DNA from: Eledone cirrhosa
Lineage: Eukaryota
Reading direction: 5' to 3'
Length of the DNA stretch: 64,000 nucleotides
Assembly (NCBI GenBank): GCA_964016885.1
Contig: OZ024749.1
Span: forward strand, 24,986,001-25,050,000
The notes under the pieces were generated by a model. That model saw nothing but the letters and a program-made list of their open reading frames with translations. It did not search any database and was not told where the DNA came from. Below are positions 1-64,000 of the stretch, piece by piece. The first letter of the stretch is position 1, and every line of letters starts with the position of its first letter. The translations under genes were made by a program, and so were the position numbers.

Positions 1-1
1 T

Positions 2-71
<70 letters not shown>

Positions 72-156
72 ATGTATGTGTGCGTATGTATGCATACATG
101 TGTGTGTATGTGTGTATATGTAAGTATGTATGTATGTGTATATGTCTATATGTGTG

Positions 157-208
<52 letters not shown>

Positions 209-220
209 TATATATGTATG

Positions 221-261
<41 letters not shown>

Positions 262-290
262 GTGTGTATATATATGTATATATGTATATA

Positions 291-322
<32 letters not shown>

Positions 323-333
323 GAAAAAAGAAT

Positions 334-589
334 AAGAGATGAAATCGAAAATGCAACTGAAGTCTTATTTTTTTTTAAATATATATATTTATTTGGTTCC
401 TTTACCGGTTTCGCAGTTCTTCTGCTTTTCAAAAGGTGAGTTGAGATCGAGGGTCTGTGGTTTTTCTCACATCCATCTCAACTCACCTTTTGAAAAGCAG
501 AAGAACTGCAAAACCGGTAAAGGAACCAAATAAATATATATATTTAAAAAAAAAATAAAACTTCAGTTGCATTTTCGATTTCATCTCTT
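334..589. mobile_element. Non-coding fold-back cassette (family A) in a (TA)n tract; ~114-bp inverted arms, each carrying an HHR
   Basis: 334-447 is the reverse complement of 475-589, with a ~27-nt spacer. Second copy at ~7586-7842; 3' fragment at ~19381-19517. Confidence 0.85.
399..436 (-). ncRNA. Minimal type I hammerhead ribozyme, U3-A8 core variant (family A)
   Basis: Minus strand: CCUU-UUGAAAA-GCAG aagaa CUGC-GAAAC CG GUA^AAGG. Stem I CCUU/AAGG, palindromic stem III ACCGGU. The plus-arm copy at 486-523 has G12A; copies at 7652-7689(-) and 7739-7776(+) are intact. Confidence 0.75.
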
Positions 590-704
590 TTTATTTATAC
601 TTTCACTCGTGTAGGACACCTCGGTTATTTTTCATTTTGTAAAAAAAACCTAAGTTTCTAATATATATATATATATATATATTATATAAATAGATATATG
701 TATG

Positions 705-763
<59 letters not shown>

Positions 764-814
764 GTGTGTGTGTATGTATATATGTGTGTGCGTGTGTGTG
801 TATATATATATTTG

Positions 815-845
<31 letters not shown>

Positions 846-876
846 GTATGTGTATATATATGTATATATGTGTATG

Positions 877-939
<63 letters not shown>

Positions 940-962
940 ATATGTGTGTATATCTATATATG

Positions 963-1021
<59 letters not shown>

Positions 1022-1174
1022 TTACATATATATGTGTGTACGTGTGTGTGGGTGTATATGTATATATATACATGTGTGTATATATATGTATGTGTGTGTA
1101 TATATGTATATATATGTATTTATATGTATATATATATATATATATATATGTGTATATATGTATGTGTGTATGTA

Positions 1175-1221
<47 letters not shown>

Positions 1222-1299
1222 ATATATATATATATATATGTATATGTATGCATATATTTATATATGTGTGTGTGTATATATATATGTGTATATGTGTAT

Positions 1300-1840
1300 G
1301 TGGGTGTGTCTATGAGTTCGCGCTAGTGTGTGAGTGAGTGCATTTTTTGAATGTGTCTGTTGATTTGGCATACAGTTGAATAGTTTAAGAGAAATTTGAG
1401 GACAATTGTAAGATATGCACTCAATATTTTGAATTTGTCTACAGAATTCTCTAAACCTTTGTCACTTAGTAAAGAATTTAGCTTTTAAAGAATCTCCCTT
1501 TCCCTTAAATCTATCACCATGCCTGACCCCCACTGATTTTATAGACCCTGTTAGCTTAAGAGAAACTTAATAATAAGGATTGGCATGCCATCCTGAACCT
1601 GTTTATAGAATTCTTCTTGCCTTTGTTACTCTAAAAATAAAAATAAACTATAGCTTTGTAGAATTAGCTTTTAAAGAATTCTATCAACCAATGACCTACA
1701 CCCCTACCACTCTCCACCCTCTCCTACCACTCGTAGAGACCTATATACACCATACTTATTTTTTTGATACCCAGATTCCTGATGATTTCTAAAGAATGAA
1801 ACAGTTCTAGTCCTGTAGAATCTCTTCTACATAAAAACTA
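1300..1840 (+). mobile_element. Non-coding PLE-type cassette (family B) ending in an HHR and a (TA)n tail
   Basis: Copies at ~8885-9420 and a diverged copy at ~43330-43860. Inverted partial copies at ~2103-2265 and ~9674-9836. Confidence 0.75.
1773..1823 (+). ncRNA. Type I hammerhead ribozyme (family B)
   Basis: AGAUUC-CUGAUGA-uUUC uaaa GAAu-GAAACAG uucuaguc CUGUA^GAAUCU. Stem I AGAUUC/GAAUCU, stem III ACAG/CUGU, GUA site. Also at 9354-9404(+). Confidence 0.8.
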
Positions 1841-1944
1841 TATATATATACATATATATACATATATATATATACACACATATATATATATATATATACA
1901 TATATATATACATATATGTATATATATATATATGTGTGTATATA

Positions 1945-1982
<38 letters not shown>

Positions 1983-2119
1983 TATAGATGTATATATATA
2001 TATGTATATATATATGTCTGTATATATATATGTGTGTATATATATATATGTATATATATATGAATATATATATGTGTGTATCTATATATATGTATATATA
2101 TATAGTTTTAATATAGAAG

Positions 2120-2170
2120 AGATTCTACAGGACTAGAACTGTTTCATTCTTTAGAAATCATCAGGAATCT
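2120..2170 (-). ncRNA. Type I hammerhead ribozyme (family B, inverted copy)
   Basis: Reverse complement of 1773-1823; also at 9691-9741(-). Confidence 0.8.
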
Positions 2171-2320
2171 GGGTATCAAAAAATAAGTATGGTATATATA
2201 GGTCTCTACAAATGGTAGGAGAGGGTGGGGAGTGGTAGGGGTGAAGGTCATTGGTTGATAGAATTTTTATTTTTATATATATATACATATATATACATAT
2301 ATATATACATATATATATAC

Positions 2321-2387
<67 letters not shown>

Positions 2388-2500
2388 TATACATATATAT
2401 TCATATGTATACATATATATATATACATATATATATATACATATATATATACATATATATATATATACATATATATACATATATATATACATATATATAC

Positions 2501-2531
<31 letters not shown>

Positions 2532-2558
2532 CACATATATATATATACATATATATAC

Positions 2559-2589
<31 letters not shown>

Positions 2590-2600
2590 CATATATATAC

Positions 2601-2681
<81 letters not shown>

Positions 2682-2704
2682 CATATATATATATATACAC
2701 ATAT

Positions 2705-2741
<37 letters not shown>

Positions 2742-2748
<7 letters not shown>

Positions 2749-3560
2749 CATAAAATAAGAAAATTATAAAATTAACTTACTTACTAAAATTTCACTCCCA
2801 ACTAATTAGTTTCTGAAATGGAATAAATATACTTTCCGAAGAAAATATAGAGAATTCGTCGTCAGGTTCAGAAACTAATTAGTTGGGAGTGAAATTTTAG
2901 TAAGTAAGTTAATTTTATAATATTCTTATTTTACGTCTCTCATATTATTGTTCGACAACCCCATGCATTGAACCACAAAGTTACTAAGACAAAACCTATA
3001 TATTTGCTAGCATTGATATGAATCTGTATGTATATATATGTTACTAGATATTAATACTTTATAATTATCTCCAAATTATTTGTCGAGCAATATTGGCCAA
3101 GACTGCTACAATGGTAGCAGGAAGGCCGCTGTCTTATTAACAAACCACTTTCCACTGATTGACCTCGATGTCACGTGATTGATTCTTTTTGAATTTGCCA
3201 CCGACGCAGAGGCAGAGATTTTCTCAATGGCTAGGAATTCAGTCTGCGCTTTGCTATTTTCTATACACTGAATTATTTTTGAATAAGTTTCCAGAGTCCA
3301 CGCTATGCCTGGATAATTAGCTGAGAATAGTCTTCCCTGACGACGAAATGATTCTCAATATTTTCTTCGGAAAGTATATTTATTCCATTTCAGAAACTAA
3401 TTAGTTGGGAGTGAAATATTAGTAAGTAAGTTAATTTTATAATTTTCTTATTTTACGTCTCTCATATTATTGTTCTGCAACCCCATGCATTGAACCACAA
3501 AGTTACTAAGACAAAACCTATATATTTGCTAGCATGATATGCATCTGTATGTATATATAT
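2742..3560. mobile_element. Non-coding cassette (family C): inverted piece 2742-2866 plus ~1.3 direct units of ~523 bp
   Basis: gaaactaattagttggg recurs at 2870 and 3393; the left segment is a reverse complement. Duplicate at ~10320-11160. Confidence 0.8.
3332..3411 (+). ncRNA. Type I hammerhead ribozyme with extended stem II (family C)
   Basis: CUUCC-CUGACGA-cGAAAUG...CAUUUCa-GAAAC UAAUUA GUU^GGGAG, with palindromic stem III ACUAAUUAGU. The paralog at 10909-10988 has a mutated core (CAGACGA). Confidence 0.75.
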
Positions 3561-3582
3561 GTTACTAGATATTAATTCTTTT

Positions 3583-3614
<32 letters not shown>

Positions 3615-3711
3615 TATATATACATTTATATATATATACATATATATATATATATACATATATATACATATATATATATATACATATATATATACATATA
3701 TATTTATATAC

Positions 3712-3771
<60 letters not shown>

Positions 3772-3798
3772 ATATACATATATATATACATGTATATA

Positions 3799-3839
<41 letters not shown>

Positions 3840-3876
3840 ATATGTATGCATGTGTGTCTGTATATAAGTTTATTTG

Positions 3877-3919
<43 letters not shown>

Positions 3920-4046
3920 ATATACATACATACATATACACACATACACACACACACATGTATGTATACATACGCACACATACATACACACACTCACACA
4001 CATATATATATATATATATGCATGTATATATATGTGTGTGTATATG

Positions 4047-4081
<35 letters not shown>

Positions 4082-4166
4082 ATGTATGTGTGCGTATGTA
4101 TACATACATGTGTGTGTATGTGTGTATATGTAAGTATGTATGTATGTGTATATGTCTATATGTGTG

Positions 4167-4212
<46 letters not shown>

Positions 4213-4224
4213 TATATATGTATG

Positions 4225-4268
<44 letters not shown>

Positions 4269-4502
4269 TTAGAAACACACAGATACATGCGGACACACAC
4301 ATATATACATGAATGCATCCGCACCCAACTGCGAGTTAAGGGTGCCAACTTCACCGATGTTGCTCAATGAATGACTGGGACAGACCAATTCAGTTTGAAC
4401 CAGACTGAACCAGTATCAGAGTTAAAAATACATTATGAAGAGAGAAGAAACATTTAGATATAATTAGTAATAAAATGTATCATACCTAAACTGCTCCTAA
4501 AT

Positions 4503-4590
4503 TCCTCGACTACGTAGTTTCGTGGCATAAACAAAAACAATATATCAAAGATATAGAGTCCTTGCGAGGTCTGCCAACTTATCAAGAGGA
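4503..4590 (-). ncRNA. Type I hammerhead ribozyme, U3-A8 core, long stem II insert (family D, unit 1)
   Basis: Minus strand: UCCUC-UUGAUAA-GuUGGCA...UGCCAC-GAAAC UACGUA GUC^GAGGA. Stem I UCCUC/GAGGA, palindromic stem III ACUACGUAGU. Confidence 0.8.
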
Positions 4591-5093
4591 TACCTCATTT
4601 TACTAGTCTCAAGAACGCGTCCACACGACGTGAGAAAGAATCCCAAAAGGCGGAGGGGGAGATAGTCACGCGATATAACGGTCGAGAAACAGAGCTAAGC
4701 CTCTTATAACCACGAAGAAAATACCACGGAGGCGGAGGGGGTATTCATATCGAGGCCGTAGAAGAGGTAGTGAAGAAGGCGAGAAGTACGAGTAATGGAA
4801 GCTTTCCAGTTGTCCCCACACTTCAAAGATTGCTCGACCAGAGGGAGTTATTAATATATTTAGAAACACACAGATACATGCGGACACACACATATATACA
4901 TGAATGCATCCGCACCCAACTGCGAGTTAAGGGTGCCAACTTCACCGATGTTGCTCAATGAATGACTGGGAGAGACCAATTCAGTTTGAACCAGACTGAA
5001 CCAGTATCAGAGTTAAAAATACATTATGAAGAGAGAAGAAACATTTAGATATAATTAGTAATAAAATGTATCATACCTAAACTGCTCCTAAAT

Positions 5094-5181
5094 TCCTCGA
5101 CTACGTAGTTTCGTGGCATAAACAAAAACAATATATCAAAGATATAGAGTCCTTGCGAGGTCTGCCAACTTATCAAGAGGA
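5094..5181 (-). ncRNA. Hammerhead ribozyme (family D, unit 2)
   Basis: Same motif 591 bp downstream. Confidence 0.8.
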
Positions 5182-5684
5182 TACCTCATTTTACTAGTCT
5201 CAAGAACGCGTCCACACGACGTGAGAAAGAATCCCAAAAGGCGGAGGGGGAGATAGTCACGCGATATAACGGTCGAGAAACAGAGCTAAGCCTCTTATAA
5301 CCACGAAGAAAATACCACGGAGGCGGAGGGGGTATTCATATCGAGGCCGTAGAAGAGGTAGTGAAGAAGGCGAGAAGTACGAGTAATGGAAGCTTTCCAG
5401 TTGTCCCCACACTTCAAAGATTGCTCGACCAGAGGGAGTTATTAATATATTTAGAAACACACAGATACATGCGGACACACACATATATACATGAAATCAT
5501 CCGCACCCAACTGCGAGTTAAGGGTGCCAACTTCACCGATGTTGCTCAATGAATGACTGGGACAGACCAATTCAGTTTGAACCAGACTGAACCAGTATCA
5601 GAGTTAAAAATACATTATGAAGAGAGAAGAAACATTTAGATATAATTAGTAATAAAATGTATCATACCTAAACTGCTCCTAAAT

Positions 5685-5772
5685 TCCTCGACTACGTAGT
5701 TTCGTGGCATAAACAAAAACAATATATCAAAGATATAGAGTCCTTGCGAGGTCTGCCAACTTATCAAGAGGA
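5685..5772 (-). ncRNA. Hammerhead ribozyme (family D, unit 3)
   Basis: Same motif in the array. Confidence 0.8.
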
Positions 5773-6275
5773 TACCTCATTTTACTAGTCTCAAGAACGC
5801 GTCCACACGACGTGAGAAAGAATCCCAAAAGGCGGAGGGGGAGATAGTCACGCGATATAACGGTCGAGAAACAGAGCTAAGCCTCTTATAACCACGAAGA
5901 AAATACCACGGAGGCGGAGGGGGTATTCATATCGAGGCCGTAGAAGAGGTAGTGAAGAAGGCGAGAAGTACGAGTAATGGAAGCTTTCCAGTTGTCCCCA
6001 CACTTCAAAGATTGCTCGACCAGAGGGAGTTATTAATATATTTAGAAACACACAGATACATGCGGACACACACATATATACATGAATGCATCCGCACCCA
6101 ACTGCGAGTTAAGGGTGCCAACTTCACCGATGTTGCTCAATGAATGACTGGGACAGACCAATTCAGTTTGAACCAGACTGAACCAGTATCAGAGTTAAAA
6201 ATACATTATGAAGAGAGAAGAAACATTTAGATATAATTAGTAATAAAATGTATCATACCTAAACTGCTCCTAAAT

Positions 6276-6363
6276 TCCTCGACTACGTAGTTTCGTGGCA
6301 TAAACAAAAACAATATATCAAAGATATAGAGTCCTTGCGAGGTCTGCCAACTTATCAAGAGGA
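6276..6363 (-). ncRNA. Hammerhead ribozyme (family D, unit 4)
   Basis: Same motif in the array. Confidence 0.8.
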
Positions 6364-6866
6364 TACCTCATTTTACTAGTCTCAAGAACGCGTCCACACG
6401 ACGTGAGAAAGAATCCCAAAAGGCGGAGGGGGAGATAGTCACGCGATATAACGGTCGAGAAACAGAGCTAAGCCTCTTATAACCACGAAGAAAATACCAC
6501 GGAGGCGGAGGGGGTATTCATATCGAGGCCGTAGAAGAGGTAGTGAAGAAGGCGAGAAGTACGAGTAATGGAAGCTTTCCAGTTGTCCCCACACTTCAAA
6601 GATTGCTCGACCAGAGGGAGTTATTAATATATTTAGAAACACACAGATACATGCGGACACACACATATATACATGAATGCATCCGCACCCAACTGCGAGT
6701 TAAGGGTGCCAACTTCACCGATGTTGCTCAATGAATGACTGGGACAGACCAATTCAGTTTGAACCAGACTGAACCAGTATCAGAGTTAAAAATACATTAT
6801 GAAGAGAGAAGAAACATTTAGATATAATTAGTAATAAAATGTATCATACCTAAACTGCTCCTAAAT

Positions 6867-6954
6867 TCCTCGACTACGTAGTTTCGTGGCATAAACAAAA
6901 ACAATATATCAAAGATATAGAGTCCTTGCGAGGTCTGCCAACTTATCAAGAGGA
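6867..6954 (-). ncRNA. Hammerhead ribozyme (family D, unit 5)
   Basis: Same motif in the array. Confidence 0.8.
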
Positions 6955-7286
6955 TACCTCATTTTACTAGTCTCAAGAACGCGTCCACACGACGTGAGAA
7001 AGAATCCCAAAAGGCGGAGGGGGAGATAGTCACGCGATATAACGGTCGAGAAACAGAGCTAAGCCTCTTATAACCACGAAGAAAATACCACGGAGGCGGA
7101 GGGGGTATTCATATCGAGGCCGTAGAAGAGGTAGTGAAGAAGGCGAGAAGTATGAGTAATGGAAGCTTTCCAGTTGTCCCCACACTTCAAAGATTGCTCG
7201 ACCAGAGGGAGTTATTAATATATTTAGAAACACACAGATACATGCGGACACACACATATATACATGAATGCATCCGCACCCAACTG

Positions 7287-7488
7287 CGTCGTGTGGACGC
7301 GTTCTTGAGACTAGTAAAATGAGGTATCCTCTTGATAAGTTGGCAGACCTCGCAAGGACTCTATATCTTTGATATATTGTTTTTGTTTATGCCACGAAAC
7401 TACGTAGTCGAGGAATTTAGGAGCAGTTTAGGTATGATACATTTTATTACTAATTATATCTAAATGTTTCTTCTCTCTTCATAATGTA
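7287..7488 (+). mobile_element. Inverted partial family D unit capping the array; HHR at 7327-7414(+)
   Basis: Reverse complement of the unit segment tacattatg...ccacacgacg, joined through a CG microhomology at 7287-7288. Confidence 0.9.
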
Positions 7489-7538
7489 TATATATATATA
7501 TGTATATATGTGTGTATATATATGTATATATGTATATA

Positions 7539-7577
<39 letters not shown>

Positions 7578-7957
7578 AAAAGAATAAGAGATGAAATCGA
7601 AAATGCAACTGAAGTCTTATTTTTTTTTTAAATATATATATTTATTTGGTTCCTTTACCGGTTTCGCAGTTCTTCTGCTTTTCAAAAGGTGACTTGAGAT
7701 GGAGGGTCTGTGGTTTTTCTCACATCCATCTCAACTCACCTTTTGAAAAGCAGAAGAACTGCGAAACCGGTAAAGGAACCAAATAAATATATATATTTAA
7801 AAAAAAAATAAGACTTCAGTTGCATTTTCGATTTCATCTCTTTTTATTTATACTTTCACTCGTGTAGGACACCTCGGTTATTTTTCATTTTGTAAAAAAA
7901 CCCTCAGTTTCTAATATATATATATATATATATATTATATAAAGAGATATATGTATG

Positions 7958-8044
<87 letters not shown>

Positions 8045-8067
8045 ATATGTGTGTATATCTGTATATG

Positions 8068-8122
<55 letters not shown>

Positions 8123-8281
8123 TTACATATATATGTGTGTATGTGTGTGTGGGTGTATATGTATGTATATACATGTGTGTATATATATGTATGTGTGTGT
8201 ATATATGTATATATATGTATTTATATGTATATATATATATATATGTGTGTATGTGTATATATGTATGTGTGTATGTATGTC

Positions 8282-8334
<53 letters not shown>

Positions 8335-8338
<4 letters not shown>

Positions 8339-8819
8339 TATGAAGAGAGAAGAAACATTTATATATAATTAGTAATAAAATGTATCATACCTAAACTGTT
8401 CCTAAATTCCTCGACTACGTAGTTTCGTGGCATAAACAAAAACAATATATCAAAGATATAGAGTCCTTGCGAGGTCTGCCGACTTATCAAGAGGATACCT
8501 CATTTTACTAGTCTCAAGAACGCGTCTACACGACGTGAGAAAGAATCCCAAAAGGCGGAGGGGGAGATAGTCACGCGATATAACGGTCGAGAAACAGAGC
8601 TAAGCCTCTTATAACCACGAAGAAAATACCACGGAGGCGGAGGGGGTATTCATATCGAGGCCGTAGAAGAGGTAGTGAAGAAGGCGAGAAGTATGAGTAA
8701 TGGAAGCTTTCCAGTTGTCCCCACACTTCAAAGATTGCTCGACCAGAGGGAGTTATTAATATATTTAAAAACACACAGATACATGCGGACACACACATAT
8801 ATACATGAATGCATCCGCA
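8335..8819 (-). mobile_element. Solo partial family D unit with HHR at 8408-8495(-)
   Basis: Matches the 591-bp unit; absent from the paralogous TA tract at ~1180-1245. Confidence 0.9.
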
Positions 8820-9891
8820 ATGTATTTGTATGCATATATTTATATATGTGTGTGTGTATATATATATGTGTATATGTGTATGTGGGTGTGTTTATGAGTT
8901 CGCGCTAGTGTGTGAGTGAGTGCATTTTTTGAATGTGTCTGTTGATTTGGCATACAGTTGAATAGTTTAAGAGGAATTTGAGGACAATTGTAAGATATGC
9001 ACTCAATATTTTGAATTTGTCTACAGAATTCTCTAAACCTTTGTCACTTAGTAAAGAATTTAGCTTTTAAAGAATCTCCCTTTCCCTTAAATCTATCACC
9101 ATGCCTGACCCCCACTGATTTTATAGACCCTGTTAGCTTAAGAGAAACTTAATAATAAGGATTGGCATGCCATCCTGAACCTGTTTATAGAATTCTTCTT
9201 GCCTTTGTTACTCTAAAAATAAAAATAAACTATAGCCTTGTAGAATTAGCTTTTAATGAATTCTATCAACCAATGACCTACACCCCTACCACTCTCCACC
9301 CTCTCCTACCACTCGTAGAGACCTATATACACCATACTTATTTTTTGATACCCAGATTCCTGATGATTTCTAAAGAATGAAACAGTTCTAGTCCTGTAGA
9401 ATCTCTTCTATATAAAAACTATATATATATACATATATATACATATATATATATATACACACACATATATATATATACATATATATATACATATATGTAT
9501 ATATATATGTGTGTATATATATATGTAAATATATATATATATATATACATATATATAGATGTATATATATATATGTATATATATATGTCTATATATATAT
9601 ATGTGTGTATATATATATATGTATATATATATGAATATATATATGTGTGTATCTATATATATGTATATATATATAGTTTTAATATAGAAGAGATTCTACA
9701 GGACTAGAACTGTTTCATTCTTTAGAAATCATCAGGAATCTGGGTATCAAAAAATAAGTATGGTATATATAGGTCTCTACAAGTGGTAGGAGAGGGTGGG
9801 GAGTGGTAGGGGTGAAGGTCATTGGTTGATAGAATTTTTATTTTTATATATATATACATATATATACATATATATATACATATATATATAC

Positions 9892-9950
<59 letters not shown>

Positions 9951-10067
9951 CACATATATATACATATATATTCATATGTATACATATATATATACATATA
10001 TATATATACATATATATATACATATATATATATACATATATATACATATATATATACATATATATAC

Positions 10068-10098
<31 letters not shown>

Positions 10099-10127
10099 CA
10101 CATATATATATATACATATATATATAC

Positions 10128-10256
<129 letters not shown>

Positions 10257-10279
10257 CGTATATATATATATACACATAT

Positions 10280-10325
<46 letters not shown>

Positions 10326-11154
10326 CATAAAATAAGAAAATTATAAAATTAACTTACTTACTAAAATTTCACTCCCAACTAATTAGTTTCTGAAATGGAA
10401 TAAATATACTTTCCGAAGAAAATATAGAGAATTCGTCGTCAGGTTCAGAAACTAATTAGTTGGGAGTGAAATTTTAGTAAGTAAGTTAATTTTATAATAT
10501 TCTTATTTTACGTCTCTTATATTATTGTTCGACAACCCCATGCATTGAACGACAAAGTTACTAAGACAAAACCTATATATTTGCTAGCATTGATATGCAT
10601 CTGTATGTATATATATGTTACTAGATATTAATACTATATAATTATCTCCAAATTATTTGTCGAGCAATATTGGCCAAGACTGCTACAATGGTAGCAGGAA
10701 GGCCGCTGTCTTATTAACAAACCACTTTCCACTGATTGACCTCGATGTCACGTGATTGATTCTTTTTGAATTTGCCACCGACGCAGAGGCAGAGATTTTC
10801 TCAATGGCTAGGAATTCAGTCTGCGCTTTGCTATTTTCTATCCACTGAATTATTTTTGAATAAGTTTCCAGAGTCCACGCTTTGCCTGGATAATTAGCTG
10901 AGAATAGTCTTCCCAGACGACGAAATGATTCTCAATATTTTCTTCGGAAAGTATATTAATTCCATTTCAGAAACTAATTAGTTGGGAGTGAAATTTTAGT
11001 AAGTAAGTTAATTTTATAATTTTCTTATTTTACGTCTCTCATATTATTGTTCTGCAACCCCATGCATTGAACCACAAAGTTACTAAGACAAAACCTATAT
11101 ATTTGCTAGCATGATATGCATCTGTATGTATATACATGTTACTAGATATTAATT

Positions 11155-11247
<93 letters not shown>

Positions 11248-11314
11248 TACATATATATATACACATAAATATATATATATATACATATATATACATATAT
11301 ATATACATATATAG

Positions 11315-11524
11315 ATAACGAAGGAAATGTGGTAAGGAACCAGGTGGACCATAACGCACCAAAGTACTCAATACTTGAGGTAGTAGAGTGGGTAATAGGA
11401 ACCAGTAAGACCCCGACAGCTGAGCTCAAGCCGTTTCGACGGCTAATTCAGGACCAGAATTAGCCAGAATTAGCCGTCGAAACGGCTTGAGCTCAGCTGT
11501 CGGGGTCTTACTGGTTCCTATTAC
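11315..11524. mobile_element. Short dispersed fold-back element (family E) carrying the 3' half of an HHR
   Basis: Hairpin 11392-11524 with GAAACGGC uugagcuca GCUGUC. Related copies at ~17185-17335, 18715-18885, 19630-19745 and 38685-38835. Confidence 0.7.
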
Positions 11525-11653
11525 ATATATATATATACATATATATATATACATATATATATATACATATATATATATGCATATATATATATATATACAT
11601 ATATATATCTATAAACATATAAATAATGTATAATAAACAATACAATATAATTA

Positions 11654-11721
11654 CCTCATTACCAGAGGTTTCCCGAATAAGACGAATACGAAAAACGTCT
11701 TCATTCGTTCGTCGGGCGAGG
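11654..11721 (-). ncRNA. Degenerate hammerhead at the 3' end of the adjacent PLE
   Basis: Minus strand: CCUCGC-CCGACGA-aCGAAUGAAGACG..CGUCUUAUUCGg-GAAACC ucu GGUA^AUGAGG; U4C core change. Confidence 0.5.
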
Positions 11722-12421
11722 CAATTTAAAACATAGTCAAATATTTAGAAAGTCTCCTCAAGAAATGCAAAACATATATAAATAAAAGTAATGAAAGAGA
11801 TATATAAAAAAAATATAAGGAAATATAGTTAGGGTATGTGTATATGTATGTACATACACTCAAAATGAACATATGTGTGTATGCACAAATGCATGTGTAT
11901 GGTGAAAACCTGTGCGCAAGTACATACACGAGGGCAAGTATATCTGTGCATATGTGATCACAAATACGTATATAATATGAGTTGAAAAAGAAATTGTATG
12001 AAAATATAGTTGACACGCATCCAGATACAGGTATTAAATACACATACGAGTATGAAAGCACGCGTATAAACACACATACACGCGCGGTCACCTATATGCG
12101 GAAGATAAAGAGGGAAGGGAGTGTAATAGTAAAAAGAAGTGTCATTGTCGATATATGTATAAAAATGAAACAATATATGAGAATGAAAAAAAGTTTAAAT
12201 CAAAGAGAAAGTAATCAATTAACACTAGAGAACAGAAAACAAACATAGGTACGCACGTATATACACATATATATATAAAAAAATATTTATACACACAAAT
12301 AGCTACAGACAAAAGCGCATGCATGAGTACATACATACACACGAGGCACGTATATATATATATTTATATATATATATATATATATATCGCCCCGTGTATA
12401 TCTAATCAAACGCACTCACGC

Positions 12422-12490
<69 letters not shown>

Positions 12491-12997
12491 TACATAAACA
12501 CCCATACATACATATACATATATACACATATACATACACATACACATACATTCACCCGCATACACACACTCGTAAAAATAATAATGTAAAAAACATAGAT
12601 ATAAAAGAACATAGATATAAAACACACATACCCACATACCCACACATATATATACGTACGCACGCACACGTACGGAGGCGTTCGTATACATACACAGAAC
12701 GTATACACACATAAGCACACTCAGACACGTAGATACAGACTATAAATCAGCCATATGAATAAATGAGCACAAATATAAAATCGGCTGCGTAACAACAGAA
12801 TATATCTGGAGTGGAAAACGCAAGTGACATTGGGTATCAGGTATTGAAATAAAATGGGGAAGTAAAATGTGGAATGTGAATCGAAAGTATGGGGGAGGGG
12901 TGTTAACTGGTCTAGGTGAAGTAAAGATAAAAATAAAATTAAAAATGAAGTTAAAAATGAAAGTAAATCAGAGAGAGAAGTCTGCAAGGAGGACAAC

Positions 12998-13510
12998 TTA
13001 AGGAAAGTGAAGAATAAGAGTCCATGGAGGATAAGTATCTGAAAGTGAGTTACGTGTATATGAGCTGGAAAGCAAGTGCGATTTCATGTGCGGGCAACTG
13101 GTGAACATTTCTGTTTTTGTATTTAGGCAGGATTTGGGTGATTTAAGGTTCTGTAAAATCCAATATTTTTCACTTATGCAGAGTGTGCATCTTCTTGTTC
13201 CTCTTGCATATTCTTTAGATTGGTTCAAAATTGACAATTCAATTTATATCCGATACCCTGGTCTTTCAAATCCCATATTCTGCTAGCCAGAGCTGAATCT
13301 TTCGTCGGAAAGATGCGACATGTGTGTAATAACGCGTTTTGAATTTGTCTTGTGTCATACCCACATATCGCTCGCTGGTGGTTGGTGGGCTGTTGCTGAT
13401 GGCTGTCACTTTAGCCGGTATATACAATGGTTTTGGTGTTGCATTTATCTTAAAAATGGGCATTCACTTTTGACTACACAGGAGCAATTTTGATGTTCTC
13501 TGGGTGATCT
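12998..13510 (-). pseudogene. Penelope-like element GIY-YIG endonuclease fragment (frameshifted)
   Basis: [28 protein letters not shown] and CTLCISEKYWI...LNTKTEMFTSCPH in three frames; long 3' region extends to ~11640. Confidence 0.85.
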
Positions 13511-13706
13511 CTTATTGACGACACATATATACATATATATAAAGATATATATATATATATACATATATATATACATATATATATATATACATGTATATAT
13601 ACATATATATATATATATACATATATATATGTACTTATATACATATATATATATATACATGTATATATTCATATACATATATATATATACACATATATAT
13701 ATATAC

Positions 13707-13759
<53 letters not shown>

Positions 13760-13815
13760 CATATATATACTTATATATAAATATTTATATATATACATAT
13801 ATATATATATATACG

Positions 13816-13847
<32 letters not shown>

Positions 13848-14217
13848 CATATATATCTATATACATATATACATATATATATATACATAATCATATTATA
13901 AGGTATATATACATAATCATATTATACGGTATATATTTTTGAAGTTCTGGTCAACTTTATATAGTTACCTACCTAGCTATGTGTGATTACACACTTGTAA
14001 AAATTATCTCCTGTGATTATTCATGTTTATTTATATGTTAACCAATTTCTAGTTATTATAAAATGCTCGGACCTACTCGTTAGAATCTTAGAGCTTATTT
14101 TGCGGGTGATAGTGCGCATGTCTTTCTGGCATGACACCCATAATTTTGATTTAGATTAAATTCATTTGATTTATCTTAATATTGGATATAGATATATATA
14201 TACATATATATATATAC

Positions 14218-14260
<43 letters not shown>

Positions 14261-14281
14261 TATATACATATATCTATATAC

Positions 14282-14312
<31 letters not shown>

Positions 14313-14409
14313 CCTATATATATATATATTCATATATATATATATATACATATATATATATTCATATATATATATATATTCATATATATATATATATATT
14401 TTTTTATAC

Positions 14410-15645
14410 TTGGGGAGGGTCATATTTGTTTAATATTGCCAGAATTAATAACAGAACACACTCACTGTTTGGTTGGTTTTCGCTTTTCGCTTCTGTGTCT
14501 TTTATATCGGTAATCTAATTTATTCGGTCCTCAATGTTGCCATTGACTGACCAACGGTCAAAAATAATACAGATACACTATAGACACAAACATATATATA
14601 TAGTTTATCAAAGTTCTTTCGTTGCACATCTGCAACATCGTCAGTGGTGCTATTGTTTCCTCCCGTTGCATTGTATTTTCTACGCCATCTTTATTTAGTC
14701 TGTTTATATATTTATTTATTTGTTTATTTTATTTTGTCTTCTTTGCCCCATGCGTTTGCGTATGTTTATAGTGTTTTGTTTGATGTGTGTTCGTGATTGG
14801 GTGACTGTGTATTGATTAATGTATTCTATCTTTACTAGTGTGTGTTTATATGTGTTTGTTGTTATTGTGCTTGTGTATGTATTTATTTATTTATTTATAC
14901 TTCACTTAGGTTAGTGTTGTTATCTCATTCATTCTTTCTGTTTAGCCTTGGTCTTCTAAGTTCTATTTTACTGGCCTCTCTGATTTGCCTATCTGCTGGG
15001 TCATTTTGATGTTTAGATATTATTCTAATTTCTATGTTGTCTATGTTACCGTCGTGTTGTTGTCTGGCATGTTCGTATAGTACTGAACCGTTTTTTCGTC
15101 CTTAGTTCCCCCCAGTGTTGGTCTATCCTTTCACCTATGCTACGAGCTGTCTCGCCTATGAATGCTGTTGTCATGTTTCTGCAAGTACCCGCTGTACATC
15201 TTATGCTATAGACTACGTTTCTAGTTTTACAGTTTATCCGGGAGTTTACCTTACATATGATACATTTCCTATTAGTACAGTGGGTTTTCTTAAAAGGGTA
15301 GATTTTGCTGATCAGGGATTTTATGGTGGTTCCTGGCTTTTCTACCAACTTGATCTTTAAGCAGTCTAAATAAAGATGGCGTAGACGATACAATGCAACG
15401 GGAGGAAACAATAGCACCACTGACGATGTTGCAACGAAAGAACTTTGATAAACTATATATATGTGTATGTGTCTATATTGTATATGTATTATTTTTGACC
15501 GTTGGTCAGTCAATGGCAACATTGAGAACCGAATAAATTAGGTTACCGATATAAAAGACACAGAAGCGAAAAGCGAAAACCAACCAAACAGTGAGTGTGT
15601 TCTGTTATTAATTCTGGCAATATTACACATATATGACCCTCCCCG
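14410..15645 (-). mobile_element. 5'-truncated Penelope element with inverted pseudo-LTR arms
   Basis: 14410-14706 is inverted at 15358-15645. HHR-like motifs at 14607-14648(-) and 15416-15449(+). The terminal motif gggagggtcat is shared with ~17010, 22155 and 55373-55460. Confidence 0.8.
15046..15360 (-). pseudogene. Penelope GIY-YIG endonuclease fragment
   Basis: CTNRKCIIC...CKTRNVVYSIRCTAGTC...FIGETARSIGERIDQH. Confidence 0.85.
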
Positions 15646-15774
15646 AGTATAACAATATTTGTTTCGACACACGATTTCATATCAAAAACCTCGCAAAAAT
15701 AATTCATCGCCGTTATATATATATTTATATATATATACATATATATAGACACATATATATACATATATATATAC

Positions 15775-16460
<686 letters not shown>

Positions 16461-16801
16461 CACGTCAGTGTATCTCAACGGTTCCGATATATATTGCCGT
16501 AATGAAAGTCAAACATATTAGAACAAAATAAAGACTGAAAGAGCTGCAGCAGAAGCAGCAGTCGTAGCAGAAGAAGCAGCAAGATAAACTATAATAGAAG
16601 TACAGAAAAGCGAATATTGACATCTCTGACACCATTGTGTTTTATTAGATATTAAATTAAATGTATTCTATATAAATAATAATGAGACTGTTACTCTAGG
16701 CACTGTAAACATCGGTAATAAAATCCTGAATTGGTTCAACAGTATACACAATATATATACATATGCCTGTATATGTCTATGTATAAAAATACACACACAC
16801 G

Positions 16802-16893
<92 letters not shown>

Positions 16894-18347
16894 TAAAGTT
16901 GGTCCTTCATCAGTGATCTTCCAACAATCATCGGTATTTCTTCGCTTATATATATATATAGAGAGAGAGAGAGACAAAAAATTGCTAGATAGATAAATAT
17001 ATTGTTATAAAAGGGGAGGGTCATATTGTTGTAATGATATTGACAAAAATATTAACAGAACACACTCACTGTTTCGTTGGTTTTTCGCTTCTGTGTGTTT
17101 TATATCTCCACAGTTAATTCATTCGGTCCTCGATGTTTACCATTGACTGACCAACGGTGAAAAATACAGATATATATAAACAACAAATAGTGTGTGGTAT
17201 GATATCGGGTGGACCATAACGTACCAGAGTACTCAATGCTTAGGGGAGTAGAGTAGGTAATATTAAAAGAGTCAGAACAGCGTTTCGACAGCTGTCAAAA
17301 CGGCCGGAGCTCTGCCGCCGGTGGTGACTCATTATATATCTTTTATGTGTGTGTGTCTATATACGTATATACACATGTACATATGTAGGTATATGTATAT
17401 ATTTATATGCATGAGTGCATGTGTATGTATATGCGAGGGGACACAGAAATGGTCGTGTTGGATACCCGATCGCGCGGTTAAACCACTGGGAGTGAAGTAG
17501 CCTTAGCCTTTGTCAGGGCATTCTTCTAAGAGAAGGCAACTCAGGAAATTGGGATAACTCCGACATTAAACCTGCGGCTCAGTAGATACCAATAATTTTG
17601 ATATTTTTTTTCTTTTAGGGTTAAAGCTACTGTAGCTCAGAGAGTGGGATTTGCTCAGTGCAGTCTTTCCTCACTTTAAAGAAAATATTCACAAACAGTC
17701 ATTGCACGATAGAATTAATTATAATTATTAATGATGATATATTGTGCAATGGCCATGGCCGATAATGAGGTGGCAGCCATCATCATGTATGTATAGTTTT
17801 CAAAAATACCCGTATTGTTAAGCATGAATTCCAAATAATCGGTGTACAGGAGAAATACAATGGGACAAACGGGGTAAAGTCGAACACTCTCATCATCTCA
17901 GTTATCCCCTTGGAATTATTAGGGTTAAGTGATGTATCATGTTGCGACAAAGACAGGACAAGTTCTATCTTTAATCTATCTATCTATCTATCTATCTATC
18001 TATGTATCTATCAATTTATTTAGGTATTAAAGGTTCAAATTAATTGCCTCATAGGGGATATGCCGATATAGCCACTCGATGCTCGTGGGGAGCAGAATAT
18101 CAATAATAGTAATATATAAGGGAACAAAGAATTAGTGTTGCATCATGTATATGGCAGCACACACACACACACATATATGTCTGATAATATATATATATAT
18201 ATATATATATTATCAGACACCGTAGTCCAATGAAAGAGGTAGTGTAAAAATGTTATCCCTTATCACAGACATAACAGTATATATATATATATATATATAT
18301 ATATGAATGAAAAATGCCGTGCTGCGTTGTTGCGAATGTGATACATA

Positions 18348-18700
18348 TGAATTAAAAAATAGAGCTAGAAGCCAAGACTATCCATCATCAGTCATCTTCT
18401 GGCCATCATAGATTTTAAAGATCAGGTACCTCAGGCCAGCGCGAGCAATAACTAAAATAAGTTATTGGGATAGTATCACTGGCTTATTTCTCATTTTTCC
18501 ACTCTTTACGTTGCCTCACCATTCTTGTTTTTTCCACCCAATTCTTTCTCCACCCAATTCTTTTTATCCCAATAACTTATTTTAGTTAATGCTCACGCTG
18601 GCCTTAGGTAACTGATCATTAATGCGAAGAAATACATATGATGGCCAGAAGGTCACTGATGATGCATAGTCCTGACTTCTAGCTCTATTTTTTTATTCAT
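18348..18700. repeat. Diverged fold-back (~125-bp arms) in a TA tract
   Basis: aaaatagagctagaag...ttattgggata is mirrored by tatcccaataa...cttctagctctatttt. Confidence 0.75.
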
Positions 18701-19512
18701 ATATATATATATATATAACGCACCAGAGTACTCAATACTTGGGGTAGTAGAGTGGGAAATAGGAAAAAGTATGACCCTGACGGCAGAGCTCAAGCCGTTT
18801 CGACGGCTATTTCTGGACACAGAAATAGTCCAGAAATAGCCGTCGAAACGGCTTGAGCTCTGCCGTCTGTGTCATACTTTTTTCATATATATATATATAT
18901 ATATATATAGGCTTAAGAATGGAGTGAGAATAAGAAGAAAGCAAGAACAGTTGTCTACTGGGGGTCTCTGATATTTCAACGCACCAAAACCAGTATAACT
19001 ACTCCCATAGCGTTTAAATAACTGGGTAAGTTATTGGGAAAATGGAGGAGTTGTGAAGGATAATAGAACGGAAAAGGGGAAAAGAGGAAGAAAAGGGAAA
19101 ATAATGAGAAAAACAACAAACCGAAAATTTGCGGCAACTGAGGGCCACAGCGGTAAAACAACGTAAGTTCAAGAGCGTGTGATCGAACGGAAAAAGACAC
19201 GACTGACCCAATCGATAGTAAAGTGAGAAAAGGACTGCTAGAAGGTCAGCGGAGGGAAAGAATAAGGTGACAAGCAGGGAGAGGATGAGTGAAAGTGAGA
19301 GGGAGAAAGGGAGAGGAACAAAGAGGGGCAAAAGTAGGTAGTGACGAAATAGGTAGATAGAGGGAGAGAGAACATAAATTGCGAAACATGTAAAGGAACC
19401 AAATAAATATTTTTTAAAAAGACTCCAGTTGCATTTTAGATTTTATCTTTTTTCCTTATACTTTCACCCGTGTAGGACATCTCGTTTTCTTTCATTTTGT
19501 TAAAAAACCTCC

Positions 19513-19625
<113 letters not shown>

Positions 19626-19787
19626 ATATGTAATACTAAGGGTAGTAGATTGGGTAATAGGAAAAATGTCAGGACGCCGACGGCTGAGCTTTGGCCGTTT
19701 AAGCTGCTAGATCTGAAGGGATGCGTGGTCCTGATTCTTTTCATATATACATACATACAAACATACATATATATATATATAATAAAA

Positions 19788-20043
19788 GAAGGATGAGTGT
19801 TTACACCTCCGTACCGTTTACTGGTTGGTGACGCGCGTTTCGCTATTGATCAGCTCAAGGTTCGATCTCTATCGATCTAACCCTACTCTGCAATCAATGA
19901 CTCGTCGGACCTCTTTGGTGGTAATGACGAACCATTGATTACCGAGTCGGGTTAGATCGATACAGATTGAACTTTGAGCTCATCAATAGCAAAGCGCGTG
20001 TCACCAACCAATAAACGCAATGAAGGAGTAGCGACTCTTCCTT
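19788..20043. repeat. Diverged fold-back with an HHR 3' half (GAAAC GCGC GUC on the minus strand, ~19843-19854)
   Basis: Arms ggttggtgacgcgcg...caatcaatg / cattgatt...gcgcgtgtcaccaacc. Confidence 0.7.
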
Positions 20044-20807
20044 GTTTTATTTTATTTTACTACACTCTGTCTAGCTCTACATCTCGACACAGAAGTGAAC
20101 TTAAAAATCGAGTGCTCACCCGGGTGAAGCTAGAGTCACTCCGCGTTACACTCCCTGGATATATATATATATTTATAATATGTATATATATATATTCATA
20201 CATTTATATAACAAACTTAAAATTGTCTGGACTGGAAATTTAAATTCAAATTATTTCAGTTTTCAGTATATGTGAATATCCAGTGCCACTAACACTAAAT
20301 CTTCATTAAATCTCTTTCCGTAAATTGCTAATTCTGCATAAAGAGGTTTCTAAGACTAGTGGATATTAATGCGGTCAGCAATAACACCACGTGATTGGTA
20401 AAATCGTGTCTTTATTGATAACTCATTTCAATACCTCATAGCAATGTGGCTTAGCTCGAAGCTGTCACGTTTTGCCCCCGGCCGTGATGGAGAGAGACAG
20501 AGCAAAAAAAAAAGTTGAAAATGAATAAGAACTAGTTAATTTTATAATTTCATTAGATGAAACTAAATATTCCACAATGATAGTACTTGTTGCAATGACA
20601 TGAACAGAATTTGATAGAATTAAAGTCGACTGCATTGAAAAATGAATTTCAACATATTCTACCTATATATATATTTGTGTGTGTGTATGTATGCGTGTGA
20701 GTGTGTGTGTATGTGTATGTGTGTTTGTGTGTGCGGGTGTGTGTTTGTATACCAGGTGTTCAATCGTATGAAACAAATGTAGTTCTGTAGAAGCCGTTTG
20801 TATATTA

Positions 20808-20852
<45 letters not shown>

Positions 20853-21151
20853 ATCTATTTCCGTGGAGAGGTTAAAGGAAAGAAGAGTGATCTATGTATA
20901 GAAGAGGGTTATTTAATTATGTAATAAACACCACAATATAATTATACCATTACGCAAGTGTTCACGAAGTTAGACTATTCTAACAGAAGCGTTTGAGATC
21001 GTGCATCAGAAGGATTCATTACAAGCGATATCAGACGCTTCTGTTAAAATCGTCTAACTTCGTGAAGCCTTTGGTAATGGATCAATTATATTGTGTTGTT
21101 TATTACATAAATATATATATATATATATATATGTGTGTTCGTGTATGTATG

Positions 21152-21228
<77 letters not shown>

Positions 21229-21543
21229 ATATCTATATATATATACATGTATATATCTATATATATATATATACATGTATATATGTATATATATATACAT
21301 GTATATATGTATATATATATACATGTATATATGTATATATATATACATGTATATATGTATATATATATATACATGTATATATGTATATATATATACATGT
21401 ATATATGTATATATATATATACATGTATATATGTATATATATATACATGTATATATGTATATATATATATATATATACATGTATATATGGATATATATGC
21501 ACATGTATATATGTATATATATATACATGTATATATGTATATA

Positions 21544-21631
<88 letters not shown>

Positions 21632-21721
21632 TGTGTAAAGGGTAAACTGATATATCAGTACAATTCGTACAGTATATGGAAAGGATATGTCAGGTTATCG
21701 CTTGATATAGTAGGTAGAGGG

Positions 21722-21757
21722 TCTTAACGTTTCGGACGATATTCCTTCATCAGAAGA
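21722..21757 (-). ncRNA. Minimal type I hammerhead
   Basis: UCUU-CUGAUGA-aGGA auaucg UCC-GAAAC GUU^AAGA; loopless palindromic stem III AACGUU. Confidence 0.75.
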
Positions 21758-22112
21758 AATAATGAGAAATAATCTAGATTCAGGAGACGGGCGGGTTGGA
21801 ATTGGAAACAAATATATATATACACACATATATATATATACATTATTGTTTTTTTCACCGTTTTTCTCTTTTTATCCCTTTTTCCCCTTTTCAGTTCTAT
21901 TTTCCTTCCTTCCCGCCTCCGTTTTCCCAATAACTTACCTAGATATTGAACGCTCTGGGCATAGATATATTGTCTTTAAAGCGTTAAAATATCCGAGACA
22001 CCCAATAGACAACTGATGAGGAAAACTCCCCCACCCGTACTTGGTTTCTTCTTATTCTTATTCTTATTTTTAAACCTACCTTAACAAGCTACTTCACAGC
22101 CATCCTATTCTC

Positions 22113-22145
<33 letters not shown>

Positions 22146-22297
22146 GTTATGCTTTGGGATGGTCATGTTGCCAATAAGAAACACACGCACCAGCTGCTTT
22201 CACTTCAATTTATCATAATAAATTTATAATAAATTTATAAATTTATAAATTTCTGGTTGGTTGGTTGGTTCCACAACCAGATAGTTGTTTATATATT

Positions 22298-22340
22298 GTC
22301 ATAGTTCTTTCGTCACACACTATGTGACCTCTTCAGTGAC
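22298..22340 (-). ncRNA. Minimal type I hammerhead
   Basis: GUCA-CUGAAGA-gGUCACA uagug UGUGAC-GAAAG aa CUA^UGAC. Confidence 0.7.
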
Positions 22341-22935
22341 TGGGGATTCCTTTCTTTGTTTCTGTGCCTCTCCTTGTTCAAATTCAGAAACGAAATATAT
22401 ATAATAGATTTAAGCCTAAATTTCATTTTAACGGAAATAAGCTAAATCAGCTGGAGAAATCGCTATTAACTTATTTAAGATCACCGAAGACTAGTGATAG
22501 AAAGAAAGGGGGTTATTCTCAAGTAGAGTACTTACTTTAATTCTGGCATAGGGGACAACAGTACAACCAGTATCACATTATCGGACGTTATCGGTAAACT
22601 ACATATTTAACAATTTATATGGAGGATATTTTCACCAAGAAGCATCAAAGATAAGCGACAACTCTTCCAGGTAGTGTAGTGAAAATCAAATTACTAGAGA
22701 TTTGGAATGTGATATGGTATCAATACAAGTTTGGATTGACGTTCTTTTTTACTGTGGATAAATCCCTTTCTCTCAATTGTTATATACTTTGTGTTACATA
22801 CATACGCATATAACAGATGTATATACTGTATATATATATATTGATATATATATATATATTTATATATATATATATTCATATATATATATATATATATATA
22901 CACATAGATACATATATATATATATATATATATAA

Positions 22936-22990
<55 letters not shown>

Positions 22991-23007
22991 TATATATATA
23001 TATATAA

Positions 23008-23056
<49 letters not shown>

Positions 23057-23072
23057 TATATATATATATATA

Positions 23073-23200
<128 letters not shown>

Positions 23201-23225
23201 TATATATGTATATATATATATATAA

Positions 23226-23380
<155 letters not shown>

Positions 23381-23435
23381 TATATATATATATATATATA
23401 TATATAAGTATATATATATATATATATATATATAA

Positions 23436-23524
<89 letters not shown>

Positions 23525-24039
23525 TCGATATGTGCAAAGTATCATGTTATACCAAGGGCGGGTAAGTAGAATTTTACAGGCACGCACAGGAAAGCACGCA
23601 TGTAAATTAATAACGCTCTGTGTGTCGATATATAGTGTACAGTAAGCACGTTAAACACACAAAAAGTATTATAGCAACACATACAGATCGTAAAACGTGC
23701 ATAAAACGAGATGTATTATGCAATAAACTAACATATATAACAATCGACAATCCGGGCAAATTCTATTGGAAGTTTCCGTTACCTTAGAGCTAATAGAATT
23801 CCAAGTCTTATTGATTTTCCTTTTCTTTATTCCGCCCGATGCCTTCACGTATGTATGCTTACAGTGTAATTCTTCTCTACTCCGTGTCTTTAGATTTGTG
23901 TGCATGTTTCACTAATAAGTTATTTCATACAAAAGAAAGGCATGATGCGTATCAGAAATAATCCCGTAAAATAGTGACCCCCAACGGATTTCCATATATA
24001 TTTAATGAAAAATACATACTCAATATCAAATTACACGAA

Positions 24040-24584
24040 GCCCCAACTCTCTTTCATTCTCTCCTTCACTCTCTCTTTCACCCTCCCCTTCTTTCTCTCC
24101 TTCACTCTCTCTTTCACTCTCTCCTTCATTCGCTTCTTCCCTCTCTCTTTCACTCTCCCATTCTCTCTCTCCTTCATTCTCTCTTTCACTCTCCCCATCA
24201 CTCTCCATCACTCTCTCCTTCTCTATCCCCTTCTCTCTATCTCATTCACTCTCTCTTTCACTCTCCCTTTCTCTCTCTCCTTCACTCTCTTTCACTCTCC
24301 CCATCACTCTCTCATTCACTTTCTACTTCACTCTCTGCTTCTCCATCCCCTTCTCTCTCTCTCCTTCACTCTCTTCTTCACTCTGTCCTTCACTCTCTCC
24401 TACCCTCTCTCATTCACTCTCTCACTCCCCTTATATCTGTCTCTTTCTCTCAGTCTGTCTCTCTTTCTACCCCCCGCCTCCTCCTCTCTCTCTCTCTCTG
24501 CAAGTTGTTCATTGAATAGATATTCTTGTTTTGTTTATTGGTCACGGTTAAACCACACGATATTTCTCCCACTGCGGTTTCCTA

Positions 24585-24626
<42 letters not shown>

Positions 24627-24640
24627 ATCTCTCTCCCTCT
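24040..24640. repeat. CT-rich minisatellite / low complexity
   Basis: Repeated ttcactctctcc/ttcactctctct 12-mers and (CT)n. Confidence 0.9.
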
Positions 24641-24681
24641 CTTCATAAATATATATATATATGAATATATATATATATATA

Positions 24682-24734
<53 letters not shown>

Positions 24735-24857
24735 ATATATATAAATATATGAATGTATATATAGTGTATTTTGAAATACACTGTATACTTAATTAAAAGC
24801 ATTTCGAAGAGCTTATGCTATTGTTTTAGAGAAGTGACAGACTCACTTACTTTAATT

Positions 24858-24945
24858 TTCAGCAAACAGGGGAGATAACGCTGACAAGGCCTTGTTTCGC
24901 ATTTATTGATGCTTATCAAAGCCAACTACTCTCCTGTTTGCTGAA
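24858..24945 (-). ncRNA. Type I hammerhead, U3-A8 core, long distal stem I
   Basis: GCU-UUGAUAA-GCAU caauaa AUGC-GAAAC AAGGCCUU GUC^AGC (core 24880-24922). Distal stem UUCAGCAAACAGG/CCUGUUUGCUGAA; 12-nt palindromic stem III. Confidence 0.8.
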
Positions 24946-25029
24946 ATCATGGATGTTTGGTTCTTATAGAATTCTAGTAAATAATCAGGAACTGATTATA
25001 CAGAGCGGTTGCCGGTCAAGCAGAGATTG

Positions 25030-25151
25030 AAAATTAGAATTGGTGCTCTGAAATAGCTATATATATATGAATGTATATATAGTGTATTTCAAAATACACT
25101 ATATATACATTCATATATATATAGCTATTTCAGAGCACCAATTCTAATTTT
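25030..25151. repeat. Near-perfect 122-bp palindrome capping a ~318-bp partial tandem (24745-25100)
   Basis: aaaattagaattggtgctctgaaatagc... is mirrored around 25090/25091. Confidence 0.9.
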
Positions 25152-25505
25152 ATATAAATATATATATATATATATATATTTCAAGGACAATATCGATATA
25201 TAATAAGGATAAGGAGTTGACCGACCCAGTATATTTAGCAATGCTAGGACCGGTTTTATCTCAGTGTACTCAATAGGCAATGTAAGATACATTCCCAGAA
25301 TATACACATAGTTATTCGCTTCAATACAACACACATAAAACGGGTGACTATAATAGTTTCCGGACTCGAGTTCCGGCCACACTTAATGCAGCGGTAAGGT
25401 TCACCAGAGAAACAATTGCAATACGTAATAAACTGTGCTCCGAAGCAGCATAGTGTGTTCAACTGGCATATCGCCCATGGACGCATCTAAGCAACCTTAC
25501 TACAA

Positions 25506-25543
<38 letters not shown>

Positions 25544-25699
25544 CCAAGCTATAAGCAGAGTAGGATGGAAACAGAAATGAACTCTCTTCTCTGAATGAAC
25601 ATGTATGTGAAAATTAATTTTTGTGCCCTTTTTTATTTTCATTTTTTTAATTATTAGTATCACTATTTGTACAAATATGCAACTCAACAATGTTCTGCA

Positions 25700-25747
25700 T
25701 ATTTGCAATTGACAATGCATATAATGCTGAAACCGGTATTGTAAATA
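25700..25747 (+). ncRNA. Minimal type I hammerhead, U3-A8 core
   Basis: UAUUUGCAA-UUGACAA-uGCAU aua AUGCu-GAAAC CG GUA^UUGUAAAUA; 9-bp stem I, ACCGGU palindrome. Confidence 0.8.
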
Positions 25748-25854
25748 AATTAATGTTTTGATATCTCTCTTCAATATTTTCTACTGAAAGAATCCTTTCC
25801 TTTCTACTAATTGTTTTTATATATATCAACCCGTGTGTTACTTATCTACATTCG

Positions 25855-25961
<107 letters not shown>

Positions 25962-26869
25962 GCTAATGATATGTTTAAAGTTTCTCATTTACCGTGCACC
26001 CGTATCTACCGATGTGTTATAATGTAATTTCTAGCAGCTCGTTGGACCACATAAATAGTACCATCGTCTCTACCTATTGATAGTGAAATAAATAAGTAAT
26101 CATGAGAAGAGACAGCATTAAATAAGGTGGCAGAATTCTATAATAAATGAGCAGCTGCATTTTGCTCTCAAGATAATTGCAATATTTATTAGGGCCTTAA
26201 TTAACCGTTACGATAATTAAAGGAAGATATATGTTACAATGGTTCTATTTTAACATGCAATGATATCAATCCCGAATCCAGCTTGACATCTTTAGCCACC
26301 TCTCTCTTATTTACTGACGAAGAGCAGAGTAATATACATTGCTTTTATGGTGATTTTGCTTGGTCAATCTAACGTTAAATAGTAATTTTAGGACGTGTTG
26401 TAATTCCTGTCTCATTAAATCATTTTTTTCAATTGGACCTGACCGAATAACTTGACAGACCAGCTTGTTAATACATCTTAAATGCAACTAAGAAGTATTC
26501 ATATGTGGGAAAACAATTTCTCTGCTCTTTGTATGAATTCGAACTTTACAGCATTATTTAAATGGCGGGGGAATACTTTCTTCTCAATTAGAACGAATAT
26601 AATACTGGATTGAATGATAATTCACAGCATATACTTTATTTTGTTATGGGGATTCTAAAGATTTGTAAAGTACTCATAGGATTATTAATTCATACCCAGA
26701 GAAGGAATGGCAACGAATGCTTGGGCTATGCATAGAAAATGTTGTTAAACAGATTCCTTGTTAAGATGGACGAATTCGCTTTTAATTGCTGTACAGACCG
26801 CGCTCAGAAAAACATGATCTGGGGCTATTCTCATGGTTTGATTAAATGCAGTGGAGAAAGAACATCGGT

Positions 26870-27065
26870 AAAGGGTCGGACTACATGCTTTGCGGGATAT
26901 AGTTACAGACCTTTACCTTCTGAATTCAAATCCCGCCGAGGTTAGTTTTGCCTTTCAAGCTTACGAGACGATATAATAAAGTACAAGTAACATATGAGGG
27001 TTTATTGAAAGGACCTTTGCTTTCCCATCAAATTACTAGTCTTGTGACAAACGAAAAATAAACAA
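26870..27065 (+). mobile_element. tRNA-derived SINE (diverged)
   Basis: gaattcaaatcccgccgaggttagttttgcctttca core. Confidence 0.7.
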
Positions 27066-27659
27066 TTATTATAGTTTGGTAAATTGCCTTCATTTGAACA
27101 GCAAGAACGCTTAGATTCGTCCTGAATATGTGAGGCTGTAGGTAGCGGTTTGATGTGCATTAGAATAAACCTTCCAGTTAAATAACATCAATGACTGGGA
27201 CTCTAATAATAATAATAATAATAAAAATGGTGATGATGTTGATAATAATGATGATGATGAGGCTGTTTATAATGATGTCCATGGTGTCTTTATAAACCAT
27301 AAAGAGTTTTATTTTTAAAGCACAATAAGGAAGTTACAACACTATATAGTGTGGTCATACAGACATAATCGAAAAGCATGACGGTGTAACAATTAAATTA
27401 TAGCAAAACAAAAGCTTATCAAAAAATAGCTGTACGTTTGAGAGGAGAAGGCGTACAGAGAGGAGAAGGCGTTTACCCGGAGATGGTAAGGGAAATGCGC
27501 AGAATATTCGAGGCTCCAGCAGGTACTGAAGGTAAAGGGAAGCACATGTCTCGACCACTACGTTTCCTCACTAAGAAGTAGTGCTTGCCCTTGTTCAATT
27601 GCACTGAAACCAGGAATATGACAGAGTTCAAATTATGCCAGTATATTGTTCTTTATTAC

Positions 27660-27688
27660 AATTGTTGTTGTTGTTGTTCTTCTTCTTC

Positions 27689-27720
<32 letters not shown>

Positions 27721-27775
27721 CTTGTTCTTCTTCTTCTTCTTCTTCTTCTTCTTCTTCTTCTTCTTCTTCTTCTTT
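27660..27775. repeat. (GTT)n/(CTT)n microsatellite
   Basis: Direct inspection. Confidence 0.95.
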
Positions 27776-28386
27776 CACGTCCAGTTATTCCTAAGACGGT
27801 CGTGGCGGGGTTTGAGTCCCAAAACTCTCTTTCCGGCGGCTTCTGTCAAGAACAACCCTCTCCTGAAATTGCGATTGTGAAATTAAAGTAAATAAATACA
27901 TTTAATTGTATATTATTCGCTAGTCACCTAAAACTTTAAACCACACACCATTCTGGGTGGCTTAATCTGGATGGCTTAATCTGGATGCAGTCAAGTCTGA
28001 CAAGCTTCCGAGCAATATCCGTGTAACAAGATACTCTCACAGTCTTGAAATGCAAGCTTTAACAAGTGCAAATTAACTAATTTCCTAATTAACCTCACGG
28101 TAATTTTCAGCCGATCCACCAATTGAGTAAACAGATTTTCCTCTTGGCCAAATGATGGCGCTGATGCTTGAAGATAATTCCCATATTCAACATTTGCATT
28201 CTCTTTCTGATTATGACAGCCATTTTGTAAATATGAATAAACAATACATTTGTTTAGAGTCATTCATTCTCTTCTTGTTCAGTTCCTAGATTATTCAAGT
28301 CTTAATGAACCTTATTACGAAGGTTTAAGGGGAAATTACAATGACGTAATATGCTAGAATTTTACATTTCAACATAAATATTAGTA

Positions 28387-28733
28387 ACTAGCAGATTTAC
28401 CCGGCGTTGCTCGGGGTTTGAAATTATGCTAAGAATATACAGCTAGGAAGTAAAAGAAGAACATTATTTATCTCCAACATGCAGTCTCTTTATAAGGATT
28501 GTCAATAAAGTTGGTTATCTCCCTTACATCAATTTTGCTACCGATAATTTTGATATCGATTTTTTATTGCTCAACGTCGATCGATTGGAAACATTTTTGT
28601 GATGTGACCATCTTCGCGAACTGTGCAACGTGCACAGAAAAATTGGTCAAATTCGGTTGGAAATTGTAAAAGCCTTAGGTATCCAAAGTTGTACACAGAC
28701 ACACACATCCTCGCATATATATATATATAAAGA
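28387..28733 (+). mobile_element. Non-autonomous Helitron/Helentron-like (HINE/DINE-type) element
   Basis: 5' actagcagatttacccggcgttgctcggg hairpin, internal aaaattggtcaaattcggtt, 3' acagacacac...atatatataaagat. The layout resembles insect Lep1/DINE-1 elements (recall). Confidence 0.55.
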
Positions 28734-28749
28734 TAATATGCCAACTAAT

Positions 28750-28925
28750 AATTGTTTTTACTTTTGGCACAAGGCCAGCAATTAGTCAGTGCATTACCGG
28801 TACTTTATTTTATCGACCCCATAAGGATGAAAGGCATAGTTAACCTCGACGGGATTTGAACGCAGACCGTAAAGGGACGTAACTATGCTGGAAAGCATGG
28901 CCTCTGACCCTCTACCGATACTGTC
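28750..28925 (-). mobile_element. tRNA-derived SINE
   Basis: ttttatcgaccccataaggatgaaaggca...gggatttgaac...ctaccgatactg. Confidence 0.85.
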
Positions 28926-29139
28926 TGGTTACTTATTTAGACAAAATGAGGATATTTTACGGATGGGGGCCTTGTGTGTGACTGCAGCATCAAACCACAC
29001 ACTACGCGGTACCCCCTGCATAGCATCGGACTTGGTAGAGTTTAATGAGAAAGGACAACAATGTGTTTACCTGTGACGGAACCACATCTCTGCTAAGCTT
29101 TGTAACTGACACTATTGTTGACATGACAAGAAGAAGATT

Positions 29140-29500
29140 TAGGCACAAGGACAACTATTTGGGGGTAGATGGGGAAATTCAATTAAATCAGATCCAGTAT
29201 GTTACTGGTACTTTATTTTATCGGCCATGTAAGAATGAAAACAAAGCTAACCTCGGCGGGATTTGAAACTAGAATGTAAAGGGCCATACTCTATGACGCA
29301 AAACATGTTTCCGACTCTCTACCGATAGTGCCCCCCCCCCCCCGCAAAGTACTAATGGTTTCTCTTTTAGACACAAGGCTAACTATTTAGAGGGTGGAAG
29401 GGAAAAGTGAATTAAATCGAATCCAGTATGTTACTGGTAATTTATTTTATCGACCTCCTAAGGATGAAAATCAAAGCTAAACTTAGCGAGATTTGAACAC
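29140..29500 (-). mobile_element. Two adjacent diverged SINE copies (~29140-29328 and ~29358-29500)
   Basis: The same SINE core occurs twice. Confidence 0.75.
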
Positions 29501-29509
29501 GAAACCTAA

Positions 29510-29790
29510 ACGGTTGTTGTTATTATTGTTGTTGTTGATGCTGTTGTTGTTACTGTGGTTGGTGTTGTTGTTAATGCTGCTGTTGTTGTTGTTGTTGTCG
29601 TTGATGCTGTTGTTGTTGCTACTGTGGTTGGTGTTGTTAATGCTGTTGTTGTTATTGTTGCTGTTGTTGTTGATGATGTTTTTCTTTCATTGTTGTTTTT
29701 GTTGATGATGTTAGTGTTTTTATTGTTGTTGTTGCTGATACTGTGTTTGGTATTGGTGATGCTGCTGTTGTTGTTGTTGCTATTTTTCAT
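29510..29790. repeat. Degenerate (GTT)n
   Basis: Direct inspection. Confidence 0.9.
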
Positions 29791-29851
29791 ATTATCATAA
29801 TCAATTTCACATTCATCAAATCACAATCATCAGCATTATTATTACAACACT

Positions 29852-30043
29852 GGGTGGTGTATTGGCAGTATCGGTAGAGGGTCGCATGCCATGCTTTGTA
29901 GCATAGAGTTACGGCCCTTAATGATATTAGCACAAATACCGCCGAGGTTAACTTTGTCTTTCATCCTTACGGGGTCGATAATATGAAATACCAGTAATGC
30001 ACTGGGTTTTGCTGGCCTTGTGCCAAATGTAGAAACAATTATT
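29852..30043 (+). mobile_element. tRNA-derived SINE
   Basis: tggcagtatcggtagag...ctttcatccttacggggtcgataa...accagtaa. Confidence 0.85.
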
Positions 30044-30074
30044 ATTACAAGTATTTTATCATTACTATACATAC

Positions 30075-30166
30075 TATTAGTAGTAGTAGAGCTTCTGGTA
30101 GTGGTGATGGTCATAGTAGTAGTAGTAGTAGTAGTAGTAGTAGACTTGCTGGTGGTAGTGGTGATT

Positions 30167-30197
<31 letters not shown>

Positions 30198-30324
30198 ACT
30201 TTCCTGATTGTAGTAGTAGTAGTAGTAGTAGCAGAAGTAGTATTTATAGTAGCAGCAGCTTCAGTAGTAGAAGTAGTAGTAGTAGTAGCAGCAGTAGTAG
30301 TGTTTATAGTAGTAGTAGTAGTTA

Positions 30325-30381
<57 letters not shown>

Positions 30382-30572
30382 GAGCAGCAGCAGTTGTATT
30401 TATAGTGGTAGTAGTAGTAGTAGCAGAAGTAGTATTTATAGTAGCAGCAGCAGCAATAGTAGAAGTAGTAGTAGTAGTAGCAGCAGTAGTGTTTATAGTA
30501 GTAGTAGTAGTAATAGTAGTAGTAGTAGTAGTAGTAGTAGTAGCAGGAGTAGCAGCAGTTGTATTTATAGTG

Positions 30573-30654
<82 letters not shown>

Positions 30655-30655
30655 A
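30075..30655. repeat. (AGT)n microsatellite with higher-order interruptions
   Basis: Direct inspection. Confidence 0.95.
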
Positions 30656-31034
30656 AGAAACAGAGACAAACTTGGTAGAAGTGCTGTGGTGTGGTAATGG
30701 GAGGGGACGTGAGGAGGAGCGAAGGAATCTATGGACTATCTCGTCTCACAATTGTCACACAAAAGACCATGCAAACGGATAAGACTAAGAATGGAGACGG
30801 AAAGAAAGAAATACGAAGGATTCTGTCGTTCTTTTCAGTTTCGATCAGTGACCCAGACATCGAAGAATTATAAGTTGATTAATGACGACCATTTCCTATT
30901 CAATGATAATTCCTCTATTGGATTAGTTCTTCTGTAAATTGACGAGACAATCACAGAGATTATACCGTCTGCCAGACCAGCTACAGCAGCAGGAGTGGAG
31001 GCAGCGGCTACTTTTGATTATTAACACACACACT

Positions 31035-31075
<41 letters not shown>

Positions 31076-31111
31076 TTTGTATATGTATATGTATATACCT
31101 AATATACAATG

Positions 31112-31269
<158 letters not shown>

Positions 31270-31340
31270 GATAGATATATAGATATATATATATATAGAT
31301 AGATAGATATACATATACATATATAGATATATATATATAC

Positions 31341-31385
<45 letters not shown>

Positions 31386-31513
31386 CATATATATATATAC
31401 ATAGTACATGTGTGTGTATATGATATATATATATGTTTGTCGACAACAGTTATTACTTCGCTAATCTCCAGATCAGTTACCCTTCAATACCTTGTCATAT
31501 ATATGTATATATG

Positions 31514-32240
<727 letters not shown>

Positions 32241-32755
32241 CTATGAGTGAAGGATGAAGAGGCATCTTTGAATATATAATAAGTCTGAGAAATACCAGTA
32301 TATCCGGGAATGATGATGTATACACACGAGAATTATATGATTACGTCATTAAGAAAGATGAATATGTCATTTCACCAAACACTCCAGACCGAAGCGTTAG
32401 ACATTACCATATTCCTTTACATCGTTGTAATTTATTCCACTGTGTATATATTTTCCTCTTTATTCATAGTCTCCTATAACAGGAAATATTGATGTTCATC
32501 TTAAATATAATACTACAGAGATTGTAGTAGTTTACATCAATAATTAACCCTCCCTCAATAATTAACCCTCCATCACAATGAGGAAGTTCCCCCTCCAACT
32601 CGCCGTGTCCAGTCTTGCTGACTGAAGTTTCGTTGCCTCCAACACGGTTTTATTTTCTAGAAGATCCTTCAGAGTGAAGGGGTCGGCTACCAATACGTCT
32701 GCGTATATCAGATTTCTAGAAAAAAAAATGGTACGGGTAAGAACTCATTATGTAC

Positions 32756-32912
32756 ACGCCATGCTTTGCAGCATAGAGTTACGGCCCTTTATGATCTGAG
32801 TTCAAATCCCATCGAGATTAACTTTGCCTTTCATCCTTACGGGGTCGATAAAATAAAGTACCAGTAAAACACTGGTTTAATTGCTAGCCTTGTGCTAAAA
32901 GTAGAAACAATT
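32756..32912 (+). mobile_element. tRNA-derived SINE (5' truncated)
   Basis: B box gagttcaaatcc plus the conserved core. Confidence 0.85.
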
Positions 32913-33346
32913 ATGTACATGTTCTGATTGGTCTCCCAATACATCTACATCCATTACATAAAGAGTAAAGCTCTCTGCCAGCAGTTTTTTGAGGTTTCAT
33001 ATGACCGGCTAATAAGAGCCTCGTGTAATACTATTACATTCGTTTATCCCTTCTGAAAAAACAGAACACATGACATAAAACTGCTCAAAGTTCATATGCT
33101 AACCAAGAAACTCTCATGGAATGACCAAATGATGTTTATTCTTCAACATATTCCAGCGGAAAGAGATACGGCAATTATTATTAAGGAGAGTTGAAATTAA
33201 TGCATGGACGATTTAATAGTATAGGCATCCCTCCTTCATAGTCACCCTATCGTTCCAGGGGTCTATGTTGAAAAATAAAAGTAATTGGGTCATTCGATGA
33301 GAGTATTTTGTCAGTATGGTATTTTCAATTTTCAGCCGAGCCTCGT

Positions 33347-33590
<244 letters not shown>

Positions 33591-33794
33591 TAAAATAACA
33601 AATTAAAGTTTAAGCAAAGAATCGCTGCTTTCACCCTTAACGGGATCTTCTGAAACTAACAATGTCAATCTGTAAACGCAGTACTGGATATTTCAAAAAA
33701 CGTTGCAACTTGAGGAAGACAGGAAGACGATACTTTGGTTCGTGGAAACGTTCGCTGGCAAAGAACGGGAAAAAACGAATAATACGTCATTAAC

Positions 33795-33984
33795 AGGGCG
33801 GTGGATTGGCAGTATCGGTAGAGAGTCGGACGCCATGCTTTGCAGCATAGTTACTTCCCTTTACGGTCTGAGTTCAAACCCCGCCGAGGTTGACTTTGCC
33901 TTTCATCCTTACGGGGTCGATAAACTAAAGTACCAGTAATGTACTGGGTATTTGCTGGCCTTGTGCCAAAAGTAGAAACAATTA
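33795..33984 (+). mobile_element. tRNA-derived SINE, near full length
   Basis: A box tggcagtatcgg, B box gagttcaaacc; central gcctttcatccttacggggtcgataaa..gtaccag resembles the MetaSINE domain (recall). Confidence 0.9.
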
Positions 33985-34778
33985 ATAGGAGCGGTGAAAA
34001 ACAATTACGCGCAAAGACAGACCCACGTTTATGGTATAAAAGAGGTCGTAGACTAATGCTCTCTTAGGTGGTGCATAGAACGTTCTCTGGCAATGAACGA
34101 AAAAACGAAGATAATAAGTCACATGTGGAGCGTGGAGAACAATAGCACGCAAAAACAAAACCACGTAAATGGTATAGCAGAAGTTGTAGACTAAAATTCT
34201 AACTAGGAGACCAAATGAATCTCCGCTACAGAGTTAAGAACAAAGTAAATAAATACAATACAGAAGTAATAGAAACAAATAAATACATACACGCAAACAG
34301 ATACGTACATACACAAGCATACGCAAAACCTTACCATAGGTATACAAAACCACGCACATATAAATATGTGTCTGTGTGTATGCTTGTGTACAAATAAAAA
34401 GATAATTATATAAACGTATATAAGTAAATAAATACGTATATAACAAGCGCACACACATACCTACAAATAAATACACGAATGTTCGGAGACGTAAGTCAAC
34501 TAAAACAAGAAGTACACATATACACACACCCACCATACGTACGAACCTGCATACTCACGCAGACGCAAAACTCCCGTATACACATAGCCAAACCCTAAAT
34601 ACCAGAATATGTAAAAATTATACGCCATAACAGTCAAATATACGTACGAGAAGGTATACATACCTTCACAAAACATACGGGTAATATATACTTACCTATG
34701 CAAATAAGTAAAGGAATAAACAAAACATATAAAACTAGCTCCCACATCAAGGCGTAAAATATCCACGTATAGATCGTG

Positions 34779-35045
34779 CTATCCGTTAGGGTATAACGCG
34801 GGGCTGTAATACAGGAAAGTTTTGTGCAATTTATGTTTACAAGCCGAAATTGCCTCAGATTTTTTGTTTAAGCTGTAGTCTGTGGTGTAGAGTATTTCCA
34901 GGGCCTCAGCGGCGCAGAGGTCACATGATCTTTTATTTCCGTTATACGATCTAGCCCTAGCTAGGATCTCCCAGTGTAACTTATATTGGGTGTGGTTGTC
35001 TTTTAGACTCCAGATATAAGCTGAAAGTGACGTCATATTCCTTCT
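34779..35045 (-). pseudogene. PLE GIY-YIG C-terminal fragment
   Basis: TSLSAYIWSLKD...WEILARARSY...CDLCAAEALEI...LNKKSEAISACKH. Confidence 0.85.
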
Positions 35046-35057
35046 TATATATATATA

Positions 35058-35144
<87 letters not shown>

Positions 35145-35184
35145 TATAAGTATTAATAAAATAGATGTTCTTTTCATCAATTAC

Positions 35185-35237
35185 ATTCTATTATACATAT
35201 TTCGGATGTACAACAGTACGTCCTCATCAGACAAAAT
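35185..35237 (-). ncRNA. Type I hammerhead
   Basis: AUUUUGU-CUGAUGA-GGAcGUAC uguu GUACaUCC-GAAAU augu AUA^AUAGAAU; lies inside a small element with inverted ends (~35138-35345). Confidence 0.7.
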
Positions 35238-35514
35238 ATAATGATACATGACATACACTGAGATGTTAAATGATTAAGAGATATTCAAGGTAGTCAATTA
35301 ATACTTATATTTTACTAATATTAATACTTATATTTTAATATTAATACCTCCTGAAAATTATTTTCGTTGAGTGCTTCCAATATACTGTAAAACTCATTCT
35401 TTGACATAATCATCGAATAGTGTTTAACAACTTAATATTTATATATATATATATATATATATGTAAAAAGTGAAGAAGAGCATGATCAACAGTACAAACA
35501 AGGACATTTATTTA

Positions 35515-35624
35515 CAGTCTAACAATTGTTTCCATGATAGAGTTATCTAGAAATTGCTAAACACTGAAGACAGCATAACTAAATTTAAAATACATACAAC
35601 CTTTCATCATTTCATCAGAAATTG
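35515..35624 (-). ncRNA. Type I hammerhead with long stem II insert (stem I imperfect)
   Basis: CAAUUU-CUGAUGA-aAUGAU...AUCAUg-GAAAC AAUU GUU^AGACUG; palindrome ACAAUUGU. Confidence 0.6.
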
Positions 35625-35686
35625 ATAAGAAATACAAAATACATGCGTAACGGTGAACTTATAAATTCAAATATATATATATATGC

Positions 35687-35848
<162 letters not shown>

Positions 35849-36799
35849 TAGATAGATAGATAGATAGATAGAGAAGACAGATAGATATATTGATAGATAG
35901 TAATATAAACAAATGTGTATATATGTGGGTGTTAGTGTGTGTGTACAAGTGTCGGTTGAAATTGAAAATAATATAGGCTGACAAAATACTCACACGGAAT
36001 GGCCAAATTACTTTTATTTTTCAACATAGTCCCCTGGAACGATACAATGCAGTTGTAAATATAAGGGTTCAAATTAATGCATGCTATATTTCTTTGCTCT
36101 AGCCTCAGTCCTTCATCGTCATCCTATGCACATTTAAACCCATCCTCATAATGCAATTTTGACACCAATGGGATTCGAAATCATGTGGTATGAGACAGTA
36201 ATTATATATTACAAAACATTTTATTTCGTCTGACTCTGTGACGGCTTTCAATTCAGGCGGAATAATGGAAAGAAATTTAGTTATTATTTATATATTAAAC
36301 AATTATTACTTAGCCAGAGAATATATTTGCATTTTTATTTCAAAATTTTGATTTTTAGCAAATGTTTTGAATTTGAAATTCACAAACTATGCTGAATATG
36401 TGGCATAGCGTTTGCAACATTGAATAATATACAAATGAAAAATACCTCAATAAACTGGGATATATATGTATATGCACGTTTCAATGTATGTATGTACTTA
36501 TGTATGTATGTATGTATGTATGTATATGCATATAGGTATGTATGTATGTATGTATATGCATATAGGTATGTATGTATGTGTGTATATATAAATGTATGTA
36601 CATCTATATAAATGTTTTATGTATATATATATATATAATATATCTGTCTATCGATACATACAGAATCAGACGAACACATAATAACATGCACACATATGTA
36701 TATAAATATATATATATATATTATATATGTATATGTATACATTTAAATATATATATATATATATATATACATATATTTATATACATTTATATATAAATA

Positions 36800-36832
<33 letters not shown>

Positions 36833-37099
36833 CTGTGTGTGTGTAAGTGTTTTGTGTGTGTAATGAAAATAAAGGTTTTTCTCATATATATATATAGACG
36901 CTTATAATAATTCATATTTCAACAATATATTTATATGACGATCACGTTTTTGTATGATATGTCGGTCATTCCTTGAAGTTAACTCGAAATTACTCTTTTC
37001 CGACGTAGCTACTTCTGAGACTGTTAAGCAATAACATATTTTGTGTTTTAGAAGTCCCCCCCCCCCCTACCCCCCCCCCACCCCCAACAGTCTTGAGTT

Positions 37100-37360
37100 G
37101 CATGAAGCAGCCAACATGTTTCGATGCCTAAGGCCAGTTGTATCATTCAAAACATCTTTCCAACTTTTGTTGACGGGTTTCGTGTCTCTTTCGTTTTTAC
37201 TGAATGTGATCATCTTGGGACGACCCCTTCGCCTCTTTCCATGCTGGGGTGTACCAATGCAGAACTTATAATATATAACATAGCCTAAAAGCAATCCTAG
37301 AAATGTAAACTTGGCCCTAATTCCCGGAATTAATAGAAACCTTAATGATTGTAGCATTTT
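37100..37360 (-). pseudogene. RTE-like LINE 3' fragment
   Basis: TPQHGKRRRGRPK...WKDVLNDTTGL resembles the RTE C-terminal GxRxRGRP motif. Confidence 0.5.
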
Positions 37361-38577
37361 TCATAACAACAGGTTAGAAAACGTCGCTTATTTAAACGAA
37401 AGTGCATCTCGCTCGTTCGTAGGAATAAGTAAATGCACTGGCAGGTTAGACAAACACTGAGGATTTAAGGGTATCTAATGATAGGAACTGTTGTACCAGA
37501 GTCATTCTCAACTAGCCAGGCTATTACAAATACTGGAAGGTTTTAGCCAAGATTTTATGTATGCACCAAATAGGAATTTGACAAAACGAAGCTAGTCATC
37601 CACTCTGTGTAAGACCTGTACACAAAAATGCCATGGCTTTTCAAACGTATGGAAAGAATATTTTTGCTGATATATAAACTTCATTGCCTAATGTAATATT
37701 TTATTTATTTCCGTATATAAAGACGCGGAAAAAATATATTTGCAACCAAGCATAAGTTCCTTCCTCAATTAAATAACGAGAAATTGTTAAAAATATATTT
37801 TATCATCATATTAAAACACTTTATCTTATAATTACTCTCTATACAGAAATATAGTGATCTTGATCTAGAAATCGAACCTTCCCTACGTGTTCATTTACAG
37901 CACAAAATAAAGTAATATTATCTTAAATATTCTTCAAAGTAATTTTTCTTCTAAAAAAAAAAAAATTAAGGCCTAAAGAAATCAATTATATGAAATTGTC
38001 TATATAAGAAACTTAATATATTTTTCCAAGATGAACACTAAATAAACTAACGAGAAAAATGTCCTTATCTTTTTTCCCTTAATGGAATTTCACATAGTAA
38101 TACATAACAGTTCCATATCTAACGTTCTTTTGATAGATTTTCTAAGATTTCTTTAATAAATTCTAATCAATATTTTAGAAAAGTGTTCAAAAGATAAAGC
38201 TGTTTTTGTTTCATTATTATTGTCTATACATGAAACAAAAAAATATGTTCTATAAGAAATATGCAACACTGTTGAATTTCATTATATGTATATATAAATA
38301 TATATATATTTTTTTTTGTAAAGAAAATTATTAGGTAGTTTAATATTTGAAAGGAATAATCGTGATGTGAATGGAATCTTTCATATACGTGAACTTTAGA
38401 GTCTCGCATATTTAATATAGTGCGTTGAAATGCAGTTAGATTATCCAACAAATTTGTCAACAAACCAAACAATCGACCACACTGGTCGTTTGAAATTTAA
38501 AAAAATGCAAACCAGGGATGAGCGTGCAATAACGTCATTTCATTAAATATTCTTCAAAATATTGTGGAAATGAACTG

Positions 38578-38621
<44 letters not shown>

Positions 38622-38646
38622 ATACTTTGTAAGATATATATATATT

Positions 38647-38682
<36 letters not shown>

Positions 38683-38856
38683 ACAAAGAGTGTGTGGTGA
38701 GATGTCAGGTGGACCATTACGCACTAGAGTATTCAATACTTAGGGCAGTAGAGTAGGTAATAGAAAAAGGGGTTGTTCGGATCTAGCTGTCGAAACCGCC
38801 GGTGTCCACCCGTCGAGGTCCCGACTCTTTTTCTATATGTAAATATATATATATTT

Positions 38857-38942
<86 letters not shown>

Positions 38943-40958
38943 GGTGTGTGTGTGTGTATATGTGTGTGTGTATGTGTATGTATATGGGTGTGTGTGTATG
39001 TGTGTGTATGTGTGTGTGTGTTCATCAATCAGCGATCGACAAAAGATTACCAGTCCAGTACAGAGGTTAAGTCCACCTCTGAATCTCTTTCTTACATGCC
39101 TTCTATTGCCCCCTCTCTCTGTTCTCTGGGCAGCTGATGAGCTGGGTCATCTCTTTATTAACATAAAAACATGCGTATATTAAGACGTCGTCCCTACAAC
39201 ATAATCAAGAGATATGGCTTCATACATATACATATTTAGACGGTCCTCTGTGTTTTCACTTTGATGTCTCCCTTTAGTGCAGGAATACAAGTTCCAAGCA
39301 TTCGAGCTGGGAATCCATTGATCTATCCCTGACCTTCAGTGTTCGCCTCACTAGACTAATATCAGTTCCATTGCTCTTCTTTCTCTGACGCTGCTCTAAT
39401 ATAAAGTAATTTTACCCACCGCCATAACATATTTCACGTTGGAAGTGTTAAAAATTAATACAATCATTGTTTAGTCGCTGTATAATCACCCTGAGGTCGA
39501 TGCTGCTTTGTTTAAATAACATGAAGTTCTTCATTTTAATATATTACCATAAGCGATTGAGGTTACAATGGTATAGGGAAAATATAGAATTATTCATGGT
39601 CCCAAACTCTCATCACTGAGAATTGGAGACCATGAATAATAATGATATCTTCCACTAAGGTATAAACAAAAGCACAGTGAAAGCTAATATCGTTTCATGT
39701 CAAACTCTCAGGAGAATTTCTCCTTTCAACATTGCAAACTGAAGAACGAAGGAAGAACATGTTCATTGACTCTCTATGCGCTAAAAATAATCTCCCTCAA
39801 ATCACTCTCTACTGAGAAACGTGAGAACTTTTTATAAAGTCTATCAGCACAACAAGTGCAGAAACAAATACAGGACATCAACCTGCTAGAAACAGCAGAG
39901 ACATCTCCCTCAATTACTTCCCACTGAAACAAATCTGAATTTGGTATAACAGCATAGCACGCACATAAATGAATATGAGAAATTCACTTGTAACAAACAA
40001 ATCTCCCTCAAATTAACAGGATAATTTCTTATATGAGCACAAGCAGACACACGAAAACAGTGCTTTGTCTCGTGGCCTTCTAGAATTAGCACTCAATTCT
40101 TTCTCAAATCATTCCCTACTGCCTACATAAATAAATGATAAATGGGATATTATATAGTTACCCTCAGCACAGACATTCATTCTCCCTAAAAATCCAACAC
40201 TTGTTCAAACCTCGACTGCAAGTGAACAACAACAAATCATCTATTTTGTCAGTCTTTCGTATTGTTTATTGTTGCTGTTTATCTCCAAGCCTCATTAGGC
40301 AAGATGTATCCTTTCACATATTCTATGTTCAATACGAACAGATTAGCAGCTTGATTTAAATCACCACTACTAGTCATTTAAAAATGAAGGGATATTTAAA
40401 GGGAACTGTTCTATCATTATATTTGGATTGGTAGTATAGGTAGAGTTACATATCATAAAGATAGACAAGGGGCATAACTAACATGAATTGTATAGTCAGT
40501 AATTTTCCGCTGGACGTGTGAGTGTGTGTCTCCGTATGCGATTGGGTATATTTACCTCCATGTTTCTTTGTGTCGATGTGTATGTGTATATGTGATCTTG
40601 TGTGTGTAAATATGTTTGTGTTGTTAGAGTGTATATGTATGTGTGAGTGGGTTGTTTATAGATATGTATGTATGCATTTTACCTATACGTGTTTGTTTGA
40701 TAGTATGAAGTAGTAGTTGCTGCGGCGAATTTCAAACCTAGAACAAGCGATATTCTGAAGATAATTTGAGCGTGATTTTACACACGCTATTTTATAAAGT
40801 TAAAAGTCAGCGAATAACCAACGTGTATAAATGTTTTTCCCTGCTTTCAGACGCGTCTACAGTGAAATAAATAATTACATTTCATGAAAAAATTATTTAT
40901 ATATAATCAAATAAAGGCGATCGTATATAAATAAAATAAATCAATTTTATAGTTTTTA

Positions 40959-40998
<40 letters not shown>

Positions 40999-41261
40999 GA
41001 AATGAGGTGAATTCAAATAAAAATTGACATACAGAAACATAGCCATAGAGAACCAAATAGAGACATATTAGACACAGGTAGATGTTCATGACTGTTACGC
41101 AAATTTGAGGATGAAAAATTCGATACTGAGATATGAGAAACAAACACGTAGACGCATATATACACACACATAATGAATTATAGGTATGTATGCACCCGCA
41201 CCCCCACATATATATGTATATATATATGTACGTGTATATATATATACACACACACACACGC

Positions 41262-41350
<89 letters not shown>

Positions 41351-41650
41351 AACGTGTAAATATGTCATATATACATTTCAATACATATTTTCAAACGTTG
41401 AAGTTGTTTTCAGAATGTTTAGTGCTATTTTAAATAATTGTAGCCCACAAAATTGAAGATGCAGCCATTAAACCGTTAAGCTGCTTTGATATTTCAATTT
41501 ATTGGATTCGAAAGCAATGTAGAAAATATACGTATATATATATATGTAATTGTACCATTGATTCCTGCGTTTGGTTGTTTGTCATTTTCATCTATATATG
41601 TTATACATATATATACAAGAATATGTGCTTGAGAGATTATGTATGGGTTA

Positions 41651-41712
<62 letters not shown>

Positions 41713-41730
41713 GCATACATACATACATTC

Positions 41731-41785
<55 letters not shown>

Positions 41786-41898
41786 CATATAGTAGAATGG
41801 TGTTAAGGATTACTTATGTACTGGGAGATGTGTACATACTTACACATTTACATGCGCACTGTATACATATGCATGTTTTATATGTGTAAACATTTATT

Positions 41899-42001
<103 letters not shown>

Positions 42002-42420
42002 ATTTGTATATTTTGAAAAACATATTTGAATATATAAATTCTGTATATATTTTACATTACTGTAGGCAGAATTTGTTACGGTGGTGGATCTGTCAGACGT
42101 ATATACACATGTAACAGAATTCAATAAACACACACACACACACACACACGCATATATATATATATATTATATATACGTGTTTGTGTGTGTGTATATGGGT
42201 ATATATACATTTATAAATGTATATATAGGTATATATATATAAATTATATGTATAGTGACGTATAAAAGTATGCACGCTTCAAAGTCAGTGGTACAGTGAG
42301 TTTCACTAATGTCGTTATATAACAATTACTGTTACATACATCTCCATTTCAAGCATTAAAATTTTCAATATATATATATGCACTTATCCATATAAATATA
42401 GATACATTCATATATATATG

Positions 42421-42478
<58 letters not shown>

Positions 42479-42592
42479 ATATATGTATATATATATATAA
42501 TATATGTATATATATATATATATTATATAATATATGTATATATATATATAATATATGTATATATATATATAATATGTGTATAGATATATATA

Positions 42593-42628
<36 letters not shown>

Positions 42629-42968
42629 TATATAATATAAGTATGTATATATATATTATATATATATATTACATATATAATATAAGTATATATATATATA
42701 TATATTACATATATTATATAAGTATATATATATATTATATATATATATATATATATTACATATATTATATAAGTATATATATATATATATATATTACATA
42801 TATTATATAAGTATATATATATATTATATATATATATATATAACATATATAATATAAGTATATATATATTATATATATAATATAAGTATATACATATATA
42901 TATTATATATATATATATATATTACATATATAATATATGTATATATGTATATATATATTACATATATA

Positions 42969-43159
42969 ATTGTTTCTACTTTTTGACACAAGGCCATAAA
43001 ATTAACCAGTGTATTACTGGTAATTTATTTTATCGACCCCATAAGGATGAAAGGCAAAGTTAACCTCGGCGGGATTTGATCTCACAATGGCAAGGGCCGT
43101 AACTCTATGCGTCAAACGTTGCCTCCGACCCTCTACCGATTCTCCCAATCCACCGCCCT
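42969..43159 (-). mobile_element. tRNA-derived SINE, full length
   Basis: Same family; ends with caatccaccgccct. Confidence 0.9.
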
Positions 43160-43233
43160 TATATATTACATATATAATATAAGTATATATAATTATATAT
43201 ATATATATATACTATATATGTAATATATATGTA

Positions 43234-43291
<58 letters not shown>

Positions 43292-43793
43292 ATATATATA
43301 TATATGTATAGGTGTGTGTATGTGTATGTGGGTGTGTTTATGGGTGTGCGCGAGTGTGTGACTGAGTGTGTTTTGTGAATGTGTCAGTTGATTTTGGCAT
43401 ATAGTTGAATAGTTTAAGAGACATTTGAGGACAATTGTAAGATATGCACTCAAAATTTTGAATTTGTCTACAGAATTCTCTAAACCTTTGTCACTTAGTA
43501 AAGAATTTATCTTTTAAAGAATCTCATTTCCTTTAAATCTATCTACCATGACTGACCCCCACTGATATTATAGACAGCTGTTAGCTTAATAAGGATTGGC
43601 ATGCCATCCTGAACCTGTTTATAGAATTCTTTCCGCCTTTGTTACTCTAAAAATAAAAATAATAATAAACTATAGCGTTGTAGAATTAGATTTTAATGAA
43701 TTATATCAACCAATGACCTACACCCATCCCGCTCCCCACCCTGTCCTACGACTTGTAGAGACTTATATATACCATACTTATTTTGTGATACCC

Positions 43794-43844
43794 AGATTCC
43801 TGATGATTTCTAAAGAATGAAACAGTTCTTGTCCTGTAGAATCT
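43794..43844 (+). ncRNA. Type I hammerhead (family B, diverged copy)
   Basis: Core and stems are identical to 1773-1823; the only change is in loop III, while flanks differ more. Confidence 0.8.
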
Positions 43845-43856
43845 CATCTATAATAA

Positions 43857-43943
<87 letters not shown>

Positions 43944-44325
43944 TGTAATATATATATATATATACATATATGTAATATATATATAAATATATTATATATG
44001 TAATATATATATATATACATTTTATATATGTAATATATTTATATACATATATTATATAATTAATATATATATATATATATGTAATATACATATATATATA
44101 TGTAATATATATATATATAAATATATATGTAGATAAATCTACCAAGAGTTTACGGTAGTGTCCAATCCGTATGAAGAACTCAATGTAATCCGGATATCAT
44201 GGAAAGAAGAGATGCAATGAAAAATCACTTTCGGTGAAAGATAAACGGAATACAGAGTCAAGATAAAATATAAAAAAAATAATGAATAAAACAATGAAAC
44301 AGTTCCTTATATTAAACAAAAAAAG

Positions 44326-44480
44326 TTCATTATTTAACGATCGTTTCTAGGATATATATGTGTTAGAATTGGCATGCATATTCAACAGATCTATGTACAA
44401 AATTATACAAAATTATACAAACTATCAAAATTAAATATACATACCAAACACATATATATGCCGTCTTCAGAAATAATGAA
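44326..44480 (-). ncRNA. Type I hammerhead with ~115-nt stem II domain
   Basis: Reverse complement of 45011-45165. Confidence 0.75.
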
Positions 44481-45010
44481 ATATATTTATTGATAATAAC
44501 AACAATTCAAAATTACAGGTCTGTTTGGGAACAGAGTTCAAATTGACCAATGAAAACACAAAAAGTTTATACAGTTAAGTGTGTGTATATATATGTAAGT
44601 AACTTCGTTCACAGATATGCATAAAGATATATGTTCACATGCATACGCATGCCAAAAAGATGTATGTAAATACAAAAATTCAAGGCTAATATCTCTGTAT
44701 GTTTATAATCTACAGATAAAATACGTATACACATATAAATATAATTTTATATTTATATGTGTATACGTATTTTATCTGTAGATTATAAACATACAGAGAC
44801 ATTTGCCTTGAATTTTTGTATTTACATACATCTTTTTGGCATGCGTATGCATGTGAACATATATCTTTATGCATATCTGTGAACGAAGTTACTTACATAT
44901 ATATACACACACCTAACTGTATAAACTTTTTGTGTTTTCATTGGTCAATTTGAACTATGTTCCTAAACAGACCTGTAATTTTGAATTGTTGTTATTATCA
45001 ATAAATATAT

Positions 45011-45165
45011 TTCATTATTTCTGAAGACGGCATATATATGTGTTTGGTATGTATATTTAATTTTGATAGTTTGTATAATTTTGTATAATTTTGTACATAG
45101 ATCTGTTGAATATGCATGCCAATTCTAACACATATATATCCTAGAAACGATCGTTAAATAATGAA
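45011..45165 (+). ncRNA. Type I hammerhead with ~115-nt stem II domain
   Basis: UUCAUUAUUU-CUGAAGA-cGGcAUAUAUAUGUGU...ACACAUAUAUAUCCua-GAAAC GAUC GUU^AAAUAAUGAA; 10-bp stem I, palindrome ACGAUCGU. Confidence 0.75.
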
Positions 45166-45230
45166 CTTTTTTTGTTTAATATAAGGAACTGTTTCATTGT
45201 TTTATTCATTATTTTTTTAATATTTTATAG

Positions 45231-45266
<36 letters not shown>

Positions 45267-45704
45267 ATATTATATATATATTACATATATACTAAAAAAT
45301 ATGTAATATATATATATACATATATTATATATGTAATATATATATATATATATATATACCTATATTATGTATGTAATATATATATATACATATATTATAT
45401 ATGTAATATATATATATATATATATATACCTATATTATGTATGTAATATATATATATACATATATTATATATGTAATATATATATATATATATATATTAC
45501 ATATATAATATATGTATATATATATATTACATATATAATATAAGGATATATATATATATATATATATATTACATATATAATATATGTATATATATATATT
45601 ACATATATAATATAAGTATATATATATATATATATATTACATATATAATATATGTATATATATATATATTACATATTTTGTAATATATATGTAATATAAA
45701 ATAT

Positions 45705-45757
<53 letters not shown>

Positions 45758-45866
45758 GTATATTATATATATATATATATATTAATTATATAATATATGT
45801 ATATAAATATATTACATATATAAAATGTATATATATATAACATATATAATATATTTATATATATGT

Positions 45867-45923
<57 letters not shown>

Positions 45924-46264
45924 CATATATATATATATTACATATATAATATATGTATAAATATATATTACATATAAAATGTATATATAAATATATATTA
46001 TATATATAAAATATTTATATATATATATTACATATATATATATATATTTCATATATAATATATGTATATATATATATATTACATATATCAAATGTATATA
46101 TATATATTACATATATAATATATGTATATATATATATATATATATTACATATATAAGATGTGTATATATATATTACATATATAATATATGTGTGTATATA
46201 TATATATATTACATATATAATATATGTATATATATATAGTATTAATAATAAATCTGTTATTTTA

Positions 46265-46378
<114 letters not shown>

Positions 46379-46733
46379 TACATATATAATATATCTATAT
46401 ATATTACATATATAATATATGTGTGTATATATATATTACATATATATTATATATATACAGGTATGACAGTGGTTTGATGGTGTAAGTGTGTACACACATA
46501 TATATTTACAATTACATTTCGCAATGTTACAAAGGACTTTTAAAGTACGTGAAAAATGCAATAAATGTTCTTTGATATTAGCCTATATTTTCCTTTCAAC
46601 TCTAAATAAAACAGAATCTACACACACACAAACGCACGCACACACACGCACACACACACGCACACGGACGCGCACACACACACACACTCATATATAAATA
46701 TATATATATAAATACATGTATACATAAATGTAA

Positions 46734-46824
<91 letters not shown>

Positions 46825-47389
46825 TTTAAGACTATACAGAGCATTTGATGTTATTCCAAATTGAAGGATAAGTGTTTCAAACTTTGTTTTATCATGAGTT
46901 AAAGGTCTATAGATTTTTCCCTGGATTTTACTAAATTCTGTGGATGAATTTGTATCCTGATTCTCTTTTGAGATGAGTTTGAGTTATTTTTCCTAAATCT
47001 TTCGTTAACTACTTTTCCCATCTTGACGTTATAGTCGCATATATGTTATAGAATGCCGTTAGCTTCTTGCTAAAACAATCTCTATACCTCTCATTTATAT
47101 TTATACTCGGATTCTTTTCCTAGAGTGCTTAAACTATCTGTGACTAATCCCGGTTTTTTTCATAAAAACTGTGATAATTATTGCTATTTTGCTGAACTCC
47201 TTGTAGAGTTTTTTTTCAGAATGTATTTGACTGCTATTTCTTGTAAATAAACATTCACTTCCATCCTGACGTCACTAGCCCCGTTTTTTCCTCATGTGCT
47301 TTTTCATAAATACACATGAAGGCGAACTAGCCAGTTTTAGAACTCCCTTTTTCGGATTATATTACTGTGAGAGCCCTGGTTTCTGTTGA

Positions 47390-47470
47390 GCTCTGCTGAT
47401 GAATGAAATCCAACCGTGACCATCTCCACTGAAAGTTTTCATGAAATAGTCTTTTAAGACTATACAGAGC
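47390..47470 (+). ncRNA. Canonical type I hammerhead
   Basis: GCUCUG-CUGAUGA-AUGAAA...UUUCAU-GAAAUAGUCUU uu AAGACUAUA^CAGAGC. Confidence 0.85.
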
Positions 47471-48017
47471 ATTTGATGTTATTCCAAATTGAAGGATAAG
47501 TGTTTCAAACTTTGTTTTATCATGAGTTAAAGGTCTATAGATTTTTCCCTGGATTTTACTAAATTCTGTGGATGAATTTGTATCCTGATTCTCTTTTGAG
47601 ATGAGTTTGAGTTATTTTTCCTAAATCTTTCGTTAACTACTTTTCCCATCTTGACGTTATAGTCGCATATATGTTATAGAATGCCGTTAGCTTCTTGCTA
47701 AAACAATCTCTATACCTCTCATTTATATTTATACTCGGATTCTTTTCCTAGAGTGCTTAAACTATCTGTGACTAATCCCGGTTTTTTTCATAAAAACTGT
47801 GATAATTATTGCTATTTTGCTGAACTCCTTGTAGAGTTTTTTTTCAGAATGTATTTGACTGCTATTTCTTGTAAATAAACATTCACTTCCATCCTGACGT
47901 CACTAGCCCCGTTTTTTCCTCATGTGCTTTTTCATAAATACACATGAAGGCGAACTAGCCAGTTTTAGAACTCCCTTTTTCGGATTATATTACTGTGAGA
48001 GCCCTGGTTTCTGTTGA

Positions 48018-48098
48018 GCTCTGCTGATGAATGAAATCCAACCGTGACCATCTCCACTGAAAGTTTTCATGAAATAGTCTTTTAAGACTATACAGAGC
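48018..48098 (+). ncRNA. Canonical type I hammerhead (second unit)
   Basis: Identical motif 628 bp downstream. Confidence 0.85.
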
Positions 48099-48371
48099 AT
48101 TTGATGTTATTCCAAATTGAAGGATAAGTGTTTCAAACTTTGTTTTATCATGAGTTAAAGGTCTATAGATTTTTCCCTGGATTTTACTAAATTCTGTGGA
48201 TGAATTTGTATCCTGATTCTCTTTTGAGATGAGTTTGAGTTATTTTTCCTAAATCTTTCGTTAACTACTTTTCCCATCTTGACGTTATAGTCGCATATAT
48301 GTTATAGAATGCCGTTAGCTTCTTGCTAAAACAATCTCTATACCTCTCATTTATATATATATATATATATA

Positions 48372-48436
<65 letters not shown>

Positions 48437-48529
48437 GTGTGTGTGTGTGTGTGTGTGTAAAAGTTCTACTTAAATTGTTGGGATACGACAAGCAAATATT
48501 TTTATAACCGATATAAAGCACTCAACAAA

Positions 48530-48594
48530 TATTTTATCTGATGAAATCACACCATAATTTAACCTGGTGTCCTTGAAATATTTATAATGAAATA
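48530..48594 (+). ncRNA. Probable type I hammerhead
   Basis: UAUUUUAU-CUGAUGA-AAucACACCA..UGGUGUccUU-GAAAUA uu UAUA^AUGAAAUA. Confidence 0.6.
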
Positions 48595-48629
48595 AATATG
48601 GTTTTATAAATATAGTTTCCATTTGTTAA

Positions 48630-48689
<60 letters not shown>

Positions 48690-48699
<10 letters not shown>

Positions 48700-49316
48700 C
48701 GTAAAATAAGAAAATCTTAAAAAAATTTTTTTTTTTTAAATTTTTTACTTACTTACTTAAATTTTCACTCCAACTAATTAGTTTCTGCAATGGGATAAAG
48801 ACAGTTACGTAATCTAACTGTCGAGAATTCATTGCGTCATCAGGGAGTCTATTCTCAGCTAAGTCTCCAGGCAATGCGCGGACACTGGCGGCTCATATAA
48901 AAATAATAATAATTCGGTAGATAGAACAGCTGGCGAGGACTGAATTCCATGTACTGAAATCCTCACTGCTTCTAGTCAAATGGCCGATTCTAAAGAATCA
49001 ATCACGTGACACAGAGGCTAGTCAGAAGGAATGGGATGGTAAGATGACTGACCCCTACTAACACCCCCCAAAACAATTTTTTTAGAAGTGGTTTTGGCAG
49101 GTTTGCTCGACAAATCAGTGATTTGGAGATAAATATAGATAATTTAATATATCAACTAACATAAGCGCACAGATGCACGCCCATGCCAGCAAATACACAG
49201 GTTATGTCATAGTACCTAGGTGGTTCAATGCAGGATGGATGCAGAACAATAATATAAAAGACGTAAAATAAGAAAATCTTTTTTAAACATTTTTTTAAAA
49301 TATTTTTTACTTACTT
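48690..49316 (-). mobile_element. Diverged family C relative, ~561-bp partial tandem, HHR at 48767-48848(-)
   Basis: ACUCC-CUGAUGA-cGCAAUG...CAUUGCa-GAAAC UAAUUA GUU^GGAGU; aaagacgtaaaataagaaaatc recurs at ~48696 and ~49257. Confidence 0.8.
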
Positions 49317-49774
49317 ATATATATATATATATATATAGGTATATATATTCATTTTTGTATAAATTTATGTATATATATACACATATATATTAATATACAT
49401 ATGTATTTATATTGTGTGTGTTTATATATATATATACACGTATATATACATGTATTTATATTGTGTGTGTTTATCTATGTATGTATTTGGGTATGCATAT
49501 TATTGTAGGTATACAAACATTCATTGCTTCTTATGGGAGCAATATTTGGAATCAATGATCCGTTCCTCATAACTCTACGAGCAAATATTATTGAACTATT
49601 GATGATATCTATCCTCGTGTCTTGAGCTTAACTTTCTAATACATGCAGTTCTCAATTAATACACACAATATCTGTGTTACTTGATCTCCTGTTGTCATGT
49701 TATTTTTAATTAGGCAGAGAAAGAGAGAGAGGCAGACAGAGAGAGGGCGGTGGATTGGCAGTATCGGATTAAGG

Positions 49775-51875
49775 GATTCAAAACAAGTAGTAAAATGATT
49801 TTGCATGCGGACAAAACTAATAACATATACAGCCTAGATTATGATACATATAGAAAGTTTATATATAAGAGCTACAAGAAAACTACTATGAAAATCCTAA
49901 AAGACATTAATATAGAAGGCCGGAATATAGTGTCCAAAATAGGACTTCAGAGATATACACAACCATACAGCCCAAACCCCCTAGATTCTCTCTGGAGGAT
50001 TTCATTAGTAACCCCTCGATTAGAGTAATCTGCCCTTCCATGTCTGACATTGGCATTATCAGGAAGAACATTTTAGATAAAATCATCCCACATATTAAAT
50101 ACAAAATATACCTTAAACAATGGGGAAATACGGGTGAAGTTATTGAATGGTTTAAAGATATCAAAGAAATAAAAAAATAAAAATTATTCAATTTGATATC
50201 AATTCATACTACACCTCTATTTCCGCTATCCTATTAAATAAGGTACTAATTAGGGCCATGAACAATAGTGACCTGACTAGACCCCAGATTGATGTCATAC
50301 TTGCGGCCCGTAAAACCGTAATCACTTTTGAAGACCAGTTATGGACCCACAAGGATACGCATAGCAACTTCGACATAACCATGGGATCTAGTGACTCGGC
50401 GCAGGTCACTGATATGGGGGGCCTATACTTACTAAACAAAATCCAACGAAATCAACGGTGGTTTGTACCGCGATGATGCACTTCTCCGTATAGACTATAA
50501 TAAATTTAATATAGAAAGATCTAGAAAACAATTGCACAAGACTTTCAAAAACTATAACCTAAGTATCAGCATAGACAAAAACACTAAAACGTTAACTTCC
50601 TAGATGCCACCCTTTAACTAGACTCTAAGATATATACACGATTCCATAAACCTAACGAAAAACTGATTTACGTAAATACCAAGTATAACCACCCTAGATC
50701 AATATTAAGCTATATCTCTAAAGGAATATCCAATAGAATCTCTAATCTATCTTATGACGAAACCATATTTAGCAAAAACTTACAATACTATAATCAGGCA
50801 TTAGCTAGATCAGGCCATAATAATGAGATCGAGTTCCTACCTATAAAAACACATAGTTACAACATTATTTTGCACAATATGTCCATGAGGAAAAATAGTA
50901 ATAGGAATAATAACCACACACACACAAGTACGAAGGGTGGCAACTAACGTAACCGACACCAGGGAAGGCACCAAAAATACCATAAACGGAAGCATCTCAC
51001 CAGACATAAAAAAACAAAAATAGAAGAAGAAATAATACATTTTTAACCCCCCCCCCCCCATGCAATCTAAACGTCTCTACCAACCTACCTAAGCCTTTCT
51101 TCTCACTCCTAGATAAAAACTCCCCATCTGGCCACAAGTACCATAGTCTTATAAATAAAAACACCATTAAAATCTCCTACTCTACCACGCCTAACATAGC
51201 ATACCACATAGCTAGTAGCAATTAAAGAAAAATTAATACTTACTTCCAACAAACTAAAACACAGCAGGGGGTAAACCTTCAAAACAACGTAATACCTGCA
51301 AACCCTAATATCAATAGTAATAATGGTAATAGCACTAGTGAAAGCAATAACGCTAGGAGCGACTACCCCCATAACCATAATGCAATACCTAGCAACCAGA
51401 CTTCTACACAACATAATAACCGGCAGCTTAACATCCAACATAATTGTAACTGTAGATCTAATAGAACCTGCCCTTTAGATAAAAAACTGCTTAATCAAGG
51501 ACATCATATACTCATGCGCCGTCAAAATTAGCAACTCTTCTGAAACCTATATAGGATCTACTTCGAACTGCTTCAAAACCAGATACAATTCACACCTCCA
51601 TTCTTTAAAAAAACACAGTCTAGCCAACTTCACTTCACTATCTAGCTACATACACTATCTAAAAACTAGAAATAGATCTTATACACTTCAATGGGAAGTA
51701 ACAGGTAAGGCGGCATCGTACAAACCACCTAATAAATTCTGTAACCTCTGTCTATTAGAGACCCATACTATAATTTTCTCAAACCATAACCTCCTTAATA
51801 AAAAATCGGAAGTGTTTGCATCGTGCCAGCACCACTTCCGGCACTCCTTCCAAAACTTTAAACCCAATATATAAC
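49775..51875 (+). pseudogene. Penelope-like retroelement RT + GIY-YIG ORF, multiply frameshifted (possibly Naiad-like clade)
   Basis: ADKTNNIY, FDI..YTSI, FDITMGSSDSAQVTDMGGLYLL, GLYRDD, HKPNEKLIYVN..NHP, CNCR..CPL, TYIGST..FKTRYNSH, CNLCLLE..LLNKKSE. Degenerate HHR-like motif downstream at 53411-53455(+). Confidence 0.9.
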
Positions 51876-53186
51876 AAGTCGGACTTGAACCCATCACCAC
51901 TCCTAGCACCACATCCCAAGGGAACACCTTACACCACAACTCTACACTCTCTGATCCACCCTATCTTGACACAAATTATTCCATCTATCTATAACTTTAT
52001 ACCCTAGAAATATCCCCATAAACACCTACTTTTAATATAACTACTTTCAATTACTTATAATTATATAATGATACAATACAGTCCATATAAACTTTGAATA
52101 CTAGATACGGCTATGAATTATTTATGCACTTGTAATTAAATGTATGGAGTGATAACATTGGATATATATAAGATTAATTTATTAACATAAGAGATCTGAC
52201 TAACTTATATGTAGGGTGCTGCAATGAATTATGTATGAATTATATATGAATTATATATGCAAGTATAACTTGATGGATAGATTAATGACATTGTAAATGA
52301 GGCATGTATTTGTCTGCCCTAGAGATGTATTTTGTTTTGCCATGCAAACAGACATACGCTGTTCCATAACTTACCAGGGGTAATGTAGACAAAATTCTAA
52401 TAGGTCCCCTGATATGTTCTTAGAGTAGACTGCATTTACAGTGAACTTGGATATACAGGTATGACACTTTGTATGGAATATTCAATTGTAGCACTATATG
52501 ATAGGGAGTAATCAACTTAATATAGATACCTTTAGTACATCATGATAGAGTAGACTGTATTTAAAATTGGAAACTAGATATAAATGTATAACCGTCTATA
52601 TAAGGGACTCAATTGAGGCGCCTGATAATGTATGTTAGAACAATGAATTTAGTTATGAGATTCGGCTAGTTACCTCCCCTTACGCAGTAACTCCCCTTAA
52701 TTACACACATACTTCCGGGTAATAAACCGCTGTAAATTCTCGCAGCAGAATCAACCTATTCTATAAACTTGGATTAAATAACACTGAGCCTTAATACGCT
52801 AAAATAATTTATTTTAATGCATCAAACATTCAATACGGAATCATCGTTACTTATGTGATGGATGTAGAAACTATATCTTACTTTGTATGAATGTGAAAAT
52901 GATGGTGGATACGAAAACCATAACTTTCTTTTGCTTCTTCCTTTTATTTTTATTTTTCTGCACACATACTTTTTTGTTCTATACAAAAATACCTTACCAC
53001 TACAACCACCATAATAGTCTTGCTTACCCGCTTAAAGTGCTTGCATTACGTGTAACACCCTGCCACACAATAATATTATTAAAATGAGACACACTTGCAT
53101 GCTCCACGTGTAACTAACGCATACACTACCTACTAGACCAGACTATCAAGCAATCCTCTTGCATTATCTGTGTTATCTGCTGGATG

Positions 53187-53260
53187 TATTTTAATTTTGA
53201 TTTTGATTTTAATTTTGATTTTGATTTTGATTTTGATTTTGATTTTGATTTTGATTTTGA
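53187..53260. repeat. (TTTTGA)n hexamer repeat
   Basis: Direct inspection. Confidence 0.95.
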
Positions 53261-53316
53261 ATCTGCATTGCTCTACAAAAATAGTATATTATAATATATG
53301 CCACTCCACTGTACAT

Positions 53317-53354
<38 letters not shown>

Positions 53355-53663
53355 CTGTATGTCTCTTGCATTGGAAAGGAGGTCATTTATGTGTACAAAC
53401 ATTGATAAATGCTCCGAAGACAGCAAGCCTAGGTTTGGATGAAACAATTCTAAGTGAATAAATGCTTTGAACATAGCTTTGATTCTTGTGAATTCTATAT
53501 AACTGCTCTGTAGAACAACTGATGTTATTACATTGAGCTATTTATTTTTCTCACTGGTAATAAAGTAGTAATAAATTACTGACCTTCACTGTTTAGGGTT
53601 TAAAATATACATAACTATAAAAAGTGTTAATATATACATAACCATTAATAGTATCCCTAATAT

Positions 53664-53723
<60 letters not shown>

Positions 53724-54267
53724 TAAATATATATATAGCATTCTTCTCCCCATTTTTTCACATATATTTACCTAAACTGCGATTCTGTTTTTCTCTCTCT
53801 CTCTCTTACTGCTCCCTCGTTCTCTCTGTTTCTCCTACTTTCTTTCGCCCCCTCTGTCATGTCAGTTAACTATTCCTTATACTTCCACTCACTCACTCAC
53901 TGTTTCTCCCCTTCTCACTTCACCCCGTTCGCGACGAATACATTTTCTTTCTTTCTCACATTTGGATTCATCTCGAAAGGTCTTTTTTCTAAGCGCTCAT
54001 ATATTCACCTAGCTGATGCTAACAGAATAACTATGTAGCTTGTTCCCTTACTCTCTACGGTTAGCTTTCCTCCTTGTTATTTACTTGTCTCACTCGCTTT
54101 ACGCGTTTTAATTGTCCTAATAACTTAATTTAGTTATTATTGCACCGATGTGAGGTATATGATTTTTAATGCAATGAAATATCTATGATCGTCGGCAAAT
54201 CACTGACGTGGGACTCATTTTATAACATGTTATCCATGTGCAACCTGCAGTATTATTCTCCCCATTT

Positions 54268-54330
<63 letters not shown>

Positions 54331-54331
<1 letters not shown>

Positions 54332-54930
54332 CAGGTCACCAGTTGGTGCTACTGGTAAAATGTATCCCAGGACAACCTGTCTCATGGTCGGGTCGTTGGC
54401 GACTAAACTGCCAACCCCACCAAGGTTTCTTGGTGAGGAGGGTGACGTTGGACACCCTGCAGGACTAAAAATAAAACCTGTCAAAAGGCAAAGGGGCGCT
54501 TAAGAGCCAATAGCCATCCAAAATCACTGGGAGAGATGACCCCTTAGCCTTTGTCAAGGCAGAATTCTAGGAGAAGGAAAACCCTGATTTATGCAACCCT
54601 GATGGTATCCAATGATGTTGACTTGTTCTTCTTTTTGGTAAATATCATCTTGGTCAAGAGAGTGAGACTGGCTTTGTGCAGTGCCTTTGTTCCCTATAAA
54701 GGCTTCACGGCACAGGCATTGCTATATATCTGGAGATCTCTGCACTTGTCGTCACATGGTAGCATGGGCCCAGCACTATGTGTCAATAATTGTCACAGGT
54801 GTAGTGTTTGTACCAGAGTTTTCAAGTCGCTGGGTGGACTAAAATGTCACACTCGTTCAGCGCATCATCAGGGGTTCTCCTACATGGATATAAAGTAGTG
54901 GCCGTACTTGAAAACGAGTCGGCAGCCACC
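54331..54930 (+). mobile_element. Internally deleted RTE-like LINE derivative (5' UTR fused to the zinc-finger 3' end)
   Basis: agcctttgtcaaggc..ctaggagaaggaaaacc motif (also at ~17505-17540) and [23 protein letters not shown]2H2; (TA)n follows. Confidence 0.55.
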
Positions 54931-54995
54931 ATATATATATATATATATATATACTTATATATATATATATATATACTTATATATATATATATATA

Positions 54996-55036
<41 letters not shown>

Positions 55037-55073
55037 TTATATATATATATACTTATATATATATATATATATA

Positions 55074-55132
<59 letters not shown>

Positions 55133-55180
55133 TTATATATATATAAGTATATATATATATATACTTATATATATATATAA

Positions 55181-55222
<42 letters not shown>

Positions 55223-55237
55223 TTATATATATATATA

Positions 55238-55318
<81 letters not shown>

Positions 55319-55372
55319 CGTTTCTGAATTTGTTTAGCAAGATTCTTTATCTGAAATCGTGTGTTGAAACCG

Positions 55373-55460
55373 ATATTGTTATACTTTCGGAGGGTCATGT
55401 TGCCAATAAGGTGCGTGTGTTTCTTATTGGCAACATGACCCTCCCAAAGTATAACAATAT
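55373..55460. repeat. Hairpin made of the PLE terminal motif shared with 14410/15645
   Basis: atattgttatacttt.ggagggtcatgttgccaataag / cttattggcaacatgaccctcc.aaagtataacaatat. Confidence 0.85.
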
Positions 55461-55496
55461 ATATATATAATTATATATATATATATATATATATAC

Positions 55497-55582
<86 letters not shown>

Positions 55583-56235
55583 TATATATATATATATCGC
55601 TTCTCCAGGACTAGAACTGTGTCATTCGGAAATCATATTTATACTCTGCTATGTATTGAGTACCTTACTTAATTTGTTTACCTCCGATTGAACCCGACAC
55701 ACACACACACAGCACACACACACGCACACACACACCCACGCACATATATATGTGTGTGTGTTTGCGTGTGTCCGTGTGTCTATGTTTGCTTTAGTTTGTC
55801 TTCCACTGATTTTTGGAGTGTGTAAATACCTGTCTAAGTAACATTGTGCATTATCAGATATTCTTTACACAGCTCTCCCGTTCTCAAGTGATCTCGATGA
55901 TATCACTTGTTATAAAATAGCAAAACCGCCAGACTATTTAAACAATGACTTTAAACAAACTATTTAAGAACTTTGTCTGACAAAAGATACTATATTCTTA
56001 TGAAATATTTATTTTATATTGTTACACTGAGTAGCTACTAATGAATTCTAGAAACTGGGGACAATTCTGAGTCAAAATATAGTAGTATATCTTTCTTGTG
56101 ATTCTAAGTGCGATAAATATTGTTGTATATATCAACTTAAGCATCCTTCATGTGTAAACCAATTTCCTGGATATAATATATTAGAACTCTTCTGATTGCG
56201 ACAAAGCTCAGGAAATGAAATTCACGCAAATCCGC

Positions 56236-56351
<116 letters not shown>

Positions 56352-56534
56352 ACATGATTATATATATATAAAATTATATATATATATTTATATATGAATA
56401 AATATATATATATATATATAATTATATATACATGTTTTATATATAATTATATATATATTAGGGATACACACACACACATATATATGTATATATATATATA
56501 CAAATATGTATTATATACCTATATATATATATAT

Positions 56535-56590
<56 letters not shown>

Positions 56591-56621
56591 ATATAGTTTT
56601 GTGTGTATGTATGCATGTATT

Positions 56622-56657
<36 letters not shown>

Positions 56658-58849
56658 ATACAAATACATAATCGGAGAAAGCTAATAGCGATACTCCGGC
56701 CAAATTCCAACTCACTCTACAAACATTAGGAAATACCTGACTATATTCCTAATTAAACGTTCGGGGTGCTAACTAATTGTATTGTGTGGAAAATTGGCTG
56801 TATTATTTCATATGAGATATATCAAATATATCACTTCCCAGACGACTCGTTTCATTATAAGATTTCTACAAGTTGGGTGAAATTATACCAAATTATGTAG
56901 AAGCTTGTATAAGATCAACAGATACTTATTCAAGTGGACTCTTATAATTCTTCAGTGGGTGCCCAATAATATTAATATTGATAAACATATCAACATCAAT
57001 ATTTTGCGATAATCACCATCAGTGCTTGAGGGAGCTGCTAGGTTTTGAGTCCAGCAGTTCTAAAGAAAATCTCACACATTCCCGAAAAAAGGAGGAAGGA
57101 GACTACCGCCAAAAACAATACATGCGCAGGTCGTTGAACTCTGAAAAGAATTCAAGCCATGTGCTAAGATATATATATATATATTTAAAAGAGGCGGGGT
57201 GGTTAAAACAGGCACAACGAAATAAACAACGGGGAGGCCCACAGTCTTTTCTCTGTAGTCAACCTCTAGAAATTACTATAGACTTGGGGCATTATGGTTG
57301 AGGTGGGGTGGATTATGCAGTAGGTCTCCCTGGCCGCTCTCCGCGGAAACATATTTGACATTTTGTGCGGGAACGCGGCTGAGGCACCGGTCAGACTGGA
57401 GCGTTGTGTCTGCCCTCCTCTCACTCACTTCCCTGCGTTGTTTGATCCTTTTTTCTTTCTTTTCATTTATTTTTTCTCCCTTTCTTTGACCCCTTTTAAT
57501 AATGTATATTTCCTTAATTAAATCTAATTTCAACTTCAAATTTAATCAACGAAATTTGATTAAATAATAACATTGATTTAAAGAGAAAAAAATCATTTAA
57601 ACTACAATGCCCAGCTTTTACTGAGATGTGAAACCTGTGCCAGCTGACTCAGCAATACATGATCGTAATCTGAATACCCATACTTTCTTAAACATTGTTC
57701 CATAAGAGTAAATGGAACGAAAGAAACGATGAAGAGTTAATTGCTCAAAACATTGAGTGTTTTTATGTGTTTCGCCGGAGACTTACTTTATATACATATA
57801 CTTTAGCGGAGACTACATATGCTGGCTCGTTCGATTACAATAATATACCAATTGAAATATAACTTGAGATTAATGTATATCTTCGCTTCAATAGTATATA
57901 TCTTTCTACTTTCTTTAGAATTGTCATACGTATCCTCTATGGAACACAACTCTTTGATTTATGTATAAATATTCCCTATTATAGCTGATGCAATTGTTAT
58001 AATAGACCAATAATATGAATAAAACTGCGCCAAACTTCTATGTGAATGTTTGTGCAGAATTTCCCATGGAGTTTATATAACCGTAGCAAATTCTCATCTC
58101 AAAATGATATCTTTCTTCTCAACAACATTTATTTCTCCTTCTTCCTCTTTCTTCACCTTCCTTTCTGTACTTCTCCTTCTTCCCTTCTGTTCTTCTTCTT
58201 CGCCTGTCTTTCTTTCGTTGTTTCCTTCTTTTTGTCCCTACTACTCGTGCAATTCTCAAGAGATGAAAGTTAATAATGTGTAATTTCAACTATCTAACCT
58301 CACTTCTGTTATCGGAATTGATGCAACGTCAACAGAATAAGATATTGTTCTTCATCAAATCCGCACAGTCTAATGGCCTGGAAGATATAGAATGAGAAAG
58401 AAAGAAGAAATAGGATATAGTAATATTTAGTATTAAAAGATAAGATAGACCCGACATATATACTATTTCGAAAACAAAACGTTGTAGAAGTACGTAGAGA
58501 TTATCGCAGCAATGCTGGTAGACTGTAAAAATGGCTTATAACATTTGCTCCATATGTTATTCATCTGTCATAAATGCCTGAAGATTTTTGCTTTTATGAT
58601 AACACCTCATCAAGAAGATATATTAGGAAGATCAATTCAACACCGAATATCCCACATGTTCATGAATATTTAAACCTAATATAAACCTTCGTGTATGTAT
58701 GTATCTTTTGGATTTACTTTAGCGTCTTTAAGATAGAATACATTGCAAGTAAATAAAACGGATGCTTATGAGCGACAAAAATATACAGCTTCCAACCAGG
58801 TTCTTCTACTAATATTTTGATGAAGGGATTTTATCTCGAAATATAAGGA

Positions 58850-59800
58850 CCTATAATGTACCACAAGGTAACATCCGACCATCATAGTCATCATAATATT
58901 CTTTAGATTTACCGCTCAATGCAAATTGTGGTAGTCCACATTCAAAGCAGTATGTTATATACACATCCACATTCTAACAGAAACAGCCTATTACATCAGA
59001 AAAGAGACTGTTGGATTACAGAATTGCTAATTCCTTATTAGGAGTAATTGTGTTTGATGTAGCTTGGCTAACATATTAAACAGACAGACTATGTGCGGTG
59101 ATTAGATCAAATATAGCAATGGCGCCATCGTTCGTAAACAGATGCACAAACGTTTGCATATTGCTATTGCATTTTATGTGTTAACTTGGTAGTAGTGACA
59201 TATATGATGAAACCTGTTCTAGTCAAGAATAAGCAGTCATTTTGTACATCAAGGCTGGAATTTCAAATTACTCTTGTGTTTTAAACGAGGAGAAATAGTT
59301 GTTGCTATTTATCGAGATAACCCTTACGTTATGTCACAGTTTAACAAAACCAAGAGGCCGGAGTGCTCCTTATCAACCTAGCCAACCAAACCTAAGAACC
59401 ATCTTAACAGAATTGTTGAAATGTATTATTGTTTAACGAGAGTGTATTGAGTGGTTACAGAACTCCTTTTAATGGCTAATATTTGCTACGCGAAATAATT
59501 GAATATTTTTATTGTTGTTGTTGATACTCAATTCAACAGTCATGACATGTTTGGTAATATGTTTTCCAAGTACTGGAAATTATGTCATTTTTCCTATAGC
59601 AAGGAATAGAATTCCTAATGTATTCCTATTTTAAAACGTAAAACCTAATGTGAGAAAGATTCGCTGGCTATTTCTCATGATAGACGTAATTAAAGTCGTA
59701 GGTCAACTAATACTACATGATGGAATAACCCAAAGTTACAAACCAAAGTGGCATATAAGAACCAGTTTAAAAGAAGTTGAAAACTATAGACTTACTTATG
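58850..59800 (-). pseudogene. Possible highly decayed ISL2EU/IS4EU-like DDE transposase
   Basis: Collinear eroded motifs across frames: VCNFGLFHH, NFQ..KTY, VSTT, VDK, EIPAL, ERWRH, VGC..TLWYIIG. Confidence 0.35.
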
Positions 59801-60373
59801 ATATTAATCCTCAGCAACAATAGAAAACTTCTACAACAGTAACAAACATGATTAGAAATTATTAACGAATTGAAACCTCTCCATCAGAAGGCTACATTAT
59901 GGTGGGTGAAAGGTTGGCTACAATGAATTAACCCTCTCCACTTCACAGATAATTCTTATCGACAACAAAATGACGAAAGCAGAATCTTTCGTTACCTAAT
60001 TGCGTAATAGAGAGCATTTAATTCAATAATTTAAACTTTCTCCAGGAGCAAAAGCTCTTGACGTATTGTTATAAGTATACCTGCGAGGTAAAGCAATCAT
60101 AGATCACGACGGGGCACCTTTTAGAAAAAAGTGGATATTATATTACAAATTCGGTACATATGTTGTCCAAATGATAGTAACGTATATTATAGATAATAGA
60201 GAAATATGTTGATTCTGCGAAGAAGTAATTAACAATTAATTATTAAACATACATGTGCATAGACACATGTGTTTGCCAATGTGTTTGTATGTGTAATAGT
60301 GCATATATTTTATGTGCTGACGTATGGAGAGAGGAAAACCTCTCCCAAATTATATAAAATAACGCCTGAACAT

Positions 60374-60549
60374 AATTGTTTCTACTTTTGGCACAAGGCC
60401 AGCAATTACCCAGTACATTACTGGTACTTTATTTTATCGACCCGTAAGGATGAAAGGCAAACTTAACCTCGGCGGGATTTGAACTATGAATGGCAAGGGC
60501 CGTAACTCTATGCGTCAATGCATGGCGTCCGACTGCCATTCCACCGCCC
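60374..60549 (-). mobile_element. tRNA-derived SINE, full length
   Basis: Same family. Confidence 0.9.
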
Positions 60550-61157
60550 AACGTCTGAACATAATGCAATACAATTTCCATTATCACAGCTCCCGTTTCT
60601 CTCGCTCTTCCCAACTTTCACTATTATCAGCAAATGGAGGCACACGTGCTGGCCACCCCACGGTTCCGGCAAACAGAATAGAGAAGGAGTTTCCCCGGTG
60701 CATAGTGAAGGTGACACATTGGAAGAACTATTCCAGCTCGGGAGGCTCATACCCACTGGTAGACAACTCCGTGCCATTGGTTGGTGAGTAGGGGGAGTTA
60801 TTTTGGGGCCAAGGACACCGGAAGTCTCCACTGCGACCGGAAGTCGCCCGCAAACACGTCGGAGAGCGACCAATATATTAACAATTAAGATTGGAATATA
60901 CTTAAATTATTGTGTGATTTGATTAGGTAGGACGACGTTCCGCGGAGTAAGCAATTATGTAACAATGCCTAAAAAAAGGACTGCATAAGGGAGAGTAAAC
61001 GTGGAGTGGGTCTCACGCAGCATGGGCCTAACACGTTTCATTTGCAGCAATCTATTCCATGTTGTTACAGTCTCTGAGATATATGAACAGAAGGAAACAA
61101 AGTTTATGATTAGTTCTATATCCACTTTAGACTCACACAAGCCACCACATGAATACA

Positions 61158-61261
<104 letters not shown>

Positions 61262-61554
61262 TACATACATATATATGATTGCATGGGAGAATAGTTAAAA
61301 TAATTATAATGATTAGACGATTATTGCAACATCAGCATCTTTCTATTTATTCATGCCCTACGGATATTATTACTATTAAAGGTTTGCTGAACACATAAGG
61401 AGAAACCGCTTGGCACCGCGGTCGGGATAATTCAGAACTCTCTCTTTCTCTCTCTCCCTCTCTCTCTCTATCTATCTATCTATATCTATCTCCCTATATA
61501 TATAGAGATATATAAGTAGATTCCCGACGTGCGATGGCGGGTAAACACAGTCAT

Positions 61555-61591
<37 letters not shown>

Positions 61592-61633
61592 GCAGCGATT
61601 CTTTGCTTAAGCTTTAATCTGTTATTTTAATAA

Positions 61634-61682
<49 letters not shown>

Positions 61683-61822
61683 CTGAGCATATGTGGTTGT
61701 TGATATGATTCTAGTTCTTCAGAAGGATAACAACACGAGCAGGAGCTGGAAATATCGATGTATTGACGGAGTAAAACAAACTTAAACAACATGTGTACTC
61801 CTCTTTCCCACACCAGTTCTGT

Positions 61823-61875
61823 TTGCCTGAAGAGGTCACAGCCAATGATGGCTGTCACCGAAATATATATAGCAG
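61823..61875 (+). ncRNA. Type I hammerhead
   Basis: UUGC-CUGAAGA-GGUcACAGCCA auga UGGCUGUcACC-GAAAUAUAUAUA^GCAG. Confidence 0.75.
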
Positions 61876-61933
61876 TATATCTATAATTTATAAGGAAAGA
61901 AACCAAATTTTACATATTTGACTTAATTATTAT

Positions 61934-62055
<122 letters not shown>

Positions 62056-62449
62056 TCAACAGACCTCGAAAGATTTCACTCGTCTGAAATCAGGATAATC
62101 CTGATGATTTCAGATATATACATAATTATAGAGATGGATGGAGAGATACTTGTGCAGCTGCTAGATAGGTTGTAAATAGATACATATATAGTTAGATAGT
62201 GAGATAGACATATAAAGAGATTGATACAGAGATATATGGATAGATAGATAGATATATTTCTTTCTTTATTTGCCACAGGGGCATACACAAATAGGACATT
62301 ACAAGACGTGACGGCGGGTGTTTTACATAAAAATAACTTTCACATTAATAGATAGAGAGATAGATAGATAGATAGATACATATATTTCTTTATTAGCCAC
62401 AGGACAAATACAAAGGGGGAAGTTTACATACAATAAAAACGTGTAAAAT

Positions 62450-62485
<36 letters not shown>

Positions 62486-62495
62486 TATAGATAGA

Positions 62496-64000
62496 TTTCT
62501 TTATTTACCATAAAGGCATAAAAAAAAGGGACAAATATAAAGGAGGAGTTTACATACAATCGAGTAAAAAGGGTATAAAATGGAAATAATCGAAAATAAC
62601 CTCAAAAGGGAGGGGACGTGATGGGGGTTGCACACACCCCCGAAAAAGTGTGCAATCCTTTTCCCGGGGAGCACATGGAGAAGGTGCTCCCCTCTCCTTT
62701 ACTTCTTTACCTACAGGATGGTATACAGAGAAGGCCCATTTACACGAGCCATTCTCGCCACTATCACCCACCTTTCATAAAACTGCCTGTGGCCAAGCAC
62801 CTCTCTCTCCATTCTTATCCTTCTTCCGAAGTGATATCGGAAGAAGTAGAGCAGACTATGGCCAGAGAGGAAGTTGCCTGACCTCAGACCTTTCAATCGT
62901 GTCCACCAAACAACCTCTTTCAGCATGGCTATTACGCACAGAAAAACCGCCTTTGCTTCCTTTGTGAAGAGGGGAGGCGGTTTGATTGTCATCACGGACT
63001 CGGCGCACCCGAGACAGCAGTCGTTCGGCGTAGCCCCACAGATCAGCCACGCCCGGACATTGCACCTATGCGTACGCAACGGTTTCTTCGTGACGCACGC
63101 ATCTAGGGCAAATCTTTTTTGAGGGATCCCTGCCCGGGCGCCCGTGTCTGTAGAGCCTCTCTCGAACGGGTAGAGCCCCCCGGTAGCATTGCCAGGCTAG
63201 TGACTTCTGGAAGTTGTCCATTGGTCCCGGGTCGAAATTCCTACCGAACAGGCTGGCCAGTTCGTCTTCTTCCATGTCCAGCGACTCTCCAAGGGTGTCA
63301 TCGCCCCGGCTAGCTACCAGCCCTCTATAGAATGATGAGGTGGATTCTCCACCGACGGCCTGGCCCGCTTGCCAGAGAGCCTGAGCGTCTGAGTACACTC
63401 AGTGTGCCAGTCTCCCAGTTTTCCGGATCTTTGCTTGACCCAGGACTGCAGCTCGGTGAGCGAGACGAGGCTGGGAAAGGCTCGTTTCACGAACGGAGCC
63501 CACACCGGTTGACCAGTGAGTAATACCTGTAGGTGCCGTAGCCTTAATGCGTGCCTACGCATCATCAACCACGGCATCCCCAGCCCTCCTTTCGAAGGTT
63601 GTTGGCAGCAGATGGATCTTCTCACCATAGGAGGGCGCTTCTTCCAAAGAAATTGGAAGAGCATGCGTTCCATGGTGGTGAGTGTTTCCTTAGGGCAAGG
63701 CACGACAGTCAGGCGGTAGTAAGTGACGGACGCTATGTAAATGTTCGCCACCTCCGCCCGCCCTTTTAGGGACAGCTTACACTTGGCCCATTTCTGGGTT
63801 AGTGCAAAAACCTTGTTCGTAACCTCGTTCCAGTTCTTTTCCACCTGGAGGTCCGGTCCAAACCAGACCCCAAGCAACGTTACCGGGCCCTCCGTCCAGT
63901 GTCCGACGACACCGTCGGGAGGCATCGGTCTGCCTCTCCACGTTCCGAGTTACAGCCCGATGGATTTTTCCCGGTTCAGTTTCGCTCCTGACAACCTTTC
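62496..64000 (-). mobile_element. Tx1/L1-clade LINE, 3' part of ORF2 plus 3' UTR (disrupted; runs off the window)
   Basis: LLGVWFG, LSLKGRAEVAN, SKGGLG and ALPVRERL..CPRC..EETV. Stop codons at ~63950 and 63066, frameshift at ~63380; AATAAA followed by (TCTA)n. Confidence 0.9.

Follow-up and report, generated by a model that had tools for sequence, protein, structure and literature searches.

A 628-bp hammerhead-bearing repeat family with a fixed 3' end and graded 5' ends in TA microsatellites of Eledone cirrhosa

A tandem array in a 64-kb stretch of Eledone cirrhosa DNA (contig OZ024749.1; "the window" denotes this whole stretch) is very probably an insertion of a young, non-coding retroelement that contains a complete hammerhead motif and was likely copied by target-primed reverse transcription from an RNA of more than one 628-bp unit. 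There is good reason to regard the corresponding family as a new family of a described kind, the animal non-LTR retrozymes, and not as a new kind of element. The features of the window are collected in Table 1.

The array measures 1544 bp, close to the figure of about 2.45 apparently identical units between (TA)n tracts given in a preliminary description of this DNA. Start-to-start spacings of its direct repeats are 628 and 628, and the segments 46818-47733 and 47446-48361 are 99.9% identical over 916 nt. With unit position 1 set at window position 46822, the insertion is truncated on its 5' side at unit position ~625 and reaches unit position 284 at its 3' end. The first letters of the array (46818-46820) fall within stem III of the hammerhead and overlap the TA tract by AT(A), bearing out the proposal that the array begins inside this stem with TA microhomology. 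The GC content of the unit is 34%.

Table 1. Features of the 628-bp and 591-bp families in the window.
Feature	Position	Strand	Basis or remark
(TA)n tract, left part of target microsatellite	46690..46820	.	TRF and sequence
Single insertion (628-bp family) comprising 2.46 units, head to tail	46818..48361	+	repeats and family coordinates
Incomplete first hammerhead (stem III and 3' strand of stem I only)	46818..46842	+	
Internal junction, element 3' end (284) to 5' start (285)	47105..47106	+	29-mer across the junction
Complete type I hammerhead motif 1	47390..47470	+	predicted cut 47464/47465
628-nt monomer that the two cuts would release	47465..48092	+	predicted from motif geometry
Second internal 284/285 junction	47733/47734	+	
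Complete type I hammerhead motif 2	48018..48098	+	predicted cut 48092/48093
Fixed 3' end of the whole family (...CTCTCATTTATA), continuing into (TA)n	48338..48361	+	24-mer matches
(TA)n tract, right part of target microsatellite	48352..48434	.	TRF and sequence
591-bp family	4257-7288, inverted arm 7287-7489	− (sense)	

A descriptor search of the array returned only two complete hammerhead motifs, and the partial copy at the array start lacks the catalytic core, so that no cut is predicted there. Each complete motif reads, in order, GCUCUG, CUGAUGA, stem II (AUGAAA..UUUCAU), GAA, stem III, A17 and CAGAGC. Stem I (GCUCUG/CAGAGC) has 6 bp and helix I is open; stem II (AUGAAA/UUUCAU) has 6 bp around a 28-nt loop; and stem III (AUAGUCUU-AAGACUAU) has 8 bp closed by a 2-nt loop. 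The conserved core is complete, with CUGAUGA at 47396-47402 (C3 U4 G5 A6 N7 G8 A9) and GAA at 47443-47445 (G12 A13 A14) in the first motif. The A15.1-U16.1 pair is present, and H17 is not G but A (A17 at 47464). The two predicted cuts, after 47464 and after 48092, lie 628 nt apart, and cleavage would release the exact unit-length monomer that had been proposed.

Folding and a chance test likewise uphold the earlier identification of two full hammerheads. The minimum-free-energy fold of the 81-mer is exactly the hammerhead three-way junction, at -18.2 kcal/mol (z -3.2), and none of 200 shuffles was equally stable. In 100 first-order Markov resamples, searched on both strands, the chance expectation per 64-kb window was 0.03 matches to the loose descriptor and 0 to the strict one (all stems >=5 bp). 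Within a 161-nt stretch around the motif, the fold predicted to have minimum energy is not the catalytic one, and this stretch is no stabler than shuffles (z 0.14); the whole 628-nt RNA is more stable than its shuffled versions (z -4.5, 20 shuffles). None of the Rfam hammerhead models (Hammerhead_1 and related) matched at the gathering score, nor at E<=10, on either 1.75 kb or 111 nt of sequence, and the likely reason is the combination of a long loop 2 with a long stem III. The only Rfam matches over the motif, weak ones to C/D-box snoRNAs (17 bits, cut-off 49, E ~1), were rejected as a chance overlap of UGAUGA and CUGA.

Stem II of hammerheads usually has a G-C pair at 10.1-11.1, and here the closing pair is A10.1-U11.1. 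A subfamily is marked by U at position 10.1 and an accompanying T insertion, seen in 16 of the 95 complete motifs that the fetched loci contain. The density of private changes does not differ between the hammerhead and the rest of the unit (5.0 vs 5.1 per kb across 87 arrays), which is what dead copies are expected to display; there is no sign of constraint on the hammerhead in these arrays.

To place the array in its family we surveyed the genome (3.0 Gb, 1796 contigs). The unit has at least 126 matches at 98-100% identity among 39 scored of 2131 candidates. The family is young, with private divergence of ~0.5%. Partial matches at the 3' terminus end at unit position 282-285 in 38 of 39 cases, and those at the 5' terminus begin anywhere between positions 31 and 596. 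TA repeats follow all 21 arrays inspected and also precede most of them. The 24-mer across the 3' junction has 824 exact matches in the genome, compared with 0 for a reversed control, and the genome contains at least 824 dispersed insertions of the family. For an alternative 3' end at the better (AT)3 site within the unit there are 0 exact matches genome-wide. The 29-mer across the internal 284|285 junction has 266 matches, and at one locus at least seven such junctions follow in a row at a spacing of 628-629 bp.

The lengths and 5' ends of the insertions were determined in a sample consisting of the first 80 matches to the 3' junction in genome order. TA is part of the search pattern, and the sample is therefore conditioned on a 3' TA. 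All 80 insertions chain back from unit position 284-285, beside (TA)n. They are 28-2961 bp long (0.04-4.7 units), with a median of 282 and a mean of 429 bp (n=80). Fifty-seven reach 100 bp, 41 reach 269 bp and 29 reach 400 bp; 17 are at least 628 bp long, six at least 1256 bp and one at least 1884 bp. Seven of the 80 fall between 628 and 856 bp, and the length distribution has no step at one unit. A near-perfect TA repeat (>=10/12 bases) lies immediately 5' of 61 insertions. Hotspots of 5' ends open with TA-like letters, at positions 218 (7 copies), 209 (5) and 250 (4), and copies sharing a hotspot have unrelated outer flanks, which identifies them as independent insertions. One of the 80 adjoins an inverted head-to-head arm (L075/L114), and the 3' end of that arm is at about position 230 and not at 284.

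These observations alter one element of the preliminary description, which had anticipated permuted start and end points among the copies. The 5' starts do vary, but the 3' end is fixed (38 of 39 arrays and all 80 junctions), indicating retrotransposon-style 5' truncation and not free circular permutation. A fixed 3' end, graded loss from the 5' side and joins at microhomology are together the classic signature of target-primed reverse transcription. Furthermore, the polarity of truncation sets the sense strand as the plus strand of the window, the same strand as the hammerhead. Insertions of 1.07-1.36 units cannot arise by unequal crossover of shorter copies, and hence require a template longer than one unit.

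The position of the 5' ends relative to the predicted cut further constrains this template. The cut site is crossed 57 times by 41 insertions, and no 5' end falls at positions 10-22 around it, so that cut linear RNA was not the usual template. The template RNA was thus either left uncut or re-closed into a circle. Only two of the 80 insertions begin at positions 275-310, one at ~287 (L081) and one at 310 (L050), and the lack of a clear pile-up of 5' ends at 285 argues against monomers joined by template jumps.

Most arrays appear to have been made at insertion, given the fixed 3' end and the graded 5' end. Variants are shared among the units of one array: after 12 overlapping fetched loci were dropped, units were found to differ by a mean of 3.1 changes within arrays versus 11.5 between arrays (11 arrays, 28 units). 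Some growth is local and occurred after insertion. In one array (L077) the units alternate in an A-B-A-B pattern, and every other hammerhead has A6 changed to G in its core and a mismatch in stem III. A lineage of 1256-nt dimers, in which alternate units carry a dead hammerhead, was considered as the source of this pattern. The 77-mer spanning the double-mutant hammerhead is found nowhere else in the genome, however, and local duplication is the simpler explanation. Two further loci (L079 and L080) have a common flank and differ by one unit.

No ORF is present in the unit, whose longest stop-free runs are 58 aa on the plus and 84 aa on the minus strand, and it contains no tRNA module. Insertions longer than one unit (17 of the 80) always continue into another unit and never into an ORF, and the RT and GIY-YIG ORF of an autonomous Penelope-like element is absent from both the unit and the multi-unit arrays. 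None of the copies sampled in the genome survey is attached to an ORF. Low-stringency BLAST of the unit returned family copies only, whether the target was the other repeats of the window, fetched loci with RT/GIY-YIG ORFs (~0.6 Mb) or three loci extended around RT-like ORFs. An exact-pattern search for the start of the hammerhead behind a different upstream base found only one mutated family copy. One locus (L116) was considered as a case of a shared 3' tail, but the sequence proved to be a copy truncated to 39 bp that lies within a local palindrome.

RT-like and GIY-YIG-like ORFs are common beside TA tracts in the genome loci sampled; the ORF at L116 reaches the Pfam RVT_1 cut-off (39.7 vs 29.6 bits), and the other three of the four nearby ORFs scanned gave Pfam matches below the curated cut-offs or none. 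At L114 a separate RT-like element occupies the same microsatellite as the unit and is not joined to it. The fetched loci and the window together hold about 27 further distinct type I hammerhead-like sequences, several of them in short TA-flanked insertions or downstream of RT/GIY-YIG-like ORFs, and their stem II displays compensating changes between copies. Public contigs from four runs cover the unit unevenly, with 4-10 times greater depth between ~47400 and the 3' end than over the 5' part. Truncation at the 5' end will account for some of this difference, but the step is too sharp to be due to it alone, and related repeats probably share the 3' part. Immediately upstream of the hammerhead, some public contigs depart from the unit sequence. 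A junction leading from 47733 to 47106, which could be tandem or circular, occurs in contigs labelled as two different organisms.

The same window contains a 591-bp family, which the preliminary description had treated as a first ribozyme array of the same architecture. The shared architecture and the unrelated sequence are both confirmed, but the recurrence of the ribozyme is not: neither strand of the 591-bp family contains a CUGANGA core, even with one mismatch allowed, and Rfam gave no ribozyme match. With no hammerhead found there, the wording 'second ribozyme array' is not supported as far as the 591-bp family is concerned. The 591-bp family is dispersed, with at least 188 matches among 40 scored of 613 candidates, and identity is 99-100% in nearly all of the 150 matches listed and 98% in two. 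Like the 628-bp family, it forms tandem units in (TA)n with fixed 3' and variable 5' ends (the latter in four loci inspected and the window), its copies are 98-100% identical, and it has head-to-head inverted arms. It differs in its opposite sense strand, in ending at either of two 3' positions (586 and 421 in sense coordinates, each beside (AT)n) and in the lack of a detected hammerhead. The inverted arms often use the other of the two 3' sites (four loci and the window). That 591-bp arrays form without a detectable hammerhead indicates that tandem arrays as such do not require a ribozyme.

The satellite and SINE-like repeats of newts and schistosomes are non-coding, tandem or dispersed, and transcribed with a type I hammerhead (the newt case is cited in PMC7229834); accounts of them have either long satellite arrays or solitary SINE-like copies. 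The 628-bp family is unlike these: its arrays are short, number in the hundreds, lie in microsatellites and have ends structured like those of a retrotransposon. Non-LTR retrozymes, according to the available text of Cervera & de la Pena (2020, PMC7229834), carry type I hammerheads in short, low-GC, non-coding tandem repeats that are expressed as circRNAs. The family resembles them, as far as that text describes them, in its single type I hammerhead per head-to-tail, non-coding, low-GC unit, in its many dispersed short arrays and in its co-occurrence with Penelope-like elements. Judged at the level of sequence, it would appear to have all the features of the retrozyme class. Its unit length lies within the 51-972 bp given for retrozyme consensus sequences in the accessible part of a recent preprint (Li, Clavereau & Pollet 2026, 10.64898/2026.07.22.740005), but exceeds the 170-400 nt of the circRNAs described there or in the text above as experimentally shown. 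Relative to the retrozymes covered by these sources, the 28-nt loop 2, the 8-bp stem III and the A-U pair at 10.1-11.1 are distinctive.

The life cycle proposed in PMC7229834, in the portion available, has a target-primed circRNA giving rise to tandem cDNA, with Penelope-like elements as likely helpers, and it fits the length distribution of the 628-bp family. The preprint, in its accessible part, reports frog retrozymes homologous to the terminal repeats of Penelope-like elements; it ascribes arrays to local amplification and calls the mechanism open, whereas the arrays of the 628-bp family mostly look made at insertion. For Penelope-like elements, the available text of Craig et al. (PMC8557442) describes 5' truncation, partial tandems, inverted copies and a (TA)n bias, and partial tandems are formed by hammerhead-free elements too. 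The 628-bp family shares with these elements, as so described, the 5' truncation, the partial tandems, an inverted 5'-truncated arm and the strong bias towards (TA)n targets, and, like their terminal repeats, it has its hammerhead in the 3' portion of the template. It is unlike them in that the unit has no RT/GIY-YIG ORF and no homology to a coding element was found in the loci compared. The long stem III also sets the unit apart from Penelope-like hammerheads, and is predicted to let the motif act as a monomer.

On the basis of the 5' truncation, partial tandems, inverted arm and (TA)n target, we infer that a Penelope-like element supplies the reverse transcriptase and endonuclease. A nicked TA repeat would then prime on UAUA(U) at unit positions 281-285. 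The hammerhead may cut multimeric transcripts into 628-nt monomers, and a host ligase may close these into circles. That an RNA circle served as the template, with several turns yielding the tandem units, is a possibility we put a little below even. The full sequence of events, in which the arrays are footprints of rolling-circle reverse transcription from a ribozyme-made 628-nt circle primed internally at UAUA by nicked (TA)n over several turns, is offered as a tentative reading. The same retroelement might instead have been copied from a linear RNA, with the hammerhead a passenger or relic, which we consider possible but somewhat doubtful. Such a template could be an uncut multimeric read-through with a (UA)n tail, or monomers strung together by serial template jumps, the fixed 3' end being inherited from the boundary of the source copy. 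The 591-bp family, in which no hammerhead was found, builds arrays of the same kind, and hammerhead-free Penelope-like elements likewise form partial tandems (in the available text of PMC8557442); arrays of at least seven units exist as possible sources; a (UA)n tail would explain both the single 3' end and the disuse of the better TA site (0 vs 824 matches); and the failure of the catalytic fold to be the predicted minimum in context agrees with a passenger role. A linear template, however, leaves unexplained why a family only ~0.5% diverged has a complete canonical motif. If that motif cuts, run-off 5' ends at position 16 are expected, against 0 in 57 crossings, and jump-joined monomers should pile up at 285, where only the two insertions noted above begin nearby. 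The different 3' sites used by the arms of inverted pairs also fit internal priming better than an inherited tail.

Two other explanations fare worse under the same observations. The units could be merely the terminal repeat of an autonomous Penelope-like element, with the arrays being truncated copies of its tail end; tail fragments with hammerheads are indeed common in the genome, and the greater contig depth towards the 3' end, like the divergence of some contigs upstream of the hammerhead, would suit such an origin. We nonetheless judge it very improbable, as every insertion longer than 628 bp (17 of 80) runs into another unit and never into an ORF, the arrays that were read extend to 4.7 units and one locus has the run of seven or more evenly spaced junctions, the unit itself is without an ORF, the search with a different upstream base yielded just the one mutated family copy, and comparison with the sampled RT-bearing loci revealed no homology. 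Spread at the DNA level only, by unequal crossover, segmental duplication or an AT-targeting rolling-circle transposon of the Helitron type, could draw on the post-insertion gain of units at L077 and L079/L080, and Helitrons insert at AT and can form tandems. Their termini are 5'-TC...CTRR-3', however, and those of the 628-bp family are not Helitron-like. Sub-unit insertions can neither arise nor grow via unequal crossover, and the dispersal to at least 824 sites with unrelated outer flanks, the constant 3' end together with graded 5' truncation that leaves as little as 28 bp, and the location of the hammerhead on the sense strand as set by truncation polarity make this the least credible explanation, one to which we give hardly any weight.

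Animal retrozymes have been described, but their movement is still only a proposal, and a literature search combining retrozymes with target-primed reverse transcription brought up no paper on end structure. The addition made here is the end structure over hundreds of insertions, which supports the formation of arrays at insertion. If the rolling-circle reading is true, the proposed life cycle of animal retrozymes would gain its first genome-scale evidence; that reading rests on the smooth, roughly exponential distribution of lengths from 0.04 to 4.7 units and on the lack of run-off ends at the cut. Being young, abundant and sharp-ended, the 628-bp family is a clean data set on retrozyme mobility, offering a single priming site, 5' joins at TA microhomology, templates of more than one unit and no ends at the cut site. 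Together with the hammerhead-free 591-bp family it forms a natural pair for asking what the ribozyme contributes. For the annotation of this genome, the 628-bp family accounts for hundreds of short tandem repeats in TA microsatellites.

At L077, a genomic insertion of the 628-bp hammerhead family, every second hammerhead has the core A6 replaced by G together with a mismatch in stem III, a double-mutant form that is confined to this locus. Two further insertions on the same contig (L079 and L080, G000:C1, ~340 kb apart) are identical in their 5' flank and 5' end, with lengths of 1188 and 561 bp that differ by exactly one unit. The pair suggests either duplication of a locus with an altered number of units or a duplicate in the assembly.

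Features of the window and of locus L077
Feature	Position	Strand	Description
591-bp family array and inverted arm	window 4257-7489	sense = minus	5.1 tandem units
Inverted arm of 591-bp array	window 7287-7489		head-to-head
Decayed ORF pieces	window 15046-15537	-	RT-like and GIY-YIG-like motifs, together with 49714-51874
Decayed ORF pieces	window 49714-51874	+	RT-like and GIY-YIG-like motifs, together with 15046-15537
Type I hammerhead-like motif	window 35180-35242	-	short AUAU-type stem III; in short (TA)n-flanked insertion
Type I hammerhead-like motif	window 61823-61875	+	short AUAU-type stem III; in short (TA)n-flanked insertion
Open frame	window 63314-63949	-	211 aa
L077 array	G000:C1:203698085-203702808		4.7 units, pattern A-B-A-B

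Pieces of the 628-bp unit were also recovered in public contigs. A 38-nt hammerhead piece (window 47417-47454, loop 2 to stem III) lies inside otherwise unlike sequence under two coded organisms, and it seems that this piece, and nothing more, is common to another repeat family. In one run that bears a different organism's label, a contig joins window 47521-47733 to 47106-47138; it thereby spans the unit junction as well as the 3' part and shows 3 differences over 246 nt. A further run, under yet another organism label, matches window 47518-47728 over 210 nt apart from 1 differing letter and 1 gap. Such near-identical contigs under other organism labels reflect either close relatives or transfer of the element between species.

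The two type I hammerhead-like motifs have relatives in many of the fetched loci, with compensating changes in stem II. Copies of the 591-bp family are dispersed at 98-100% identity and have fixed 3' ends of two alternative kinds, both adjoining (AT)n; neither a hammerhead core nor an Rfam ribozyme match was found for this family. The decayed ORF pieces are probably remnants of old Penelope-like elements. Their GIY-YIG Pfam match is below the cut-off at 18 bits, and the sequence downstream of the plus-strand pieces showed no hammerhead. The 211-aa frame resembles the C-terminal portion of a LINE-type reverse transcriptase and has no Pfam match at E<=0.01.

A recurring palindromic repeat is centred on many of the target (TA)n tracts (seen in the flanks of insertions L006, L008, L010, L023, L024 and L050). 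The outer flanks there are either mutual reverse complements or common to several loci, and hence a foldback or MITE-like element may have seeded much of the TA microsatellite in the Eledone cirrhosa genome.
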